From IMG/VR virus record IMGVR_UViG_3300036845_000721, positions 1 through 64,000 of that record: a stretch of DNA of 64,000 bases; one strand, given 5' to 3'. This DNA comes from a virus. Both the position numbers and the translations under genes were made by a program. The notes below the pieces were generated by a model that did no database searches, had not been told where the DNA came from, and worked only from the letters and a program-made list of their open reading frames with translations. Positions 1 through 64,000 of this stretch are shown here, one piece after another (positions within the stretch are counted from its first letter, which is position 1; every line of letters begins with the position of its first letter).

Positions 1-1036
1 CAACCCCGGCTGGCTGGGCGTGCTGGGCCACGGTCACGGCTACGCGGCAGGCGGCCTTGTCAGCAGCCTGTTCCCGGCATGGCCGGCGCCGTCCGGCAGC
101 TGGCAGCCCGGCCCCTGGTGGGGCGAACTGCTGACCAAGCAGGGCACCGAGACAGCCGCCTACGCCAGGGATGTTTCCGGGCTGCGGGCCGCGGCGGCGA
201 AACCGGGCAGCTGGGCGCACGCGCACCAGGCGGGCATCGCCGGGGAGATGGCTACCCTGGCCAGCCGCCAGGCCGCCGAGACAGCCGCCTACAAGGCGCT
301 CGGCGCACCCGGGGCGGTGCCCGTGACCGCCGCGCTGCGCCACCTGGCCACTGTGCTGCGAGCCGAGGGCACAACCATCCGGGACCAGGACCTGGCCACC
401 GCCCAGCCCGCCCTGGCGTCAGCCCTGTACCGCTCACTGGGGCAGCTGGCGCAGACCGCGGGGACGACGATCGCGCCGTCCGCGTCGGCCGGCATCACCC
501 CGTGGCCCGGAGGGGCGGGGTACGAGCCGCCTGGCGCGCCGGCCGGCCCGCCCCTCCCCCCGATGCCGGCCGGGACACCCGCCCTTCCCGCGGCGGCCGG
601 GGACACCCTGAAGCTGACTTACCAGCAGCTGCACGCGCTGAACCGGTCCGAGCTCACCGCGTTCGACCGGCAGCAGCTGCACCTGTGGCACGAGCTGCAC
701 CTGGAGCACCTGGCTCACCTGCGCGCGATGCAGGGGCACGCGGCCGGCGCCCTGATCGGCGGGGCCGGCGTGACCCAGCGGGAAGGCATGCTCTCGTCCA
801 TCCTGCCGACCAAGTGGTTCGACGCCGGCGGCCAGCTCGGTCCCGGTTACACCCTCGCCTACAACGGCACCGGCCGCAGCGAGACCGTCACCCCGGCCGG
901 CGGCGGGGGGATCACCGCGGGCGAGGCCGCCATCCTGGCCGAGCTGCGGGCGCTGCGCAGCGCCACTGCCCAGCAGGGCGCCGTCTTCGGCCGGGTGCTG
1001 AACGGCACCATGACCCGCGGCTACTACGGACGGTGA
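1..1036 (+). CDS. Tape measure protein, C-terminal part (5' truncated by window edge)
   Basis: Frame is open from the window start. Typical TMP tail motifs GHGHGYAAGG and WFDAGGQLGPGYTLAYNGTGRSETV; lies directly before tail genes. Confidence 0.8.
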   Translation, partial: NPGWLGVLGHGHGYAAGGLVSSLFPAWPAPSGSWQPGPWWGELLTKQGTETAAYARDVSGLRAAAAKPGSWAHAHQAGIAGEMATLASRQAAETAAYKALGAPGAVPVTAALRHLATVLRAEGTTIRDQDLATAQPALASALYRSLGQLAQTAGTTIAPSASAGITPWPGGAGYEPPGAPAGPPLPPMPAGTPALPAAAGDTLKLTYQQLHALNRSELTAFDRQQLHLWHELHLEHLAHLRAMQGHAAGALIGGAGVTQREGMLSSILPTKWFDAGGQLGPGYTLAYNGTGRSETVTPAGGGGITAGEAAILAELRALRSATAQQGAVFGRVLNGTMTRGYYGR

Positions 1037-1039
1037 CCC

Positions 1040-4000
1040 ATGCCTGACTCCCTCGTGATCGCGGACCGGTTCGAGCTGCTGGGCGGCTCCGGCGGAGTGC
1101 AGTCCGACATCCCGGAATGCCAGAACGCCGCCGGCCGGGGCGCCGTCTTCCAGCTGTACGCGCCGCAGACCAGCGGCCAGGGCTCCGGCGCGCAGGAGAC
1201 CTGGAGCCTGGGCGAGCCGCAGCCGGTCATCGACATCACCCAGACGCTGATGCTGGACGGCGAGCGGCCGTTCGGCGCCCGCGCGTCGAACCGGACGATC
1301 ACGCTGCCGCTCAAGATTACCGCGCCGGACCAGGTGACGCTGACCGCGGCCCGCGAGCTGCTGATGCAGGCGGTCGACGCGCAGACCTTCACGATGATCT
1401 ACACGCCCGCGTCCACCGGGCTGCCGGTCGTGTTCGACTGCTTCCGCGCCGAGCCGGCCAACTACGGCTACGGCTTCCTGCAGAACCAGCCGATCCCGAT
1501 CTGCAACCTCACGCTCACCTTCCAGGCGCTGCCCTACGGGCGCACCGAACCGTCGTCGCTGACCCAGGTGGCGTTCGCCTCGCCGCTGCTGGGCGGGGTC
1601 GGCGCGCCGCCCGCGCCGGTCGTGCTGGACAACTACGCCACCGTGTCCGGCACCAACTGGAGCCGGTCCACTACCCAGTTCGTCGTCGGCCCCGGCACCG
1701 CCCGGTACACCCCGCCGACCGGGCAGGTCTACCCGTGGCTGAAGGCGACCTACGCCAGGTCCGGGCTGTCGGTCAACATCACCGGGCTGCCCACGCTGTC
1801 AGTGTGGCTCGGGCAGTCCTTCGACACCGGCAACTGGGCGCCGTGGGCGCCGTTCCAGTCCAACGTCACGATGCGCTGGACGCTGACCGACAACGCCAGC
1901 CACACCATCAGCTTCTCCCGGTCGGCCGGCAACCTGCCGTGGTCGAACAACGCCAACACGCCGAAATGGACCCGGGTCTCCGCCGCCATCCCGCAGGGCA
2001 AAGCCGGATTCAACTACGGGCAGGTCACCGCCTACTCCCTCATCCTGACCAACTGGGCCGGCGGCGGAACCACCAGCTGGGTGCGGATGAACGCCTGGCT
2101 GGACGCGCTCACCGCCAACCCGCCCAGCCTGTCCAACCCGGCCAGCCAGCGCGGCGTGGTCTACAACATCATGGGCACGGCCGGCACCGCCCGCACCCCG
2201 GTATCCACCCAGTTCCAGCTGCCGCAGTCCGGGCCGGTAACCAGCGAGCTGCACGGCGCCGGCCAGTGGTGGCCGCCGGTCGGGGTCACCTCGGTGCAGG
2301 CCGAGTGCGTCGGCGCCGGCGGCGCGGGCGCAACGCGCACCACCACCGGGTTCGGCGGCGGCGGGGGCGGCGGCGAGTACGCGGCCGAGGCGGCGCTGGC
2401 CGTGGCGGCGGGCACCCCGGTGCCCTACTCGTGCGGCGCGGCCGGCAGCTCCGGCGCCAGCCAGCAGGTGACCACCTTCACCCAGCCGGGCACCGGGAAC
2501 TGGACCTGCCCGCCCGGGGTCACCACGGTCAAGGCCGAGTGCTGGGGCGGCGGCGGCCAGGGCGCGGCCGGCGGAGGCGGAGGCGCAGGCGGCAGCTATT
2601 CCGCGGAGCCGACGCTGGCGGTTACCCCCGGGAGGGTTTACCGGTTCACCGTCGGCATCGGCGGCTACAACACCCGGTGGGGCTTCGGCGCGGCCGGCAA
2701 CGGCGGGGTCACCACGTTCGCCGGCGACTCGGTGACGGTCACCGCGTCCGGCGGGAACATGCCGCGCAGCGGCGGCACGGTGGGCGGCAGTCCCGGTGCG
2801 GCCAGCGGCAACACCACGCACTTCCTGGGCGGCGCCGGCGGCACGTCACCGTCGTACGCCGGCGGCGGCGGGGGCGCGGCAGCCAGCGCCAGCGGCAACG
2901 GCACCGCGGGCAGCAACGGCGCGGGCAATACCGGCGGCGCGGGCGCGGCCGGCGCCGGGGGCGGCGGGGGCGGGGGCGGCGGCGCGAACAACCCCGGCTA
3001 CCCGGCCGCGGGCACCGCGCCCGGCGGCGGGGGCGGCGGCGGCTACGGGGCCGCCGGGAACAACGCGGGCGCGTCCGGCGGCCCCGGCCAGATCACGCTC
3101 ACCTACACCGTGGCGGCCGGCGCCCCTGTCAACGGCGCCAGCACCACGTTCGGTTCCGCGGGCACCACCGGGACCGTCGTCACCGCGCACGGCGGCGCGT
3201 CCGCCGCGCTCAACTCGGCGGCCGGCGCAGCGGGCGGGTCCGGCAGCGGCAACACCGCGCACTTCTCCGGCGGCGCCGGATCGACCGTGACGTCCGTCGG
3301 CGGGGGCGGGGGCGGCAGCGGGGGCAGCGCGTCGGCCGGCACCGCCGCGGCGGCCAACAGCGCGACCGGGGCAGTGGCCGTCACGGGCGGCGGCAAGGGC
3401 GCCAACGGGTCGGCCGTGGCCGGTACCGGCGGCGACAGCGCTTCCCCGCCAGGCGGCGGGGGCGGCGGCGGCGACAGCTCGGGCACCGCGGCGCCGGGCG
3501 GGGCAGGCGGCGCGGGCAGCATCGTGCTTACCTGGACGCCGCCGCTGGCCCCGTTCACCACGCTCATCGCGCACACCCCGGGCCGGCAGGCGCCGCCGTC
3601 GCTCAATCCCTGCGTGCCGGTCAATAACACCGCTGACACCCCCACCGGCATCGAGTACCCGGTTCCGTCGCTGGTGGCCGGCACGAACGCGATGTTCAAC
3701 GGCACCTATTCCGTCGTGCTGGTGGCCTATAACTGGGACAGCCCGGCGGTGCAGCGGACGGTCACGGTGACCGTGACCCAGTACGAGTACTACAGCGGGG
3801 CCGGCGACCCGGCTTACCAGCTGGCGGTTACCCGGACCTTCACCCCGGCCACCGACATCAGCAACGGCATCTGCATCATGGGCGAGCTCACGCTGCCGGT
3901 CAAGCTGGTCGACCCGTCCAACACCAGCTCGTTCTTCACCGTGTCGATCACCGATACCGACCAGAACGACCAGTTCCTGGACGTGCTTTTCCTCGATAGC

Positions 4001-4276
4001 CAGGGAAGCACGGTCCTGGTCAACCTGCCGCCCGGCGCCAGCAGCTACGTCAACATGTTCATTGACGAGCCGACCGCCGACCGTGACCTGGGGCTGATCC
4101 TGGGCAGCGACCTGGACCGGTCCCAGGCGGTCAGCGTGATGGACGCGGCGATCATATCCGGCTCGCCGTTCTACATCCTGCCCGGCGACAACACGTTCCT
4201 GGCCTACACCACCGCGGGCGCGCCCAACCTGGGCGTCAGCTACCTGAACCGGTGGTACCTGGAGCGGCTGGTTTAG
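1040..4276 (+). CDS. Minor tail protein: distal-tail-like N-terminus plus glycine-rich modules
   Basis: 1078 aa directly after TMP. Dit-like N-terminus (RTITLPLKITA...LTLTFQALPYG) and two W(T/W)(C/P)P.GVT.V.AEC.G.GG modules followed by poly-Gly stretches. Confidence 0.75.
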   Translation: MPDSLVIADRFELLGGSGGVQSDIPECQNAAGRGAVFQLYAPQTSGQGSGAQETWSLGEPQPVIDITQTLMLDGERPFGARASNRTITLPLKITAPDQVTLTAARELLMQAVDAQTFTMIYTPASTGLPVVFDCFRAEPANYGYGFLQNQPIPICNLTLTFQALPYGRTEPSSLTQVAFASPLLGGVGAPPAPVVLDNYATVSGTNWSRSTTQFVVGPGTARYTPPTGQVYPWLKATYARSGLSVNITGLPTLSVWLGQSFDTGNWAPWAPFQSNVTMRWTLTDNASHTISFSRSAGNLPWSNNANTPKWTRVSAAIPQGKAGFNYGQVTAYSLILTNWAGGGTTSWVRMNAWLDALTANPPSLSNPASQRGVVYNIMGTAGTARTPVSTQFQLPQSGPVTSELHGAGQWWPPVGVTSVQAECVGAGGAGATRTTTGFGGGGGGGEYAAEAALAVAAGTPVPYSCGAAGSSGASQQVTTFTQPGTGNWTCPPGVTTVKAECWGGGGQGAAGGGGGAGGSYSAEPTLAVTPGRVYRFTVGIGGYNTRWGFGAAGNGGVTTFAGDSVTVTASGGNMPRSGGTVGGSPGAASGNTTHFLGGAGGTSPSYAGGGGGAAASASGNGTAGSNGAGNTGGAGAAGAGGGGGGGGGANNPGYPAAGTAPGGGGGGGYGAAGNNAGASGGPGQITLTYTVAAGAPVNGASTTFGSAGTTGTVVTAHGGASAALNSAAGAAGGSGSGNTAHFSGGAGSTVTSVGGGGGGSGGSASAGTAAAANSATGAVAVTGGGKGANGSAVAGTGGDSASPPGGGGGGGDSSGTAAPGGAGGAGSIVLTWTPPLAPFTTLIAHTPGRQAPPSLNPCVPVNNTADTPTGIEYPVPSLVAGTNAMFNGTYSVVLVAYNWDSPAVQRTVTVTVTQYEYYSGAGDPAYQLAVTRTFTPATDISNGICIMGELTLPVKLVDPSNTSSFFTVSITDTDQNDQFLDVLFLDSQGSTVLVNLPPGASSYVNMFIDEPTADRDLGLILGSDLDRSQAVSVMDAAIISGSPFYILPGDNTFLAYTTAGAPNLGVSYLNRWYLERLV

Positions 4277-6097
4277 ATGCCCGCCAAGAACGACCCGTCC
4301 CTGGTCCCCACCGCGCTGGTCAAGGCGCTGTCGGTTGAACAGCGGCTGAACGCGCTCGTCGGCCAGGTCGGACCGCAGACGCCGACCATCGTGTACGGCA
4401 GCACGTACACGGTGCTCACCCAGTACGCCAACGGCGACTACACCTGGACCTGCCCGCCCGGGGTGACGGCGATCAAGGTGGAGTGCTGGGGCGCGGGCGC
4501 CGGGGCGGGCGGCGGCAGCGCGTCCCTCGGCGGCGAGGGCGGCGGCGGCGGCGAGTACGCGATGGAGCCGGCTCTCGCGGTCACCCCGGGCAACGTCTAC
4601 AACTACACGGTCGGCAACGGCGGGAACGGCGGCGTCACCGGGCAGCCGGGCACGGGCGGCGGCGACACGTTCTTCAACGGCGACAGCAACCAGGTGCTGG
4701 GCAACGGCGGCAGCGCGGGCGGCGGCTTCATCGGCGGGGCCGGCGGAAGCGGCAGCTTTAACACGGTCGCCTTCCCCGGCGGCAACGGCGGCGGCACCGG
4801 CAGCCAGGGAACCGGCGGCTGCGGCGGCGGCGGCGGCGCAGGCCCGGACGGCCAGGGCTGGGGCGGCGGCACGTCGGCTCCCGGCGGCTCGTTCGGCGGC
4901 GCCGGCGACAACAACGTGAGCCCCGGCATCCTCGGCGGCAGCGGAGGGGGCGGCGGGAACGCCGGCGTCAACGGCAGCAACGGGACGAACACCGGGGCCG
5001 GGGGCGGCGGCTGCGGGACGGGCGCGAACGCCACCAACAAGACCGTCAGCTACGCGGCTACCGGCAGCCGCAGCTACTACGGGTCGGATGCGAGCGGCTA
5101 CGGCGGCACCAACAACGCCGTCCGGACCACCAACTCCACGATCTACCAGGGCGGCGAGACTTCCGGCGGCGGCGGCATCAACGGCACCCAGAAGGCCATC
5201 GTCACGTTCAACCAGGGCCAGATCGCCTCCGACTTCTCCGGCTTCACCATCACGTCCTGCAAGCTGTGGCTCACCAACCAGCACTCCTGGTACAACTCCG
5301 GGATGTCAGTCGACATCGGCGGCTGGCAGGTCGGCGGCGGCGCACCGAGCTCGTGGAACGGCGCCAGCAACGTCACGCACATCACCACACAGGGCAGCGC
5401 CGAGGGCGCTCGCACCGCCTTCGGGCTCGGCGCCTTCGGGCGGAACTTCGCCGGCCAGGCCGGCCCCACGCTATACGGCATCACGCTCGGTCCCGGCCCG
5501 GCGTTCAGCCTGAACTACTACGGCTACTTCTACGGCAGCAACGGCGGCGGGAATGCCCCGGTGCTGACCATCAGCGGCCAGTCCGGCACCGGGTCGAACA
5601 CCGCGGGCGCCGGCCATGACGGCGGGATCCGGATCACTTACCTGTCCGGCAACACGATGGTCGCCGCGGTGCAGCCGGCCGCCGTCACCGACAGTGCCGG
5701 GAACCAGGCCGCGGCCGGGTACACCGGGGCGGTCCAGGCCATCCAGCCGACCTCGAACCCCGCGGTACCCGAGGGATGGCGCAACCTGGCGCTGCCCAGC
5801 GGCTGGGGCGCACGCGCTCTCAGCACCGGATGGCGCTGCAAGCGGGCCGCGGAAAACAACATCATGCTCCTCCACGTCTCGCTGACCGGCCCGGCTACCC
5901 CGCCCGCGAACGGGACGGTAATCGCAACGCTGCCAGTCGGTTACCGGCCGACGTTCGACCAGAACCTGGCGCTTATCGACAACGCCGCCGGGACACGGCC
6001 CCAGCTCTATGTCCGGGGCTCCACCGGCAACGTGGAGGCCTGGAACATGCAGGCCAACCAGCAGATCAGCGGCATCGCCACTATCGCGCTCGATTGA
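4277..6097 (+). CDS. Glycine-rich tail fibre / receptor-binding protein
   Basis: 606 aa with a third WTCPPGVT..K.ECWG module and Gly-rich repeats. C-terminus (WRNLALPSGW...IATLPVGYRP) is typical of actinophage tail fibre tips. Confidence 0.7.
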   Translation: MPAKNDPSLVPTALVKALSVEQRLNALVGQVGPQTPTIVYGSTYTVLTQYANGDYTWTCPPGVTAIKVECWGAGAGAGGGSASLGGEGGGGGEYAMEPALAVTPGNVYNYTVGNGGNGGVTGQPGTGGGDTFFNGDSNQVLGNGGSAGGGFIGGAGGSGSFNTVAFPGGNGGGTGSQGTGGCGGGGGAGPDGQGWGGGTSAPGGSFGGAGDNNVSPGILGGSGGGGGNAGVNGSNGTNTGAGGGGCGTGANATNKTVSYAATGSRSYYGSDASGYGGTNNAVRTTNSTIYQGGETSGGGGINGTQKAIVTFNQGQIASDFSGFTITSCKLWLTNQHSWYNSGMSVDIGGWQVGGGAPSSWNGASNVTHITTQGSAEGARTAFGLGAFGRNFAGQAGPTLYGITLGPGPAFSLNYYGYFYGSNGGGNAPVLTISGQSGTGSNTAGAGHDGGIRITYLSGNTMVAAVQPAAVTDSAGNQAAAGYTGAVQAIQPTSNPAVPEGWRNLALPSGWGARALSTGWRCKRAAENNIMLLHVSLTGPATPPANGTVIATLPVGYRPTFDQNLALIDNAAGTRPQLYVRGSTGNVEAWNMQANQQISGIATIALD

Positions 6098-6107
6098 GGA
6101 GGACCAG

Positions 6108-6407
6108 ATGGCTACCAATGTCCCGAACCCGGGCTCTTACCTGACCAGTATCGCCACCTACTTCACCGGGGTACGGGACAGTCTCGCGCGCCTGGCCGAC
6201 CAGCGCGCCTACATCGAGGCGATGGGCGGGCTGGAGTTCCTGACCGGGGCGGTCCCGGACGGGCTCGCCATGACCCAGGCTGACGCGTCCGCGCTGATCG
6301 CCTCGCTGGACCAGCACAACGATCTCAACACCGGCTATACCGGCGGCACCCCCGCGCCGCAGCTGGACTACAAGGACAACAGCGCGCCGTTCTGGGGCGG
6401 GATGTAA
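6108..6407 (+). CDS. Small tail-associated hypothetical protein (99 aa)
   Basis: GAGGAGG SD at 6096-6102, ATG at 6108; lies between tail genes. Confidence 0.65.
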   Translation: MATNVPNPGSYLTSIATYFTGVRDSLARLADQRAYIEAMGGLEFLTGAVPDGLAMTQADASALIASLDQHNDLNTGYTGGTPAPQLDYKDNSAPFWGGM

Positions 6408-6419
6408 GGACGCACTGCC

Positions 6420-8408
6420 GTGGCACTGGAGCAGATCAACTACAGCCAGGTGGTGACACTCGCCCCGCAGCAGCAGAGAGGGACGGTGCCCCTCCTCGGC
6501 GGCGGCCTGTCCATGCTGGCATCCTCGGCCAACCAGCACTACTCCCGGCTGCCGTACCTTATCGCGGGCTCGCTGTCGATGACGTCGCCGCTCACGCCAG
6601 GGGACGAGTTCCAGCTGTATACCGGCACCGCGCTGAAAGAGCCGACGCTGTTTTCCGTGCAGGCCGTGCTGCCGAACACGGGCGGGGTCTCCAGCACCCA
6701 GACCGTATTCGGAACGACCCCGTCGCCGCCCAATACCGGTGACGGCGCCACCACCCAGGAAACGCTGGGCATGCAGTTCCAGTCGTCGGCGGCCTCCCCG
6801 GTGCGCGCCGTCTGGTACTACGCCAGCCCCGGCGTGCCGCTGCCGTCCTCGGTAGCGCTGTACGACACGACCACGCAGGCGGCGGTGATCACCAACAGCA
6901 GCCCGGTGTGGTCCGGCGGAGCCGGGTCCGGCTGGGTGCGATGCGACCTGACCAGCTATAACGTCACCCTGGTCGCCGGCCGGCCCTACCGCATATGCGT
7001 CTTCGGGTACAACGGCGGCAACGTGTGGAACTGGTTCTACACCCAGTACTTCGGGTCCGGCGGCCCCGGGAAGAACGGGGTGACCAACGGCGTCCTGACG
7101 GCCCCGGCGGCCAGCCAGGGATGGGTGCAGCCAGGCGCCAGCATCACCTACCCGGCCTCGCAATGGCAGAACAGCAACTACTGGATCGACATCGAGGTCG
7201 GCGTCAGCAGCGCCACCGCCGGCGGCAACTGGTACATCTTCATCGAGCCGGCACCGATGGCCGTCCCGGCTGCCGGCGACACGGCGGTGACGCACCCGGA
7301 GCCGAAGACCCCGCGCTGGCTCGGATCACTCGGCCACGTGACCGGGATGACCCGCAGCTACACGTGCCCCGGCGGCCCGGACACGCTGTCGCTGCTGCTG
7401 CGGCTGCCGCCGGACCTGCGCACCGACGCGCTCGATCCCGGGCGGGTGCTGCAGGTCTGGCGCGGCGGCTCCTGCGTCTGGGAAGGAAAACTCAACGAGC
7501 CGGCGAGCTCGGGCGACGGGTGGACGGTGACCGCCCGCGGTGCCGGGCACTACGGAGACGACTTCGCGGCCATCTGGACAACATGGAACGCCGACGACGC
7601 GGTCAACAAGGCGATCAGCCGCGGGCTGCGGTGGAGCAACATCTACACCATCGGCAACCCGACCGGGATCTACCTGGCGCAGCAGCAGGACAGCGGCTCG
7701 GAGAACATCACCAGCCATATGAACCTGCTGATAACCGGCGGCGGCCTGCTGTGGACCCTGCTGCCGGGAATCGCGTCCGAGGTGCCGGCCGGGCCATGGC
7801 TGCTGCGGGTCGTGCCGTGGAAATCCGACATCAACGGGAACCCGGTCGTGACCCCGGACCGGCTGCTGGTCTGCAGCACGCCCGTGCCGCGCACCGTCGC
7901 GGCCGACATCAACACGCTGGTGCTGCGCTACCAGGTCACCGCGGACATCCCCGCCACCGCCACCAGGAACGCGATCCCGGCCACGTACGCGATCACCACC
8001 ACGTCCATCGCGGCATCGGTGGCGAAACACGGGCCGATGGAGTACTACCTGGACCTCTCCTCGGCCGGGGTCATGACGGGGACGGCGGCGCAGGCGATCG
8101 GGCAGAGCATTCTCATCCGGTACGTGCGGGCCAGTTTCGCCGGGCCGTTCACCGCCTCGCCCGGCCAGGTGCGCAACGCGGCTGGCGCGCCGGTCGATCT
8201 CGGCTGCGACCAGGCCGGGCTGGTCTACAAGGTGATCATGACCGACGCGCCGTACGGCGGCGAGGTGGCGCTGGGGCCGCTGGTGTTCATGTCCGGCGCC
8301 TACTCCTACGACGAGGACACCGCGACCGCCACGATCACCCCGTTCCAGCAGGCGCGCACCGACATGGCCAGCCTGATCAGCGCGCTCTACCCGAACAAGT
8401 TCGGCTGA
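6420..8408 (+). CDS. Minor tail / baseplate hub protein with DUF4082-like domain
   Basis: TLGMQFQS...VWYY...SGW...NYWIDIEV resembles DUF4082. C-terminal half (VTGMTRSYTCPGGPDTLS...VWEGKLNEP) resembles actinophage hub/Tal proteins. Confidence 0.65.
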   Translation: MALEQINYSQVVTLAPQQQRGTVPLLGGGLSMLASSANQHYSRLPYLIAGSLSMTSPLTPGDEFQLYTGTALKEPTLFSVQAVLPNTGGVSSTQTVFGTTPSPPNTGDGATTQETLGMQFQSSAASPVRAVWYYASPGVPLPSSVALYDTTTQAAVITNSSPVWSGGAGSGWVRCDLTSYNVTLVAGRPYRICVFGYNGGNVWNWFYTQYFGSGGPGKNGVTNGVLTAPAASQGWVQPGASITYPASQWQNSNYWIDIEVGVSSATAGGNWYIFIEPAPMAVPAAGDTAVTHPEPKTPRWLGSLGHVTGMTRSYTCPGGPDTLSLLLRLPPDLRTDALDPGRVLQVWRGGSCVWEGKLNEPASSGDGWTVTARGAGHYGDDFAAIWTTWNADDAVNKAISRGLRWSNIYTIGNPTGIYLAQQQDSGSENITSHMNLLITGGGLLWTLLPGIASEVPAGPWLLRVVPWKSDINGNPVVTPDRLLVCSTPVPRTVAADINTLVLRYQVTADIPATATRNAIPATYAITTTSIAASVAKHGPMEYYLDLSSAGVMTGTAAQAIGQSILIRYVRASFAGPFTASPGQVRNAAGAPVDLGCDQAGLVYKVIMTDAPYGGEVALGPLVFMSGAYSYDEDTATATITPFQQARTDMASLISALYPNKFG

Positions 8409-8453
8409 GCCCGCGAGGTCTAAGGTGAGCAGTGACGGCGGGAGGAGGACGCG

Positions 8454-8636
8454 ATGGACCTGGAGGAAGGGCAGCGGCGCGGTTTCGGGATACCGGACCG
8501 CTCGCCGGAAATCCCGGAGGACGAGCGGGTAGAGCCCTGGGGCTGGCACAGCAAGATAGCGCCGAGGCATATCCGGCGCCGGCTGCGCCTGTACCGGGAG
8601 TTCCTGGAAAGACTGGGCGACCATGGCGATCAATGA
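8454..8636 (+). CDS. Hypothetical protein (60 aa)
   Basis: GGAGGAGG SD; overlaps the start of the endolysin; no TM segment. Confidence 0.5.
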   Translation: MDLEEGQRRGFGIPDRSPEIPEDERVEPWGWHSKIAPRHIRRRLRLYREFLERLGDHGDQ

Positions 8637-9501
8637 GCTGTGGATCCCGTCACCGCACTATTCGACCGGGCGCAGCGGCTACAACAAGATCGTGTTCCAT
8701 ACCACCCAGGGCGCGATGAAGATCCGGGACCTGGGGTCATGGTTCCAGAATCCGTCCGCGCAGTGCTCATCGCACCACGGGGCCGACGGCTACGAGCGCG
8801 GGGTATTCGGCGCGTACGTCTATGAGAACTACAGCGCCTGGACGCAGGGCAACGCGAACGGCTACTGCCTGTCAATTGAGCTGTGCGGCTACGCGGAATG
8901 GTCGCGCAGCGAATGGCTTGATAACCGGCCGGTCCTGGTCGACAACGCGGCCGAATGGCTGCGGTACATGGTCGACAAGTACGGCATTCCCTGGACCCTG
9001 CTCAGCGACTCCCAGGCGCAGAATGCAAGTGTTCGCGGAATCTGCCAGCACGTCAATCTCGGCTCATGGGGCAGCGGGCACTGGGACTGCGGCTCCGGCT
9101 TCCCGATCGACGTCATTGTCGACAAGGCCAAGAAATGGGGCGGCGGCGGCGGAACTGCACCACCCCAACCGGAACCGGTCTACCTGGAGGATGACATGCC
9201 GGTAATCCCGCCCAACGACGTAAACGACCGGCAGATCGCGATCTGCGTGGCCGGGCCGCACAAGGACCTCGGCTTCTGCGTCGACGCCGCGGTCCTGTCC
9301 GGGCCGGTGCAGCTCCGGTGCGCGTTCCACATCATCAACGGCGGCTGGAAAGTCATCGAGGTCACCATCAACCCGGGCAACATCCGCCCGGTCGTCTGCC
9401 CCCGGGACGGCAGCAACAACAAGATGTCGTGGGACGGCCTCAGCATCGACCGGAGGGACAACATGCCGGTCGACATCTGGCCGGTTCTCGTTCCCGGGTA
9501 G
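8623..9501 (+). CDS. Endolysin, N-acetylmuramoyl-L-alanine amidase (Amidase_2-type) with C-terminal putative cell-wall-binding domain
   Basis: IVFHTTQG, SSHHGAD, AWTQGNAN..LSIELCG, QH...HWDCGSGFP zinc-amidase motifs; Gly/Pro linker; ~100-aa C-terminal domain. Confidence 0.85.
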   Translation: MAINELWIPSPHYSTGRSGYNKIVFHTTQGAMKIRDLGSWFQNPSAQCSSHHGADGYERGVFGAYVYENYSAWTQGNANGYCLSIELCGYAEWSRSEWLDNRPVLVDNAAEWLRYMVDKYGIPWTLLSDSQAQNASVRGICQHVNLGSWGSGHWDCGSGFPIDVIVDKAKKWGGGGGTAPPQPEPVYLEDDMPVIPPNDVNDRQIAICVAGPHKDLGFCVDAAVLSGPVQLRCAFHIINGGWKVIEVTINPGNIRPVVCPRDGSNNKMSWDGLSIDRRDNMPVDIWPVLVPG

Positions 9502-9537
9502 GGGTCAAACGGCGTTTCGTCGCTTACCATCGGGAAC

Positions 9538-9831
9538 GTGGGGCTGTTTCGCAGGAACGCCGCGCCCCCGGCGCCGTCCGGGCCGCCGCTGGGCGTGATC
9601 CTGCACTACCGCGGCCTGGCCATTCCGTGCGAGGTGCTGCGCGAGGAGGACCTGGACCGCCGCGGCCGGACCGCGTGGGCGGCATGGCCGATCGAGCCGG
9701 CGCCGCTGATGCCGGGCGAGGAACCTGAGCTCACCGCGACGATACTGCCGGACGGCTGCCTGCTGTTCTACGGCCCCCTGCTCCAGCGGGCGCCAGACAG
9801 TGACGAATGGTGGCTGCCCGACGTGTGGTAA
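9538..9831 (+). CDS. Hypothetical protein (97 aa)
   Basis: ORF with GC3-rich codons between the lysin and a terminator-like hairpin. Confidence 0.55.
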   Translation: MGLFRRNAAPPAPSGPPLGVILHYRGLAIPCEVLREEDLDRRGRTAWAAWPIEPAPLMPGEEPELTATILPDGCLLFYGPLLQRAPDSDEWWLPDVW

Positions 9832-9865
9832 CCGGGACGGCTGTGACGTAACTCCTGTGACATGA

Positions 9866-9906
9866 CAGTAGCCCAGGGCCGCGATTGGTCCTGGGCTACT
9901 GCTTTT
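9866..9906 (+). terminator. Intrinsic terminator-like hairpin
   Basis: 15-bp stem CAGTAGCCCAGGGCC / GGTCCTGGGCTACTG (one G-U pair), 6-nt loop, followed by CTTTT. Confidence 0.7.
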
Positions 9907-9920
9907 GCACCGAGAAGCCT

Positions 9921-10014
9921 GGAGCGGCCGTAGCCGTCCTGTTATCGTCGGTGAGGTTAGCGCCGAGCCCGGGAAACGGCCTGAGAATCCTTCCCCCGGG
10001 ACGGCGGCCGATCC
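9921..10014 (+). ncRNA. Structured 5' leader (candidate cis-regulatory RNA) of the LysM-Rpf gene
   Basis: Closing stem 9921-9941 / 9997-10014 (about 17 bp with a 3-nt bulge); internal hairpin 9948-9953 / 9961-9966; ends 17 nt before the ATG. Confidence 0.45.
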
Positions 10015-10031
10015 TGAAGAAAAGCATACAG

Positions 10032-10862
10032 ATGAAAATGCGACATGCGCGACGGGCAATATTGTCCGTCCTCGGCGCGGTGGCACTGGTCTTCGCCTTC
10101 GCCTACCAGGCGGCAGCCCAGCCCCGGCCGGACGCCCTCCCGCCCGTCGTGGCCGCGGGGCTGCCGGCCGCCTACCAGCCGGCAGCCCTGCACCATGCCC
10201 CTTCCCAGCTCACCCGGCTCTACACCGTCCGTCACGGCGACACCCTGAGCAGGATCGCCGCCGCCCGGTGCGGGGTGGCAGCTGACTGGACCGGCATTTT
10301 CGCCGCCAGCCGCGCCGCGTACCGGACCGGGGCCGACCCGAACCTGATCTATCCCGGGCAGCTGCTGGTGCTGAGCTGCAGGCAGGCGACGATCCCGCGC
10401 CAGGCCAGGACCGTGACCAGGGCATACGTCACCGGACATCCGCGTTATGCCAGCTCAGGCCATATCGACGCCCGGGGCAGGATCTGGGGCGTCAGCTACG
10501 GCTACCCGAACTACTGCGGCGACGGCGACGGCGACGGCTGGGACGTGGCCTGCGGTACCAGGCATCCCGCCTCGCGCGGCGGCAGCGGGTACCGCGGATA
10601 CAGCCGGCCGGCCGGCGGCACCTATCACGGCTCGGGCTCGATGCAGCAGTGCATCATCGCGGCCGAGTCCGGCGGCAGCAGCCAGATAATGAACTCCACC
10701 GGGCACTACGGGCTCTACCAGTTCAGTGCCAGCACCTGGGCAGGCAGCGGCGGGAACCCGGCCGACTTCGGGCACGCCAGCGTGGCCGAGCAGAACCAGG
10801 TCTACTACAACGCGGTCGCGGCCCGGGGCTACCGCGACTGGGTGCCGTATGACCATTGTTAG
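10032..10862 (+). CDS. rpf: Secreted LysM + resuscitation-promoting-factor (Rpf)-type lytic transglycosylase
   Basis: Signal peptide; LysM (YTVRHGDTLSRIA...NLIYPGQLL); Rpf core CIIAAESGG (catalytic Glu), YGLYQFSASTW, ASVAEQ, W..C. Confidence 0.88.
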   Translation: MKMRHARRAILSVLGAVALVFAFAYQAAAQPRPDALPPVVAAGLPAAYQPAALHHAPSQLTRLYTVRHGDTLSRIAAARCGVAADWTGIFAASRAAYRTGADPNLIYPGQLLVLSCRQATIPRQARTVTRAYVTGHPRYASSGHIDARGRIWGVSYGYPNYCGDGDGDGWDVACGTRHPASRGGSGYRGYSRPAGGTYHGSGSMQQCIIAAESGGSSQIMNSTGHYGLYQFSASTWAGSGGNPADFGHASVAEQNQVYYNAVAARGYRDWVPYDHC

Positions 10863-11460
10863 ACGGGCCGCAGCCACGGCGGCAGTACTCGCCTTCATCA
10901 CCGTCCTGGCGATCGCCGCGGCCCCCGCGCACGCTGCCACGTCAGCCCGCGGCGCTCCCGTCGCGGTCCAGAGCGCATACGGCGGGTCGCGGGCCGGGAA
11001 CGAGGCGCTGAACTGGGCCGAGCGGCACGCGGCCGGCCGCTGGTACTGCTTCGGCGGTACCGGGCCGTCGTGCTGGGACTGCTCCGGCCTGGTGATGACC
11101 GCGTTCCGGTACGGCGCCGGGATCGCCCTGCCCCGCACCACCTGGGCGATGCCCGGCAGCCCGCGGCTGCACCGGATCCCGCTGGCGGACGCGCGCCGCG
11201 GCGACATCCTGTTCTACGGGCCGGGGCACGTGGAGCTCGATACGGCCTGGCCGCACGCGTCGTTCGGCGCGCACGACGCGGGCAGCCTGATCGGCTGGAT
11301 CAGCTGGGGTCCGTGGTGGCACCCGACGGCCGCTTACCGAGTCTGGTTAGGAGTTGCGATCGTTTGCAGCCGGCACCCGGAGTTTTCCGCCCGTTTCACT
11401 CCAGACAGTCCGGAAAGGGTTACACTCCGGAATACGGTTGGCGAGCCAGTCGCGGGGTAG
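10849..11460 (+). CDS. Secreted NlpC/P60 (C40) peptidoglycan endopeptidase
   Basis: Signal peptide; YCFGGTGPSCWDCSGLV (catalytic Cys), RGDILFY..GHV (His). The domain ends at about 11346, immediately followed by a TTA codon. Confidence 0.88.
   Translation: MTIVRRAAATAAVLAFITVLAIAAAPAHAATSARGAPVAVQSAYGGSRAGNEALNWAERHAAGRWYCFGGTGPSCWDCSGLVMTAFRYGAGIALPRTTWAMPGSPRLHRIPLADARRGDILFYGPGHVELDTAWPHASFGAHDAGSLIGWISWGPWWHPTAAYRVWLGVAIVCSRHPEFSARFTPDSPERVTLRNTVGEPVAG
11421..11426 (+). promoter_or_regulatory. -10 box TACACT of putative ncRNA promoter
   Basis: Actinobacterial TANNNT -10 element 7 nt upstream of the 5' end of a closed RNA structure; flanked by TCCGGAA at 11409 and 11426; no clear -35. Confidence 0.45.
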
Positions 11461-11639
11461 CCGGCACCGGGAACGGACGCAGGCTCCCTGGCCCGGGCTC
11501 GGACCAGTCCGCGTGCACGCATGCTGACGGCATGACAGGGAGAGCGCGTCTTAGCGGAACGGTTACCCCGCGGCAGGGCGGCCCGCGCGCAGGCGGTGGA
11601 CCCATCACCACCTGTCAGCACGCGGGCCGCGCCAGCCGT
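11434..11639 (+). ncRNA. Candidate ~205-nt structured non-coding RNA
   Basis: Closing stem 11434-11443 / 11630-11639; 12-bp stem 11452-11463 / 11560-11571; 11484-11490 / 11536-11542; 11579-11587 / 11621-11629; GGAA tetraloop hairpin at 11466-11475. Confidence 0.55.
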
Positions 11640-11678
11640 CCAGGATCATGATCCTGCCATGGCCCGGGCGCGGGAACA

Positions 11679-12071
11679 TCACCCGGCCCGCGCGATGCGG
11701 GCGTCGCAGCCGTCGGTGTCCCGGCAGAGCCAGCCGCCCGGGTGATCCGGATCGGCCTGCGAGGCGACCGTCAGCAGCGGCAGATGGCGCTCCCCGCAGT
11801 ACCGGCAGCGGGCCGGGTCGGCGTTGTTGGCCTCCCGGACGGCAGCCATCAGGTCCGGCAGGTCTTCGGTCAGCAGCTGCCGGATGTTGGCGACCGCGGT
11901 CCGCAGCGGGAACTCCGGGCCGAGCACGTCCCGGCCGCCGAGCCGGATGACCAGCTCGCGCAGCCGGGCTTCCGGGTCGGCGACCTCGCCGCGCGGCACC
12001 TCGTCTGGCAGCAGCACCTGCAGTACCCGCTGGCGGCGGCCCTCGATCTTCTCCAGGTGAACGGTCTTCAC
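11679..12071 (-). CDS. Hypothetical protein with C-terminal Cys motifs
   Basis: 130 aa, GTGA-coupled; CRYC...C...C. Confidence 0.6.
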   Translation of the reverse strand: MKTVHLEKIEGRRQRVLQVLLPDEVPRGEVADPEARLRELVIRLGGRDVLGPEFPLRTAVANIRQLLTEDLPDLMAAVREANNADPARCRYCGERHLPLLTVASQADPDHPGGWLCRDTDGCDARIARAG

Positions 12072-12316
12072 GCGGCGGCCCGCACGCAGGCCCGGCCCTC
12101 GGGAGTAAGACGGTAGCCGTACGGGGCACCGCCGAACAACCCGGACTCGGCCAGCTCGCGGCGGATCAGGGCACGCAGCGCCTGCAGGGCCAGCCCGTCG
12201 TTCTCGCAGCGGGCCGCGGCGAGGATGTCCGCCTGGATCGCCGGAGCCTCCTCGCTGAGCCTGCCCAGGGCCAGCAGTACCTGCAGCTGGTCCGGGCTCA
12301 GCGACCGGACGTTCAC
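12068..12316 (-). CDS. Small winged-helix-like protein
   Basis: LSPDQLQVLLAL...LRALIRRELAE...YRLTPEG. Confidence 0.55.
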   Translation of the reverse strand: MNVRSLSPDQLQVLLALGRLSEEAPAIQADILAAARCENDGLALQALRALIRRELAESGLFGGAPYGYRLTPEGRACVRAAA

Positions 12317-13035
12317 GGAGTGCCCTCCGCGGCAGGCTCCGCGGCGGGCTCCGCAGTGTTCCAGGGTGGCCCCTCGGCAGCCTCGGCCAGCCGGGCCAGC
12401 GGCTCGCCGGCGCCCGGGAACGCTATCCGGGCGACCGCGACCAGCGCCTGCAGGTCGTCGCGGCGGACCTCGGCCAGCCCGTCGCTGCCGCCGTCCGGGG
12501 TCTCGCCGAGCGCGTCCAGCGCGGCGATCACGGTCAGCGCGTCCTCGTACTTCGCCACGCTGGCCCGGAAGGTGCCGTCCGGGATCTCGCCCTTGTTCAG
12601 CATCTCGGCGTGCCGGGCGGCGGCTTCGAGGATCAGCGTCAGCGACCGCTTCGCCGCGGCTACCTGCCGGGCTCGGGCTTTCGTGACCGGGCTCTTTGGT
12701 GGTGTCATAGTTTCGTCTCCTGTTCGATTTCCGGTTTTTGCTCCGCCGGTTATTTGATTTCCGGCCCTGTACCAGGCGGTACCGTCCGGAGTAAGGGACC
12801 AGTAAGCGCCGTTCGGCCCGTCCTCGCTGCGCGCCCGCCCGGCGTTCTGCAGCTCTTTCAGCAGGCCGAGCACCAGCGTCATCGGCGCCGCCTTGTCCGC
12901 CGGTCCCGGCAGCAGCAGCGGGCCGGCGGAAGCATTGACCAGGTACGCGGTCGCCCCCGGCTGTGCGCCCAGCAGGGCAGCGGCGACGACCCGCAGCTGC
13001 GCCGCCCGCAGCTCCCGGGCCGCCTGGGTGCTCAC
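12313..13035 (-). CDS. Winged-helix-like protein fused in frame to a second domain with its own internal start (ATG at 12708)
   Basis: LLKELQNAGRA...YWSLTPDG; no stop before ACAGGAGACGAAACTATG at 12708-12723. Confidence 0.55.
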   Translation of the reverse strand: MSTQAARELRAAQLRVVAAALLGAQPGATAYLVNASAGPLLLPGPADKAAPMTLVLGLLKELQNAGRARSEDGPNGAYWSLTPDGTAWYRAGNQITGGAKTGNRTGDETMTPPKSPVTKARARQVAAAKRSLTLILEAAARHAEMLNKGEIPDGTFRASVAKYEDALTVIAALDALGETPDGGSDGLAEVRRDDLQALVAVARIAFPGAGEPLARLAEAAEGPPWNTAEPAAEPAAEGTP

Positions 13036-13337
13036 GGCGCCGGCTTCCCGCCCGCGCGGGATTCCCGGATGACGGCCATGCACCGGTCCAGCAGCGGATG
13101 AAAGACCGTCCCGTCCGCGCGCAGCTGGGGGATCGCGCCGACGGTGACGTAGGCACTGAGAATCTGCTGCACCGCCGCGGGCTCGCCGCCCGCCGCGATC
13201 GCGATCACGGCCTGGCGGATGCTCCACCCGGCGTAGGAGTCGAAGTCGGCGCCCGTCCACCCGGCGGTCCGGAACTTCTCATCGAACAGCCGCCCGGCGG
13301 TCTCCCGGATCGCCGCCGCATCCTGGTCAGTGGTCAC
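13032..13337 (-). CDS. Hypothetical protein
   Basis: CAGGAGACAG motif at 13341-13350 before GTG. Confidence 0.6.
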   Translation of the reverse strand: MTTDQDAAAIRETAGRLFDEKFRTAGWTGADFDSYAGWSIRQAVIAIAAGGEPAAVQQILSAYVTVGAIPQLRADGTVFHPLLDRCMAVIRESRAGGKPAP

Positions 13338-13567
13338 GAGCTGTCTCCTGTCCCGGGCTTCTGCGCGAGGAAGCCGTAGTCGTCGGCCACCGGGCGGCGC
13401 AGCTCCCAGCCCTCGGCGGCCAGCTGGCGGAGGGAGGCGGCGAACTCCTCGCTTTTCGCGGCGGCTTCCTCCAGCGTGACGGCGCCGTCGATCGTCCACT
13501 TGGCGCGGATGATGAGCTCGTCATCGTCACCGCCCGGGAACACCTGCGGGGCCTGGCCAGCGGTCAT
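13334..13567 (-). CDS. Hypothetical phage protein (IIRAKW..DGA.TL.EAA type)
   Basis: Start-associated motif upstream; coupled overlap. Confidence 0.6.
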   Translation of the reverse strand: MTAGQAPQVFPGGDDDELIIRAKWTIDGAVTLEEAAAKSEEFAASLRQLAAEGWELRRPVADDYGFLAQKPGTGDSS

Positions 13568-13893
13568 GTCATGGTCTCCTGTCTCCTGTTCTCGTCTTCG
13601 GCCCGGAGCCGCTGCAGCCCGCGGGCCGTCCGCTCCCATTCCTCCATGTTGTGCCGCAGCGCGGTGCCCAGGTGCGGCCAGCAGTAGACCCCGTCGCTAG
13701 CGGGCAGGAAGGCGTCGCGCAGCGCGGTGAACTGCCACCTGGCCCGGTTCCGGCACCTGTATTTCGCCATCGTCTGCGAGCTGTCCAGGGCGGCCAGCGG
13801 CATGTGCCCCCAGCGGTAGGCGTCGCAGTCCTGGGTGCGCTCCAGCCGGGTCACCCACGGCAGCCGGGCCACCAGGTCGGTGATCGCGCTCAT
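13564..13893 (-). CDS. Hypothetical protein
   Basis: 109 aa, ATGA-coupled on both sides. Confidence 0.55.
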   Translation of the reverse strand: MSAITDLVARLPWVTRLERTQDCDAYRWGHMPLAALDSSQTMAKYRCRNRARWQFTALRDAFLPASDGVYCWPHLGTALRHNMEEWERTARGLQRLRAEDENRRQETMT

Positions 13894-14228
13894 TGCTGCA
13901 GCTCCTGCTCGATCTCGCGGATCATCCGGCGCTGGTTGTCCAGGATGATCTCCGGCGCGCCCAGGTCGGTCAGCCGCTGCAGCTGAGCCTGGCGGAGCGC
14001 CAGCCGGTGCTCCAGGCCCGGCTCGGTATCAGCCCACTGATTCCATTCAGTGATCTCCTCCGGCGTGTCCTGATGCTCCGCGCGGGGCCGGCCGCAGCAG
14101 CCGTCGGTGAAGTAGTGGTCCGGCGGCTCGCGGGTCCAGTCGTGGCAGTTTCCGCAGTAACCCTCATCGACGTCGCGGGGGTGGTGCGACGTGCTGCCGC
14201 AGCGCGGGCAGGTATACGACGCGCTCAC
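13890..14228 (-). CDS. Small zinc-finger protein
   Basis: YTCPRCG.TSHHP.D...GYCGNCH motif. Confidence 0.6.
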   Translation of the reverse strand: MSASYTCPRCGSTSHHPRDVDEGYCGNCHDWTREPPDHYFTDGCCGRPRAEHQDTPEEITEWNQWADTEPGLEHRLALRQAQLQRLTDLGAPEIILDNQRRMIREIEQELQQ

Positions 14229-14836
14229 GGCCGCTGCCCCGCTTCCTGCTCCAGCAGCTCCCACAGCCGCCGTTCCGCCTCGGCCCGGTGGTTGTCCCGG
14301 ACGTGCCCGTCGCCTGCGCGCAGGTCGGCCAGGATGTCGTCGCCCTGCTCCATCCGGGCGCGGGCCAGCCGGTGCGCGCGGTCGGGCGGTGTCGTGATGA
14401 TCTCGTGCAGGTGCGGTCCGGGCCGGTCCAGGCAGTGGCAGACCTTCCCGTCCGGGGACCGCACGACGTACTGGGCCATGCCGGGCAGCGCGTGGTAATG
14501 CGTCATGCCGTACCGCTTGCCGTCCGGGCCGTGGCACCAGCGCGTCCCGTCGATGCCCCCGGTGACCAGCCCCTCATGATCACAGTGACTCCACCAGACC
14601 GGTTTCCCGCAGTCGGTGCAGTAGCCTTCCTGGTTCCCGCCCGGCTCGATCCGGACGGTTCCGTCGGCGGCGCGGATGATCCAGTCGCCGGTATCGGCGT
14701 GAAGCCTGCCACCAGGCGGGATTTTCGCGAACCCGCCGATCCGGCCGCTATTCCAGGCCGCGGCCCCGGCCCATTCCGCCAGCGACCGCGCCTGGTGGCT
14801 GTCGCCGAACCGGCGGGCCTCGAAGTTGACGCTCAT
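14225..14836 (-). CDS. Hypothetical protein
   Basis: 203 aa with GDWII motif and CTDC; SD upstream. Confidence 0.55.
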   Translation of the reverse strand: MSVNFEARRFGDSHQARSLAEWAGAAAWNSGRIGGFAKIPPGGRLHADTGDWIIRAADGTVRIEPGGNQEGYCTDCGKPVWWSHCDHEGLVTGGIDGTRWCHGPDGKRYGMTHYHALPGMAQYVVRSPDGKVCHCLDRPGPHLHEIITTPPDRAHRLARARMEQGDDILADLRAGDGHVRDNHRAEAERRLWELLEQEAGQRP

Positions 14837-14843
14837 GGTCTCC

Positions 14844-16928
14844 TCATCTCGCCAGCCGGAACACGGTACGTTTCTTCGCAGGCTGCTTGAGCGGTTTCCC
14901 GGGCGGTCCCTTCCAGAAGCCCGCGACGTAGCTGATGCGGACGGTCTGCCCGTTGGCCAGGCAGACCGCGCACACGTCGTGGTCGTCGTCGGGCAGCAGG
15001 CCGGGCTGCCGGGCCGGGACCGGCTTGTGCTTGCGCGGGCCGTTCTCGTCGTGGTCCTCGTAGGGGTCGATGTGCCGGTAGAACTCCGCTGTCCACCATC
15101 GCCAGGACCAGTCGACCGGCTGCGGGTGGTGCGGTACCGGGTCGCTGTCGTAGACGTACTCGCGCAGCGTGACGATCCGCACGTGGTCGTGCCGCAGCGC
15201 CCGGCGGGCGGCCTGGCGCGGGCCGCCGGGCAGGGTCACCCGGACCGGCCGGGACTTCGGCAGCGTTTCCCCCAGGGTTTTCCACAGGGTGTGCAGCAGG
15301 CTCATCAGCTCCCGGCCGTTGGTCCGGTACCGTTCGCCCAGGTTCACCCGGACGCCGAACGGGAGGATCACGATCTGCTGCGGGACCAGGTTCCCGACCT
15401 GGTTGGCCACCCTGACCGCGCGCTTCTCCTGGTTCTTCCACCGGCCGAACGCGACGTCGTCGGGGATCCGCAGCCACAGCACGATCCGGACCGCGTCGAC
15501 CGGGGTACTCAGGCTGCCGGCCGGGATGCCGAACACGCCGGAGGAGGTGTCGGCGAGGACCGTGATCCGCTCCCAGGACACGGCGCGGACCGGCAGCCAG
15601 TACCCGGCCGCGGTTTCCGACAGCCACGCCGCGTCCAGCCAGGCGAACCCGGCCGGGACGGGCAGCAGGCCCTCGTCCAGGATGACCAGCTCGTCCCGGC
15701 TCCGGTCCTGGTGCATCTTCCGGCACATCGCCGTGGTGACCTGGATGGTGTCGGCACTCTCCAGGCCCCGGCCGATCAGCCGGGCCATCCGGGTGCCCTC
15801 GGGGACGTCGGCGCCCTTGGTCAGGTTCAGCGGCCAGAACATGCTGGCGGTCTTATGGTCCTGGCTCAGGCTGTTGCGGATATGGAAGGCCAGGTAGTCG
15901 GCGAGGTCGTCGCCCGGGTTGAGGTAATGCTTCGCCAGCCACTCGTGCGCGGCCAGCACCCGGTCGGCCGCCCAGTCCTCCCGCAGCCTGATGGCCTCGG
16001 CCGCTTCCAGGCTGCGCGCGAGGGCGGAGGTGTCCGCGGTGCCAGGGATCAGCTTCGCGCCCCGCCGGTCGGCGGCCTCCATCCGGTCATGCCAGCCGCG
16101 GACAGTCGCCGGGCTGCCGACCAGGACCCGGCCCGAGTCGTTCTCGTCGTCCGGGTCCAGGTCCTCGATCACCAGGTCGGTGTCCGCGAGATCGGCTGCG
16201 TTCAGGTCGTCGGTGACGATCAGCTCCGGCCCGCCGGCCGGCGAGCTGGCCAGGGGCCGCCATACCTGGTCGGCCGGGTCGCCCGTGTAGCCGTCCGGCA
16301 GCGGGATTCCCGCGGGCCGGTACCCGGCAGGCCGATCGGGGGCGATGATGTCGCCGGGCTGCAGTCCGCCTGGCAGCCCCTCGCCGCCGTCGGTGCGGGT
16401 GCCCCCGGTGATGACCTTCGCCGGCATGGTGCCCCGGGCGGCACCCTTGACGACCGAGTACTCCTCGGCGGCGGTGCTCCCGCCGGTCCGCGCCGCGCGA
16501 GCGATCGCCTGCAGGTTAGCCGGATCGGCCAGCTCGTCCGGGGACAGGCCACGGCCCAGCTTCTCCGTCAGCCCCGGCTGCTCGCTTTCCAGGGCCTGGG
16601 CGAAACGGTCCGGTGACCCGATAAGACGGCCGGCCGCGCCGGGGCGCAGGAACGCGGCCGGGACCTCCGCCTGCATGCCGCGCTTCCCTGCTCGCCGGGA
16701 AGCGCGGGCAACGAATCCCTCCTGCATCTGCGCGAGCGGGCTGTCCTTGGGCAGCCGGGTGACCGCGCCCCGTCGGGCCGGCACCTGGCCGGGGTCGGGA
16801 ATCGGTGTGCCTGCAGACTCCTCCGCTGCCGCGGCGGCTTCCGGGTCCTGGGCGAGCTGCGCGGCGCGGCGGCCGACGTCCCCCTCGTTGCCGATGTTCT
16901 TGCGCGGCGGGCGCTTTTTCTTCGCCAC
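14844..16928 (-). CDS. Large conserved phage hypothetical protein (694 aa)
   Basis: C-terminal VRIVTLRE...DWSWRWW...WKGPPGKPL pattern, which I recognise from uncharacterised phage proteins; start-associated motif at 16941. Confidence 0.65.
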   Translation of the reverse strand: MAKKKRPPRKNIGNEGDVGRRAAQLAQDPEAAAAAEESAGTPIPDPGQVPARRGAVTRLPKDSPLAQMQEGFVARASRRAGKRGMQAEVPAAFLRPGAAGRLIGSPDRFAQALESEQPGLTEKLGRGLSPDELADPANLQAIARAARTGGSTAAEEYSVVKGAARGTMPAKVITGGTRTDGGEGLPGGLQPGDIIAPDRPAGYRPAGIPLPDGYTGDPADQVWRPLASSPAGGPELIVTDDLNAADLADTDLVIEDLDPDDENDSGRVLVGSPATVRGWHDRMEAADRRGAKLIPGTADTSALARSLEAAEAIRLREDWAADRVLAAHEWLAKHYLNPGDDLADYLAFHIRNSLSQDHKTASMFWPLNLTKGADVPEGTRMARLIGRGLESADTIQVTTAMCRKMHQDRSRDELVILDEGLLPVPAGFAWLDAAWLSETAAGYWLPVRAVSWERITVLADTSSGVFGIPAGSLSTPVDAVRIVLWLRIPDDVAFGRWKNQEKRAVRVANQVGNLVPQQIVILPFGVRVNLGERYRTNGRELMSLLHTLWKTLGETLPKSRPVRVTLPGGPRQAARRALRHDHVRIVTLREYVYDSDPVPHHPQPVDWSWRWWTAEFYRHIDPYEDHDENGPRKHKPVPARQPGLLPDDDHDVCAVCLANGQTVRISYVAGFWKGPPGKPLKQPAKKRTVFRLAR

Positions 16929-16994
16929 TGGTCTCGCCTCCTGTCTCCTGATCCTGGTCGTACTGTACGGCCGGGCTGCGACATTCCCCGCCGG

Positions 16995-17357
16995 TCAGCC
17001 GGACTCGGACTTCGCCAGCTTCGCGGCCAGCTTCATGAACTCCCCGGCGAAGGCGAACCGGGTCCAGATGTGCAGCGCCAGCTCGGGTGATGCGCTCAGC
17101 GTGCCGCCGAACTGGGTCCACAGCTCCAGGGCCAGCGCGGCGACCGCGTACAGTCCCGGACCCATGTGGAAGGTGCTAAAGGTGACGCGCTGCTCGCTGT
17201 GGTAGTCGATTTCCACCCGGGTCATCCCGGCGCCGGCGTAGTACAGCGTGCGGCGCGGTTCCCGGTTCAGGCCGTGGTCGCGTGCCCAGGTATCCCACTT
17301 CTCACGGGAGATGCCGATGGTGCCTTCCTCGAACTCGATGGTGATGGTGCTGCTCAT
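16995..17357 (-). CDS. Hypothetical protein
   Basis: CAGGAGACAG at 17362-17371. Confidence 0.6.
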   Translation of the reverse strand: MSSTITIEFEEGTIGISREKWDTWARDHGLNREPRRTLYYAGAGMTRVEIDYHSEQRVTFSTFHMGPGLYAVAALALELWTQFGGTLSASPELALHIWTRFAFAGEFMKLAAKLAKSESG

Positions 17358-17584
17358 GATCCTGTCTCCTGTCCTTGATTCCTGATCCACTCGCGAGCTG
17401 CGGCCAGCGTGCCGAACGGTGATGGCCCGGGGTCCTCGTCCCCTTCCAGGGTCTGCACGTTCCAGCCGAGCACGTTGCGGCTGCGGCCCTGGTAAATCGC
17501 CTTGACGCGCCTGCCCTCGATCAGCCAGTGACCGGGCTCGATGCACCTCTGCTCAAGCGGGACTACCGGCCCGTGCTCTCTCAT
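17354..17584 (-). CDS. Hypothetical protein
   Basis: 76 aa, coupled overlaps. Confidence 0.5.
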   Translation of the reverse strand: MREHGPVVPLEQRCIEPGHWLIEGRRVKAIYQGRSRNVLGWNVQTLEGDEDPGPSPFGTLAAAREWIRNQGQETGS

Positions 17585-17901
17585 GCCAGCCAGTCCTGCC
17601 CGAGCACCTGCACGGCGGAGTGCTCCGCCCAGTCCCAGGCCTCCTGCCGGGCGCCGGGCGGCAGCGGCAGCTCGCCCGGGATTTCGTCCGGGGTCGCGTC
17701 CGGGGCACCGAGCGCGTCTTGCATGACTTGCAGCGACCGGGCGTACGCGTACGCCTCGCCGAACCCGGGCAGGCCCCGCGGGCGGCCCTCCCGGTTCGCC
17801 CGGTATACCGACGTGGCGAGCGCGAACCGGAGCTGCGCGATCGCCCGGTCCCGGGCCGCGTCCTGATTCGGCGGGGCGTACCTGGGCCTGGGCACCGTCA
17901 T
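17581..17901 (-). CDS. Hypothetical protein
   Basis: Motif at 17905-17914. Confidence 0.55.
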   Translation of the reverse strand: MTVPRPRYAPPNQDAARDRAIAQLRFALATSVYRANREGRPRGLPGFGEAYAYARSLQVMQDALGAPDATPDEIPGELPLPPGARQEAWDWAEHSAVQVLGQDWLA

Positions 17902-18362
17902 GTCCTGTCTCCTGTCTTGCCGGCTTCCGCCAGGTCCAGCAGTGCCTGCCAGCCGGGCAGGTCCAAGCGGATGGTCAGCTCGCTGTCGCCGGTATCGGCC
18001 AGGCCGAGGGCAGCCAGCCGCATCTTCGCCTGCCGCCAGTTTTCACGCAGTTCCTGCATCCGCTGGCCCGCCTGCTCGGCTTCGTCCTGCCTGCCCTGCT
18101 GTACCCGCGGGGTCATGTACCGGGCGTCCCGGCCGCTGCCCGTCTTGACCAGCGTTCCGTCGGCGACCAGGGCGTTGACCGCGCGGAGGACCTGGGCCAT
18201 GAACGCGTCGGTCATGTTCCCGCGGTCGTCATGCGCGCCCGGGACCTGCTGCCGGGCCAGCTCGTGGCGCGGCTCCCAGATGTCGAACGGGTTCTCCTCG
18301 GTCCCGGCCCAGGCCCGGACGCGGGCCAGCACGTCCTGGTAATCGGGTTTTCCGGCGGTCAT
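17898..18362 (-). CDS. Winged-helix-like protein
   Basis: QVLRAVNALVADGTLVKTGSG...RY; motif at 18367. Confidence 0.5.
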   Translation of the reverse strand: MTAGKPDYQDVLARVRAWAGTEENPFDIWEPRHELARQQVPGAHDDRGNMTDAFMAQVLRAVNALVADGTLVKTGSGRDARYMTPRVQQGRQDEAEQAGQRMQELRENWRQAKMRLAALGLADTGDSELTIRLDLPGWQALLDLAEAGKTGDRT

Positions 18363-19033
18363 GGTGCTGTCTCCTGTTCCTGATCGTCCGGTGTCTCGTC
18401 TTCGCCGGCCAGGCGCATCTCGGCCAGCCACTGCCGCATGTCCTCCCATGCCTGCGCGACGACCACGGCAGGGTCCAGGGAGCCGGCGGCGAAGGTGACC
18501 AGGCTGCGGTCGGGCCGCTCGGGACCCCCCGGCCCGGTGACGATCGTCAGCTTCGCCTGCCACGCGCACTGCGCGGCAGTGGTGAGTTCGAGGATCCAGT
18601 CCCACCCGTCAGGATCGCAGGCCGCGTCGATCGCCGTCTCGATGCCGATCAGCCCGCCTCGAAGATCAGCGACCATCTCGGCGTCGTCGCCGTTCAGCCA
18701 GACGCCGGGCACCGCGCCGTTCTCGCCCAGCCGGGGCATTGCCACCGCCCGGATGCCCGCCTCGGACAGCAGCCGGGCGAGGTGGTCGCTGCGGGCCTGG
18801 GCGCTGCCCTGCTCGTCGTCCCAGTCCTCCGGGTCACGCAGTACCTGCCGGCCGCTGATCCCGTTGATGCCGGTGAACCCGGCGGTGGCGTTGTGCCCCG
18901 GTCCCAGCTTCGCCCGGAACCCGGCGGCCCGCTCGGCCGCGCGCCACCCGTCCACGCTGACCTCGCGCTCGGGCTCGCCGGGGCGGGTCACGAAGTACAG
19001 GTACCGGGTCTCCTCGTCGCTCGGGTAAGTCAT
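18359..19033 (-). CDS. Hypothetical protein
   Basis: 224 aa; SD motif plus palindrome upstream. Confidence 0.6.
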   Translation of the reverse strand: MTYPSDEETRYLYFVTRPGEPEREVSVDGWRAAERAAGFRAKLGPGHNATAGFTGINGISGRQVLRDPEDWDDEQGSAQARSDHLARLLSEAGIRAVAMPRLGENGAVPGVWLNGDDAEMVADLRGGLIGIETAIDAACDPDGWDWILELTTAAQCAWQAKLTIVTGPGGPERPDRSLVTFAAGSLDPAVVVAQAWEDMRQWLAEMRLAGEDETPDDQEQETAP

Positions 19034-19054
19034 AGTGCTATCTCCTGTTCCTTT

Positions 19055-19070
19055 TTCCGGTCGACCGGAA
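19055..19070. promoter_or_regulatory. Palindrome TTCCGG-TCGA-CCGGAA (putative operator)
   Basis: Part of a 33-bp block (19041-19073) identical to 22554-22586. Confidence 0.65.
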
Positions 19071-19079
19071 GATCGCGGG

Positions 19080-20087
19080 CTAGTCCTCGTCGCCCTCGTC
19101 GCCCTCGTCGCCCTCGGGTCCGGCGATCATGTCGTTGTCCTGCATGTACGCCAGCAGGTCCGGCCAGTGATCGATGACGGCGGTCAGCTGGCGCCGCTCG
19201 TCCGCTTCCCGGTCCAGCTGTTCCTGGCGCAGCGGCATGTCCAGGTGCTCCCGGATCGCCTCCTGAATCATGGCGTCCAGGGTGGGCGGGTCGATCGCGT
19301 CCAGCTCCCAGCATTCGTCGGTATCGAAGGCATCGATGTAGCCGGCCGCCCGGGAGTCGGTGACCTTGACCGGGCTCGGCGGCGGGTTCAGCGCCAGCAC
19401 CTGGTCCATGTTCAGCGCGATCCGGTCGACCAGCGCGTGCGAGCGGTACATGGCCAGCCGGTCCTGGATGTCACGGCTGATGTCGATCCCGGTCGGGTCG
19501 TGGTCGCCCAGGTAGATGACCGTGCACTTGACGCCGCGGGCCTCGTGCCGGCGCAGCCGCCGGGCCGCGTCGTGGATCGCCGAGGTGGACGGGCTGCCCT
19601 TGCACTCGAACGTGGTCACGTCCCACGTTCCGGCCGCCTGCCGGATGACCTGCCCGAGGGCGGCCTTCTCCACCCAGACTTCGACGTGCTCGGGCTGCCC
19701 GGCCCAGCGGGCGCGGCGGTAGCCCTGCGCCGCGCCGGACAGGATGTCCTCCGGGCTGTCCCAGCCGTTGTCCGCGATGCCCGCAACGCGGCCCTCGTCG
19801 GTGATGTGATCCCAGTCGATCCAGCCGCCGATCCGCGCGTCGGATACCAGGTCGGTCAGCCACTTGTAGTTCTTCGTGACGTTGGCGGTGTAGTCGCCGT
19901 CGCTGCCCGGGATGAGGAACCGGCGGGAGGCCGGGAACAGGTCCCGCGCGATCAGCTGGTAGTACAGGCCCCGCAGGGTCAGCACGTAGCCCTGCGCGGC
20001 GTAGCTGGCGCAGATGGTTTCCGCGACCTCAACGACTTCCAGGGCCGCGCCGCGGAAGTCGCGCTGCTCGTAGGCGGTCTTGCTCAC
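19080..20087 (-). CDS. TOPRIM-domain protein (TopoVI-A/Spo11/JetD-like)
   Basis: TLRGLYYQL winged helix, VEVWVEK, KG.PS, IYLGDHDPTG, WELDAI. Confidence 0.75.
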   Translation of the reverse strand: MSKTAYEQRDFRGAALEVVEVAETICASYAAQGYVLTLRGLYYQLIARDLFPASRRFLIPGSDGDYTANVTKNYKWLTDLVSDARIGGWIDWDHITDEGRVAGIADNGWDSPEDILSGAAQGYRRARWAGQPEHVEVWVEKAALGQVIRQAAGTWDVTTFECKGSPSTSAIHDAARRLRRHEARGVKCTVIYLGDHDPTGIDISRDIQDRLAMYRSHALVDRIALNMDQVLALNPPPSPVKVTDSRAAGYIDAFDTDECWELDAIDPPTLDAMIQEAIREHLDMPLRQEQLDREADERRQLTAVIDHWPDLLAYMQDNDMIAGPEGDEGDEGDED

Positions 20088-20275
20088 GGCAGGCTCCCGT
20101 CAGCCGGGCGGACGGCGGTGACCCGCCAGCCGAGCAGGCCGTCGTGCTTGGTGACGTCGGCCAGCACGTCCTGCAGCCGGCTGGCCAGGTCGCCCGGCAG
20201 GGGCAGTGCAGGCCGCACGCCCTCGATCGTCACGTCGTCCTTCGGTTCCGCGGTGACCCGCAGCTCGTAGTCCAT
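20084..20275 (-). CDS. Hypothetical protein
   Basis: Motif at 20279-20288. Confidence 0.55.
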   Translation of the reverse strand: MDYELRVTAEPKDDVTIEGVRPALPLPGDLASRLQDVLADVTKHDGLLGWRVTAVRPADGSLP

Positions 20276-20303
20276 GACCTGTCTCCTGTTCCTAGTGCGG
20301 GGG

Positions 20304-21320
20304 CTACGGGACCCACAGGCCGTGCTTGATGCCCCAGTACTTCGCGTACAGGCCGTAGAACATCAGCACGGCGAAGATCACCGAGACGGTGATGATGGTG
20401 GCCTGACGGCCGCGGCTGCCCTGCTCGGCGGTAGCACGCAGCGCGAGCAGCCGCCGGAACCGCCACTTGTAAGCCTCGGGGTACCAGGCGGCGGGGGCGG
20501 CTGCGCGCATGGAGGTGAGCTGATCGCGGGCCTCGTCCCGGGCCAGTGCCCCGGCCGCGAAGGCGTCCAGCATGTGCTCGGCGGCGTAGTCGACGGCGAG
20601 CCGGCGGCGCAGGTAGTACCGCTGGACGTCCAGGCCGGGCTTGACTGCCGGGCGATGGCCGGCGAACGCGCCCGCGCCGATGCCGATGACGATCGGCACC
20701 CACCACGCGGCGGGGGTCAGCCAGCCGGCGTGGTAGCCCTGCCGGTGCGCGATCGCCATGCCGCCGAAGATGACCGCGGAGAACACGATCTCGCCGGGGA
20801 TCGCCATCAGTAGCATGGACGGGATGAACAGCAGGTACTGCAGGCCGGAGGTGTCGGCGTGACGGGGCGTGCCGCGCAGGGTCTTGTACCGGGACTGGTA
20901 CGGCGACGGCATCCGCAGGAAGCACAGCACCCGGTCGACAACCGGGGTCTTGTCCTTCAGCGGCTGGAACTTGACCAGGACCAGGACCACCAGCGCGAAG
21001 GTGACGATGGTCTCGATGATGTCGCGGCCGTACAGGTGGCGGCCGACATCGTAGTTGGCGACGACCCACTTGCCGATGCCCCAGGGAAGGGCGCCGAAGT
21101 GCCAGATCGTGTCCAGGTTGTCCCAGTCGTGCTTGAGGCTGAAGCCCCAGTACTTGCCCTGGGTGATCAGGTCGTACAGGGCGTAGACGATCCCGATGGC
21201 GACCTGGGTCAGCGCCGCGAAGTAGGCGGTGTCCTTGACCTTGGCGAAGAACGGCAGCTTCGGCAGCAGCTCGTCGGCCGCTGAGCGGGGCTGTGCGACG
21301 GGTTCGGTGGTCATGATCAT
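20304..21320 (-). CDS. Multi-pass membrane protein
   Basis: About 5-6 hydrophobic segments. Confidence 0.7.
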   Translation of the reverse strand: MIMTTEPVAQPRSAADELLPKLPFFAKVKDTAYFAALTQVAIGIVYALYDLITQGKYWGFSLKHDWDNLDTIWHFGALPWGIGKWVVANYDVGRHLYGRDIIETIVTFALVVLVLVKFQPLKDKTPVVDRVLCFLRMPSPYQSRYKTLRGTPRHADTSGLQYLLFIPSMLLMAIPGEIVFSAVIFGGMAIAHRQGYHAGWLTPAAWWVPIVIGIGAGAFAGHRPAVKPGLDVQRYYLRRRLAVDYAAEHMLDAFAAGALARDEARDQLTSMRAAAPAAWYPEAYKWRFRRLLALRATAEQGSRGRQATIITVSVIFAVLMFYGLYAKYWGIKHGLWVP

Positions 21321-21634
21321 GGTCCTTCCGGTACGTAGCCGTGCCGCCAGGCCGGCTCGCTGTCGATGTCGATGCCGGCCTCGTACTGCTGGGCCAGCCG
21401 CCTGAAACGGGCCGTGACCGCATGCCGGACTCCAGGGGGCATGGTCGCGTCGCCGCCGGACGAGACGGCGTACAGCGCGGCCTGCCGGGCGACGCTGAGT
21501 ACGCTGTGGGGGACACCTGGGTCGAAGCGGGTGAGCACGACCCGGCGGCTGTCGTCCGCGATGAGGTACATCCAGTCGTCACCCTGGGCCTGCAGAACGC
21601 CGCCGCCCATGTCGGACCAGGAGAGCACGCTCAT
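21317..21634 (-). CDS. Hypothetical protein
   Basis: Coupled ORF with SD upstream. Confidence 0.5.
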   Translation of the reverse strand: MSVLSWSDMGGGVLQAQGDDWMYLIADDSRRVVLTRFDPGVPHSVLSVARQAALYAVSSGGDATMPPGVRHAVTARFRRLAQQYEAGIDIDSEPAWRHGYVPEGP

Positions 21635-21903
21635 GGCCTGTCCTCCACGGGCGGCATGCGCCCCTCGGCCAGGGCCTCCAGGCTGGAGGGCCGGGCGGTG
21701 TAGACGTACCGGGTCAGCTCGCGCAGCACGCTGGCGAAGGCGATGGCGCGGAGCGCGGCCCGGTCGGCTGCCCGGGGCGGCTGGATGCCTTCCAGGGTCA
21801 GGGAGTCGTCCCGGGGCAGGGCCGCGTTCACGACCAGTTCCGCCCACTGGACGCAGCGGGCCAGGTCACCCACGTCTCCGGGCTGCTCCTCCGCGGCGGT
21901 CAT
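21631..21903 (-). CDS. Hypothetical protein
   Basis: 90 aa, coupled. Confidence 0.5.
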   Translation of the reverse strand: MTAAEEQPGDVGDLARCVQWAELVVNAALPRDDSLTLEGIQPPRAADRAALRAIAFASVLRELTRYVYTARPSSLEALAEGRMPPVEDRP

Positions 21904-22121
21904 GACGCCGCCGCCGGCGGCTGCCCGAGGGCCGCCAGGATCGCGCTGGCTTCCGCTGCCATCGCGGCTTCCGTGCCCGGAACGCCGTGCTCCCGGCGGT
22001 GCCGGGTCAGCGCGAGTGCCGCGATGACCGCCTGCGGCGCGGCTCCGGCCAGGAAGACCAGCGCGTCGTGCATCTCTGCCGGCGTCAGGCTGGCCGTGTC
22101 CAGCTGCTCGATGGCGGTCAT
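21900..22121 (-). CDS. Hypothetical protein
   Basis: Coupled ORF starting MTAIEQL. Confidence 0.5.
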   Translation of the reverse strand: MTAIEQLDTASLTPAEMHDALVFLAGAAPQAVIAALALTRHRREHGVPGTEAAMAAEASAILAALGQPPAAAS

Positions 22122-22546
22122 GATGCTGTCGCGGACGGGCTGGCCGGGGCGCTGGCGCCCTGGGACTGCGCGTAGGTGACGACGTTCTGCAGCCAGGTGT
22201 CGCGGGCCGAGCCCGGTCCCTTGGTGTGCAGTACGGCGAGGGTGAACGTCTTGACCGCGTAGGCCTCGATCTTGGCGGTGTCGCCCTGCGGGAAGGTGGC
22301 CTTGATCGCCGCCTGCACCGACATGACCGGGTGGACCGGGTGGAAGTTCGCCTGCAGGTTGGCGAGCAGCTGCTGCTCGGTCGCGGACAGGTCGCTGCTG
22401 ACGGTCGGGTTGGCGAGCGCGGACGCGGCCCGTGATGACGCGGCAGCCGCGCCCGGGCTGGTGGCTGTCTTGGTGCTGCACGCCGCAGCTGACGCGATAA
22501 GGACCGCGGCGGTCACGACGAGGGCAGTACGGGCGATGCGGTTCAT
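22118..22546 (-). CDS. Lipoprotein
   Basis: Basic N-terminus, hydrophobic core, AAAC lipobox, Ser/Ala linker. Confidence 0.65.
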   Translation of the reverse strand: MNRIARTALVVTAAVLIASAAACSTKTATSPGAAAASSRAASALANPTVSSDLSATEQQLLANLQANFHPVHPVMSVQAAIKATFPQGDTAKIEAYAVKTFTLAVLHTKGPGSARDTWLQNVVTYAQSQGASAPASPSATAS

Positions 22547-22567
22547 TGATCTGTCTCCTGTTCCTTT

Positions 22568-22583
22568 TTCCGGTCGACCGGAA
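22568..22583. promoter_or_regulatory. Palindrome TTCCGG-TCGA-CCGGAA (putative operator)
   Basis: Just upstream of the CAGGAGACAG motif of the lipoprotein gene. Confidence 0.65.
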
Positions 22584-22591
22584 GATTCCGG

Positions 22592-22963
22592 TCAGAGTGC
22601 CTGCTGCACCAGGGCAGCCAGCGTATCGTCGGCCAGTTTCAGCGCCCAGCCCGGCGCGCCGGCGCGGGAGCCGTGGAAGTTCTCGCCGACGGCGCGGCCG
22701 GGGGTGCCGTCCTGGCGCAGCCGCAGGCCGCTGATGGTCAGGCTGACCAGCTTGATGTCGCCCGGCTCGGGGCAGAGATCGGTGACCTCCGGGCCGGCTG
22801 CGCGAGCCTCGAACGCCAGGTACAGCTTGTCCGGCCGGTAAGCGGCGCCGTCCTTGGCGTACGGCACGGGGCGGTCCGGGACGCTGCCCGGGACGATCTC
22901 GATGTCCCGGGACCAGCTGGCGAGTACCCGCGCGCTGTCGGCGGCGATCCGCGGTTCGCTCAT
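22592..22963 (-). CDS. Hypothetical protein
   Basis: 123 aa with SD. Confidence 0.55.
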   Translation of the reverse strand: MSEPRIAADSARVLASWSRDIEIVPGSVPDRPVPYAKDGAAYRPDKLYLAFEARAAGPEVTDLCPEPGDIKLVSLTISGLRLRQDGTPGRAVGENFHGSRAGAPGWALKLADDTLAALVQQAL

Positions 22964-22968
22964 GGTTC

Positions 22969-23091
22969 CTACCGTCCCTTCCCGCCCTGCTTCACGCTTC
23001 CGCTCTCGTGCTTGCCGCCGCCGCTGCCGGTGCTGCCGGAGCCGCCGCTGCTGCCCTTGCCGTCGCCGTTGCCGCCCTTGTGCTCGGCCAT
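22969..23091 (-). CDS. 40-aa Gly/Ser/Lys-rich micropeptide (below the ORF-track cutoff)
   Basis: MAEHKGGNGDGKGSSGGSGSTGSGGGKHESGSVKQGGKGR; CAGGAGACAG at 23102-23111. Confidence 0.55.
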   Translation of the reverse strand: MAEHKGGNGDGKGSSGGSGSTGSGGGKHESGSVKQGGKGR

Positions 23092-23133
23092 GATCCTTCT
23101 CCTGTCTCCTGATCTTGATCCTGATCGTGTGGA

Positions 23134-23176
23134 ACTGCCCGCGCCGGGGAGCCTAGCTCAGCCCGGCGCGGGCAGT
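23134..23176. terminator. Stem-loop / terminator candidate
   Basis: Perfect 15-bp inverted repeat ACTGCCCGCGCCGGG / CCCGGCGCGGGCAGT directly after the stop of 23180-23452. Confidence 0.6.
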
Positions 23177-23179
23177 GTC

Positions 23180-23452
23180 TCAGTCCCCGGTTACCCGGAT
23201 ACGGGGGATCCGGTAATCGGGGTGGCCCGGGTCGGAATGGCTTTCGTGCCCGGTCAGCAGCCCCTCGATCCGGACCCGGATGAACCGGGGGGTCGTCGCC
23301 TGGCCGGGGGTGTCCAGCAGGTAGAGCACCGAGTTCCGGCACGCCCGGCAGTTCGCCAGGAGCACCGACGCCTCCACGCTGGCGTCAGCGGCTTCCTGCA
23401 GCAGCACATCGAGCGCGTCAGTCAGGGCGGGACCGGCGGTGACCTGGGTCAT
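23180..23452 (-). CDS. Hypothetical protein
   Basis: 90 aa, follows the DUF932-like gene. Confidence 0.5.
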   Translation of the reverse strand: MTQVTAGPALTDALDVLLQEAADASVEASVLLANCRACRNSVLYLLDTPGQATTPRFIRVRIEGLLTGHESHSDPGHPDYRIPRIRVTGD

Positions 23453-23454
23453 TG

Positions 23455-24819
23455 TCAGGCCCGCTTGGCCAGGTTCTGCATGACCGTGACGGCCTGGCGG
23501 TCCATCTCGGCGGCACGGTCGCCGCTGCCGATGGTCTGGCTGTAGGCGGTGATCGCGTTGGCGACCTGGCCGGCGGTGCCCTTCTCGGTGTTGCCGCCGC
23601 CCATCAGGAACATGTCCCAGACGCCGGCCGCCTCGGCCTTGGTGAACCCGGCGGCCCGGGTGACGTCCGTGACGACCTGCTCGGGGTGGGCGACCGGCGT
23701 GCCGGCCAGCGCCTCGATGTCACGGACCTGGCCGAGGAACCATTCCGGGCTGGTGAAGGTCCGCACCGCGTCCTTGGTCTGCTCGCGGATCAGGGCCAGC
23801 TCGGCGGCGTCGGTCTCGGCGGAGACCTGGATGACGCCGGGCTGCTTCTCGCTGCCGAGGTGGGAGCGCTTGTCGGCCTCGGCCAGCAGGGTCAGGCCGT
23901 TCCGGCAGGCCTGGACCCGGACCTCGGGGAAGATGTTCCGGCCGCCGTCACCGACGTCGGAGCAGGTAACCCGGATGCCGGCGAACACGATGGGCTCCTC
24001 GCCCGGCTTGTAGCCCTTGCCCTCCAGCTGGGCGGCGCGGAACGCGTCGGAGACGGTCCAGCCGCGCCAGCGGGAGTCGACCCGCAGCTTCATGCCGGGC
24101 CGGTCGCCGCCGTCCTCCGGACCCTTGCCGAGCTCGCCGGCCCGCCTCACGCCGCGGCCGTTGCCGTCGTCCAGCGGGGAGCGGTAGCCGTCCAGCAGCT
24201 TCGGCGCCAGCGCGGCCATGGCGGGGATGACGAACCGGACGTCCATCCGGCGCGAGGACAGCTGGCAGATGTCGGGCACGGGCGTGATGCCGGCCTCGGT
24301 GAAGCCCTCCAGGACGGCGGTCAGCACGTCGATGTTGTCCATGTCGACCCGGAACCGGGCGGACCGGACCGCGCGGAGCACGCCGTCGGTCTCGTTGTCG
24401 CCGCGCAGCATGCGCAGCAGCAGGCTCTTGCCGTAGCCGGGGAACTCCTGCTCCAGGTCGTCCTCGATCACCTCGGAGCCGTGCAGCATGAGATTGACGT
24501 TGGCGTCCCAGACGTCGGTGCGGGCCGGGTCGCGCTCGCGGAGCCGCTTGAGGTAGCCGCCGTCGATGCCGAGCATCTGGCCCAGGCCCTCGTCGGCGAT
24601 ATCGGTGGGCAGGTAGAACCCGGCCGCGTTGACCACGCCGGACGGGGTGACCAGCTGGGTCTTCTCGCCGGGCAGGACGACGATGCGCCCGCCCTCGGCG
24701 CGGATCATGTCCGGGCTGACCACGAGGTCCAGCCGGCGGGCGCGCTGCTGCTCCAGCAGGGCGCGGATGGTGGTGATGTCGGCGTTCCGTGCGGTGATGA
24801 GGTCGATCGCTGCCGTCAT
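23455..24819 (-). CDS. DUF932-like (phage/plasmid TIGR03299-type) protein
   Basis: LRAVRSARF..MDN.DVL, AGI...SDVG.G...I.P...VQAC.NG, H...VANAIT..SQ. Confidence 0.65.
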   Translation of the reverse strand: MTAAIDLITARNADITTIRALLEQQRARRLDLVVSPDMIRAEGGRIVVLPGEKTQLVTPSGVVNAAGFYLPTDIADEGLGQMLGIDGGYLKRLRERDPARTDVWDANVNLMLHGSEVIEDDLEQEFPGYGKSLLLRMLRGDNETDGVLRAVRSARFRVDMDNIDVLTAVLEGFTEAGITPVPDICQLSSRRMDVRFVIPAMAALAPKLLDGYRSPLDDGNGRGVRRAGELGKGPEDGGDRPGMKLRVDSRWRGWTVSDAFRAAQLEGKGYKPGEEPIVFAGIRVTCSDVGDGGRNIFPEVRVQACRNGLTLLAEADKRSHLGSEKQPGVIQVSAETDAAELALIREQTKDAVRTFTSPEWFLGQVRDIEALAGTPVAHPEQVVTDVTRAAGFTKAEAAGVWDMFLMGGGNTEKGTAGQVANAITAYSQTIGSGDRAAEMDRQAVTVMQNLAKRA

Positions 24820-24865
24820 GAGATCCTGGTCCTTGTCTCTCGGGTGTATCTTGCTGTCTGATTAC

Positions 24866-24894
24866 AGTCTACGCTTCCGTCCCCGGCGACGCAA
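24866..24894 (-). promoter_or_regulatory. Sigma70/HrdB-type promoter TTGCGT-N17-TAGACT
   Basis: Reverse complement of AGTCTA (24866-24871) and ACGCAA (24889-24894), 17-bp spacer, upstream of the DUF932-like gene. Confidence 0.65.
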
Positions 24895-24984
24895 ATTCCG
24901 TCTCCGGAGACAGAAAAGCAGCGAGCCCCGGAACCGTACCGCTATCCCGGGACTCGCTTATGCCGGCGTGGAGGAATCATGCCG

Positions 24985-25284
24985 TTACTGGCTGAAACGA
25001 TCCTGCCCTGCCGGCGGTTCAGGAACCTGGCCCTCCTGGCCGGTGCCCGGACGGTCGCGCCTCCGCCTGGACCGCGCGTAGCGGACGGTGGGGATCGCTG
25101 CCATCAGCGTCCAGAAGCCGATGACCCACCAGGTAACCGGCTCGTCCTGGCCGCCTCCCTGGTTGTCGAAGTTCAGCTTCGCGCGGGTGTAGTGCGCCAC
25201 GACGCAGATGACCGCGACCAGCCACAGCGCCCCGAGATAGGCGGCAGGGTGCGGTTCCCGCTGCCACCAGGGTTTCCTGTCCAT
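24985..25284 (-). CDS. Small two-TM membrane protein
   Basis: Two hydrophobic helices and a basic C-terminal tail; motif at 25289. Confidence 0.65.
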   Translation of the reverse strand: MDRKPWWQREPHPAAYLGALWLVAVICVVAHYTRAKLNFDNQGGGQDEPVTWWVIGFWTLMAAIPTVRYARSRRRRDRPGTGQEGQVPEPPAGQDRFSQ

Positions 25285-25311
25285 CCGCCTGTCTCCTGAT
25301 CTGTGATGTGC

Positions 25312-25353
25312 CGAGCGCCCGGCCCCGGATTGTTACCGGGAACCGGGCGCTCG
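25312..25353. terminator. Stem-loop / terminator candidate
   Basis: 11-bp stem CGAGCGCCCGG / CCGGGCGCTCG with an inner extension. Confidence 0.5.
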
Positions 25354-25386
25354 CGATGGGGGCCGGGTACTGCTACGGGATGGCGG

Positions 25387-25878
25387 TCAGTGGTACAGGT
25401 GGACCGCGTTCTCCAGGGACGCCGCGCCGGAACCCGCCTCAGTGCCGGTCTCGTCCCAGACGCCGGCCACCGTGCCGCGGTGGTAGGTAGTCGGGGTGAT
25501 CACCATGTCCTCCGACCGCGCGCCCTGCGGGTCGACAGCCGGGTAGTTGGAGTCGAGAATGACGTTGTCGCCGATGCAGAGACCGTTGACCCGGAGGACC
25601 TGGTGTCCGGCCGGGAGGCCCTTGTCGACCAGGACGCCGGAGATCAGGCCGTTGTCGCCGACGTGGAGGAAGACCGGGTACGTGAACGTGCTGCCCTGGA
25701 ACGTCAGGTCCAGGACGTTGTACCCGTTCAGGTTGGCCGCGCAGGCGTGGTGCGCCGGACGCGGCGGGAAGTTGGCCGTGGCCGCGCTGGCGCCTGACGC
25801 CATGGCGAGCGAGCCGATTGCCAGACCGCCAGCGGCCAGGGTTCCGATACCGGCGAGAAACTTGGTGCGGAATTGCAT
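25387..25878 (-). CDS. Secreted protein
   Basis: Signal peptide ending in ASA-A; beta-rich mature part. Confidence 0.65.
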   Translation of the reverse strand: MQFRTKFLAGIGTLAAGGLAIGSLAMASGASAATANFPPRPAHHACAANLNGYNVLDLTFQGSTFTYPVFLHVGDNGLISGVLVDKGLPAGHQVLRVNGLCIGDNVILDSNYPAVDPQGARSEDMVITPTTYHRGTVAGVWDETGTEAGSGAASLENAVHLYH

Positions 25879-25988
25879 GTGATCTCCTGTTTCCTGTTGC
25901 TCCCCAGCGCGGGGCCATCCTGCGCTGTCTTTTACAGTCTACGATGCAGGGCGGATCGAATACGCCCTCATCCCGGTGTGATCAATGT

Positions 25989-26018
25989 CACGTGCAGTTT
26001 CCCGTGAAACTGCACGTG
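25989..26018. terminator. Stem-loop / terminator candidate
   Basis: Perfect 13-bp stem CACGTGCAGTTTC / GAAACTGCACGTG with a 4-nt loop, just after the stop at 26025. Confidence 0.6.
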
Positions 26019-26024
26019 CATGTG

Positions 26025-26465
26025 CTATCGCGGCGCCCAGAAACCGTACACGCAGCGAGTCCCGTCACGGCACGGGTCATAGAGGTCATGCACCGTGCCG
26101 TCGATAACGGCAGCGTAGTGCCGGGACAGCGCTGTGACTAGCCGGCCGCCGGGCAGCTCGCCGGCCGCCAGGTGCACGGTGCAGCCGGTGCCGATCCGCA
26201 TCAGCGGGTGCCAGGCCCAGCCCAGCTCGCCCATCAGCCTGCGCATCAGCGGGGTGTAGACGCCCTCGCGGGCCGAAGACGGCCGGCGCCCGGGAACCCG
26301 GCGCTCCAGCCGCTGGACAGACCCGTTGATCAGGCTGTACGCGTCCGCATACGACATCGGGACGGCGATCGCGATGGCGCGGCAGGCGCAGTCGCTGGTC
26401 TCGCCCCGGTACCCGGCCGCGTAACGGCCGCCGTCGTCGTGCAGCCACGGCAGCGGCGCGGTCAC
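26025..26465 (-). CDS. Conserved phage protein (DC..RAIAIA family)
   Basis: DDGGR..AGY.G...DCACRAIAIA...HYAAVIDG...D..D. Confidence 0.7.
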   Translation of the reverse strand: MTAPLPWLHDDGGRYAAGYRGETSDCACRAIAIAVPMSYADAYSLINGSVQRLERRVPGRRPSSAREGVYTPLMRRLMGELGWAWHPLMRIGTGCTVHLAAGELPGGRLVTALSRHYAAVIDGTVHDLYDPCRDGTRCVYGFWAPR

Positions 26466-26596
26466 GGCCGGCCCCCGCGGCGGTGCCTGCGGCGGTTCTC
26501 CGGCCAGAACGCCACGGCGAGGATGATGATCATCAGCACGGCGAAAAAGGACCCGAGAATCCAGTCCCACTGCCGCTCGGTCAGGATCATGCCCAT
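26462..26596 (-). CDS. 44-aa single-TM peptide
   Basis: WILGSFFAVLMIIILAVAFW followed by an Arg-rich tail; coupled overlaps. Confidence 0.5.
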   Translation of the reverse strand: MGMILTERQWDWILGSFFAVLMIIILAVAFWPENRRRHRRGGRP

Positions 26597-26829
26597 GCCC
26601 TCGCCGCCTCCCGCCCGGCCGGGGTGATCTCGTAGTGCACCCGGCGGCCCAGTACGCGGCGTTCCAGCAGGCCCTTGCGGACGAGGCTGGCGGCAGTCTG
26701 GTGCAGGCCTTCCAGTGAACTGCCCGCAGGCAGCTTCCCGGCCGCGACCAGGTTGCCCGGCGTCCGGACGTACTGACCCGGCTGATTGTAGGCGGCCAGC
26801 AGCCGCCGCTCGTTCCCGGTGGTTTTCAT
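26587..26829 (-). CDS. Small winged-helix protein
   Basis: LHQTAASLVRKGLLE...YEITPAG; first gene after a consensus promoter. Confidence 0.6.
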   Translation of the reverse strand: MKTTGNERRLLAAYNQPGQYVRTPGNLVAAGKLPAGSSLEGLHQTAASLVRKGLLERRVLGRRVHYEITPAGREAARAWA

Positions 26830-26879
26830 CCGGTCTCCTGATCCTGGGTGGCTCCCGGCCCTCGGGAACCGTCTCACCC

Positions 26880-26908
26880 AGTATACATCACAATCGAACA
26901 CTTGTCAA
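26880..26908 (-). promoter_or_regulatory. Near-consensus promoter TTGACA-N17-TATACT
   Basis: AGTATA (26880-26885) and TGTCAA (26903-26908) on the plus strand, 17-bp spacer; inverted repeat GAACACT-N10-AGTGTTC (26896-26919) spans the -35. Confidence 0.8.
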
Positions 26909-26938
26909 AAACAGTGTTCTGACCAGGGCGTTTAGGAG

Positions 26939-28195
26939 CTAGTGAGAACCGCCAGCAGAACCGGAACCAGGCTGCGGCCCGGCGCTGCCGCCCGGGCTGC
27001 CGAAGACCGCACTGCCGGGGGAGGCAGCACTGTGCCACTGCGCCAGGCCGGAGCTCACGCCGCTGCTGCCCCCGGCACCGTAGACGCCGGGCGGCGCCGA
27101 CCAGCTGCTCCCGCCGCCGCCGCCGCCCATGGCTGAGCTGCCGCCGGAGCCGCCGGACGTGTGCACCGTGTTAACGGTGCCGGTGCCGCCGCGGGCGGTC
27201 CAGCCGGCGTTGACCGGGCATTGTTCCTGATGCCGGCCGCCGGGCAGCTCGCAGTGCCGGCACGGCTGGCTGCCGCGTACCGGGTCGGGCGGGAAGCAGG
27301 CCAGCAGCGCGTCCCGGGTCTCGAACGCCCGCACGCCGTAGTCGCACGCCAGCCGGTCGCCGATCACCGCGATCCACGCCTCGGCATGGTCCGCGCAGGC
27401 CTGCGCCCCGTCCTGGGTGATGCCGGCGGGCATCAGCAGCCTCCGGCCGTCGCGCAGGGTGCGGACCTCGTGGCCGCCCAGCTGCGGGCGCCCGTCATTC
27501 CAGCCGGGCCACAGACCGCCGGTCCCGGGTGCTTCCGGCAGCAGGGTGAACGGCAGGTGAACGGCCAGGATGCGGGCCTTCTGCGCCCGGAAGCCGCGGA
27601 CGGCGAGCCGGGTCCGGCCCCACGCCTGGATCGCGCCGAATACCGGGATCGTGTTGGTGTAGCTGCCCATGCTGCGGTGCTCTGGCTGCCAGTACGCCCA
27701 GAACCCGCAGCTGCAGTTTTTCGCCGGGGCCTGATGCAGATGATGCGGATCGGACGGGAAGGTATAACCTCCCCGGCAGGCGGCAGTGTTAGCGCCCGGC
27801 TGCCAGTTGTCCTGCACGCCGTGCAGCTTCCCGTGCGGCCAGTTCTGCTCTGCCTCGCCGGGATCGGCCGTCCAGTCCGGGGCCGGCAGCGTCCACCACC
27901 GGTAGCCGGTCACCGAGCCCGGCACCACGGCCGGCTCCGGCTCCTCCGGCGTCACCGGGTAGCCGTCGATAGATGTCACGCGCTCACCGTGCCCTGTCGT
28001 GTTGCGGGCGGTCGTCCCGGCGGCCGGGATGTAGCCGCCGCTGGCGTACCGGGCCACCGCCACCGTCTCGCCCGGCGAAAGCCAGGCCGGCACCCCGCCG
28101 GACCCGTAGCGAGCCTGCAGGTACCGGGCCGCGGCCTCGTAGTTCGCTTGCTTTACCCTGGCAAGCTGCTCCGCCGCGTACTCGCCGTCGCCCAC
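26939..28195 (-). CDS. Hypothetical protein with conserved Cys/His domain and Gly-rich tail
   Basis: GYRWW...W.PG.N.A.C...H.AP...CSCGFWA...G.I..WG...GFRAQKARI. Confidence 0.65.
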   Translation of the reverse strand: MGDGEYAAEQLARVKQANYEAAARYLQARYGSGGVPAWLSPGETVAVARYASGGYIPAAGTTARNTTGHGERVTSIDGYPVTPEEPEPAVVPGSVTGYRWWTLPAPDWTADPGEAEQNWPHGKLHGVQDNWQPGANTAACRGGYTFPSDPHHLHQAPAKNCSCGFWAYWQPEHRSMGSYTNTIPVFGAIQAWGRTRLAVRGFRAQKARILAVHLPFTLLPEAPGTGGLWPGWNDGRPQLGGHEVRTLRDGRRLLMPAGITQDGAQACADHAEAWIAVIGDRLACDYGVRAFETRDALLACFPPDPVRGSQPCRHCELPGGRHQEQCPVNAGWTARGGTGTVNTVHTSGGSGGSSAMGGGGGGSSWSAPPGVYGAGGSSGVSSGLAQWHSAASPGSAVFGSPGGSAGPQPGSGSAGGSH

Positions 28196-28204
28196 GGCCG
28201 GATT

Positions 28205-28339
28205 CTACGCCGGAACGGGCTCGCGCGCCGGAGGATAAACGGGCTCGGCCGGGGCCGGCATCTCCGCCGGGGCCTCCAGCGGCTCGAAGATGATCGTCTC
28301 CTCGTCTTCCTCGCCGATGTCACCCGCGTAAATGCTCAT
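28205..28339 (-). CDS. 44-aa acidic Pro-rich peptide
   Basis: MSIYAGDIGEEDEETIIFEPLEAPAEMPAPAEPVYPPAREPVPA; GAGGAGGGG SD. Confidence 0.6.
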   Translation of the reverse strand: MSIYAGDIGEEDEETIIFEPLEAPAEMPAPAEPVYPPAREPVPA

Positions 28340-28353
28340 TGCCCCTCCTCCGG

Positions 28354-28998
28354 TCACGACGCCAGCGCCGGCTCGGCCGCCCGCGTCGCCTTGTTCAGCT
28401 GGTACTCGTCGTACAGGTCTTCCAGTTCCCGCAGGTAGCGGGCGCGGCCCGCGCGGTTCCAGGCCAGCTCCGGGCGGCCGATCGACAGCGCGAAATCGCG
28501 CATCTCCTGGTTGCGCTTCATCCGGGCGTCCCGGTCCTGCGCCTCTGCCGACCGGGGCAGCTGCGGGGCTCCGGGCAGCAGCCCGGCCGGGCGCACCGGC
28601 TCCCCGTACTCCGACAGCGCCGCGACGAGCGCCCGCAGGTTAGCCGGCTTCGGGCGGCGCCGGTTCGGCCCGGAGCTCTCGTTCTTGGCGATCGCGTCCC
28701 GGGTCAGGCCGCCGGACACCGGGGCGCCGCACACTGTGCACAGCCGGACAAGGCCGTGCATCTGCAATGCCGGGACCGGCTCGTGCCCGTCCGCGGGCTT
28801 GTCCCGGTGCGCGAACGGCAGCGCGTCCGGGTGCCCGTCCAGGTACAGCCGCGCGACCCGGTCGGCGAGGTCCTGCCGAGACCAGCCGTTCCGCTCGCGC
28901 CACCAGATCAGCTGATGCGGGTCGATCATGACGCCGGACGCCGGACGCCGGATAACGGGCTGGCCGCCGGGCCTCCCGTCTTCCGCCTGTGTCGTCAT
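28354..28998 (-). CDS. XRE-family HTH regulator with internal CxxC insertion
   Basis: WRERNGWSRQDLADRV...(about 50-aa insert with CTVC)...GLTRDAIAKNES...PKPANLRALVAAL. Confidence 0.65.
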   Translation of the reverse strand: MTTQAEDGRPGGQPVIRRPASGVMIDPHQLIWWRERNGWSRQDLADRVARLYLDGHPDALPFAHRDKPADGHEPVPALQMHGLVRLCTVCGAPVSGGLTRDAIAKNESSGPNRRRPKPANLRALVAALSEYGEPVRPAGLLPGAPQLPRSAEAQDRDARMKRNQEMRDFALSIGRPELAWNRAGRARYLRELEDLYDEYQLNKATRAAEPALAS

Positions 28999-29089
28999 AT
29001 CCGTCTCCGTGAAATTCCTCGCTGCGATAGCACTTACTACAGCATGATACTTAACTTATGTTAACGGCCAGTAGATCCGGGCTGTTCCC

Positions 29090-29623
29090 TCACCCGGCCG
29101 CAGCGTGCACCGGGACGTGGCCGGCGTACAGGCCGAGCAGCCGGGCCATGTCCAGCCGCGCCGCGGCGACACCGCCGTCCCGGCCCGCTGCCGCCGTTTC
29201 CTCCAGGTACGCGAGATAGCGGGGCATGGCCTCCTCATAACGGTAGTTCTGCTTCCCGGGCCGGTTGCCGGCCGTCGGGATGCCGATGCCCTCCGCCTCC
29301 GCCCACTCGCGCAGCTCCCGGTAGAAATCCCGGGTGCCGGGGATCTCGCGGCGCTTGCCCTGGCCTTTCAGCCGCTCCCGGCGCACATCGTCGCGGCTCG
29401 GCAGCTCCGGCATCTCCGGCTGCACGCCGGGCTGGTGGCCTGCCTGCAGGTACGGGTCCAGGACCGCGTCCAGCTCGCCGGCATGCTTCCTCGTCAGGTG
29501 CAGCTCGCGGACGACGCCGTTCTTGCTGATGACCACCGTCTCCCCGTCCGGGCCGATGTCGGTGTGCTCACCGCGGGCCTCGTCCAGGTTGTCGGTGAGG
29601 ACGATCTGGATCCGGACGGTCAT
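29090..29623 (-). CDS. lsr2: Lsr2-like nucleoid-associated protein
   Basis: IVLTDNLD...ETVV...ELHLT..HA.EL...L.PY..AG dimerisation domain; LREWAEAEGI in the C-terminal domain. Confidence 0.7.
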   Translation of the reverse strand: MTVRIQIVLTDNLDEARGEHTDIGPDGETVVISKNGVVRELHLTRKHAGELDAVLDPYLQAGHQPGVQPEMPELPSRDDVRRERLKGQGKRREIPGTRDFYRELREWAEAEGIGIPTAGNRPGKQNYRYEEAMPRYLAYLEETAAAGRDGGVAAARLDMARLLGLYAGHVPVHAAAG

Positions 29624-29778
29624 GACCCGTCCTCGCCGTGTACCAGGCGTACCAGGTCTTTTGCCTCCTGGCAGTTCACGATGTCACGGCGCGGCCAGTG
29701 CCAGTGGATCAGCTTCCGGCGCGGCCAGCGCGCGTAGTACACGAGGCAGATGTGCTCTCCGGGCCGGAACAGCTTCAT
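29620..29778 (-). CDS. Hypothetical protein (52 aa)
   Basis: Coupled overlaps. Confidence 0.45.
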   Translation of the reverse strand: MKLFRPGEHICLVYYARWPRRKLIHWHWPRRDIVNCQEAKDLVRLVHGEDGS

Positions 29779-29987
29779 GACCCGCCCCGTTCCGCGGCGT
29801 CGATCCGCTCGCACGCGTCGATGTACTGCTGCTGCTGGGGAGCCGTCAGCACGGCGAACCGCTCCGCCGCCTGGCGCTTCAGCTTCTCGTGCGCCCGGCC
29901 CGCGGCCGTCAGTGCCCGGTATGTGGCCAGTGCCGCCGCCACCGGGCCGTCCGGGACGGGGTCCCAGCCGTCGCCGTCGCCGCTCAC
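29775..29987 (-). CDS. Hypothetical protein
   Basis: GTGA-coupled. Confidence 0.45.
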   Translation of the reverse strand: MSGDGDGWDPVPDGPVAAALATYRALTAAGRAHEKLKRQAAERFAVLTAPQQQQYIDACERIDAAERGGS

Positions 29988-30595
29988 CCGTCCGTGTCCT
30001 CGTACTCGGCCGCGAACAGCTGGCGGCCCATCCGCCGGTAGATCTCGTTCAGGAAGTCGATCTTCGTCAGCCGTGATCCTTCCGGCCGCTTCTCCCATAC
30101 GTCGTCGTCGTAGGCGTAGCTGCGCATGTGCTCGCGGTCGAAGATGCCGCGGACCCCGTTGGAGGCGGGCAGCGTCTGGGACTTGCGCACCGTGCCGCAG
30201 AAACTGGACTCCCCGGGGACGGAGATCTTCCGGGTGCAGGCCTCGGTGATCAGGAAGGCGCCGTCGCGCTGCGGGGACGGCACCGCCCGGAAGCCCTTCG
30301 GCACCCGCACGCCCGGGACCAGCTCCGGCCATTTGTGCCCGTAGGCCAGGCAGACCAGCTGGGCGACCGACAGCCCGCGCAGGTAGGTCTCGATCTCGTG
30401 CGCCAGGTCGGACAGGATGTCCCGGTCCGCGTGCCCCGGCAGGTCCGCCCGCTCGATCAGCGGCACCCCCGCCGCGGTCAGCCGCTGCCGCAGGTCCCTG
30501 CGGCGATGATCCTCGTAGTCGTCTGCCGGGTCCGGTGCCGGGCCGGGCAGCCGGGTGCCCTCCCGGATCCGGTCAGCCAGTGCCGCGTTCGCCAT
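29984..30595 (-). CDS. Hypothetical protein
   Basis: 203 aa; SD at 30599-30607; TAGACT -10 at 30629-30634. Confidence 0.6.
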   Translation of the reverse strand: MANAALADRIREGTRLPGPAPDPADDYEDHRRRDLRQRLTAAGVPLIERADLPGHADRDILSDLAHEIETYLRGLSVAQLVCLAYGHKWPELVPGVRVPKGFRAVPSPQRDGAFLITEACTRKISVPGESSFCGTVRKSQTLPASNGVRGIFDREHMRSYAYDDDVWEKRPEGSRLTKIDFLNEIYRRMGRQLFAAEYEDTDG

Positions 30596-31164
30596 CTGCT
30601 CTCCTGATCGTAGGGTGCCGTCTGTCGCAGTCTACATAACATCCTCATGACCGGCCGGATGCCGCGGAACGCCGGGTCGTTGCCCTCCGCCTCGGTCAGC
30701 AGCTCGCGCATCGGGTCGGACATCGCCATCGACACCGCGCCGTTCCCGCGGCGGGCGGTCATCGCCTCCCGGATCACCGCGCCCGCGTCCGGCAGGCTCA
30801 CCGCCTTGTGCTGCGGCAGCTCGATGATCACGATCTCGCCGCGCGGCGGCGGCCGGTGCGGGGGGCACCGGTCCTGGCCGCGGTCGGGCAGCGACCCGCA
30901 GTACACCGCGCCCGCCGGCAGCCGGTCCCGGCGCACCTCGCCCGGCTTGCGCACGTGGCTGTCGGCGAACTCATCGAGATGCCAGACCACCGACAGGCTG
31001 GCCTGGTGCAGCACGTAGCTGCCGTCCGGCTTGCGGTACAGGGTCGCCTCGAACCACCGCGGGCGCCCGCCACCGGCCGCGCTGTACCTGGTAGTGACCG
31101 GCCCGGCGATCACCTCGCCGTCGATCTCGAAGTCCGCGAACTCGTCCCTGATAACGACAGGCAT
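30478..31164 (-). CDS. Hypothetical protein (coding-like part appears to end at the TTA at 30637-30639)
   Basis: RW.E..LYR..DG.YVLH motif; SD at 31170-31178. Confidence 0.6.
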   Translation of the reverse strand: MPVVIRDEFADFEIDGEVIAGPVTTRYSAAGGGRPRWFEATLYRKPDGSYVLHQASLSVVWHLDEFADSHVRKPGEVRRDRLPAGAVYCGSLPDRGQDRCPPHRPPPRGEIVIIELPQHKAVSLPDAGAVIREAMTARRGNGAVSMAMSDPMRELLTEAEGNDPAFRGIRPVMRMLCRLRQTAPYDQESRWRTRHWLTGSGRAPGCPARHRTRQTTTRIIAAGTCGSG

Positions 31165-31277
31165 AAACGGTCTCCTGATCTTTCCCGGGTAACAGCGCTC
31201 CTACCGGCGAGCATACGCTGCCGCCAGGGCAGACCCCGGAATGACGGCGGCCGGCGCTATGCTGGCGGGCAAGGATC

Positions 31278-31670
31278 AGGAGACCGGAAGGAACCGTGAT
31301 GGGAACCCCGAAAACCGCCGCGCCGCCGCCCGTGCCGGTGATGCCGCCGCCCGGCAGCAGGCTGGAGCAGCTGATGGTCATGCTGCCGGACGCCGAGGCC
31401 GCGCTGGCGGAGGCGAAGCAGCAGGCCGACATGATCAAGGCCGGCATCGAGACCGAGGCCGCGCAGCTGGCCACCGCGGCGAACGGCGGCCAGATCCCGT
31501 ACGGCATCCGGATCGCCGGCGTGCTCGGGCTGCCCGCCCGGATCATGCGCTGGCACGGCAGCGACACCACCTTCGACTCTGCCCGGTTCGAGGCCGACCA
31601 CCCGGGCGTGCTGGCCGCCTACCGCAAGCCCAAGCGGCCCTACTGGAAGATGGACAAAGAGGGCGGCTGA
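31278..31670 (+). CDS. Recombination-associated small protein (YqaJ C-terminal-like)
   Basis: TFDSARFEADHPGV..AY motif; first gene of the replication block (GTG/ATG starts near 31296-31299 also possible). Confidence 0.5.
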   Translation, partial: RRPEGTVMGTPKTAAPPPVPVMPPPGSRLEQLMVMLPDAEAALAEAKQQADMIKAGIETEAAQLATAANGGQIPYGIRIAGVLGLPARIMRWHGSDTTFDSARFEADHPGVLAAYRKPKRPYWKMDKEGG

Positions 31671-31705
31671 CCCCGAATGTCAGGACCCGGCGGGAGACTG
31701 GCCTC

Positions 31706-32575
31706 ATGAGCAGCCCGATGCAGCAGTTCTTCGGCCACACCCCCGTCCCGCCCGGCGGCAGCTCGGCGTGGGCGGCCGGCTACGGCCGGGACCTGCGCGA
31801 CGTCATCGTCCGGCAGGCGCACCGCCAGCCGCGCAGCGTGCAGCGGCACCTCGGCCCGTCCGAGCTGGGCGCCGAGTGCGACCGGCAGGTCGTGTCCAAG
31901 ATGTGCGGCGAGCCGGTCACCAACCACGTCTCCGACCCGTGGCCGTCGGTCGTCGGCACCGCCGTGCACGCCTGGCTGGCGGAGAAGTTCGACAACGAGA
32001 ACCGGCTCAACGGCCGGGTCCGGTGGCTGACCGAGGAGAAGGTCATGCCGCACCCGCTGTACCCCGGCACCTCCGACGTCTACGACGTCGCCGAGCAGGC
32101 GGTGGTGGACTGGAAGATCCTCGGCCCCACGTCGCTGGCCAAGCTGCAGGCCGCGGACGGGCCGCCGCAACGGTACGTGATCCAGCTGCTGCTGTACGCC
32201 TGGGGCTGGCGCAACCACGGCTTCCCGGTCCGCCGGGTCGCCATCGCCGGGCTGCCGCGCACCGCCCCGAGCCTCGCCGAGATGTACGTCTGGGACCGGT
32301 TCCTCACCCCCGCCGACGACCAGGCGGTCATCGAGATCCTGCAGCTCACCGAGGCCCGCCGTGCCGTCGCCCGGATGGTGCTCGGCGGCCAGCTGCCGAT
32401 CAGCCAGGTCAAGCGGACACCCGGCGGCGACGAGTGCTATTTCTGCAACTTCTACCGGCCGGAAACCGCCCGGGACCCCAGCATCCCCGGCTGCCCCGGG
32501 CACAGCGCCCCCGCGTCCTGGCAGCCGCCCGCCATGCCAGCCGGGAATACCGGCGGCGCACTCGCTGTAGTCTGA
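31706..32575 (+). CDS. Cas4-like PD-(D/E)XK exonuclease
   Basis: GPSELGAECDRQ, GTAVHAWL, GTSD...VVDWK, QL.LYA, C..C...C cluster. Confidence 0.8.
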   Translation: MSSPMQQFFGHTPVPPGGSSAWAAGYGRDLRDVIVRQAHRQPRSVQRHLGPSELGAECDRQVVSKMCGEPVTNHVSDPWPSVVGTAVHAWLAEKFDNENRLNGRVRWLTEEKVMPHPLYPGTSDVYDVAEQAVVDWKILGPTSLAKLQAADGPPQRYVIQLLLYAWGWRNHGFPVRRVAIAGLPRTAPSLAEMYVWDRFLTPADDQAVIEILQLTEARRAVARMVLGGQLPISQVKRTPGGDECYFCNFYRPETARDPSIPGCPGHSAPASWQPPAMPAGNTGGALAVV

Positions 32576-32644
32576 TAGCGTATTAACTCCCGGGACCACC
32601 CGGAGCCACGGAAAAGGAAAACGGAACCCCGTCAGGAGCACGAC

Positions 32645-33922
32645 ATGAGCTACCCGCCCGCACCCCCGCAGCAGGGCTACGGCCAGCCGCCCTACGACGG
32701 CGGCCAGCCCGGCTACCCGCCCGCGCCGCCCCAGGCACCGCAGCAGGGCTACGGCCAGCCCGGCTACCCCCAGCAGGGCTACGGCCAGCCCGCCTACCCC
32801 CAGCAGGGCTACCCCCAGCAGGGCTACCCGCCCCAGGCTCCCGGCTACCCGCAGCAGGGCTACGGCCAGCCCGCCTACCCGCCCCAGGCCCCGGCCGAGC
32901 CGGCTCCCCGCGGCACGCTGGCCGGCTTCTACGGCCAGCCCGCGGGCGGGTCCGGCAAGTCGATCAGCACGTTCCTGCACCGGCAGCAGGGCCAGTCCTT
33001 CACCGGCACCGTCGCCCGGGCCATCACTCCCGCCGATGTCCAGCCGCAGTACATCATGAACACCAGCCCGCCCGTGCTGCGGAAGTTCAACGACGGCAGC
33101 CCGATGATGAAGCTGGTCCTGCCGCTGCTCACCCAGCAGTCGGTCGACTTCCCCGACGGGCGCGCCTGCTGGCACGTGGCCGGGAGCAACCAGGCCGAGC
33201 TGGACCAGGCCATGTCCGAGGCCGGCGTCCCGGCAACCGACATCGGCGACGGCATGATGGTCCGGGTCCCGGAAGCCGGCGCGGTCATCACCATCACGTA
33301 CACGGGCGACCAGCCGATCCAGAACATGTCCGCGCGGAAGCTGCACCACGTCGTCTACCGGCGCCCGGCCGGCGCTGCCAACGGCCAGCCCCCCGCCGCC
33401 CAGCAGGCCCCGCCGCCCGCCCCGGCGCAGCAGCTGCCCGGCCAGCCGCCGGCTCAGCAGTGGCAGCAGCCGCCGGCTCAGCAGGGCGCGCCGCCGCAGC
33501 CGCCGGCCCAGCAATGGCAGCAGCCCCCGGCTCAGCAGGGACCGCCGCCGCAGGCCCCGGCCCAGCAGTGGCAGCAGCCGCCGGCCGTCCAGCAGCCCCC
33601 AGCCCAGCAGCAGGGCGTGCCGCCGCAGCCGCCGGCTCAGCAGTGGCAGCAGCCGGCCCAGCAGCAGGGCGCTCCGCCGCAGCCGCCGGCCCAGCAGTGG
33701 CAGCAGCCCCCGGCTCAGCAGGGACCGCCGCCGCAGGCTCCGGCCCAGGCGCCCGGCCAGCCGATGAGCGCGCCGCCCGGCACCGCGCCGGACACCGCCG
33801 CGAACATGGCCCGGCTGACCGGCCAGCCGATCCGGATCGATGACGGCACCGTCCTGCAGCCCGACGGATCGGCCGTCCGGCCCGACGGCACCGTCATCCC
33901 GCCGGCTGCCCCGGCCCAGTAA
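32645..33922 (+). CDS. Single-stranded DNA-binding protein with long Pro/Gln-rich repeat arms
   Basis: Actinophage SSB-like core (KFNDGSPMMKLVL...ITITYTG...KL..V.YRRP); N-terminal QQGYGQP repeats and C-terminal PPAQQWQQ repeats. Confidence 0.65.
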   Translation: MSYPPAPPQQGYGQPPYDGGQPGYPPAPPQAPQQGYGQPGYPQQGYGQPAYPQQGYPQQGYPPQAPGYPQQGYGQPAYPPQAPAEPAPRGTLAGFYGQPAGGSGKSISTFLHRQQGQSFTGTVARAITPADVQPQYIMNTSPPVLRKFNDGSPMMKLVLPLLTQQSVDFPDGRACWHVAGSNQAELDQAMSEAGVPATDIGDGMMVRVPEAGAVITITYTGDQPIQNMSARKLHHVVYRRPAGAANGQPPAAQQAPPPAPAQQLPGQPPAQQWQQPPAQQGAPPQPPAQQWQQPPAQQGPPPQAPAQQWQQPPAVQQPPAQQQGVPPQPPAQQWQQPAQQQGAPPQPPAQQWQQPPAQQGPPPQAPAQAPGQPMSAPPGTAPDTAANMARLTGQPIRIDDGTVLQPDGSAVRPDGTVIPPAAPAQ

Positions 33923-33938
33923 CACCCGGCCCCCGCCC

Positions 33939-33982
33939 GCCCGGCCGGGCAGCGGAACCACCCCTCCGCGGCCCGGCCGGGC
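33939..33982. terminator. Strong GC hairpin between SSB and helicase
   Basis: GCCCGGCCGGGC-A-GCGGA...TCCGC-G-GCCCGGCCGGGC. Confidence 0.5.
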
Positions 33983-34013
33983 CAGCCGTCTCCCGCCAGG
34001 AGGAGATGCCCCC

Positions 34014-35798
34014 GTGACCGCCACGCTGACCGGCGAGCTGACCGCCGACGGCCGCCAGATCGTGCTGATCGGCAGCGGTGACGACCATGACCTGAACCAG
34101 CTGGCGACCCGGCTGGGCACCCTCACCCCGCTGCTGTCCGAGCCGGACGGCATGAAAGACAGCGGCATCCTGCTCGCCCCGGCCACCTGGCCGATGGTCG
34201 TCCAGCTCGGGCACAGCTTCCGCAACGGGCACGGCACCTTCACCCCCGGCGCCCGGCTCGCGGACTGGATGGCCGCCGAGGCCGCCCGCCGCGTCACCCC
34301 GCCGCCGCCGCTGCCGGACGGCATCGTGCCGCCCGGCGAGCGCGCCCGGGGCTACCAGGCCGAGGACGCCGCCGCGATCGCCGCGGCCGGCAAGGCGCTG
34401 GTGCTGCACGACCCCGGCCTCGGCAAGACGGTCATCTCCGTCCTCGCCCTCGAAGCCCGCCGCCGGGCCGGGCACGCCGTCTTCCCGCTGCTGGTCATCG
34501 CGCCGTCCTGGGAGGTCGCCGACGTCTGGTCCCGGCACATCCGGACCTGGGCGCCGCACTGGCCGGACCCCGTCTACTACCGGGGCGCCGCCCGCCGCGG
34601 CCTGCTCGCCGGGGCGCGCGGCAGCGACTGCGTGCTGCTCACCACCTACGCCACCGCCCGCCGCGACGCCGCGCTGGCATCCGGCCCGCTGTGCCTGCTG
34701 CGGCCCGCCACCGTCATCGCCGACGAGGCCCAGCTGATCGGCAACGACACCAGCCAGCAGTCGCAGGCGGTGCAGCGGCTCGCCCGGCACGCGGCCCAGG
34801 TGCTGCTGTGCTCCGGCACGCTGATCAAGCACTCCATGAGAAACGCCTACCCGGCGCTGAACGCGCTCGATTCGCGCAGCTTCTCCGCCTGGAAACGGGT
34901 CAGGCCGCGCTACATGGCCGTCCGGCCGGGCGACGGCGGCTACGACGAGATCATCACCGGGCTGCGGCCGGAGATGGAGGCCGAGTTCTTCGCCTGCCTG
35001 GAGGGCCAGCTGGTCCGCCGGGCCAAGGCTGACGTCGCCGGCCAGCTGCCGCCCAAGATCTACTCCGAGCGCTGCCCGGAGATCCCGCCGGAATGGCGCC
35101 GCGCCTACGACACGATGGAAGCCGACATGCTGGCCGAGCTGCCCGACGGCGGCGAGCTGCCGGTAATGTCCGTCCTCGCGCAGCTCACCCGGCTGTCCCA
35201 GCTCGCGTCGGCCGCCGCCGACGTCACCGTCACGTACGAGCCGGACCCGGCGACCGGGCTGCCCGTCGCGCACTACGCGGTCGCGCTGAAGCGGCCCAGC
35301 TGGAAGTCCGAGTCCGTGCTGGGCATCCTGGCCGAGCGGCCCGGCATGCCCGTCGCGGTGTTCTCCGAATCCCGGCAGCTGGCCATGCTCACCGGGGACT
35401 ACTGCACCGAGGCGGGGCTGCGCACCGGGTACGTCACCGGCATCGGCGGCGGCGTCACCATGGCAACCCGCAGGCAGGCCGTCGATGACTTCCAGGCCGG
35501 CCGGCTGGACGTCATCATCTGCACGGCCGGCGCCGGCGGCCTCGGCATCACCCTGACCGCGTCGAACTGCGGCGTCATGATGCAGCGGTCCTGGGAACTG
35601 GACCTGGCGCTGCAGCCCGAGGACCGGCTGCACCGCATCGGCGCCGAGATCCACCCCCACGTGGAGATCATCGACCTGATCGCGAAGAACACCGTCGACC
35701 AGCGGCGCCGCACCGTGCTGCGCGGCAAGGCCGGCCAGCTCGCCCAGTTCTGCCGCGACCCGCGCATCGTCGCCGAGCTGCTGGGCGGCCGGCGATGA
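34014..35798 (+). CDS. SNF2/SF2-type DNA helicase
   Basis: LHDPGLGKT, IADEAQ, SGT, LGITLTA, Q.EDRLHRIG. Confidence 0.85.
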   Translation: MTATLTGELTADGRQIVLIGSGDDHDLNQLATRLGTLTPLLSEPDGMKDSGILLAPATWPMVVQLGHSFRNGHGTFTPGARLADWMAAEAARRVTPPPPLPDGIVPPGERARGYQAEDAAAIAAAGKALVLHDPGLGKTVISVLALEARRRAGHAVFPLLVIAPSWEVADVWSRHIRTWAPHWPDPVYYRGAARRGLLAGARGSDCVLLTTYATARRDAALASGPLCLLRPATVIADEAQLIGNDTSQQSQAVQRLARHAAQVLLCSGTLIKHSMRNAYPALNALDSRSFSAWKRVRPRYMAVRPGDGGYDEIITGLRPEMEAEFFACLEGQLVRRAKADVAGQLPPKIYSERCPEIPPEWRRAYDTMEADMLAELPDGGELPVMSVLAQLTRLSQLASAAADVTVTYEPDPATGLPVAHYAVALKRPSWKSESVLGILAERPGMPVAVFSESRQLAMLTGDYCTEAGLRTGYVTGIGGGVTMATRRQAVDDFQAGRLDVIICTAGAGGLGITLTASNCGVMMQRSWELDLALQPEDRLHRIGAEIHPHVEIIDLIAKNTVDQRRRTVLRGKAGQLAQFCRDPRIVAELLGGRR

Positions 35799-36028
35799 TC
35801 CTCCGGACAGTCATGCAGTACTCGGACAGCCTGCGCATCCGGGGCATGGTGCGCCGCTGGCTGGGCGTCCCAGCGCCGTGCGGGATCTCCCATGAGGACC
35901 CGTACAACCCGTGCCTGCCCGGGGAAGACCACCGCGGGCTGTGGTGCGCCACCTGCGGACTGCGCCAGCGGCCCGCCATCACTACCGGAATTTCCGGCCG
36001 GCCGGAAAGATCAGGAGACAAGCCATGA
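35795..36028 (+). CDS. Hypothetical Cys-containing protein
   Basis: ATGA-coupled on both sides. Confidence 0.45.
   Translation: MILRTVMQYSDSLRIRGMVRRWLGVPAPCGISHEDPYNPCLPGEDHRGLWCATCGLRQRPAITTGISGRPERSGDKP
35992..36007. promoter_or_regulatory. Palindrome TTCCGG-CCGG-CCGGAA (putative operator)
   Basis: Directly before GATCAGGAGACA and the ATG at 36025. Confidence 0.6.
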
Positions 36029-36516
36029 CCACGAGCAACATTCCCATCCGGGTCCGGTGCAGCGGGCTGTGCACCGTGCACTGCGATCACCGCGACAGCG
36101 AGCCCGGCGGCCAGCACGGTCCCGGAAATGACGAGATCGCCTCCATCCTGGCCGACATCGAGCTGATCGACTGGCACCTGGACGCCGCCGCGCCGCAGAT
36201 TTACCGGCAGGACCCGGCCGCGTCCGCCGAGCTGAACGAGGCCAGGGCGCTGCTCAACCGGTTCCGGCGAATCGCGGCCGGCCCGGCATCCGAGGGCCAG
36301 GAAGCGGTCGACGCGCTGAACGAGGCGACCGGCGGCAACCCGCGCAAGGGCGTCATCGGCGACGACGACACGATCCTGGGCGAGCTCGGCGACGGCGCGG
36401 TGGCGAACCTGCTGGCCATCCAGTCGATCGTCAAGGACACCGACGCCGCCTGGGCGGTGTTCCTGGCCGCGCTCGCGAAGGCGCGCAGCCGGGTGCCGGA
36501 CGGGGACCTGCCGTGA
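36025..36516 (+). CDS. Hypothetical protein
   Basis: Start-associated motif; GC3-rich codons. Confidence 0.6.
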   Translation: MTTSNIPIRVRCSGLCTVHCDHRDSEPGGQHGPGNDEIASILADIELIDWHLDAAAPQIYRQDPAASAELNEARALLNRFRRIAAGPASEGQEAVDALNEATGGNPRKGVIGDDDTILGELGDGAVANLLAIQSIVKDTDAAWAVFLAALAKARSRVPDGDLP

Positions 36517-36661
36517 CCGGGCACCGGCCATGGCCAGGGCGGCGGCGGCGCCCGAGCGGCCCGCTGTGCCGGGCCTGGGAACTCAACGGACCCGGCACCC
36601 GGTGGGACGGCTGCGAGCACGACTCCTGCTGGGCGATCGTCACCGGACTGGGGGGACGGCC

Positions 36662-37048
36662 GTGACCCCGGCCGAGGCCCGGATGGACGCGCTGTGCCAG
36701 GCGTTCCAGGCCGCCATCGACGGACCGGAGCCGGCCGCGGCGCGCACCGCGCAGTTCACCGTCGACGGGGCCGCGTACTACGCGGTCACGCCCGGCCAGC
36801 GGACCGCGCTGATGGTCCTGGCTCCCTGGCGGGTCTGGAACCTGAACGCGACACGGAGGGACCCGGAACTGCCGCACCAGTTCGTCTCGCTCAAGATCGC
36901 GGCCGGCCTCGCGGTCACCTGCAACTGCCTGGCCCGCGGCTGCCCGCGGCAGTTCATCGCCACCCACGGCGACGGCGAGGCCCTGGACGGCAGCGAGGCG
37001 CTGGCGCTCTGGCGCGGCTGGCACGAACGGCGGGGGGTAAAGGTATGA
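36662..37048 (+). CDS. Hypothetical protein
   Basis: C..C....H motif near the C-terminus. Confidence 0.5.
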   Translation: MTPAEARMDALCQAFQAAIDGPEPAAARTAQFTVDGAAYYAVTPGQRTALMVLAPWRVWNLNATRRDPELPHQFVSLKIAAGLAVTCNCLARGCPRQFIATHGDGEALDGSEALALWRGWHERRGVKV

Positions 37049-37509
37049 CTTGGCGATGGCACGAGGACATCCGCTGCATGATCTGGCATGGCGAGCCCGG
37101 TGACCCGGACCCCTGGCTGGCGACGGCAGCGGCGCACTGGCACGGCCGGCTTCCCGGGTACCAGCCAGGGTTGGGGATGCCGCCGGGGCCGGAATGGCCG
37201 GAAGTACCGTCGTACTGGCCGGAAAGCGAAGGCATGCCGGACGCCGAGCAGGTGAAATGGCTGCAGTACCGGCTGGCGCTGGAGCAGCAGCGCTGCCGGC
37301 AGTACCAGGCGGACCTGATCCGGATGCAGGACCGGGTGCAGCCGCAGCAGCCTGTGCAGCCGCCCGCGCGGCCGGAACCGGAATCCCTGGCGCAGCGGTT
37401 CCTGCCGCCGCGCTGGCTGGTAACAGCGTGGATGATCCTGCTGCTGCTGACCGGGGAAGCCTTCCTGGCCGTGCTGCTGGGGGCGGCGCTCCGGGCGGTG
37501 GGATCGTGA
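37045..37509 (+). CDS. Hypothetical membrane-anchored protein
   Basis: Coiled-coil followed by a C-terminal TM helix. Confidence 0.55.
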   Translation: MTWRWHEDIRCMIWHGEPGDPDPWLATAAAHWHGRLPGYQPGLGMPPGPEWPEVPSYWPESEGMPDAEQVKWLQYRLALEQQRCRQYQADLIRMQDRVQPQQPVQPPARPEPESLAQRFLPPRWLVTAWMILLLLTGEAFLAVLLGAALRAVGS

Positions 37510-37718
37510 GCTACGACCCGGATTTCGCGGTTTTCCCGCGCCGGCTGCCGTCACGGCCCCGGCTCCGGGCGCGGACACGGCTGCGGCACGCCGTGCGCAA
37601 CGCGCTCTGGGCCGCGAGCGGCCGGCTGTGCGGCTGGCACGGACCCGGCCGCCGGATCGCGTTCGAGGCCGGGCACCTGCTCGGCGAGACCGGCTGGAAG
37701 CTGAGGGACCCGTCATGA
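37506..37718 (+). CDS. Hypothetical protein
   Basis: Coupled overlaps. Confidence 0.45.
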   Translation: MSYDPDFAVFPRRLPSRPRLRARTRLRHAVRNALWAASGRLCGWHGPGRRIAFEAGHLLGETGWKLRDPS

Positions 37719-38227
37719 TCACCGTCCTCGGCGGCGACCCCGGGAACACGGCCGGGTTCCTGCTGGCCGGCTGGCGTCCCGGCGAGCGGAAGGCCGCGTT
37801 CGCCCGCGCCTTCCAGTGCGACGGCGACTCCGCTGCGCTGCTGCTCGCCTGGATCTGCGACAGCGAGGCGGCTCTCACCCCGGGCATCACCGCCGTGCAG
37901 ATCGAGGCGTGGGACAGCCGCCCCCTCCCGGGCGGGCTGCACGGCGCCAGCCCGTCCGCCATCCAGGCCCAGATCAGCGACCTGGAGGCGGTCCTGGCCG
38001 GGCGCGGGGTGCCGTGCGTTATCCGGCCCGTCGCCGACGTCAAGACGTGGGCCGGCGACGAGCGGCTGAAGCGGGCAGGGCTGCTGGACACGGTCAGCCC
38101 GGCGCCGATGCGGCACGCGAAGTCGGCCGCCTGGCACTGCCTGTACTGCGCGGTGCACGACTGCGGCCTGCCGGATCCGCTGTCCCGGCGGGCTGGCGTA
38201 CAGGAGGCGCGGGATGTGCCAGGCTAG
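37715..38227 (+). CDS. RuvC-like Holliday junction resolvase
   Basis: VLGGDPGNTAG, VQIEAW, K.WA.D..LK..G, RHA..A. Confidence 0.65.
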   Translation: MITVLGGDPGNTAGFLLAGWRPGERKAAFARAFQCDGDSAALLLAWICDSEAALTPGITAVQIEAWDSRPLPGGLHGASPSAIQAQISDLEAVLAGRGVPCVIRPVADVKTWAGDERLKRAGLLDTVSPAPMRHAKSAAWHCLYCAVHDCGLPDPLSRRAGVQEARDVPG

Positions 38228-38237
38228 GGGAACAGCA

Positions 38238-38273
38238 ACGGGAACCCGCCACTGCCAGGAAACGGGTCCCCGT
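38238..38273. terminator. Stem-loop
   Basis: ACGGGAACCCG / CGGGTCCCCGT with one mismatch, after the resolvase gene. Confidence 0.4.
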
Positions 38274-38356
38274 GATGCTGCTCAGACCACCGCACCGCCC
38301 GCTGAAGGGGTGAGGATCTTGACCACCACTGTCATCATAACTGACAGGGGGCCGGA

Positions 38357-39265
38357 ATGACCGCCGGCACGCCAGCAGGCAACGGCCAGGAGCTGTCCGG
38401 CCAGCATGTGCTCTACCGGCACTGGGCCAAAGACGGCACCCTCCTGTACGCCGGGCGGACCAACAATCCCCCGGCCCGGATGCGCAAGCACCGGTCAGAA
38501 GCTGACTGGTGGGCGTCCGTCTGCTGGACTACTTACGAGAAGTTCCCGTCCCTGGAAGCGCTCAAGGCCGGGGAGGCCTGGGCGATCGAGCACGAAAACC
38601 CGCAAGGGAACATTCAGGGACGGGTGTTCCAGGCTCCCCCGCGCAAGAGCCCGGAGCCGGGCACCGACCCTTATGTCCCGGTAAGAACCCGGGACCTGAG
38701 ACCAGACCTGGAGCTCATCCACCCGCTCTCGCGCGAGTTCTCCGTGTACGGAGGCGGCGACACCGTTCGGCGCGCCCGGGAATGGGCGCTGAACCGCCGG
38801 TACTACCTGCTGGACGGGCTGCCGGCCTGCGCTCACGCCTTCTACCTGATGAGGTGCCCGAACGCCGGCCGCTGCATCCCGCACGCAGACCACACCCAGG
38901 TGTGGGTCCCGGCCCCGGACTTCAGCAGGTTCGAGACCTACAGCGGTGCAGAGCCGCCGTTCATCCTCACGCAGCCGTACCGCGGCAGCCTGCCGGAGGG
39001 CGATGAAGACGACGCACCGGCAGCCGGGCTGCCCGGGCAGGCAATCAGGCTCCCGGCAGAAGTTACCGCTTACGCCGCCGCTCACGGGCTCGGTGCCGAG
39101 ACCTGGATCTCCGACGCCTGGTACTACCCGGAGCACTGCGTACCTGTCCGGCTCACGCCGCACGGAGGCGGCTACGTATCGTTCCCCCTGGAGACGGAGA
39201 CGCTGAGCCTGATGTGCGCCTGGCGGGACGAGTGGCCGGAAGCGGTACCGGAATGGCTCAAGTGA
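38357..39265 (+). CDS. GIY-YIG nuclease domain protein with C-terminal extension
   Basis: VLYRHW..DG.LLYAGRT....R...H...E..AI..E.P..N. Confidence 0.75.
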   Translation: MTAGTPAGNGQELSGQHVLYRHWAKDGTLLYAGRTNNPPARMRKHRSEADWWASVCWTTYEKFPSLEALKAGEAWAIEHENPQGNIQGRVFQAPPRKSPEPGTDPYVPVRTRDLRPDLELIHPLSREFSVYGGGDTVRRAREWALNRRYYLLDGLPACAHAFYLMRCPNAGRCIPHADHTQVWVPAPDFSRFETYSGAEPPFILTQPYRGSLPEGDEDDAPAAGLPGQAIRLPAEVTAYAAAHGLGAETWISDAWYYPEHCVPVRLTPHGGGYVSFPLETETLSLMCAWRDEWPEAVPEWLK

Positions 39266-42200
39266 TGGCTGACCTCATGCCGCCGCCCGTCGCCTGGCTG
39301 TCGGATATCCACCGGGCCTACCTGAACGAGCACGCCGTCACCGACGAGATCATCGCCACTGCCCGGATCCGGTCCGAGGGCGAGGTAATCGTTTTCCCGT
39401 GGCGGGACAGCGACCTGGTCACCGAGCAGCGCCGCGTGTGGCCCGAGCCCGAGGACGGGCTGCCCGAGGGCATGCCGAAATACTGGTGGGAGGCGGGGCA
39501 CTCCCCACACCTGTGGGCTGTCCGGCCCGTTACCGGGCTGCCCGCCAGTGCCCCGGTAATCATCGCCGAGGGCACCAAGCAGTCCCTGGCCGTCGCGTCC
39601 TGGGCGCCCCTGGAGTACGCCGTCTACGGGATGCCCGGATGCGATATCGGGCTGGTATCGATGCTGCAGCGGGCCGGGCTGGACCGGTTCGGCGGCCATC
39701 CGGTGGTCATCATGCTCGATGCCGACGCGGCCGAGAACCTGAACGTGTACGAGGCCGGCGAGAAACTGGCCGAGCTGCTGGATCTGGAAGGCGCCGCGGC
39801 GATCGCGTTCACCCGGCTGCCCGCTCAGGGCAAAGACGGGATCGATGACTTCCTGGGCCTGGTGGAACCGGAAGGCCGCCGGACCGAGGTGCTGGCCAAG
39901 CTGCTGTCCCGGGCCGAGCCGAAACCCGCCGGGCGCAGGCCGGTGCGGCGCCCGGTCAGCGAGGAGCCGCCGGACACGGGCGGGCTGCCCGCGGTCACCG
40001 TGAACAAGAACCGCCGTGAGGTCATCCACGAAATCCTGTGGCATCTCCAGCAGCGGTGGAACGGCACCGAGCTGTTCTGCTACGGAGGGGCGCTCACCCG
40101 GCTGCGCGAGACAGCGACAGAGCCGCTGGAGGAAGGCGCATTCCTGCGCTGGATGGTAGAGGCAGTCTGCCCGGTCAAGTACACCCCGGCCGGCCCGGCC
40201 AGCCCGGCCCGGTATGAGCCCACCTGGCCGGACCAGCAGACGGTCAAGGCCCTGCTGTCCTCCGGCGACGAGTTCGCCCCGCTAACCCGGGTCAGCCGCA
40301 CCCCGTTCATCCGGGCCGACGGCACCGTCTGCGCCAAGAACGGGTACGATCCTGCCAGCCAGACCATGCTGATCACCGGGAACTCCGGAATGGACCAGCT
40401 GGACATCCCGCACGAGCCGACACAGCAGCAGGCCATCACCGCCGCCGGGTACCTGCTGGACGAGTGGCTGGGCGACATGCCGTTCCGGGACCGGGCCAGC
40501 CGGGCCGGGGCGCTCGCCCTGGTGCTCACCCAGTTCATCCGCGGCCTGGTGCCGCTGGCCCCGCTCGCGGTCATCTCCGGACTGCAGCCGGGCGTCGGGA
40601 AGGGGCTGCTGGCCGACTGCGTGCAGCTGATGATCGCCGGAGAGGCCGCGCCGCCGCTGCCCTGGAGCCAGGTAGACGACGAGGAGAACCGAAAGCAGAT
40701 CACCAGTGCCTTCAAGGCCGGCGCTAACCTGGTCTGGTTCGATGAGGCGCACCAGATCGAGTCGCTGGCGCTGTCCCGGGCCATTACCTCGCTGACCTAC
40801 GCCGACCGGATCCTCGGCCTGACCAAGCAGGTCAGCTGGCCCAACCAGGTCACCTGGCTGGCTACCGGAAACCAGGTGGCGGCCAGCTCGGACATGGCCC
40901 GGCGGGCCTACTGGATCGAGCTGTACCCGGACGTGCCCGACCCGGAGAACCGGCCGGAATCCGATTTCAGCCACCCGGACCTGCGCGGCTGGACACTGGA
41001 TGCCCGGCCCCGGCTGATCACCGAAGCGCTGACCGTCATCCGAGCCTGGTACGCGGCCGGCCGGCCGCCGCATTCCCGCGGGCTCCTGATGGGATCGTTC
41101 GAGACCTGGGACAAGATGATGTCCGGCATCCTGGCCTACGCGGGGATAGACGGGTTCCTCGGCAACCTGGCCGCCAAACGGGCCGAGCGCGACGTCACCG
41201 GGGGGTACTGGGCCGAGCACGTTGCCTGGCTGCGCGCCCAGTTCGGCGCCGGGGAGTTCGCCGCCCAGGACGTGAAGATCCGGGCCGCCGGCTCCGGCGG
41301 GGCCTGGGATGCCCCGCCCCGGCTAGAGGACTTGAGCCGGGAAGGGTGGACCCGGGTGCTCGGCCAGGCGTACGCCCGGAATGCCGACCGGTGGTACGGG
41401 CAGTTCCGGCTGCACCGGTCCGGTGAGGGATTCGGGCACTCGGCACGCTGGACGATCCAGCAGCGGGGTGAAGAAACGGCACTCCCGGCTCCAAGAGACA
41501 ACACCCTGCCTGACCTGGGCGGGGGGAACAGGGGGAACGAATCCGGGCCGCCCGCGAACGGGTCGTTCGCTGCCCCAACCGCAAACGAAACCCTGCCTGA
41601 GCTGGGAGGATACGGTAATGGGGGAACAGAAATGCGTTCCCCTGCTACAGAAACCATGCCTGAGCTGGGCGGGCTTCCGGAAAACAGCGGTTTCGGGGGA
41701 ACAGGGGGAACTACTACCCCAGGTGTCCATGTGCGCGCGGGTGCGGGCGCACACGCGCGCGTTACGCGCGAGGGGGATTTCGTTCCCCTTGCTCCCCCTG
41801 TTCCCCCGAACCCCCCTGTTGCCGGAACCGGCCCGGTGCTCGGCTTCGACCTGGAAACCGGCGAGGCCGGGAAGCTGTTCACCTACACCCCGCACGATGA
41901 GACCGGCTACGTCCGGCTCGCCGGGATCACAGGCCCGTCCGGCGCGAACATGATCACCGGGGTACCGCAGCTGCTCGCGATGCTGGGCATGGCGCGGCGG
42001 GCGTACGGGCACAACATCCTCGGCTTCGACGGGCTGGCGCTGGCCCGCTGGGCGGGCGCGGACTGGGACTGGTTCTGCGACCGGGCGGTGGACACCGAGC
42101 TGATCGCCCGGCAGGCGTTCCCGCCCCGGTCCCGGGAGTCCGGCACGTCGGCCGACAAGCTGGGCCTGGACGCGGTGGCGGCGCTGCTCGGGCTGTCCGG

Positions 42201-43605
42201 CAAGACCGACGAGCTGTCCCGGCTGGCCGCTAAGCACGGCGGCTACGACATGATCCCGGCCGACGATCCGGAGTACCTGGCCTACCTCCGCGGCGACCTG
42301 GACGCCACCCGCGGCGTCGCCGGGCAGCTGCTGCGGCACTACGACGAGGACGCCTACCTGCCGCGCGAGCACGAACTGGCCCGGATCGCCGGGCACATGG
42401 CGCTGAACGGGCTGGCGGTCGACATCCCGCTGCTGACCCAGCGGTACGAGGCCGGCGAGCAGCGCAGGCAAGACGCCCTGCAGGCACTGCACGACGGCTG
42501 GGGCCTGCCGCTCGGCCGGGCCGTGATGCGCGGGCGCGGTCACGCCCGGCACGAGGAGACCGAAGGGTTCACCGCGCCGCTGGCCACCGCCGAAGGCCGC
42601 GCCTGGCTGGCCGCCCAGTGGGAGCGGTACCAGGTCCCGGACCCGCCGCTGACCGCGAAGGGACTGCTGGCCATCGGCAGCGACGAGCTCGCGGTCATCG
42701 GCCGCGACCCGGACTGCCCGCCGGACCTGCGGGCGATGCTGGCGCTGATGAACATCGTCACCACCACCCGGTCGGTCTACCAGACCGCGCGGGCGTGGCT
42801 GTGCCCGGACGGCAAGGTGCACCCGAAGATCAGCTTCCGGCAGGCGTCCGGCCGCTGGTCGGTCACCGACCCCGGGCTGACCGTGTTCGGCAAGCACGAG
42901 GGACGGCACGTGGAACGGGACATCTTCACCGCCAGCGAAGGCCGGGTGCTGATGAGTTTCGACCTGGAGCAGGTGGACATGCGGGCGATCGCCGGGCACA
43001 GCCAGGACCCGGCCTACATGGAGCTGTTCAGGCCCGGCCGCGACGCGCACTCCGAGATCGCCGCCCGGGTGTTCGGCGAGGCGCCCCGGGACGCGAAAGG
43101 CCGCCACCCGATGCGCCAGCCCGCGAAAGCCCGGGGCCACGGCTGGAACTACGGGATGGGTCCGGACCGGATGATCCGCGACGGGGTCGACCCGGACATG
43201 GCCTACGGGTTCGACAACGGGATGAAAGCCGCGTTCCCGGTGCTGTGCGACTGGCGCGAGGGCATCCGCGCCATCGCGGCGGCCGGCGGCATCCTGGACA
43301 ACGGGTTCGGCCGCCGGATGCGCGCCGACCCGCGGCACGCGCACACCGTCGCCCCGGCGCTGATGGGCCAAGGGGGAGCCCGCGACATCATGGGCCAGTG
43401 CCTGCTGCAGATCGACCCGGCGCTGCGCCCGTACATGGTGCTGCAGGTGCACGACGAGGTAATCCTGGACGTTCCGGAGGGCGATGCCGGGGAGGCCGCC
43501 GCCGAGGTCCGCCGGGCCATGACCTGGACCTGGCGGGACGTCCCGATCCTGTGCGACCAGGCCGGCCCCGGCCGGTCCTGGGGCGAGCTGTCGGGGGACA
43601 AGTGA
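39265..43605 (+). CDS. polA: Fused primase (TOPRIM/DUF3854-like) - helicase (SF3-like) - 3'-5' exonuclease - family A DNA polymerase, 1446 aa
   Basis: IAEGTKQ, LDAD, KDGIDDFL (TOPRIM); GLQPGVGKG, WFDEA (ATPase); FDLET, GHNILGFD (Exo I/II); FDLEQVDMR, RQPAKARGHGWNYG, QVHDE (Pol A/B/C motifs). One uninterrupted ORF. Confidence 0.88.
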   Translation: MADLMPPPVAWLSDIHRAYLNEHAVTDEIIATARIRSEGEVIVFPWRDSDLVTEQRRVWPEPEDGLPEGMPKYWWEAGHSPHLWAVRPVTGLPASAPVIIAEGTKQSLAVASWAPLEYAVYGMPGCDIGLVSMLQRAGLDRFGGHPVVIMLDADAAENLNVYEAGEKLAELLDLEGAAAIAFTRLPAQGKDGIDDFLGLVEPEGRRTEVLAKLLSRAEPKPAGRRPVRRPVSEEPPDTGGLPAVTVNKNRREVIHEILWHLQQRWNGTELFCYGGALTRLRETATEPLEEGAFLRWMVEAVCPVKYTPAGPASPARYEPTWPDQQTVKALLSSGDEFAPLTRVSRTPFIRADGTVCAKNGYDPASQTMLITGNSGMDQLDIPHEPTQQQAITAAGYLLDEWLGDMPFRDRASRAGALALVLTQFIRGLVPLAPLAVISGLQPGVGKGLLADCVQLMIAGEAAPPLPWSQVDDEENRKQITSAFKAGANLVWFDEAHQIESLALSRAITSLTYADRILGLTKQVSWPNQVTWLATGNQVAASSDMARRAYWIELYPDVPDPENRPESDFSHPDLRGWTLDARPRLITEALTVIRAWYAAGRPPHSRGLLMGSFETWDKMMSGILAYAGIDGFLGNLAAKRAERDVTGGYWAEHVAWLRAQFGAGEFAAQDVKIRAAGSGGAWDAPPRLEDLSREGWTRVLGQAYARNADRWYGQFRLHRSGEGFGHSARWTIQQRGEETALPAPRDNTLPDLGGGNRGNESGPPANGSFAAPTANETLPELGGYGNGGTEMRSPATETMPELGGLPENSGFGGTGGTTTPGVHVRAGAGAHARVTREGDFVPLAPPVPPNPPVAGTGPVLGFDLETGEAGKLFTYTPHDETGYVRLAGITGPSGANMITGVPQLLAMLGMARRAYGHNILGFDGLALARWAGADWDWFCDRAVDTELIARQAFPPRSRESGTSADKLGLDAVAALLGLSGKTDELSRLAAKHGGYDMIPADDPEYLAYLRGDLDATRGVAGQLLRHYDEDAYLPREHELARIAGHMALNGLAVDIPLLTQRYEAGEQRRQDALQALHDGWGLPLGRAVMRGRGHARHEETEGFTAPLATAEGRAWLAAQWERYQVPDPPLTAKGLLAIGSDELAVIGRDPDCPPDLRAMLALMNIVTTTRSVYQTARAWLCPDGKVHPKISFRQASGRWSVTDPGLTVFGKHEGRHVERDIFTASEGRVLMSFDLEQVDMRAIAGHSQDPAYMELFRPGRDAHSEIAARVFGEAPRDAKGRHPMRQPAKARGHGWNYGMGPDRMIRDGVDPDMAYGFDNGMKAAFPVLCDWREGIRAIAAAGGILDNGFGRRMRADPRHAHTVAPALMGQGGARDIMGQCLLQIDPALRPYMVLQVHDEVILDVPEGDAGEAAAEVRRAMTWTWRDVPILCDQAGPGRSWGELSGDK
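41498..41820. repeat. Iteron-like repeat cluster (putative replication origin) inside the replicase linker
   Basis: Three copies of ACC(C/A)TGCCTGA(C/G)CTGGG near 41502, 41590 and 41653; GGGGGAACAGGGGGAAC at 41522 and 41695; inverted near-copy at 41791-41807. Confidence 0.55.
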
Positions 43606-43814
43606 GGACCCGGCCGTTCATGCGGGCGCACTTCGCCTGCGACCCGGGCGGCTGCGGCGCGCGGCCGGGTGAGCCGTGCCTGAACTACACCGGGCGCGGC
43701 GGCCGGTACGGCGAGCCGGTGGAGGACGTGCACGCGGCCCGGCTGCGGAAGTTCCGGGCCTGGACCCGCGCTGAGCAGCAGCTGGAATCTTCCGGCCGAT
43801 CGGAGAATCAGTGA
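43602..43814 (+). CDS. Small zinc-finger protein
   Basis: C...CGA.PG.PC...H..R. Confidence 0.55.
   Translation: MRTRPFMRAHFACDPGGCGARPGEPCLNYTGRGGRYGEPVEDVHAARLRKFRAWTRAEQQLESSGRSENQ
43790..43805. promoter_or_regulatory. Degenerate palindrome TTCCGG-CCGA-TCGGAG
   Basis: Two mismatches to the consensus; immediately before the GTG at 43811. Confidence 0.4.
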
Positions 43815-44452
43815 ACGATCAGGATCAGGCTGTGCTGGACGGCAGCATGGGCGCCTGGGAGCGCAGCCGCCCGCCCGGGATTCTCCGGCAGGCACGGCTG
43901 CTGCCGCCCGGCATGCGCTGCACGGCGTACTGGTACTCGGCGCGCCGGGGGCTGCCGACAGCGATGTGCTGCCTGCTGGAGCTGGGATCGCGGGCGGCGC
44001 ACATGGCCCGCCAGGCGGGGCAGGCCACGGTGCGCGTTGCCGAGGGTCCGTTCCTGGTCAACACCTGGCCCGAGGAGTTCTGGGACGCCGCCGCGGCCAC
44101 GATGGACTGGCGCTGGACCGCCTGGCAGTACGCGGCCGGCGCCCGGATGCTCGTCGGTGACAGCAGCGACGCCGAGTTCACCGCCTGCCTGGACCGCTAC
44201 GGCGCCGAGCTGGCCGCGGGCTGCGGGCTACCCCGCCGGCCCGGCCCGGACGGTGAGACGTGGCCGGACTGGATCTGGGGCCGGGTCTCCGGCGCGATGG
44301 CGAACAACGCGGCCGAGTACGGTGACTGGCACCTGGGCAGCCAGGACCTGGACGAGCTGCTGAACGGCGCCGCCTGCGAGATCTACCGGCAGCCGGTCCC
44401 GCGCGGCGACCCGGAGCACCCGCACGGCTACTGGGAAGCCGGCGACTACTAG
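43811..44452 (+). CDS. Hypothetical protein
   Basis: 213 aa, Trp-rich, coupled. Confidence 0.6.
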   Translation: MNDQDQAVLDGSMGAWERSRPPGILRQARLLPPGMRCTAYWYSARRGLPTAMCCLLELGSRAAHMARQAGQATVRVAEGPFLVNTWPEEFWDAAAATMDWRWTAWQYAAGARMLVGDSSDAEFTACLDRYGAELAAGCGLPRRPGPDGETWPDWIWGRVSGAMANNAAEYGDWHLGSQDLDELLNGAACEIYRQPVPRGDPEHPHGYWEAGDY

Positions 44453-44461
44453 GCTGGGGCC

Positions 44462-45379
44462 ATGGCACTGGTAGCGCGCGGTTACGACTGCTCGTGGGAT
44501 CCTCCCGACCAGCAGTGCATGAAGAACGCCGGGTACGCGTTCATGGTCCGGTACGCGTCACGAGACCCGTCGCAGGCAGGCAAGAACCTGACCCGGGCCG
44601 AGCTCGATTCAGCGCTGGCGAAGGGCCTCGGGGTCTGCGTGGTCTGGCAGGATTCCAAGTCGCAGATGAAGGGCGGCTACTCGGCCGGCACCTCGCACGC
44701 CGGCAGCGCGGACTCATTCGTGCGGGGCCTGGGCCTGGGCGGTATCCCGGTTTACTTCGCGTGCGACTTCGATCCCGTCTCGTCCGACTGGGCCGCGGTC
44801 GACGGCTACTGCGACGGGGTGAAAGCGGTGCTCGGGAAGTCCCGGGCCGGGGGATACGGCGGTTACAGCTTCATCAAGCGCGAGCTGGACGCGGGCCGGA
44901 TCACCTGGGCCTGGCAAACCTACGCTTGGAGCGGCAGCCCGACGACGTGGGACGCCCGCGCCCAGATGCGCCAGGTGAAAAACGATTACGCCCGCTGTGA
45001 CGGCTACATCGATGACGACGAGGCGCACGCCGCCGACTACGGCCAGTGGCCCCGCCCGGCCGCCGCCGCCCCGCAGCAGGCCGAGGCACTGGACCCGGTG
45101 TGCCTGCCGCCCCGGGCCGTGTCAGGCCGGCAGGTCTCCGTCTGCCTGAACGGCCCGCACCGCGACTTCGGGATCTGCGTGGACGCCTCCGTGCTGCAGG
45201 GCTCGGTGCACATCCGGGCCGCGCTGCACCTCATCAGCGGCGGCTGGCACGTCATCCAGGTCTACGCCGACCCCGGGCACGACCGGGTGGTGGTCAGCCC
45301 GCCGTCGCCCTACGACGGCGCCAGCCTGCACCGGCAGGACGACCAGCCGGTGGACGTCTGGCCGGTGTTCACGGCGTAA
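44462..45379 (+). CDS. Second lysin: DUF1906/GH25-like glycoside hydrolase with the same C-terminal domain as the amidase
   Basis: YAFMVRY...KNLTRAE...VVWQ...IPVYFACDFD...AGGYG...WAWQTYAWS...D.D; C-terminal domain homologous to 9196-9501. Confidence 0.85.
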   Translation: MALVARGYDCSWDPPDQQCMKNAGYAFMVRYASRDPSQAGKNLTRAELDSALAKGLGVCVVWQDSKSQMKGGYSAGTSHAGSADSFVRGLGLGGIPVYFACDFDPVSSDWAAVDGYCDGVKAVLGKSRAGGYGGYSFIKRELDAGRITWAWQTYAWSGSPTTWDARAQMRQVKNDYARCDGYIDDDEAHAADYGQWPRPAAAAPQQAEALDPVCLPPRAVSGRQVSVCLNGPHRDFGICVDASVLQGSVHIRAALHLISGGWHVIQVYADPGHDRVVVSPPSPYDGASLHRQDDQPVDVWPVFTA

Positions 45380-45381
45380 CG

Positions 45382-45606
45382 TCAGCCGTCCTCTCCGAAC
45401 AGCCGGACCAGGGCGCGCCCCAGCTCGGCTGCCTCCTCGCGCGGCATCTGGAACTCGCCCCGTTCGGCGCCCGCCGGCCCGAGTACCGCGAACCGGATCG
45501 TCCTGGTTTCGAGCCTGGGCGGCATCTCGCTGCCGTCCGCGTGGTCATCCACCTGGACGGCGAGCGTCCTGCCGCCCTCGCAGGCGGTTTCCTTGACGGT
45601 GATCAT
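45382..45606 (-). CDS. Hypothetical protein
   Basis: Motif at 45610-45619. Confidence 0.55.
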   Translation of the reverse strand: MITVKETACEGGRTLAVQVDDHADGSEMPPRLETRTIRFAVLGPAGAERGEFQMPREEAAELGRALVRLFGEDG

Positions 45607-46163
45607 GTGCTGTCTCCTGTTCTGGTGATGGTTAACTGAATCGCCCGGACCCGCTGCCATACCGGCTTCGGCTCGGCCAGCCCGGCCTGGATCAGCTTGG
45701 TGCGCCGGTCGCCGAGCGTCCAGGCGACCGCCGCGGCCAGGTTGAGGCAGCCGTCGGCAGGCAGCGTGACGAACTGCCGGCAGACCGCCCGGATCCCGGT
45801 GTGCTGTTCCTCCTCCAGCGAGCCGTCCTCCGGCCCGAACACGTACAGCGCATTCTCCGGGTGCTCGAACCAGGCCAGGTCCTGCGCGGTGCGGCTGATC
45901 TCCACCGCGACCGGCTCCGTGCCCGGCGGGAACTCCTCCAGCCAGCGGTACGGGTCCGCCGGGAGCAGCTGCGTGGTGTACCGGGGCATCCGCTCCTCGC
46001 GCGGCAGCCGGCTCATCGCCCGCCACTCGGCTTCCGCCCGGTTGCCGGTGTACCACAGCTGCGCCACGCCCAGGCAGGCGCAGGTCCGCAGCGCCTTGCC
46101 GACGTTCCCGGCTTTTTTCGGGTCGATCAGCAGTACCGCCGGCGTGATTCCCTGGCTGGTCAT
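45603..46163 (-). CDS. Stand-alone SPOUT (SpoU/TrmH family) RNA methyltransferase
   Basis: LIDPKKAGNVG..LR.C..LG, VAVE, YVFGPEDGSL, CLNLAAA. Confidence 0.8.
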   Translation of the reverse strand: MTSQGITPAVLLIDPKKAGNVGKALRTCACLGVAQLWYTGNRAEAEWRAMSRLPREERMPRYTTQLLPADPYRWLEEFPPGTEPVAVEISRTAQDLAWFEHPENALYVFGPEDGSLEEEQHTGIRAVCRQFVTLPADGCLNLAAAVAWTLGDRRTKLIQAGLAEPKPVWQRVRAIQLTITRTGDST

Positions 46164-46558
46164 GACCGTACCTGCGTCCGGTCGTACAGCGGGACGTACT
46201 GGCCGATCATCGCGTGCTCCCGGCAGCCGGTTTCGGAGCACGCGATGAACCGCCCGTTCTGGAGGTGGGCCAGCCGCTCGCCCAGGCAGCAGGCGCAGGA
46301 CGGCCGGGCGTGGATGTGCTCGGCCAGGCAGCCGACCGTTACCGTGAAGATCGCGTAGTGGCGGCACGGCCCGTCGCCAGCCAGCCAGGCTCCGCACCGC
46401 CGGGCCGGGTCCGGGCCGCCCAGGAAGGCCTGCAGCGTGACCGGGTAGCCCGGGTCCTCCCACGGGTCCGGGTCCTCCCAGTATTCCGCGATCTGGCTGA
46501 TCTGGCCGTCGCAGCCGGCGGCCAGCGTCTCCAGCAGCGTTTCCGTGACGGTGATCAT
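46160..46558 (-). CDS. Cys-rich hypothetical protein
   Basis: Several Cys/His pairs; motif upstream. Confidence 0.55.
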   Translation of the reverse strand: MITVTETLLETLAAGCDGQISQIAEYWEDPDPWEDPGYPVTLQAFLGGPDPARRCGAWLAGDGPCRHYAIFTVTVGCLAEHIHARPSCACCLGERLAHLQNGRFIACSETGCREHAMIGQYVPLYDRTQVRS

Positions 46559-46615
46559 GGTCGTGTCTCCTGTTCGCTTATCCTGACAGTGCCGCAGCGG
46601 CATGGTTAACCGCCA

Positions 46616-46687
46616 GTCTCGTGCGGTGCCGGTTTCGGGGACGGAGCCATCTGCGGCCGTCCATTCCGGGCCGGGGCCGCACGGGAC
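46616..46687. other. Long imperfect intergenic hairpin
   Basis: 12-bp outer stem 46616-46627 / 46676-46687; inner GGACGG / CCGTCC. Confidence 0.45.
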
Positions 46688-46693
46688 GCCAGC

Positions 46694-46939
46694 TCATCCG
46701 GCGCAGTCGATGACCGTCATCGGCCAGTACCGGGCGACCTCGGTCGCGCCGCCGTCCCGGACGTGCAGGATCTCCCAGCCCGTGCCGACGGGCAGCCCGC
46801 GAATGTGCTGCGCTAGCTCCCCGGGCAGGGTGAACCGGCGGGTGGTCTCCGGGTCCGGGTGCGGATAGCCCCGGATGATGTACTCGTCGCCTTCGCGGTC
46901 CGGTTCCATCAGCGTGGACTTGCCGTCTGCCATGATCAT
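46694..46939 (-). CDS. Hypothetical protein
   Basis: 81 aa, coupled. Confidence 0.5.
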   Translation of the reverse strand: MIMADGKSTLMEPDREGDEYIIRGYPHPDPETTRRFTLPGELAQHIRGLPVGTGWEILHVRDGGATEVARYWPMTVIDCAG

Positions 46940-47208
46940 GATCGCTCCCCCGCCGTTACGGGTTCCTCGGCCGCCGCCTTGTCCGTGGGCCGCCAGTGGT
47001 AGGCGGAGCCCGTGCCGATGTCGGTGACGAAGCCGCGCGCCTGCAGGTGCGTGAGCTCGGCGTTGGCCGTGGTCCGGCTGAGCCCGGTCGCGGCCGAGAC
47101 CTGGCGGGTGTTCACGGTCCGGCCGGCCGCGGCCAGGCGGCAGACTGCCCGGTAGATGTCCATCTCCCGGCCGGTCAGGTACTCGGCGCCGTCCTTGAGG
47201 TACGTCAC
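46936..47208 (-). CDS. Winged-helix DNA-binding protein
   Basis: LTGREMDIY...TRQVSAATGLSRTTANAELTHLQARGFV. Confidence 0.7.
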   Translation of the reverse strand: MTYLKDGAEYLTGREMDIYRAVCRLAAAGRTVNTRQVSAATGLSRTTANAELTHLQARGFVTDIGTGSAYHWRPTDKAAAEEPVTAGERS

Positions 47209-47534
47209 GTGCTGCCTCCTGTCTCGGATGTCCCGGTCGGCGGCGGCCCGTAGGCGCAGACCGAGATGTGTGCGTACAGCTGGTCCCCGGCCGCGATCGC
47301 GGTCTGCTGGTCAGCGGTCAGCGGGACTATCTGGTCGGTGGTCAGCGCCCGGGCGTTCCTGGCTTCCGCGTCGATCGTGGAGAAGACCTGGTACGGGGTC
47401 TGGACGGCCAGCCGGCCGGCGTCCCAGCCGGTGAGCATGGCCGCGTGCGCGATCGCCTCGGTCTCCAGCTCGGCCGGGGTGTGCCCGGTGACCAGGACCT
47501 GCTCGGTGATGAACCGGGGTGTGCGGTCTTCCAT
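47205..47534 (-). CDS. Hypothetical protein
   Basis: Motif at 47538 plus palindrome. Confidence 0.6.
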   Translation of the reverse strand: MEDRTPRFITEQVLVTGHTPAELETEAIAHAAMLTGWDAGRLAVQTPYQVFSTIDAEARNARALTTDQIVPLTADQQTAIAAGDQLYAHISVCAYGPPPTGTSETGGST

Positions 47535-47557
47535 TGCCTGTCTCCTGTTCCTGAATT

Positions 47558-47573
47558 TTCCGGCTGACCGGAA
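47558..47573. promoter_or_regulatory. Palindrome TTCCGG-CTGA-CCGGAA (extends to ATTTTCCGG...CCGGAAAAT)
   Basis: 9-bp arms; sits between divergent genes. Confidence 0.65.
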
Positions 47574-47633
47574 AATCGTTATTCCCCCCTGCATTCAGGT
47601 TTCCCTGGCGGGAGCGGTCGTTATCGTGGCCGT

Positions 47634-48371
47634 GTGAGTGTCAGGTCCGGGCCGGGCGCCGCGCCGCGCGGCCACCGCTGGGAGCGGTTCGCCCGGATGG
47701 TGGTCGCCCGTTACGGCGGGCTGTGCCATCTCTGCGGCCATGGCGGCGCCCGGCAGGCCGACCACGTGATCTCGGTGGCCGACCGGCCGGACCTGGCCTG
47801 GGACATGTCCAACTGCCGGCCCGCGCACGGCGCGCCCGGCAACCCGTGCCCGGTGTGCTCCCCGAAGGCCGGCAAGCCGGTGAACTGCAACCAGCTTCGC
47901 GGCCCGATGAGTATCGAGCGGGCGAAGCGGATCATCGCCGAGCTGACCGGCGGCGGCCAGCACGCCCGGCCCCAGGCCCGGCCGGAACCGGACCCGGGAG
48001 CCGGGCGCGACTGGTTACGCCAGCTTGTCCATGTCCGGCGTTGCGCGGAATGCCTTGAAGCCGATGTTGTTAGCTCCGCACGCGGACAGCGGGATGCCGA
48101 GTTCTCCGCCGAAGTTGCCGGCCCCGTTGGGGTTGTAGTCCATGATCACCTCCTCCCGAGAGTGCCGGGCGGGCCGTACCGGACCGGGTCCGGGACTTTC
48201 GCCCAGTCGATGCGGATTGTTACCGCGTCATGGTCGCCCTCGGTGTCGGGGGTGATCACGATCGCGTCCTCGGGAAGCGAGTTCAGGATCCAGTCCAGCG
48301 CCAGTCCGGCACAGACCCGCTCGCTGGCGATCTGGGTGACGCCGGGTTCGTTGCGGCGCAGCTTCCGGTAG
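47634..48371 (+). CDS. HNH endonuclease (recognisable part ends at GRDW, 48014)
   Basis: CHLC...ADHV...NCRPAH...C..C...CNQ.RG. Confidence 0.8.
   Translation: MSVRSGPGAAPRGHRWERFARMVVARYGGLCHLCGHGGARQADHVISVADRPDLAWDMSNCRPAHGAPGNPCPVCSPKAGKPVNCNQLRGPMSIERAKRIIAELTGGGQHARPQARPEPDPGAGRDWLRQLVHVRRCAECLEADVVSSARGQRDAEFSAEVAGPVGVVVHDHLLPRVPGGPYRTGSGTFAQSMRIVTASWSPSVSGVITIASSGSEFRIQSSASPAQTRSLAIWVTPGSLRRSFR
48015..48143 (-). CDS. 42-aa peptide
   Basis: GGAGGAGGTG SD; MDYNPNGAGNFGGELG...DKLA-TAA. Confidence 0.5.
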   Translation of the reverse strand: MDYNPNGAGNFGGELGIPLSACGANNIGFKAFRATPDMDKLA

Positions 48372-48427
48372 GTGGTGAGCCGGAAGCTGACTGCCGGGAC
48401 TGTCTCCTGCTGGCTGCTGGTTGTCAT
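48146..48427 (-). CDS. Hypothetical protein
   Basis: CAGGAG SD, coupled. Confidence 0.55.
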   Translation of the reverse strand: MTTSSQQETVPAVSFRLTTYRKLRRNEPGVTQIASERVCAGLALDWILNSLPEDAIVITPDTEGDHDAVTIRIDWAKVPDPVRYGPPGTLGRR

Positions 48428-48693
48428 CGCTGCTCCTGTCCTGATTGCGGCGGGCTGTCGGGCAGGTCCCGCACGTATCCGGCCTTCGTCCGCCAGCGGC
48501 GGTGGCAGGCACCGCACCGGCACTCGGACCAGGCCGACCGGGTGAAGTGGTAGCCGTTGAACGCGGAGCTGTTGCCCTCGCGCACGGCGACCCACCAGGA
48601 GGCCCGGTGCTCCCGGGCGCACTCCTGCTGGCGCTTGTGGTCTTGCTCCTGGATGCGCCTGTCGACGGCGGCCAGTGCCGGGTCGATGCTCAC
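48424..48693 (-). CDS. Hypothetical protein with CxxC
   Basis: S.C.C..C...WRT.A.YV..LPD. Confidence 0.55.
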   Translation of the reverse strand: MSIDPALAAVDRRIQEQDHKRQQECAREHRASWWVAVREGNSSAFNGYHFTRSAWSECRCGACHRRWRTKAGYVRDLPDSPPQSGQEQR

Positions 48694-50672
48694 GAGCCCG
48701 CCGAGACCGGGTGCCTAGCGTCGCTGAACGCCCCGATCTGCTGGCTGGAGGCGGCGGCGGTGAACTTGTTCACGGTCAGGGTCACCGGGTCGCCGGGCTG
48801 GGCCAGCACGATCGCCGGGCCGAGCTGGCTGGTGCCGGTGTAGACCACGGCGTAATCCGGCTTGCCGCCGGGGCCGCACAGCGTGAGATAGTAGGTTTCG
48901 TTGCCGCCGGAGGTGTCGGACGCCTTTCCGCAGACGGTCCCGGTGCGGGTGACGGTGGACACGCCCGCCCCCGGCTGCGTGCCGGCGCTGCTGCCCTGGG
49001 CGAGCTGCTGCTGGTAGTTGGCCAGCGCCGCGTCCCGGCTGTTCCCGGCGGCCACGGCCGACCCGGACACGTTGTAGGCCGACACGAAGCCGACCGCGGT
49101 GAACGTGGGGTTGGCTACCGGCGGCTCGCCGGTCCCGCACGGGTCGCCCTGGTCGCCCTCCTGCTGCGCCGGGGCGCTGCCCGACGTCGTACCGGTGCCT
49201 GGCTCGTAACTGACCATCCAGGTCAGCTGGCCGTAGATCTCGTGCAGGGTCATGGCCTCGGGGACCAGGTGGCTGGACCTGACGTTGACCGCCCCGGAGC
49301 CCTGGCCGTTCGCGCCGACGCCCTGCGCGTTGCAGAACGCGCTGCCGACCGAGGTCTCGGTGGCCATCGGGCCGGCCGGGGTGTAGACCTGGATCGACCC
49401 GGTTGCCGAGTTCATCTCCAGGATCCGGTAGGTGGACACGTCGCTGCCGTGGCTGGTCAGCAGCATCCGCCAGGACGGGTTCTCGGCTCCCGTGTAGACC
49501 AGCACCGGGTCGCCGGAGACCGTGAACCGGTTGGTGTAGCCGGTGCCGCCCCACGCGCGGCGGGAGTTCTCGCCGTACCAGTCCCCGATGGTCGCGGCCA
49601 TTGACTGGCTGTAGACCCGGTCCACCCAGACCGGGAGGGGCGGGTAGCCGCCGCCGGCCGCGGCGGTCCGGCCGGGCAGCGCGTAGCGGGTGACCTGCCC
49701 GGTGTGCGCGTTGATCAGCAGCACGCCGACCGGCGCGAAGAACGTCCAGCCGACCTGCGGCCGGAGCAGCGTGACGGAGTAGTACGGGACCGGGTCGCAC
49801 AGCTGCGCCGTGCCGTCGGGGCCGCACCCGTCCGGGATCTCCAGCGTCGGGTTGTCCAGCAGGTAGCCGGAATACCCGTGGGTGCGCGCCCACCGGTCCG
49901 GTTCCGAGCCCTGGCCGCCGCCGAGGATGACGGTCATCGACGCGTTCGGGTACTGCGGCGCGTACCGCTCGATCACGGTGCCCGGCCCGCCCGGGTTCTC
50001 GCCGGAGACCATGATGTAGCCGGGGCTCTTGCCGTGCAGCTTGCCCTCCAGCGGGAAGGCGTACCACATGTGGCCGTTGACCCGCTGCAGCGTGGCCGGG
50101 CCGAGGTGCAGGTAGCTGGCGAAGCCCAGGGTTCCCGCGAGCCCGGAGCTCATCGCCTGCGACGCCCGGGTGTACGCCTCGTCCGGGGTGACGACCACCA
50201 GGTTGGTGGTGACGGACGCCGGCAGCGTGCCGGGCGGGTTCTCATTGACGCGCACGATGCCGTACGCCTCCACCGGGCAGTGCTGCCCGTTGGAGCCGAT
50301 CCCGGAGTTCGCCGACGGGCACGCCACCAGGCCGTGGCCGGAGCCGTGCCCGTTGATCCAGACGCCGCCGGCCACGAGCAGCACGATGAGCGGGACGACC
50401 GTGCCGGCGCTCACCGACTGCGCCGCCCCGTCCGCGATCCAGCAGACGAGCATGACGGTCGCGATGTTGAGCAGGACCAGCGGCAGCAGGCCGCTGAAGG
50501 TCATCATCGGCCGGGTGTGCACTGCCCAGTCCTCCATGAGGACGAGGAAGAACGTGAGGATGAAGGCAACGGCGGCTGCCGCGCCCCAGTTCTTGCCGCG
50601 GATCACGGCGAGTACCGCCGCGATCGCCGCGAATATCAGGCTGAAGATCAGCCCGATCCCGATTCCCATCAC
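48690..50672 (-). CDS. Large membrane protein (N-terminal TM helices, extracellular domain)
   Basis: About 4 TM helices then a ~550-aa soluble region; P.WVDRVY motif. Confidence 0.75.
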   Translation of the reverse strand: MMGIGIGLIFSLIFAAIAAVLAVIRGKNWGAAAAVAFILTFFLVLMEDWAVHTRPMMTFSGLLPLVLLNIATVMLVCWIADGAAQSVSAGTVVPLIVLLVAGGVWINGHGSGHGLVACPSANSGIGSNGQHCPVEAYGIVRVNENPPGTLPASVTTNLVVVTPDEAYTRASQAMSSGLAGTLGFASYLHLGPATLQRVNGHMWYAFPLEGKLHGKSPGYIMVSGENPGGPGTVIERYAPQYPNASMTVILGGGQGSEPDRWARTHGYSGYLLDNPTLEIPDGCGPDGTAQLCDPVPYYSVTLLRPQVGWTFFAPVGVLLINAHTGQVTRYALPGRTAAAGGGYPPLPVWVDRVYSQSMAATIGDWYGENSRRAWGGTGYTNRFTVSGDPVLVYTGAENPSWRMLLTSHGSDVSTYRILEMNSATGSIQVYTPAGPMATETSVGSAFCNAQGVGANGQGSGAVNVRSSHLVPEAMTLHEIYGQLTWMVSYEPGTGTTSGSAPAQQEGDQGDPCGTGEPPVANPTFTAVGFVSAYNVSGSAVAAGNSRDAALANYQQQLAQGSSAGTQPGAGVSTVTRTGTVCGKASDTSGGNETYYLTLCGPGGKPDYAVVYTGTSQLGPAIVLAQPGDPVTLTVNKFTAAASSQQIGAFSDARHPVSAGS

Positions 50673-50687
50673 TTGTCTCCTGTTCCT

Positions 50688-51548
50688 TCAGACGCGGTGC
50701 CGGACGGCGACCGCGTGGTCTTCGGGCATGGCGAGAATGTCGCCGGCCTGGTCTATTTCCAGTACCGTGCCCGGGTCGGAAGCCTCGGTGAACGGCTGGG
50801 CGACGCCGACCGTCCAGCTGATCCCGTTCCCGTCGGTGAACGTGACCCGCCCGCCCGCGACCCGGACCGGGAGCACGACGTGACCGCCCGGGTCCAGGCT
50901 CCAGGCCGGGTCGCTCGCCGGAACGGTCCAGGGCGACGGGTAGTACAGGCCGTTGCTGTTCAGCAGCACCAGCGCGCGGGGCGAGCCGGCGGACGGCTGC
51001 GCGACGGCGGGAATCCCCCAGTCGTGCTCGAACTGCTGCAGGACGGTGTCCGCGGCCGGCGGGGCCTGCTGCGGCGCGAACGCGGTCGGCAGCGGCTGGC
51101 TGGCAGCCGGTGACGCTGCCGGACCGCTGCTTTCGGAAAGGACGTGCCAGACGCCTGCTGTAATGAGCCCGATGGCAAAGGCCAGGGCTGCAAGTACGAT
51201 CAGCGCTCTGCGTGGCAGCAGCGGCTCGCGGGGCCGGGTCCGGGGCGCCGGCCGCGGGGTGCGCGGCTGGGGTTCAGCTGTCTGGGTGATGATCGCGTCC
51301 AGCTCGGCGGCCTGCGCCCGGGTCAGCGGCGGGTTCATCTCCCGGTACCCGACCAGCCAGGTGCGGGCGCGGGTCTCCAGCAGGGCGCGCTGCTGCGGCA
51401 CCTGGGCCGCCTGCGCCAGCAGGCCCTCCAGGGTTGTCTCCTCGGCATCCGGCATGAAGACGGCGATCCCGGCGGTGCCGCCGGGCGCCTGCTGCCAGAC
51501 CTGCACCTTGCGCAGGAAGTCCAGCGCCGGGGTGGGATAACTGTTCAC
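50688..51548 (-). CDS. Single-TM protein
   Basis: RRALIVLAALAFAIGLITAGVW. Confidence 0.6.
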   Translation of the reverse strand: MNSYPTPALDFLRKVQVWQQAPGGTAGIAVFMPDAEETTLEGLLAQAAQVPQQRALLETRARTWLVGYREMNPPLTRAQAAELDAIITQTAEPQPRTPRPAPRTRPREPLLPRRALIVLAALAFAIGLITAGVWHVLSESSGPAASPAASQPLPTAFAPQQAPPAADTVLQQFEHDWGIPAVAQPSAGSPRALVLLNSNGLYYPSPWTVPASDPAWSLDPGGHVVLPVRVAGGRVTFTDGNGISWTVGVAQPFTEASDPGTVLEIDQAGDILAMPEDHAVAVRHRV

Positions 51549-51925
51549 GGTTTCCTCCCGGATTTCTCGATCATCTTGGCTACGGGCGGGGTCAGGTAGC
51601 CGGTCAGGATGACGTACGAGCCCTCGTCGCTGTTGCCGCCTGCCTCGTCCCAGAAGACCTGGTACCCGCGGTGTTTCGCATCCAGGAACGCGCGGCATAG
51701 CATTACCGCGGCCCAGTCGCTCCCGGTCCAGTAGGCGACCGCCCAGTCTTTCTGCGGTTCACCTTCGCTGCCGTTCACGGGCTGGAACCGGCCCGCCTGG
51801 ACCTGGGCGGACCATGCAGTGTCCTCATGAGCCGGCACGGCTGCTGCCCAGTAGGCTGCCCACGCCATGCTGCCCTGGATCAGCTCCTCGAAGTCGGCGT
51901 CGTCCATGCGGATCGTGATATTCAT
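51545..51925 (-). CDS. Hypothetical protein
   Basis: GAGGAGG SD. Confidence 0.55.
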   Translation of the reverse strand: MNITIRMDDADFEELIQGSMAWAAYWAAAVPAHEDTAWSAQVQAGRFQPVNGSEGEPQKDWAVAYWTGSDWAAVMLCRAFLDAKHRGYQVFWDEAGGNSDEGSYVILTGYLTPPVAKMIEKSGRKP

Positions 51926-51936
51926 GTGTTTCCTCC

Positions 51937-52230
51937 TCACGTGACCGGGCCGATGTCCTGGCCGCTCCGGTACCAGCGGAAGGTCCGCGACGGGGTGCCG
52001 GGCCGCAGCCGGGTGACGTGCTGCGGCGGCCCGGAAACCGACAGGAACTTCGCCCGGATCATAGCCAGCTCGCAGCCGGGCAGGTCCGGGCCGTAGTACT
52101 CCGGGCCGGTTTCGCCCGGCTCGATCCGGTAGCAGTCCTCCGGGACGGCCGGCGCGCCCGCCCCGGGCGGCTGCTCGGGCACCCGGCTGCGCTTCAGCTC
52201 CGCGACCTCGGCGGTGGTCGTTGCCGTCAT
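51937..52230 (-). CDS. Hypothetical protein
   Basis: 97 aa, coupled. Confidence 0.5.
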   Translation of the reverse strand: MTATTTAEVAELKRSRVPEQPPGAGAPAVPEDCYRIEPGETGPEYYGPDLPGCELAMIRAKFLSVSGPPQHVTRLRPGTPSRTFRWYRSGQDIGPVT

Positions 52231-52760
52231 AGCGCCCTCTTGGTGGCGAGGGAGCGTGCCGCCGTGGTCAGGGTCCAGCGGACCGGGTCCGGCGGCTCGG
52301 CCGTGTCCCGGACGTAGCCGTCGATTCGCAGCGCCTCCAGTTCCCGGCTGACGCGTGCCCGGCTCGTGCCCTGGAGTCCGTCCGCCCGGTTCACCCGGAG
52401 GGCCAGGTCGGACAGGAGCAGCCCGTCCGGGGCGCTGGTTTCCAGCAGCGCCGCCAGGATTACCCGGCGGAACGGGCTGGCCGGCACGGGCTCCGGGACT
52501 GCGGTTAGCCGCAGCCGGTAGGTGTCCGCGATATGCCGCGTGGCGCGCTCGTGGCGGCTGACCTCCGCCTGGAGGTTGGCGGCGTGCTCGCGCAGCTCCT
52601 GGTTCTCCAGCCGCAGCCGCTCGTCCTCGGCGTCGGACTGGATCGTCTCGCAGGTGACTGTTCCCTGGCCCGCCTGCGCGGCGGTTTCAGTTACGTAGTT
52701 CTCGTAGTCGGCGCGGGTGCCGCTGTTGGCGCGGCGCCATTCCCCGAAGGTCATCGTCAT
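52227..52760 (-). CDS. Coiled-coil plus winged-helix protein
   Basis: VILAALL...LSDLA...SRARVSRELEALRIDGYV...WTLT. Confidence 0.6.
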   Translation of the reverse strand: MTMTFGEWRRANSGTRADYENYVTETAAQAGQGTVTCETIQSDAEDERLRLENQELREHAANLQAEVSRHERATRHIADTYRLRLTAVPEPVPASPFRRVILAALLETSAPDGLLLSDLALRVNRADGLQGTSRARVSRELEALRIDGYVRDTAEPPDPVRWTLTTAARSLATKRAL

Positions 52761-52770
52761 CCGCTGTCTC

Positions 52771-53529
52771 CTATCCGGTGGTCGTGGTGGTGGTCGTGAC
52801 GGCGCCGGTCTTGCTGACCGACGTCTTGTGCGTGACCGTGGTCGTGGCGGTGCCGCACTTGGTTGCCGTCTTGACGGACCGGCTGTGCGCGCCCGTGCTG
52901 GATGCCGAGTTCGTGACCGTGGTCTTGGCGGTGCACGCGCCTGCTCCGCCGATGCTGCCGGACCAGCGGTGCAGCGCGGGCGCCGCTGCCGAGACCGGCC
53001 AGGGCGGCGCGGGCACCGGGCTGAGCCCGTTGTAGGCGGCCAGCGCGTTCAGGCTGTCACGGAGCTGCCCGTAGGCGGCCCGCCAGCCGCCGGTCAGGCC
53101 GCCGGCGTAGGCGGTCAGGTAGCCCTGCGTGTCGTAGGCGAACCGGGCGGTGTCTTTCCCGTTGCCGGCGTCCTTGGCGAGCACCTGCAGGGCGTAGCCG
53201 TACCCGTCCGCGACCCACGCCTCGCGGTGGTCCCGGTCCGCCTGCCGCTGGTCGGCCAGCACCTGGGCCAGGTCACCGGCGATGTTCGCCGGCGCCCCGA
53301 TCCCGGCGACGGCTGTCTGCTGGACCGGGTGCGGCCGGTGGTAGCCCGACGCTGCCCAGCCGCCTGCTGCTGCCAGCATGGCGATCACGACCAGGCCCGG
53401 CAGCCATGGCACCAGCAGCACCCGCGCCGTCCCGCGCCTGATCGCCTGGCCCCGGTGCGGGCGCGGGCGCGGCGGCTTTCCGGGGTCCGGAGCCGGGCGG
53501 CGGCCGGTGCGGGAGTAGTCCTTTTTCAC
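52771..53529 (-). CDS. Membrane-anchored protein with Thr-rich tail
   Basis: TM segment LLVPWLPGLVVIAMLAAAGGW; Thr/Ser-rich C-terminus. Confidence 0.55.
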   Translation of the reverse strand: MKKDYSRTGRRPAPDPGKPPRPRPHRGQAIRRGTARVLLVPWLPGLVVIAMLAAAGGWAASGYHRPHPVQQTAVAGIGAPANIAGDLAQVLADQRQADRDHREAWVADGYGYALQVLAKDAGNGKDTARFAYDTQGYLTAYAGGLTGGWRAAYGQLRDSLNALAAYNGLSPVPAPPWPVSAAAPALHRWSGSIGGAGACTAKTTVTNSASSTGAHSRSVKTATKCGTATTTVTHKTSVSKTGAVTTTTTTTG

Positions 53530-53927
53530 GCGGTCTTCCCTTCGGCGGTGAGCTGGTAGGACCGGGGGCCGCCCTGGGTACGGCCGCCGGGCTTCCGGAC
53601 CATCTGCCGGCCCGGCTTGACCAGTCCCAGGGCGGCCAGGCGGGAGCCGGTGCGGTGCAGGCTGAACGTGGCGCTGCGCACCGGCACGCCGGCCCAGCGG
53701 CCCGGGTGCGCGGCGATCAGCTGCGCCGGGGTGGCCTTGCCGCCCGGAGCTGCCTGGAGCGCGTCCAGCATCCATCTCTGGCCCGGCGTCAGCCGTGCCC
53801 CGGTTCCCCCCCGAACGCCAGTTCCCCCCTGGATGCCGATTCCCCCCTGGGCGCCGGAAACCCCGGCTCCGGCGCCGAGCAGGGCGGCCAGCTCCGCGGA
53901 TTGCGCGCGGGCCAGTTCGGTGTCCAT
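53526..53927 (-). CDS. Winged-helix-like protein
   Basis: LTPGQRWMLDAL...LHRTGSRLAALGLV...YQLTAEG. Confidence 0.55.
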   Translation of the reverse strand: MDTELARAQSAELAALLGAGAGVSGAQGGIGIQGGTGVRGGTGARLTPGQRWMLDALQAAPGGKATPAQLIAAHPGRWAGVPVRSATFSLHRTGSRLAALGLVKPGRQMVRKPGGRTQGGPRSYQLTAEGKTA

Positions 53928-54670
53928 CAGACCGGGCTCTCGTCTACGATGCCGGTCTCGTCGGCGACGTCGCTGCGCCACTGGTCCACCTGGTCCTCGG
54001 TCGGCTCATCCGGCGTGTACGTGCCGTTGCCGCCGCAGCAGTCACAGTCCGCGTCGCCTTCGCCCTCGCACTCGCCGCAGTCGGTTTCCTCGGGCTCGGG
54101 GAAGTCCGGCACGCTCGTGTCGCGGATTTCGCCGGCCCAGGACCGCAGCTGCTCGGCGGTGTCCCGCAGCTCGTCGGACTGGCTGGTGGCGTGCTGGAAA
54201 CCGGATTCCAGGCTGTCCGCGGACTCGTCCTTCGCGTCCGCGATCGACTCGATCTCGTCGGCCGCCTCCGCCAGCGCGGACTCCACGTCATCGACGGACT
54301 CGGCGCCGGCGATCGAGTTCTGGAAGTTATGGCTGACCCGGGCCAGCTGGGCGCTCAGCGAGTCGCTGTACTCCCAGACCCGCCAGTCCGGATGGCTCGC
54401 GTGGCGGCGCAGCGTCCGGCTGCTGTACGGCCCGGACCGCGGCGCGATCCACTTGTAGGCCGTGCCCGGCATGATGGGCTCGCCGCAGAGGTCGCAGGTG
54501 TACGGCTTCAGCGGCTGGCTCAGGTCCCGCTGGGTGCGCCGCACGACAACACCCCGGCCGCCCTTGGCCGTCCGGCTGACCGGGACGATCACCTGATTGC
54601 CGGCTGGATCGGTGACCGGCGCCCGGGCGTAGCGCTGCTGCGCGCTCTGCACGCGGTGGATTCTCGGCAT
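53927..54670 (-). CDS. Conserved phage protein with CxxC motifs and acidic helical region
   Basis: YTCDLCGEPI.PG..YKW; C..C.G.G...C..C.G.G. Confidence 0.65.
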   Translation of the reverse strand: MPRIHRVQSAQQRYARAPVTDPAGNQVIVPVSRTAKGGRGVVVRRTQRDLSQPLKPYTCDLCGEPIMPGTAYKWIAPRSGPYSSRTLRRHASHPDWRVWEYSDSLSAQLARVSHNFQNSIAGAESVDDVESALAEAADEIESIADAKDESADSLESGFQHATSQSDELRDTAEQLRSWAGEIRDTSVPDFPEPEETDCGECEGEGDADCDCCGGNGTYTPDEPTEDQVDQWRSDVADETGIVDESPV

Positions 54671-54694
54671 TGCAGTCTCCTGTTCTTCCGGGGG

Positions 54695-54961
54695 TTACCC
54701 GTACATGTAGTCGGCCCAGTCGTCGCCCAGCACCGCGCGCAGCCGGTCCGCTTCAGCCTCGGCGATCGCCAGGCGGTCCGGGTCATGGCGGGCGCGGCGC
54801 GGCTCTGGCAGGGAAACACGGCCGGCCGGGTGCAGCCGGCAGCCAGGCCCGCACGGCAGGGTCCGGACGGCGGTGTTGAGCCGGCCGGCCAGCTCCGGGT
54901 AGCGCTTGCGCAGCAGCAGCCGGACGTGCCGGCGATTGGACTGCGCTGCCGCCGCGCTCAT
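54695..54961 (-). CDS. Hypothetical protein
   Basis: 88 aa, coupled. Confidence 0.5.
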   Translation of the reverse strand: MSAAAAQSNRRHVRLLLRKRYPELAGRLNTAVRTLPCGPGCRLHPAGRVSLPEPRRARHDPDRLAIAEAEADRLRAVLGDDWADYMYG

Positions 54962-55446
54962 GACCCGTCACCCCGCTTGCAGATGTCGCAGACCAGCGGG
55001 CCGGTGAGGACGAACCCCGCCGGGGCGTCCAGTTCCCCGTCCGCGAGCCGGACCATCGAGCCGGTCAGGTGCGGCCGGCAGTCAGTGCGCCCGATGTCGG
55101 TCCACCGGACGCCCCAGGCGTCGGCCGGCAGCCGCCCGGCCAGCACGTCCGCCCGGGTGACGCGGCGCGCGTTCAGCACCGCGAAGACGGAGTAGGCCAT
55201 CCGCTCGGCCCGGCGGAACTCCCGCCGGTCCCGGGGCCGGGTGCCGGTCAGCTCCGGGACGTGCGCGACGTCGTTGAGGTGGTCGGCAATCGCCTGCCAG
55301 AACTCCTGGGCCGGGTCTGCCCGCACCCCGATGGTGTACGCGTGCCGGATGGCCTGCTCGGCGGCCCGGATCAGCTCCGGCCCCTGCAGGTACTCGCGCG
55401 GGTCTTCCCAGTCCGGGTCGCCCGGCTGCGGTGTCAGTTCGGTCAT
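54958..55446 (-). CDS. Hypothetical protein
   Basis: Motif at 55451. Confidence 0.55.
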   Translation of the reverse strand: MTELTPQPGDPDWEDPREYLQGPELIRAAEQAIRHAYTIGVRADPAQEFWQAIADHLNDVAHVPELTGTRPRDRREFRRAERMAYSVFAVLNARRVTRADVLAGRLPADAWGVRWTDIGRTDCRPHLTGSMVRLADGELDAPAGFVLTGPLVCDICKRGDGS

Positions 55447-55498
55447 GTCGTGTCTCCTGATCCTGGTCGTTCTCGCGTGATCTCGGCTAGTCCTGGGC

Positions 55499-56077
55499 TC
55501 AGCGGCCTAGTACCCGGGCGACTAGCGCAGTCCGGGCCGGCAGGTCCAGGTCGTCTTCAGCCAGGGACAGCAGGTCCTCCAGCGTGCTTTCAGCCTGTTC
55601 GCGCAGCGGCGGCGGGATCAGGTGCAGGACCGTCTCCCACAGCTCTTTCTTGGCGTCCGCGACCGCGTCCGGGTGCAGTGCGCAGTCCGGCAGGTGGTCC
55701 GGCGGCCCGCCCGGCGCCGTCGCCTCGCCGCCGCAGAGGCCGCAGGCCCAGGGCATCAGCGAGTCCCGGATCGCCTGCGTCGCCGACCCGTCGCCGATGT
55801 CTGACTCGCCGGGCAGTTCTGCGGCGGTGACGCCGCCGACTACCCACCGGCCCCAGTCGACCTGGCTGCCCGGCTCCTCGTCCAGCGCGGTGTCGACCGC
55901 CTCGCCGACTTCGGCCGCGCTCACCGCGTCGCCGGCCGGCACCCGCACGGTGAGCATCAGCTGGAACTCGCGGAACGCGTCCGGGTTCTCCTCCTCGTCG
56001 TCCGGGTCGTGCTCGTCCCGTAGCAGGTCTCTGTTGAACCGCTCCTCGGCGGGGTCGCGCTCGCCATCGCTGTTCAC
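55499..56077 (-). CDS. Acidic hypothetical protein
   Basis: Motif at 56082; TATACT -10 candidate at 56104-56109. Confidence 0.55.
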   Translation of the reverse strand: MNSDGERDPAEERFNRDLLRDEHDPDDEEENPDAFREFQLMLTVRVPAGDAVSAAEVGEAVDTALDEEPGSQVDWGRWVVGGVTAAELPGESDIGDGSATQAIRDSLMPWACGLCGGEATAPGGPPDHLPDCALHPDAVADAKKELWETVLHLIPPPLREQAESTLEDLLSLAEDDLDLPARTALVARVLGR

Positions 56078-56131
56078 TGTCCGTCTCCTGTTCTGTCTCT
56101 TGCAGTATACACTACAGGTTGTAATCGGGGG

Positions 56132-56629
56132 TTAGCGGGTGATGGCGTCCAGGTACGCGCGGGCGGCGTCCCTGATCACCGAGTCGTCGTCTACGCTGGC
56201 GCCGAAGCCGACCGCATCGATAACTTCCAGCGCCGCTTTCAGCTGCGCGGCGGCGGCGGCCTGCCCGTCCGGGTCGTCCAGGCCCTCCTGCGCGCCGACG
56301 ATCACGGACACCAGCCGGACGGCCGGCCAGCCGTGCGACCGGAGCTGGTGCGCCCCGCCGGTCTCTGGGAACGAGATGCGCCGCCCGAGGGTCATGCCGA
56401 ACACGCCGGCTACCGCGTCCCGCCCGCCGTCGAACGGGTGCACGTCGATGCACAGGTGGTTCCCGAGCGCCATCGGGTTGATGACGACAACGCGCCCGGC
56501 TTCGTCCCGGATGATGACGAACGGGCTCGCCTCCCGGCTGCCCGGCTCGCTCGCGGCGATCTCGGTGACCGGGTGCGTGCCGTCCGGGTTGTACCGGGCG
56601 AGGAAGCCGTCCAGGGTGTGCTCTGCCAT
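56132..56629 (-). CDS. Hypothetical protein
   Basis: Motif at 56633; HLCIDVHPF. Confidence 0.6.
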   Translation of the reverse strand: MAEHTLDGFLARYNPDGTHPVTEIAASEPGSREASPFVIIRDEAGRVVVINPMALGNHLCIDVHPFDGGRDAVAGVFGMTLGRRISFPETGGAHQLRSHGWPAVRLVSVIVGAQEGLDDPDGQAAAAAQLKAALEVIDAVGFGASVDDDSVIRDAARAYLDAITR

Positions 56630-56651
56630 GATCTGTCTCCTGTTCTGGGGT

Positions 56652-56840
56652 TTAGTCGTTGTCCGCGAACGGGCCGCGCGCCACCTGGTAACGGCTCTCG
56701 AACTCCTGCTCGGCGCGCCGGTCCAGTTCCTGCTGGATTGCCTGCTCCTCGCGCATGTCCAGTCCGCCGCCTGCCAGGCGGGCCTGCAGCTCGCTGGCGT
56801 CTTCGCCGGCCAGGTCTTCCTCGCCGGTCTCGCCGGTCAT
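56652..56840 (-). CDS. Hypothetical protein
   Basis: 62 aa, coupled. Confidence 0.45.
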   Translation of the reverse strand: MTGETGEEDLAGEDASELQARLAGGGLDMREEQAIQQELDRRAEQEFESRYQVARGPFADND

Positions 56841-57112
56841 GTCACCCGCTCCCAGCCTGCTGCCGCGTAGATGCGCTGCATGATCTCGCGGGCGCCGTCC
56901 CGCTCGAAGTCCACGCCGGACGTCGCGCTGAAGACCCAGTCTTCGACGGCCTCCAGCAGGTCCGCGCGGTCACCCGGCGGCAGCGTCTCGAACGCCGCCA
57001 GCATCCGGCTGCGGCGCCGGGCTGACGCCCCCAGGTTGTCCGGGTTCATCACCAGGCAGGACAGCCGGCCGGCGTCCTTCGCCGGGGGCATGTCCGGGTA
57101 CATCATGGTCAT
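56837..57112 (-). CDS. Hypothetical protein
   Basis: SD plus palindrome upstream. Confidence 0.55.
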   Translation of the reverse strand: MTMMYPDMPPAKDAGRLSCLVMNPDNLGASARRRSRMLAAFETLPPGDRADLLEAVEDWVFSATSGVDFERDGAREIMQRIYAAAGWERVT

Positions 57113-57663
57113 GATCTGCCTCCTGAACTTTCCGGCCGACCGGAAATTCCCTCCCGGCCGCGCTGGCTTACTTCCCCGTGGGTGACCGGCTGCTGGCCGG
57201 TGAACCAGCCGAGCGGGCATGGCCGCACCAGCGGGCGCCGTCCGTCCCGCAGCACGATCACGTACGGTCCCTCGTGGGCGTGGCTGCACCGGTAGCGGTG
57301 ATGCTCTCGCGCGTGCCAGCCCGCCAGGAACTCGTTCGACCGGGGGATGCCCTGGATCAGCGCCGCATCTGCGTGCAGTTCACGGACGTGGGCGCGCAGC
57401 TCACTCAGGTCCAGCGCCCACCGGTCGATCAGCCACGGGTCACCGGGGGTGCCGGCGCCGGCCAGCAGCGGCTTCACCGTGTTCCGGCCGGCCAGCTCGG
57501 TCCCGCTGCCCTTGACCTGGATGTTCATGTCCCAGTCCACGGCGACCAGCCCGGCCGCCTCCAGGCCCTCGATCTGGCCGCGCGTCCGGTCGTTCAGCAC
57601 CAGCCCGCCAGTTATCAGCAGCCGGTTCAGCAGCCGCAGCTGGCCGGGCGTCAGCTCAGGCAT
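57109..57663 (-). CDS. Hypothetical protein with winged-helix-like N-terminus
   Basis: LTPGQLRLL...IEGLEAAGLV. Confidence 0.5.
   Translation of the reverse strand: MPELTPGQLRLLNRLLITGGLVLNDRTRGQIEGLEAAGLVAVDWDMNIQVKGSGTELAGRNTVKPLLAGAGTPGDPWLIDRWALDLSELRAHVRELHADAALIQGIPRSNEFLAGWHAREHHRYRCSHAHEGPYVIVLRDGRRPLVRPCPLGWFTGQQPVTHGEVSQRGREGISGRPESSGGRS
57130..57145. promoter_or_regulatory. Palindrome TTCCGG-CCGA-CCGGAA
   Basis: Directly upstream of the SD of 56837-57112. Confidence 0.6.
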
Positions 57664-57976
57664 CGCTCGCCGCCTGCCTGCGGATGTCAGCCGCGTTCTT
57701 CGGGGTGCGCTGGACGATGCGCAGCCTGTACCCATACGGCGGGGTTTCCAGCTCGCGCTTGAGCGCCGCGTACTCCGCTTCCGTGGCCGGTCGCGTGCGG
57801 CTGACCACGCTGGTCGGGCTCGCCGCGCCGTGCTGGCCGACGTGCTCGTACGATTCGCACATCAGGCCGGTGTGGTCGGCGGGCTCGCACGGGAACAGCG
57901 CGATCACGCCGTCTCCGATCATTGACGTGTCCCGCCACTTGCGGAACATCACGACGGTAATCTCGTCGTCTGCCAT
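57656..57976 (-). CDS. Conserved phage protein
   Basis: VIALFP...C.SYEHVGQHG...PAT..EY..L..EL. Confidence 0.65.
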   Translation of the reverse strand: MADDEITVVMFRKWRDTSMIGDGVIALFPCEPADHTGLMCESYEHVGQHGAASPTSVVSRTRPATEAEYAALKRELETPPYGYRLRIVQRTPKNAADIRRQAASDA

Positions 57977-57977
57977 G

Positions 57978-58481
57978 TCATGCCTCCTGATCGTTGTCGT
58001 GGCGGCCTTGGCCGCAGGTGGCGCACGGCCCGGCCGGCGGGATCGCGTGCGTGACGCCGGCCGGGCTGGTCCATTCGCGCCAGCCGGGCGGCAGCGCGGT
58101 GACGAAGACCGTCCCGCAGCCGCCGCACCGGATCTCCTGGCCCGGCTCCGGGTACGGCAGCTCCTCGCAGCACTCGAACACCAGGGACGGCTCGCCTGCG
58201 GGTTCCCCTTCGGTACCGGGCGGGAGCACTAGCACGGGCTCGCCGCTGGCGGTATCGATCTCGATGTCCGGGCCGCCGTCCACGTACGCGACCTGCACGC
58301 TATCGGGCAGGCCGCCGGTCTCGAAAGCAGCCCACTCGCCGGAGTAGCTGCCCGTCCCGCCGCAGGCGGCCTCGTGCACACGGTGCGCGGTGCGCAGCCA
58401 TTCCTCACGGGTCGCCGGCCTGATGGCCTTGCCGGTGTCGTAGTCGCACAGCGTGCCCCAGTCCTGAACCGGCTCGCTCAC
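57978..58481 (-). CDS. Hypothetical protein with Cys pairs
   Basis: GTL.DY.TG..IRPAT; CC...CGGC...C..C. Confidence 0.55.
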   Translation of the reverse strand: MSEPVQDWGTLCDYDTGKAIRPATREEWLRTAHRVHEAACGGTGSYSGEWAAFETGGLPDSVQVAYVDGGPDIEIDTASGEPVLVLPPGTEGEPAGEPSLVFECCEELPYPEPGQEIRCGGCGTVFVTALPPGWREWTSPAGVTHAIPPAGPCATCGQGRHDNDQEA

Positions 58482-59224
58482 GACCGCATCTCCCCGGGCA
58501 GGTACTCGGTGACTACCGCGCCGTCCTCGGACCGGAACGCGTCCCGGGGCTGCGGCGGCATGGTCTCGAATCCGGCCCCGGCCAGCGCTATCCGCAGCCG
58601 GGCCAGCGCCAGGCCGCCGCGCGGCGCGGCGAGCACGGCCACCACCGGGACGGTGACGAGCCACGCCCCGCGGCCGTCTTCGTATGCCGTCCGGGCGCTA
58701 GGCAGGTCGTACAGGTCGAAGCCCAGGTGGATCACGCTCGCCGCGACCGCCGCGACCGCCTCCAGCCCGTTAACGGCGGCCTGCCGGGCGGTCACCCGGG
58801 CCAGCACGTTCCAGGCCCGTTCCTCGTCATCGCTGTCGTCGTCGCGCTGGTACCAGTCCAGCAGCTCGTTGGCGGCGTCCACCGCGTCGCGGAGGATGAC
58901 GGCCGGGTCGTACAGGCCGCCTTCCTCGTCCGGCTCGGGCAGCCGGTCCAGGTATTCGACCGACTGGACCTGGCCGCCCAGCCAGGGCGCGCCAGGGTGG
59001 TCCTCGTCCGGCGGGCGGATGATGACCCGCCAGGCATCGATCTCGCCGTCGCCGTTGGCGAGCGAATCGACCGCCATCTCGCACGGTCCGGTGATCAGCG
59101 GCTCGCCCTCGCCGGGATGGATGGCCGCGTCCAGGGCCATCATCGCGTCATGGTCGGTCTCCACCGGGTGGCAGGCCGCCAGCTCCGGCAGCCGGGATTC
59201 GTCCAGCGTGAATCGCTGTGTCAT
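58478..59224 (-). CDS. Hypothetical protein
   Basis: Motif at 59229. Confidence 0.6.
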   Translation of the reverse strand: MTQRFTLDESRLPELAACHPVETDHDAMMALDAAIHPGEGEPLITGPCEMAVDSLANGDGEIDAWRVIIRPPDEDHPGAPWLGGQVQSVEYLDRLPEPDEEGGLYDPAVILRDAVDAANELLDWYQRDDDSDDEERAWNVLARVTARQAAVNGLEAVAAVAASVIHLGFDLYDLPSARTAYEDGRGAWLVTVPVVAVLAAPRGGLALARLRIALAGAGFETMPPQPRDAFRSEDGAVVTEYLPGEMRS

Positions 59225-59421
59225 GGTCCTGTCTCCTGATCTGTCTGCCGTCGTTTTACTGTTATTGCCGGGTAAGTCCGGGCCGGGAAGAACCAGCGGA
59301 TAACCCGCTGGTACTGCGGGCACTCGCATTTCGAGCAGTCCTCGCCCAGCCGGTGGTGCTGGTGCGCCTCGTACGCGTGACCGCAGCGGCAGGCCGGTTT
59401 CGGCTTCATAGCCTTTGCCAT
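59221..59421 (-). CDS. Small zinc-finger-like protein
   Basis: C.CGH...H.H....C..C.C..Y. Confidence 0.5.
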   Translation of the reverse strand: MAKAMKPKPACRCGHAYEAHQHHRLGEDCSKCECPQYQRVIRWFFPARTYPAITVKRRQTDQETGP

Positions 59422-59434
59422 ACCCGGCCATGCT

Positions 59435-59674
59435 CTAACTCGCCAGCCCTTCGACCGCCCGGCGGTAATCGCCGTAGATACCCTCGGCAGCCGCTCGCGC
59501 GGCGTCCTGGCTGTCATGCGGCTCGTCGGCGGTCAGGTAGCCGGGAACCCGGACCTCCAGCACCACCCCCGCCGGGCCGTCCGCGCGGCGGATGCGGAAC
59601 CAGCCCCGCTCCAGCCGGGTCACCGCTACCGGCACGCCGCGCTCGGTCACCCGGCCGTCCAGCGGCGCGCTCAT
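59435..59674 (-). CDS. Hypothetical protein
   Basis: 79 aa, coupled. Confidence 0.45.
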   Translation of the reverse strand: MSAPLDGRVTERGVPVAVTRLERGWFRIRRADGPAGVVLEVRVPGYLTADEPHDSQDAARAAAEGIYGDYRRAVEGLAS

Positions 59675-60627
59675 TCCCCGTCACGGCGGAACTGCGCCCA
59701 CCCGCCCGCGTAGTGCAGCTCGATGCCCGCGGCCACCTGCGCGTCGGTCAGGTCCGCGACATCCTCCGCCTCATAGAGGTCGGCCCACTCGCAGTCCGCG
59801 ATCCAGCTCCGCGCCGCGCTCAGCACCGCCGGCGGGACGCGCCGGACCCGGGACAGCGGCCGGGCGATGCCGGGCAGGCCCGGGCCGTTCGCGGTCAGCA
59901 CGGAGGCGACGACGGCATCGCTGCCCGGGTCCTCGTCCAGGTAGCTGGCGAAGACGCACAGATGCTGCCTGCCGTCCGGGTCCGCGCACTCGATGACCTG
60001 GCCCGGCTCGAACACGGGCACGACCCGTGCCCGGTCCTGCACGAACGCCTCGCCCGCGCTGCGGTCGCCGGCCACCGCCAGCCAGATGCCGAGGGTGCCG
60101 TAGTCGCCGACGACCTCCATGAGATCGCCGTCGTACCGGACCAGCTCGCCCGGCTCGTACTCAACGCCGGCCAGCGGCAGCAGCCTGTCTCCCCCCTCGT
60201 CGTGGAATGCCCGGACCTCACTGTCGATGCTCTCGGCGGCCGGGCCGTGCTCGCCGGAGATCCACGCGGACGGGAACTCGCCGCGCTCGGCCATCCAGCG
60301 GGCCGCCTCGTAGATCGCCACCTGCCGGTCCGGGTAGGCGTGCCGGGTCTCGGCCGCCCACGACAGCCAGTACTTGCCCCGGTACAGGTTCACGTACAGG
60401 TCGTTCTCGTCCGGTCGCTCGTCCCAGTCGTCCGCGACCTTGCCGGCCTGCCCGGTTGCCGTGGCCAGCGCCCCGGTCAGCCGGTCCGCGTCGTCGGCGG
60501 TGCGCCCGCACCGGACCCGCACGGTGCCGTCATCGGTCTTGATGATCAGCGTGACGTCGCCGTCCTCGTCCTCGGTGCGCCAGGCCTGGATGTCCAGTGT
60601 CTCCAGGGCGTTCAGCTCGATATTCAT
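59671..60627 (-). CDS. Hypothetical protein (318 aa)
   Basis: SD plus palindrome upstream; SWIADC.W.D motif at the C-terminus. Confidence 0.6.
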   Translation of the reverse strand: MNIELNALETLDIQAWRTEDEDGDVTLIIKTDDGTVRVRCGRTADDADRLTGALATATGQAGKVADDWDERPDENDLYVNLYRGKYWLSWAAETRHAYPDRQVAIYEAARWMAERGEFPSAWISGEHGPAAESIDSEVRAFHDEGGDRLLPLAGVEYEPGELVRYDGDLMEVVGDYGTLGIWLAVAGDRSAGEAFVQDRARVVPVFEPGQVIECADPDGRQHLCVFASYLDEDPGSDAVVASVLTANGPGLPGIARPLSRVRRVPPAVLSAARSWIADCEWADLYEAEDVADLTDAQVAAGIELHYAGGWAQFRRDGE

Positions 60628-60655
60628 GTCAGATCTCCTGATCGTGGATCGGATT

Positions 60656-60671
60656 TTCCGGTCGCCCGGAA
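60656..60671. promoter_or_regulatory. Palindrome TTCCGG-TCGC-CCGGAA
   Basis: About 15 nt upstream of the SD of 59671-60627. Confidence 0.6.
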
Positions 60672-60782
60672 TGTTCGGTTACGGCTGCGCCCGCCACGCC
60701 AGCACTGCCGCGACGATGACGACGAGGACGACGATCCCGGCTGCGGTCAGGCCCTCGCCCAGCCCTGTGACCCAGCCGGGCA

Positions 60783-61286
60783 TCACCGGGACCGCCTTTG
60801 CACGGAACTGAGGAACACCGGCACGCGCCGGCCGCTCCGGGACAGCACGACGACATCCCCGCTCCGCTGCGGGTCGTCCGGGTTGTCCACCGGGCCTTCG
60901 TAGGTGCCGTTGAACCAGCGCAGTCTGCCCAGCTCCCGGAATTGCACTGGCTCGCCCGGGGTCAGCGGGACCAGCCGGTTCTCCAGCTTGCGGAAGATGT
61001 CGTCATCCCCCCGGCTGAACCTGGCGTACTCCTCGCGGATCTCAGCTAGGATCTCCGAGATGGCCTCGGGGGCCATGCCCGGCGGGTTCGCGCGGACCGC
61101 GTCCGCCAGCTTCCGCAGCGCGATCAGCTCGCGCAGGTTGGCGGCCGGCGTGCTGCCCGCGCCGTAGTTCACCGCCGAGACGTGCAGGAAAGCGGTGTCC
61201 CTGCGGTTCCGGTCGGCGACCGCCAGCGCGTCAACGGCGGCCAGCGCCCCGGCTACGGTGATGGTGGTCTCGGTCTCCATGGTCAT
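60783..61286 (-). CDS. Hypothetical protein
   Basis: 167 aa, GGAGG SD. Confidence 0.55.
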   Translation of the reverse strand: MTMETETTITVAGALAAVDALAVADRNRRDTAFLHVSAVNYGAGSTPAANLRELIALRKLADAVRANPPGMAPEAISEILAEIREEYARFSRGDDDIFRKLENRLVPLTPGEPVQFRELGRLRWFNGTYEGPVDNPDDPQRSGDVVVLSRSGRRVPVFLSSVQRRSR

Positions 61287-61873
61287 GCCTCCATTCGCCC
61301 GGTGCCCTGCAGCACCCGGATAACGTCTTGCCGCTGCTCCATCGCTTCCTGCCAGCCGCTGCTCGGGTAGCGCCCGGACAGGATGGCCGCGATGGCGTCC
61401 AGCGCCCCGGACTCCGGCGTGGTGCGCTTCTCGGCCGCGTTCAGCTTGGCCGCCGCGCGCTGGGCTGAGCTGTAGCTGGCGTAGCGGACCAGGGTGTCGG
61501 CCGCGCTGAGGTAGTACCGGTCCCGGACCGGAACCCGGTCGCTCTCCGCGCCAGCCCCCCGGATCAGGAACCAGTGCCGCTTGCCCGCGCCGTTGCTGGC
61601 CGGCTGCCAGGGCGGCAGCGCGAGGCCGTTGTCTTCGCCGAGGAAGGCCAGGATCTCGCGGGCGAACCGGGCCAGGTCGCCGGCGGATGGCCGGATGCTG
61701 ACGTAGCTGCCGCTCCCCGGCTTCTCCGCGTGCAGGCCGGGGCTGTCAGGCGTCCCCTCCAGGTACAGGTACGCACCCGTGCGGAGGCTGTCCCAGGCGG
61801 TATGGCCCCAGAGTCTCGCGTGGCCGTGGGCTGGCAGCTCCGGCAGCCCGGTGTCGGCAGTGGTCTCGGTCAT
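61283..61873 (-). CDS. Hypothetical protein
   Basis: Motif at 61877. Confidence 0.55.
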   Translation of the reverse strand: MTETTADTGLPELPAHGHARLWGHTAWDSLRTGAYLYLEGTPDSPGLHAEKPGSGSYVSIRPSAGDLARFAREILAFLGEDNGLALPPWQPASNGAGKRHWFLIRGAGAESDRVPVRDRYYLSAADTLVRYASYSSAQRAAAKLNAAEKRTTPESGALDAIAAILSGRYPSSGWQEAMEQRQDVIRVLQGTGRMEA

Positions 61874-62205
61874 GTACTGTCTCCTGTCTTCGTTCCGAAC
61901 ACGTCCGCCTCGGTGAGAGGTGCGGCGCTGGTGATGCCGGCGTTCGCCAGCTTGCGGGCCAGCCCCAGCACGGAGCTGCGCTCGCCCAGCGTGTACTCGC
62001 CCTCGCTGGCGATGTCGGCGCGCATGCCGACCGCCAGCCCGATCGGGTACGCGGCGGCCGGCGGGATGACCAGCACCCCGTCTTCGACCCGGGCGCCGGC
62101 CTCCGCCGCCGCGGCCATGCTCTCGCTGCCGCTGGCGATCAGGTCGGCCAGCCATTCCGCCTGGCGCGGCGTGACCGGGATGCGGATATCGGTTTTGTCT
62201 GTCAT
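61870..62205 (-). CDS. Hypothetical protein
   Basis: GGAGG SD, coupled. Confidence 0.5.
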   Translation of the reverse strand: MTDKTDIRIPVTPRQAEWLADLIASGSESMAAAAEAGARVEDGVLVIPPAAAYPIGLAVGMRADIASEGEYTLGERSSVLGLARKLANAGITSAAPLTEADVFGTKTGDST

Positions 62206-62207
62206 TG

Positions 62208-62492
62208 TCAGCTGCCTCCGGTCAGGCCGCGCTGGATCGCGTCCATGATCGCGGACGCGGCCTCGCGGCAGCCGATTGTCTGGGCGTAGTCGGACTGCAG
62301 GTTCCACTCGTGGATCACGCTGATCACTTCGATCAGGGCGGTGGCGAACGCGGCCACGGTCGGGTCGGCGGCTGCGCGGGCATGGGCCAGGGCCGCGCTC
62401 AGCTGCCCTTCCACGTCCGCCGGGCCGGGGAACAGCGCCCGCAGCTTGCTGGCGGCGGCGGCGAAGTCCGGGTCCGGGGGTGTGCTGCTCAT
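62208..62492 (-). CDS. Hypothetical protein
   Basis: CAGGAGGA SD. Confidence 0.5.
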   Translation of the reverse strand: MSSTPPDPDFAAAASKLRALFPGPADVEGQLSAALAHARAAADPTVAAFATALIEVISVIHEWNLQSDYAQTIGCREAASAIMDAIQRGLTGGS

Positions 62493-62537
62493 CGCGTTGT
62501 CCTCCTGTGTTCTCGGGTGCCGAGTGCAGAATTGCAC

Positions 62538-62996
62538 TCAGGCGGCCAGCAGGGCCGGCGTCTTGCGCTTGCGCCGGTACCGTTTCGGGATGATCGACAG
62601 CCCGGTCCGAGTGCCGGGATTGCAGCGCGGGCACAGCTTCGGTCCGTAGTTCCGGTCCTTGAGCGCCTTCTCGTGCTCCTCGGTGGCGCTCGCCCAGATC
62701 CGGACGATGGTGAACTCGGTGCCCGCCCCGGTGACCACGGCCAGCAGCCGCGCGCCGCGCCCGGCCCGGTGCTGCCTGATCCGGTCCGCGACCCCGGCCG
62801 CCTGCTCGCCGGTCAGGTACCGGCAGGTGATCCGGGTCTGCATCGCGGCCCGGACCTCGGCCATGATCTCCGGGACGGCGAGCGCCGGGTCATCGGGGTA
62901 GGCGAAGCCGAGGTAATGCCGGGCGTGCTGGTAGGGATTGTCCGCCCAGCACACCAGGTACAGCGCGCCGCGCCGCCGGTACCGGCGCCGGCTCAC
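62538..62996 (-). CDS. GIY-YIG-like endonuclease
   Basis: LYL.....PY.HARHYLG...RI.QH..G.GARL...E..LK......CP.C. Confidence 0.7.
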   Translation of the reverse strand: MSRRRYRRRGALYLVCWADNPYQHARHYLGFAYPDDPALAVPEIMAEVRAAMQTRITCRYLTGEQAAGVADRIRQHRAGRGARLLAVVTGAGTEFTIVRIWASATEEHEKALKDRNYGPKLCPRCNPGTRTGLSIIPKRYRRKRKTPALLAA

Positions 62997-63433
62997 GCGT
63001 CCCGCTCCGGATCGTGCAGCCCCGGCCACATGCTGCCGCGCGGCGGCGCCTGCGGGCAGGCCAGCCGGTCGATCTCGTCCCGGCCGTCGTCACGCGGCGG
63101 CCGTGCCCAGGCATCGCTCTGATCGGCCCACAGCCCGTCAGCGCCCTGCTCGATGTCTGCCCGGCAGTACCGGCACCTGCGCACCAGGGCATCGGTCCCG
63201 GCGTGCATGCCCGGGGCCAGGTCGCGGATTACTCGGCCGTCGCCCGCGTTCCGCCAGTAGTAGCCGTTCTCGTCCGGGCTGCGCGTCTCGTCATCGGCCG
63301 AGATGCTGACACGGGTCACCTGCCGGCCCAGCCGGTCGGTCAGGCCGATGACGACGTTGACGATGCAGCCGGGCAGCTCGATGTGCAGCCGGTCCCCGCT
63401 GCGGTTGCGCTCGCCGAACACGATGGTTTTCAC
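62993..63433 (-). CDS. Hypothetical protein
   Basis: Tandem motif at 63437-63453. Confidence 0.55.
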   Translation of the reverse strand: MKTIVFGERNRSGDRLHIELPGCIVNVVIGLTDRLGRQVTRVSISADDETRSPDENGYYWRNAGDGRVIRDLAPGMHAGTDALVRRCRYCRADIEQGADGLWADQSDAWARPPRDDGRDEIDRLACPQAPPRGSMWPGLHDPERDA

Positions 63434-63846
63434 GGTCTGTCTCCTGTCTCCTGATCTTTCCGGGCCGCCCGCCGCCGGGTGTAGTCCTGCACGATGCCCA
63501 GGAACACGCGGTCCTTGAACAGCTCGCCGGCGGGCAGCTGCGAGTAGTCGTCCACCAGGCACGGGTGCGTCTTCCTCACGGGGTCCTTGACGTCGCCCCG
63601 CTTCCAGCCGTCCTTGCGCTTGGCAGCCGCCCAGCGCTGCCACAGCTGTTCCGCCGTGACGCCCGCCAGGACCGCGAGCACGCTGTCCCGGGTGGACTCC
63701 GCCATCCACCCGGGCGCGTCTTCCAGGCGCGGTGTCGGAGCCTCCGGCGGGCTGCCGGTACCGAGCTGGAGCCACCAGATCGCGCTGTTGCACGCGGCGA
63801 CCAGTTCCTCTAGCTCAGCGTCGCTTAGTCCCGGCACGGCGGTCAC
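63430..63846 (-). CDS. RyR-domain protein
   Basis: W...K..DGW..G..KD...KTHPCLV.Y..LP....KD. Confidence 0.75.
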   Translation of the reverse strand: MTAVPGLSDAELEELVAACNSAIWWLQLGTGSPPEAPTPRLEDAPGWMAESTRDSVLAVLAGVTAEQLWQRWAAAKRKDGWKRGDVKDPVRKTHPCLVDDYSQLPAGELFKDRVFLGIVQDYTRRRAARKDQETGDRP

Positions 63847-64000
63847 CCGGCTGGCTGGCAGGTGCAGTGCTTGTCCAGCCCGGAGCCCTGCAGCCCGCAG
63901 TCGCCGGCGTGCACGACCGGGGCCGCCTCGGTCACGGCCGGGTAGAAGCCCTGGCTGATGCCGTCCAGCAGCTTCGCCATCGCCTCCGAGAACGTGGACA

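Follow-up and report, generated by a model that had tools for sequence, protein, structure and literature searches.

Positions 11434-11639 of the plus strand of the stretch of phage DNA analysed here (64 kb, referred to below as the window) very probably contain the gene of a real structured RNA. By sequence comparison this ncRNA is a new RNA class, with no Rfam match and no member in the cultured phages or species genomes searched. The first-pass annotation had proposed an independently transcribed, structured and unclassified phage RNA at this site, and that core inference is borne out by a set of covarying homologues, a -10 box at a fixed position, an inverted copy of the element in one homologue (L008), and the lack of an Rfam family. 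As an explanation of the locus as a whole, we favor a free-standing ncRNA gene with its own promoter, the product of which would act in trans as a protein-binding RNA, and we consider this reading somewhat better than an even bet. The functional component of this explanation, namely that the RNA works by protein binding as an RNP or as a decoy, is more tentative and falls somewhat short of even odds.

The window covers the first 64 kb of an IMG/VR record (G000; 131,444 bp, estimated 62% complete) and has a GC content of 71%. Its host is presumably an actinobacterium, which we assume from the distribution of the Rpf domain. The plus strand around the ncRNA is a lysis/cell-wall module, with an amidase endolysin gene (8623-9498), a gene for a LysM plus Rpf-type transglycosylase (9885-10859) and an NlpC/P60 peptidase gene (10726-11457). 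Starting at 11682, genes are encoded on the minus strand, the first of them being a 130-aa ORF of no family, and the ncRNA fills the gap between these convergent gene blocks. The 206-nt candidate gene is supported by its fold, by covariance-model scores and by covariation, and its 3' end was taken from the end of the closing stem. The 130-aa ORF was rejected as an obligate partner of the ncRNA, since it is missing from three other records that carry the RNA (G001-G003) and its other homologues have no ncRNA nearby. Neither a tyrosine integrase nor RtcB was found in G000-G003.

The ncRNA locus is non-coding, as judged by two properties. GC is flat at all three codon positions over 11350-11680, with third-position GC collapsing after about 11350, and this interval therefore has no coding look; in addition, the indels among the ncRNA homologues have lengths that are not multiples of three. 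The earlier statement that no credible ORF covers the element needs a qualification. The codon bias of the NlpC/P60 gene fades at about 11350, where a TTA codon occurs, and the homologues of this gene in L033 and L012 terminate at the equivalent of 11349, in agreement with the statement. In formal terms, however, the NlpC/P60 frame is free of stops up to the TAG at 11458-11460 and so extends 27 nt into the ncRNA.

The predicted minimum free energy (MFE) of 11434-11639 (+) is -132.5 kcal/mol, compared to -100.9 +/- 4.5 kcal/mol for 200 dinucleotide shuffles (z = -7.0), and none of the 200 matches the folding energy of the ncRNA. The suggestion, raised along with the original claim, that shuffled sequences might fold equally well is thus contradicted. 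The minus strand of the locus folds more weakly (-117.9 kcal/mol, z = -3.3), leaving the plus strand better by 14.6 kcal/mol. In the predicted structure, the closing stem P1 (11434-11442 with 11631-11639 in the MFE fold; eight pairs, 11435-11442 with 11631-11638, in the comparison of homologues) encloses two arms. The first arm begins with P2, a long stem of 15 bp (11449-11463 with 11560-11574) whose distal part is variable in length, and continues through P3 (GGACGC/GCGUCU, 11475-11480 with 11546-11551) and P4 (CUCCCUG/CAGGGAG, 11484-11490 with 11536-11542), both present in the MFE fold and separated by an AGG/AG internal loop. It ends in a three-way junction with two hairpins, P5 (11494-11511; 6-bp stem and CGGACC loop), the best-conserved part of the RNA, and the variable P6 (11520-11534). 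The second arm is P7 (11578-11630), a long 3' hairpin that abuts the 3' strand of P1 and has a pyrimidine-rich apical loop containing CCCAUCRC. The helices recognized in the first-pass annotation are all found in the MFE fold with one exception: the proposed CCG-GGAA-CGG GNRA hairpin does not form, the CCG pairing instead with 11555-11557, and the corresponding segment is missing or different in the homologues.

Several searches for relatives gave nothing usable. A blastn search of 50,697 cultured-phage records returned no match at 1e-5 and only chance fragments at E <= 10, and one exact pattern run against 185,579 species genomes gave a single match, in Sedimentitalea, that was rejected by the covariance model. 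The first DNA patterns applied to IMG/VR found no matches, and single-protein scans of IMG/VR with two flanking proteins found no relatives. With tblastn against cultured phages, the 130-aa ORF had no match and the NlpC/P60 protein matched distant domains only.

The 130-aa neighbor nonetheless has ten protein relatives, and their contigs yielded two homologues of the ncRNA. One of these, L002, is 91% identical in a locus alignment that includes the flanks and has the gene order of the window, while the other, L008, is about 72% identical to the window ncRNA. A two-block DNA pattern built from blocks common to the window, L002 and L008 matched 12 metagenome loci and 2 IMG/VR loci, along with the one chance match, noted above, among the 185,579 species genomes. 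A search with the P5 block only added L033; 12 of its 15 IMG/VR matches were rejected by the covariance model. Two covariance models, R1 and R2, were used to separate members from chance matches. The R2 scores are 190 bits for the window, 178 for L002, 131 for L010 (the same element as L017, L023 and L024), 123 for L012, 119 for L008, 115 for L019 and 96 for L033. The full-length copies are 186-206 nt long, and these seven, including the window, thus span 96-190 bits. A variant with an altered 3' part, found on five contigs (L011, L013, L015, L018 and L020; collectively the L011 group), scores 56 bits. Four other loci (L014, L016, L021 and L022) had no covariance-model match and were rejected as members.

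The homology search proposed with the original claim therefore gave a positive result, with seven further distinct homologues that keep the structure through compensatory changes. They come from soil metagenomes and IMG/VR phage contigs and are 72-91% identical; the eight distinct sequences in all group into about five or six independent lineages. The covariance model locates a single copy in each of G000-G003, and BLAST likewise finds one in G000; a MITE or other dispersed repeat was rejected on the basis of this single copy per genome. In G001 (190 kb, 90% complete) the ncRNA is located in mid-genome, at 103 kb on the minus strand. The carriers form a small clade of uncultured actinophages from soil, with large genomes (about 200 kb) rich in tRNA genes.

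Every full-length copy folds alone into the identical seven-helix layout. A plain MAFFT alignment (A3) misaligned P2 and under-called the structure, and model-guided alignments were used instead. In the alignment of all eight sequences (A7), 92.7% of cells pair, compared to 82% with shuffled partners and 35-42% with slid partners, a figure that is inflated by fitting the alignment to the model structure, with the single-sequence folds offsetting this bias in part. Two-sided changes occur in 30 of 74 pairs of A7, against 2-8 in the slid controls, and 0 of 500 shuffles reach any of the five measures applied. A six-sequence alignment (A6) has two-sided changes in 27 of 75 pairs, and RNAalifold recovers the same helices from it. 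The absence of conserved, covarying homologues had been named as an outcome that would count against the original claim; what was found is an eight-sequence family that covaries.

The changes are unevenly distributed, being concentrated in P2, P6 and the middle and upper parts of P7, whereas the P5 stem, the base of P7 and most of P1 are unchanging. P2 (helix 3) has two-sided changes in 9 of its 14 pairs and is present in the MFE fold of each homologue. P6 (helix 9) has them in all five pairs, with a loop of variable length. Within P7, two-sided changes affect 6 of 8 pairs of helix 12 and 8 of 10 pairs of the middle and upper portion, while at the base (helix 10) 8 of 10 pairs never vary. In P1, 96.9% of cells are paired over its eight pairs; one A-U pair is replaced by G-C, and one position occurs as U-G, C-G and U-A. 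An A-U pair of P3 is likewise G-C in other homologues. The internal loop between P3 and P4 is nearly constant, with AG in all eight sequences and AGG differing solely in L019 (CGG). The 13-nt block of P5, GGGCUCGGACCAG, is identical in 8/8 homologues, an invariance due in part to selection of the sequences, since this block served as a search pattern. The loop block of P7 is conserved in the seven full-length homologues and missing from the L011 group. In that variant the promoter and P2 through P6 are kept, P7 is replaced and P1 is weakened, which suggests, at the level of sequence comparison, that the functional core may be P3-P6, with P7 as an accessory arm.

The pattern of imperfect pairs bears on the strand from which the RNA is made. 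Across all paired cells of A7 there are 30 G-U cells and 9 A-C cells, and with this excess the plus strand pairs better than the minus strand (92.7% versus 88.8%). The TACACT hexamer that the first-pass annotation had placed 7 nt upstream of the RNA was located at 11421-11426 (+), and TACACT occurs just twice in the 131-kb record. A box of the general form TANNNT is found 6-8 nt upstream in all eight sequences (TACACT in four, TATGCT in two, TACAAT and TAAGCT in one each), while the sequence around it differs between lineages. By a rough estimate that assumes about four independent lineages and the local base composition, a box at this spacing would recur by chance with a probability below 1e-6. 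A generic sigma-70 scan found no -35/-10 pair at the ncRNA; promoters with only a -10 element occur in actinobacteria, which fits this result. The G-U bias and the conserved -10 box together argue for transcription of the RNA from the plus strand by a promoter of its own. Both ends of the RNA, like its expression, are predictions from the sequence.

The genomic context is shared by most of the homologues. The ncRNA comes after a co-oriented Rpf-LysM and/or NlpC/P60 gene in the window, L002, L012, L033, L010/L024 and the L011 group, and in these six of seven contexts it faces convergent genes. The next genes converge on the ncRNA in the window, L002, L010/L024, L019, the L011 group and L033. 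L008 differs in that the ncRNA comes directly after homologues of the window's 362-aa and 130-aa ORFs and on their strand, an arrangement inverted with respect to the window; no NlpC/P60 gene is present in the remaining 233 nt, where the contig ends. The inverted arrangement argues that the ncRNA and its promoter move as a unit, that is, as a free-standing cassette. On the other hand, the position after cell-wall hydrolase genes in six of seven contexts leaves room for a cis role at the junction, as considered below.

Comparison with known RNAs did not reveal a class. Rfam 15 (4227 families) gave no match at gathering thresholds, either in the 64-kb window or at eight related loci. A relaxed search of 11200-11900 (E <= 10) returned just two matches, both at chance level (mir-326 and sR1), and four homologue loci searched at E <= 1 showed no match at the ncRNA element. 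The original statement that the RNA could not be assigned to tRNA, tmRNA, SRP, RNase P or 6C agrees with this outcome; no membership was found in any Rfam family, including 6S, Ms1, raiA, tmRNA, RNase P, SRP, 6C, ydaO, YrlA and the known ribozymes. Of the functions suggested in the first-pass annotation (a decoy of the 6S/Ms1 type, a packaging RNA, a ribozyme or an Rpf regulator), none gained support from these comparisons with known classes. A tmRNA or tRNA-like RNA was rejected because ARAGORN (-m) finds no tmRNA in G000 and nothing at the locus, and because P1 has its wobble U, not a G, on the 5' strand, where tmRNA has the G of its G3-U70 pair. A riboswitch or other cis leader was rejected because there is no co-oriented downstream gene in six of seven contexts. 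An intrinsic terminator, which needs one GC-rich hairpin and a U-tract but no conserved loops, was likewise rejected, since the element has seven helices, invariant loops and its own promoter and a scan of 11250-11800 for U-tract terminators was empty.

Retron RNAs deserve a closer comparison. The msr-msd RNA of a retron has terminal inverted repeats, stem-loops followed by a long hairpin, and a dedicated promoter, and the ncRNA is alike in these features. Unlike a retron, however, it has no reverse transcriptase in its genomes and no co-oriented gene after it in six of seven contexts. Retron, DGR and group II RNAs were all rejected on the grounds that RVT_1 (PF00078) is missing from G000-G003, including the 90%-complete G001, while the controls were positive.

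The phi29-type packaging RNA (pRNA) is about 170-200 nt long and has its own promoter, a helix formed by its 5' and 3' ends, a three-way junction and conserved loops, all features of the ncRNA. No mutually complementary loops of the kind needed for a ring were seen on inspection of A7. Unlike pRNA, the ncRNA lies beside lysis genes and, in G001, in mid-genome (103 of 190 kb) rather than at a genome end, and it belongs to large actinophages and not to small podoviruses; as noted, Rfam gives no match. GOLLD and ROOL are much larger than the window ncRNA. They resemble it, along with raiA, in being structured RNAs that emerged from comparative analysis and are defined by covariation only, but the ncRNA is more than 75 kb from the tRNA array and matches none of these models even at E <= 10. 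GOLLD, ROOL and raiA are described as orphan structured RNAs, often of phages or prophages, that are defined by covariation (PMC5737381; bioRxiv 10.1101/2024.12.08.627333).

How might the ncRNA function? In the model we favor, transcription would start from the TANNNT promoter, presumably by the main RNA polymerase holoenzyme of the host, and the A of ACGG, or a nucleotide adjoining it, would be the first of the RNA. The product would act in trans, with candidate sites of protein recognition in the P5 stem-loop, the internal loop between P3 and P4, and the base and loop of P7, and with the covarying helices as scaffolding only. The protein-binding reading derives from the occurrence of invariant helices and loops beside a covarying scaffold, which is the pattern of sequence-specific recognition, most commonly by protein. 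Contacts within a tertiary RNA structure, a catalytic role or constraint on the DNA itself could instead have kept these helices invariant. There is also a small likelihood that the RNA is a new phage RNP or decoy directed at an RNA-handling system of the host or of the phage, for example with the P5 loop capturing Y-type RNAs or competing with Ro60 during infection, or that it is a new small catalytic or ligand-binding RNA with its active site in the three-way-junction core P3-P6.

The same invariant loops could be explained by base pairing. In this alternative, the exposed P5 loop (CGGACC plus flanks) and P7 loop (CCCAUCRC) would pair with host or phage RNAs; it draws on the invariance of two loops across homologues that are only 72% identical, and C-rich loops are the working parts of the actinobacterial 6C-type sRNAs. 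We nevertheless consider a base-pairing regulator unlikely, if worth keeping in mind, because the 131 kb of the phage show no enrichment of sequences exactly complementary to the loops (the complement of the P7-loop 9-mer occurs at the locus only, that of the P5 10-mer once elsewhere) and because about 200 nt with seven helices exceeds what seed pairing needs. The location between convergent blocks in six of seven contexts, right after the Rpf/NlpC-P60 genes, raises the further possibility of a purely cis-acting junction element, namely a bidirectional terminator, insulator or 3'-end stabilizer for the lysis and leftward operons with no trans role. In favor of this model, strong GC hairpins are present on both strands, and terminators that lack a U-tract are common in actinobacteria. 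Terminators do not, however, maintain conserved loops, internal loops and seven helices at 72% identity, and the terminator scan was empty. The conserved -10 box directly upstream, the G-U bias (which reflects selection on one strand only) and the L008 copy, which is co-directional with its upstream gene and has no lysis genes, also argue against such an element. Moreover, L011 and L012 have, as judged by eye, a conserved short terminator-like hairpin upstream of the -10 box. A junction element is thus decidedly improbable.

An element acting as DNA or ssDNA (a replication origin, packaging site, recombination site or operator array) would account for the unvarying base of P7 and most of P1, where both strands are constrained, and for the position at a block junction. 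This explanation is very improbable: the compensatory changes and the 30:9 ratio of G-U over A-C are those of a folded single strand of one polarity, the -10 box is conserved, the element is present as a single copy with no iterons or repeats, and its structure is kept in L008 where it is inverted relative to its neighbor.

One specific partner, Ro60, needs to be considered because of the genomes in which the ncRNA is found. G000 and G001 both encode a TROVE/Ro60 protein adjoining the tRNA array; none was seen in G002 and G003, which are both fragments. YrlA-like RNAs precede the Ro60 gene, with scores of 34-39 bits that are under the gathering score of 69, and these phage units have shared stems. 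They carry GCCGGAUG instead of GGUCCGA. In animals Ro60 contacts GGUCCGA, and bacteria use GNCGAAN0-1G; bacterial Y RNAs are 80-130 nt long and are encoded within about 4 kb of rsr on the same strand (PMC4201824). The ncRNA might accordingly be a distant Ro60 partner, that is, an atypical Y-like RNA, or it might be an antagonist that pairs its P5 loop with a strand of the GGUCCGA type. The partner version is favored by the co-occurrence of Ro60 and YrlA-like RNAs in G000 and G001, and by a sequence near the 5' end that resembles the GNCGAA motif (PMC4201824), being GACGAA in four of eight homologues, GRCGAG in two and GAUAAA or GACAAA in the other two. The antagonist version is favored by the P5 loop UCGGACC, which is the exact reverse complement of GGUCCGA, the strand contacted by Ro60 (PMC4201824).

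Several observations argue against these versions. The ncRNA lies far from rsr, 115 kb away in G000 (11.4 kb on the plus strand versus about 125.5-127.2 kb on the minus strand) and 55 kb away in G001 (103 kb, minus, versus 158 kb, plus), as opposed to the 4 kb or less of Y RNAs. It has no YrlA or Y_RNA match at E <= 10 and no T-arm, and at 186-206 nt it exceeds the 80-130 nt of Y RNAs; its distance from rsr, its size and the lack of a tRNA-like module led to its rejection as a YrlA-type Y RNA. The GNCGAA-like letters are never followed by the final G and behave as covarying P1 pairs, not as a fixed motif. A relative that encodes Ro60 (G005) has no ncRNA copy in the 52 kb searched with the model. 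As for antagonism, the phage Y units carry their own sequence in place of GGUCCGA, as described above, and duplexes of the P5 and P7 loops with these units are no better than those of shuffles. Either version of the Ro60 explanation is quite unlikely, and the link is kept as a low-probability lead, not as a classification.

The resemblance to Y RNAs (YrlA, RF02553; Yrn1/Yrn2; YrlB) is instructive nonetheless. Both are small structured RNAs of large actinophages with Ro60 and tRNA arrays; in each, a closing stem joins the 5' and 3' ends, and a conserved portion is combined with variable arms in a modular design. The ncRNA also shares with YrlB and Yrn2 a long hairpin with a pyrimidine-rich loop (PMC4201824). 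It differs from Y RNAs in being 55-115 kb from rsr and about twice the size, in having no covariance-model match, and in lacking a T or D arm and a fixed GNCGAAN0-1G, while genuine YrlA-like units are present elsewhere in the same genome.

The phages that carry the ncRNA, soil actinophages of about 200 kb, are barely explored, and with a Ro60/Y-RNA array and a large set of tRNAs they seem strongly committed to RNA biology. The ncRNA family itself is rare, with its eight distinct sequences. To our knowledge, only a few structured RNAs of phages have a proven role, namely tRNAs, tmRNA, pRNA, Y-like RNAs and a small number of orphans, and each of these has exposed new biology or provided useful tools. 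A compact RNA of about 200 nt with covariation, a promoter, invariant surfaces and a natural variant that lacks one arm is a tractable subject for work on structure and on partners.

Two features of the flanking DNA should be mentioned. A perfect 16-bp palindrome directly 3' of the ncRNA (11641-11656) may be a local terminator or operator; neither L002 nor any other homologue conserves it, which places it outside the family core. On the upstream side, two direct copies of TCCGGAA (11409-11415 and 11426-11432, +) bracket the -10 box and are the sole such pair in the record, with the promoter-proximal copy common to the window, L002, L012 and L019 only. A full palindrome, TTCCGG-N4-CCGGAA, occurs at 11 other places in the record, and the two copies may be half-sites of a phage operator of this form, with a possible role in regulating the ncRNA promoter.

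The architecture of the RNA gene (window 11434-11639, + strand) varies among its natural homologues. Five contigs carry the same variant form (L011:1634-1802, and likewise in L013, L015, L018 and L020), in which the promoter and helices P2-P6 of the first arm are kept, while a short unrelated segment takes the place of the long P7 hairpin at the 3' side; the 3' strand of the closing stem, P1, is complementary only in part. The gene also occurs in a different setting. In locus L008 the orientation of the RNA gene (924-1116) with respect to the counterpart of the window's convergent 130-aa ORF is reversed, there is no NlpC/P60 peptidase gene beside the RNA gene, and the 233 nt downstream of the RNA are lower in GC.

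In the window, the reading frame of the upstream NlpC/P60 gene runs into the RNA. The peptidase domain ends in ...YRVW and is followed at 11347-11349 by TTA, which is not a stop codon, and the frame then remains open until a TAG at 11458-11460, within the RNA. However, this tail of about 37 aa looks like untranslated or accidental sequence, because it shows no codon bias, because the homologues in L033 and L012 stop at the position equivalent to 11349, and because the L002 locus, which has the same TTA, differs from the window in the tail by a 10-nt deletion and a 1-nt insertion.

The -10 box of the RNA promoter is flanked on both sides by direct copies of TCCGGAA (window 11409-11432). The phage record contains 11 copies of the palindrome TTCCGG-N4-CCGGAA (in the window at 19055, 22568, 35992, 47558, 57130 and 60656, and at five sites beyond it), usually just upstream of the ribosome-binding sites of leftward genes, and the RNA promoter may respond to the same regulator as these putative operators. 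Directly 3' of the RNA lies a perfect 16-bp palindrome (window 11641-11656) that neither L002 nor the other RNA homologues conserve.

A short conserved hairpin, GGTTACC...GGGTAA, lies ahead of the promoter in L011 and L012, roughly 50-75 nt before the RNA 5' end, and CCGGTAA motifs resembling it recur downstream in L008, L012 and L019. These may represent a terminator or operator motif common to these phages.

No second full-length copy of the RNA was detected in the 131,444-bp record with the second covariance model at E <= 0.01, the sole other match being partial, antisense and at the RNA locus itself. The first model gave a weak match at window 46609-46744 (+ strand; 23.6 bits, E ~0.003), which probably reflects GC-rich hairpin sequence and not a paralogue.

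Beyond the window, the same record carries a TROVE/Ro60 (Rsr) and Y-RNA-like module (G000:C1 ~125,480-127,800; loci L044 and L045), as does the related 190-kb record (G001:C1 ~158,000-159,900; loci L043 and L046). The phage-encoded Ro60 protein is ~584 aa long, and immediately upstream of its gene the Y-RNA-like units lie in a row, with 5' and 3' stem sequences common to them. One unit, in which a T-arm and a D-arm are clearly recognisable, reaches 34-39 bits with the Rfam YrlA model, short of the family's gathering score of 69. Next to the module lies a tRNA array that holds 15 of the 16 tRNAs predicted in the record by ARAGORN.
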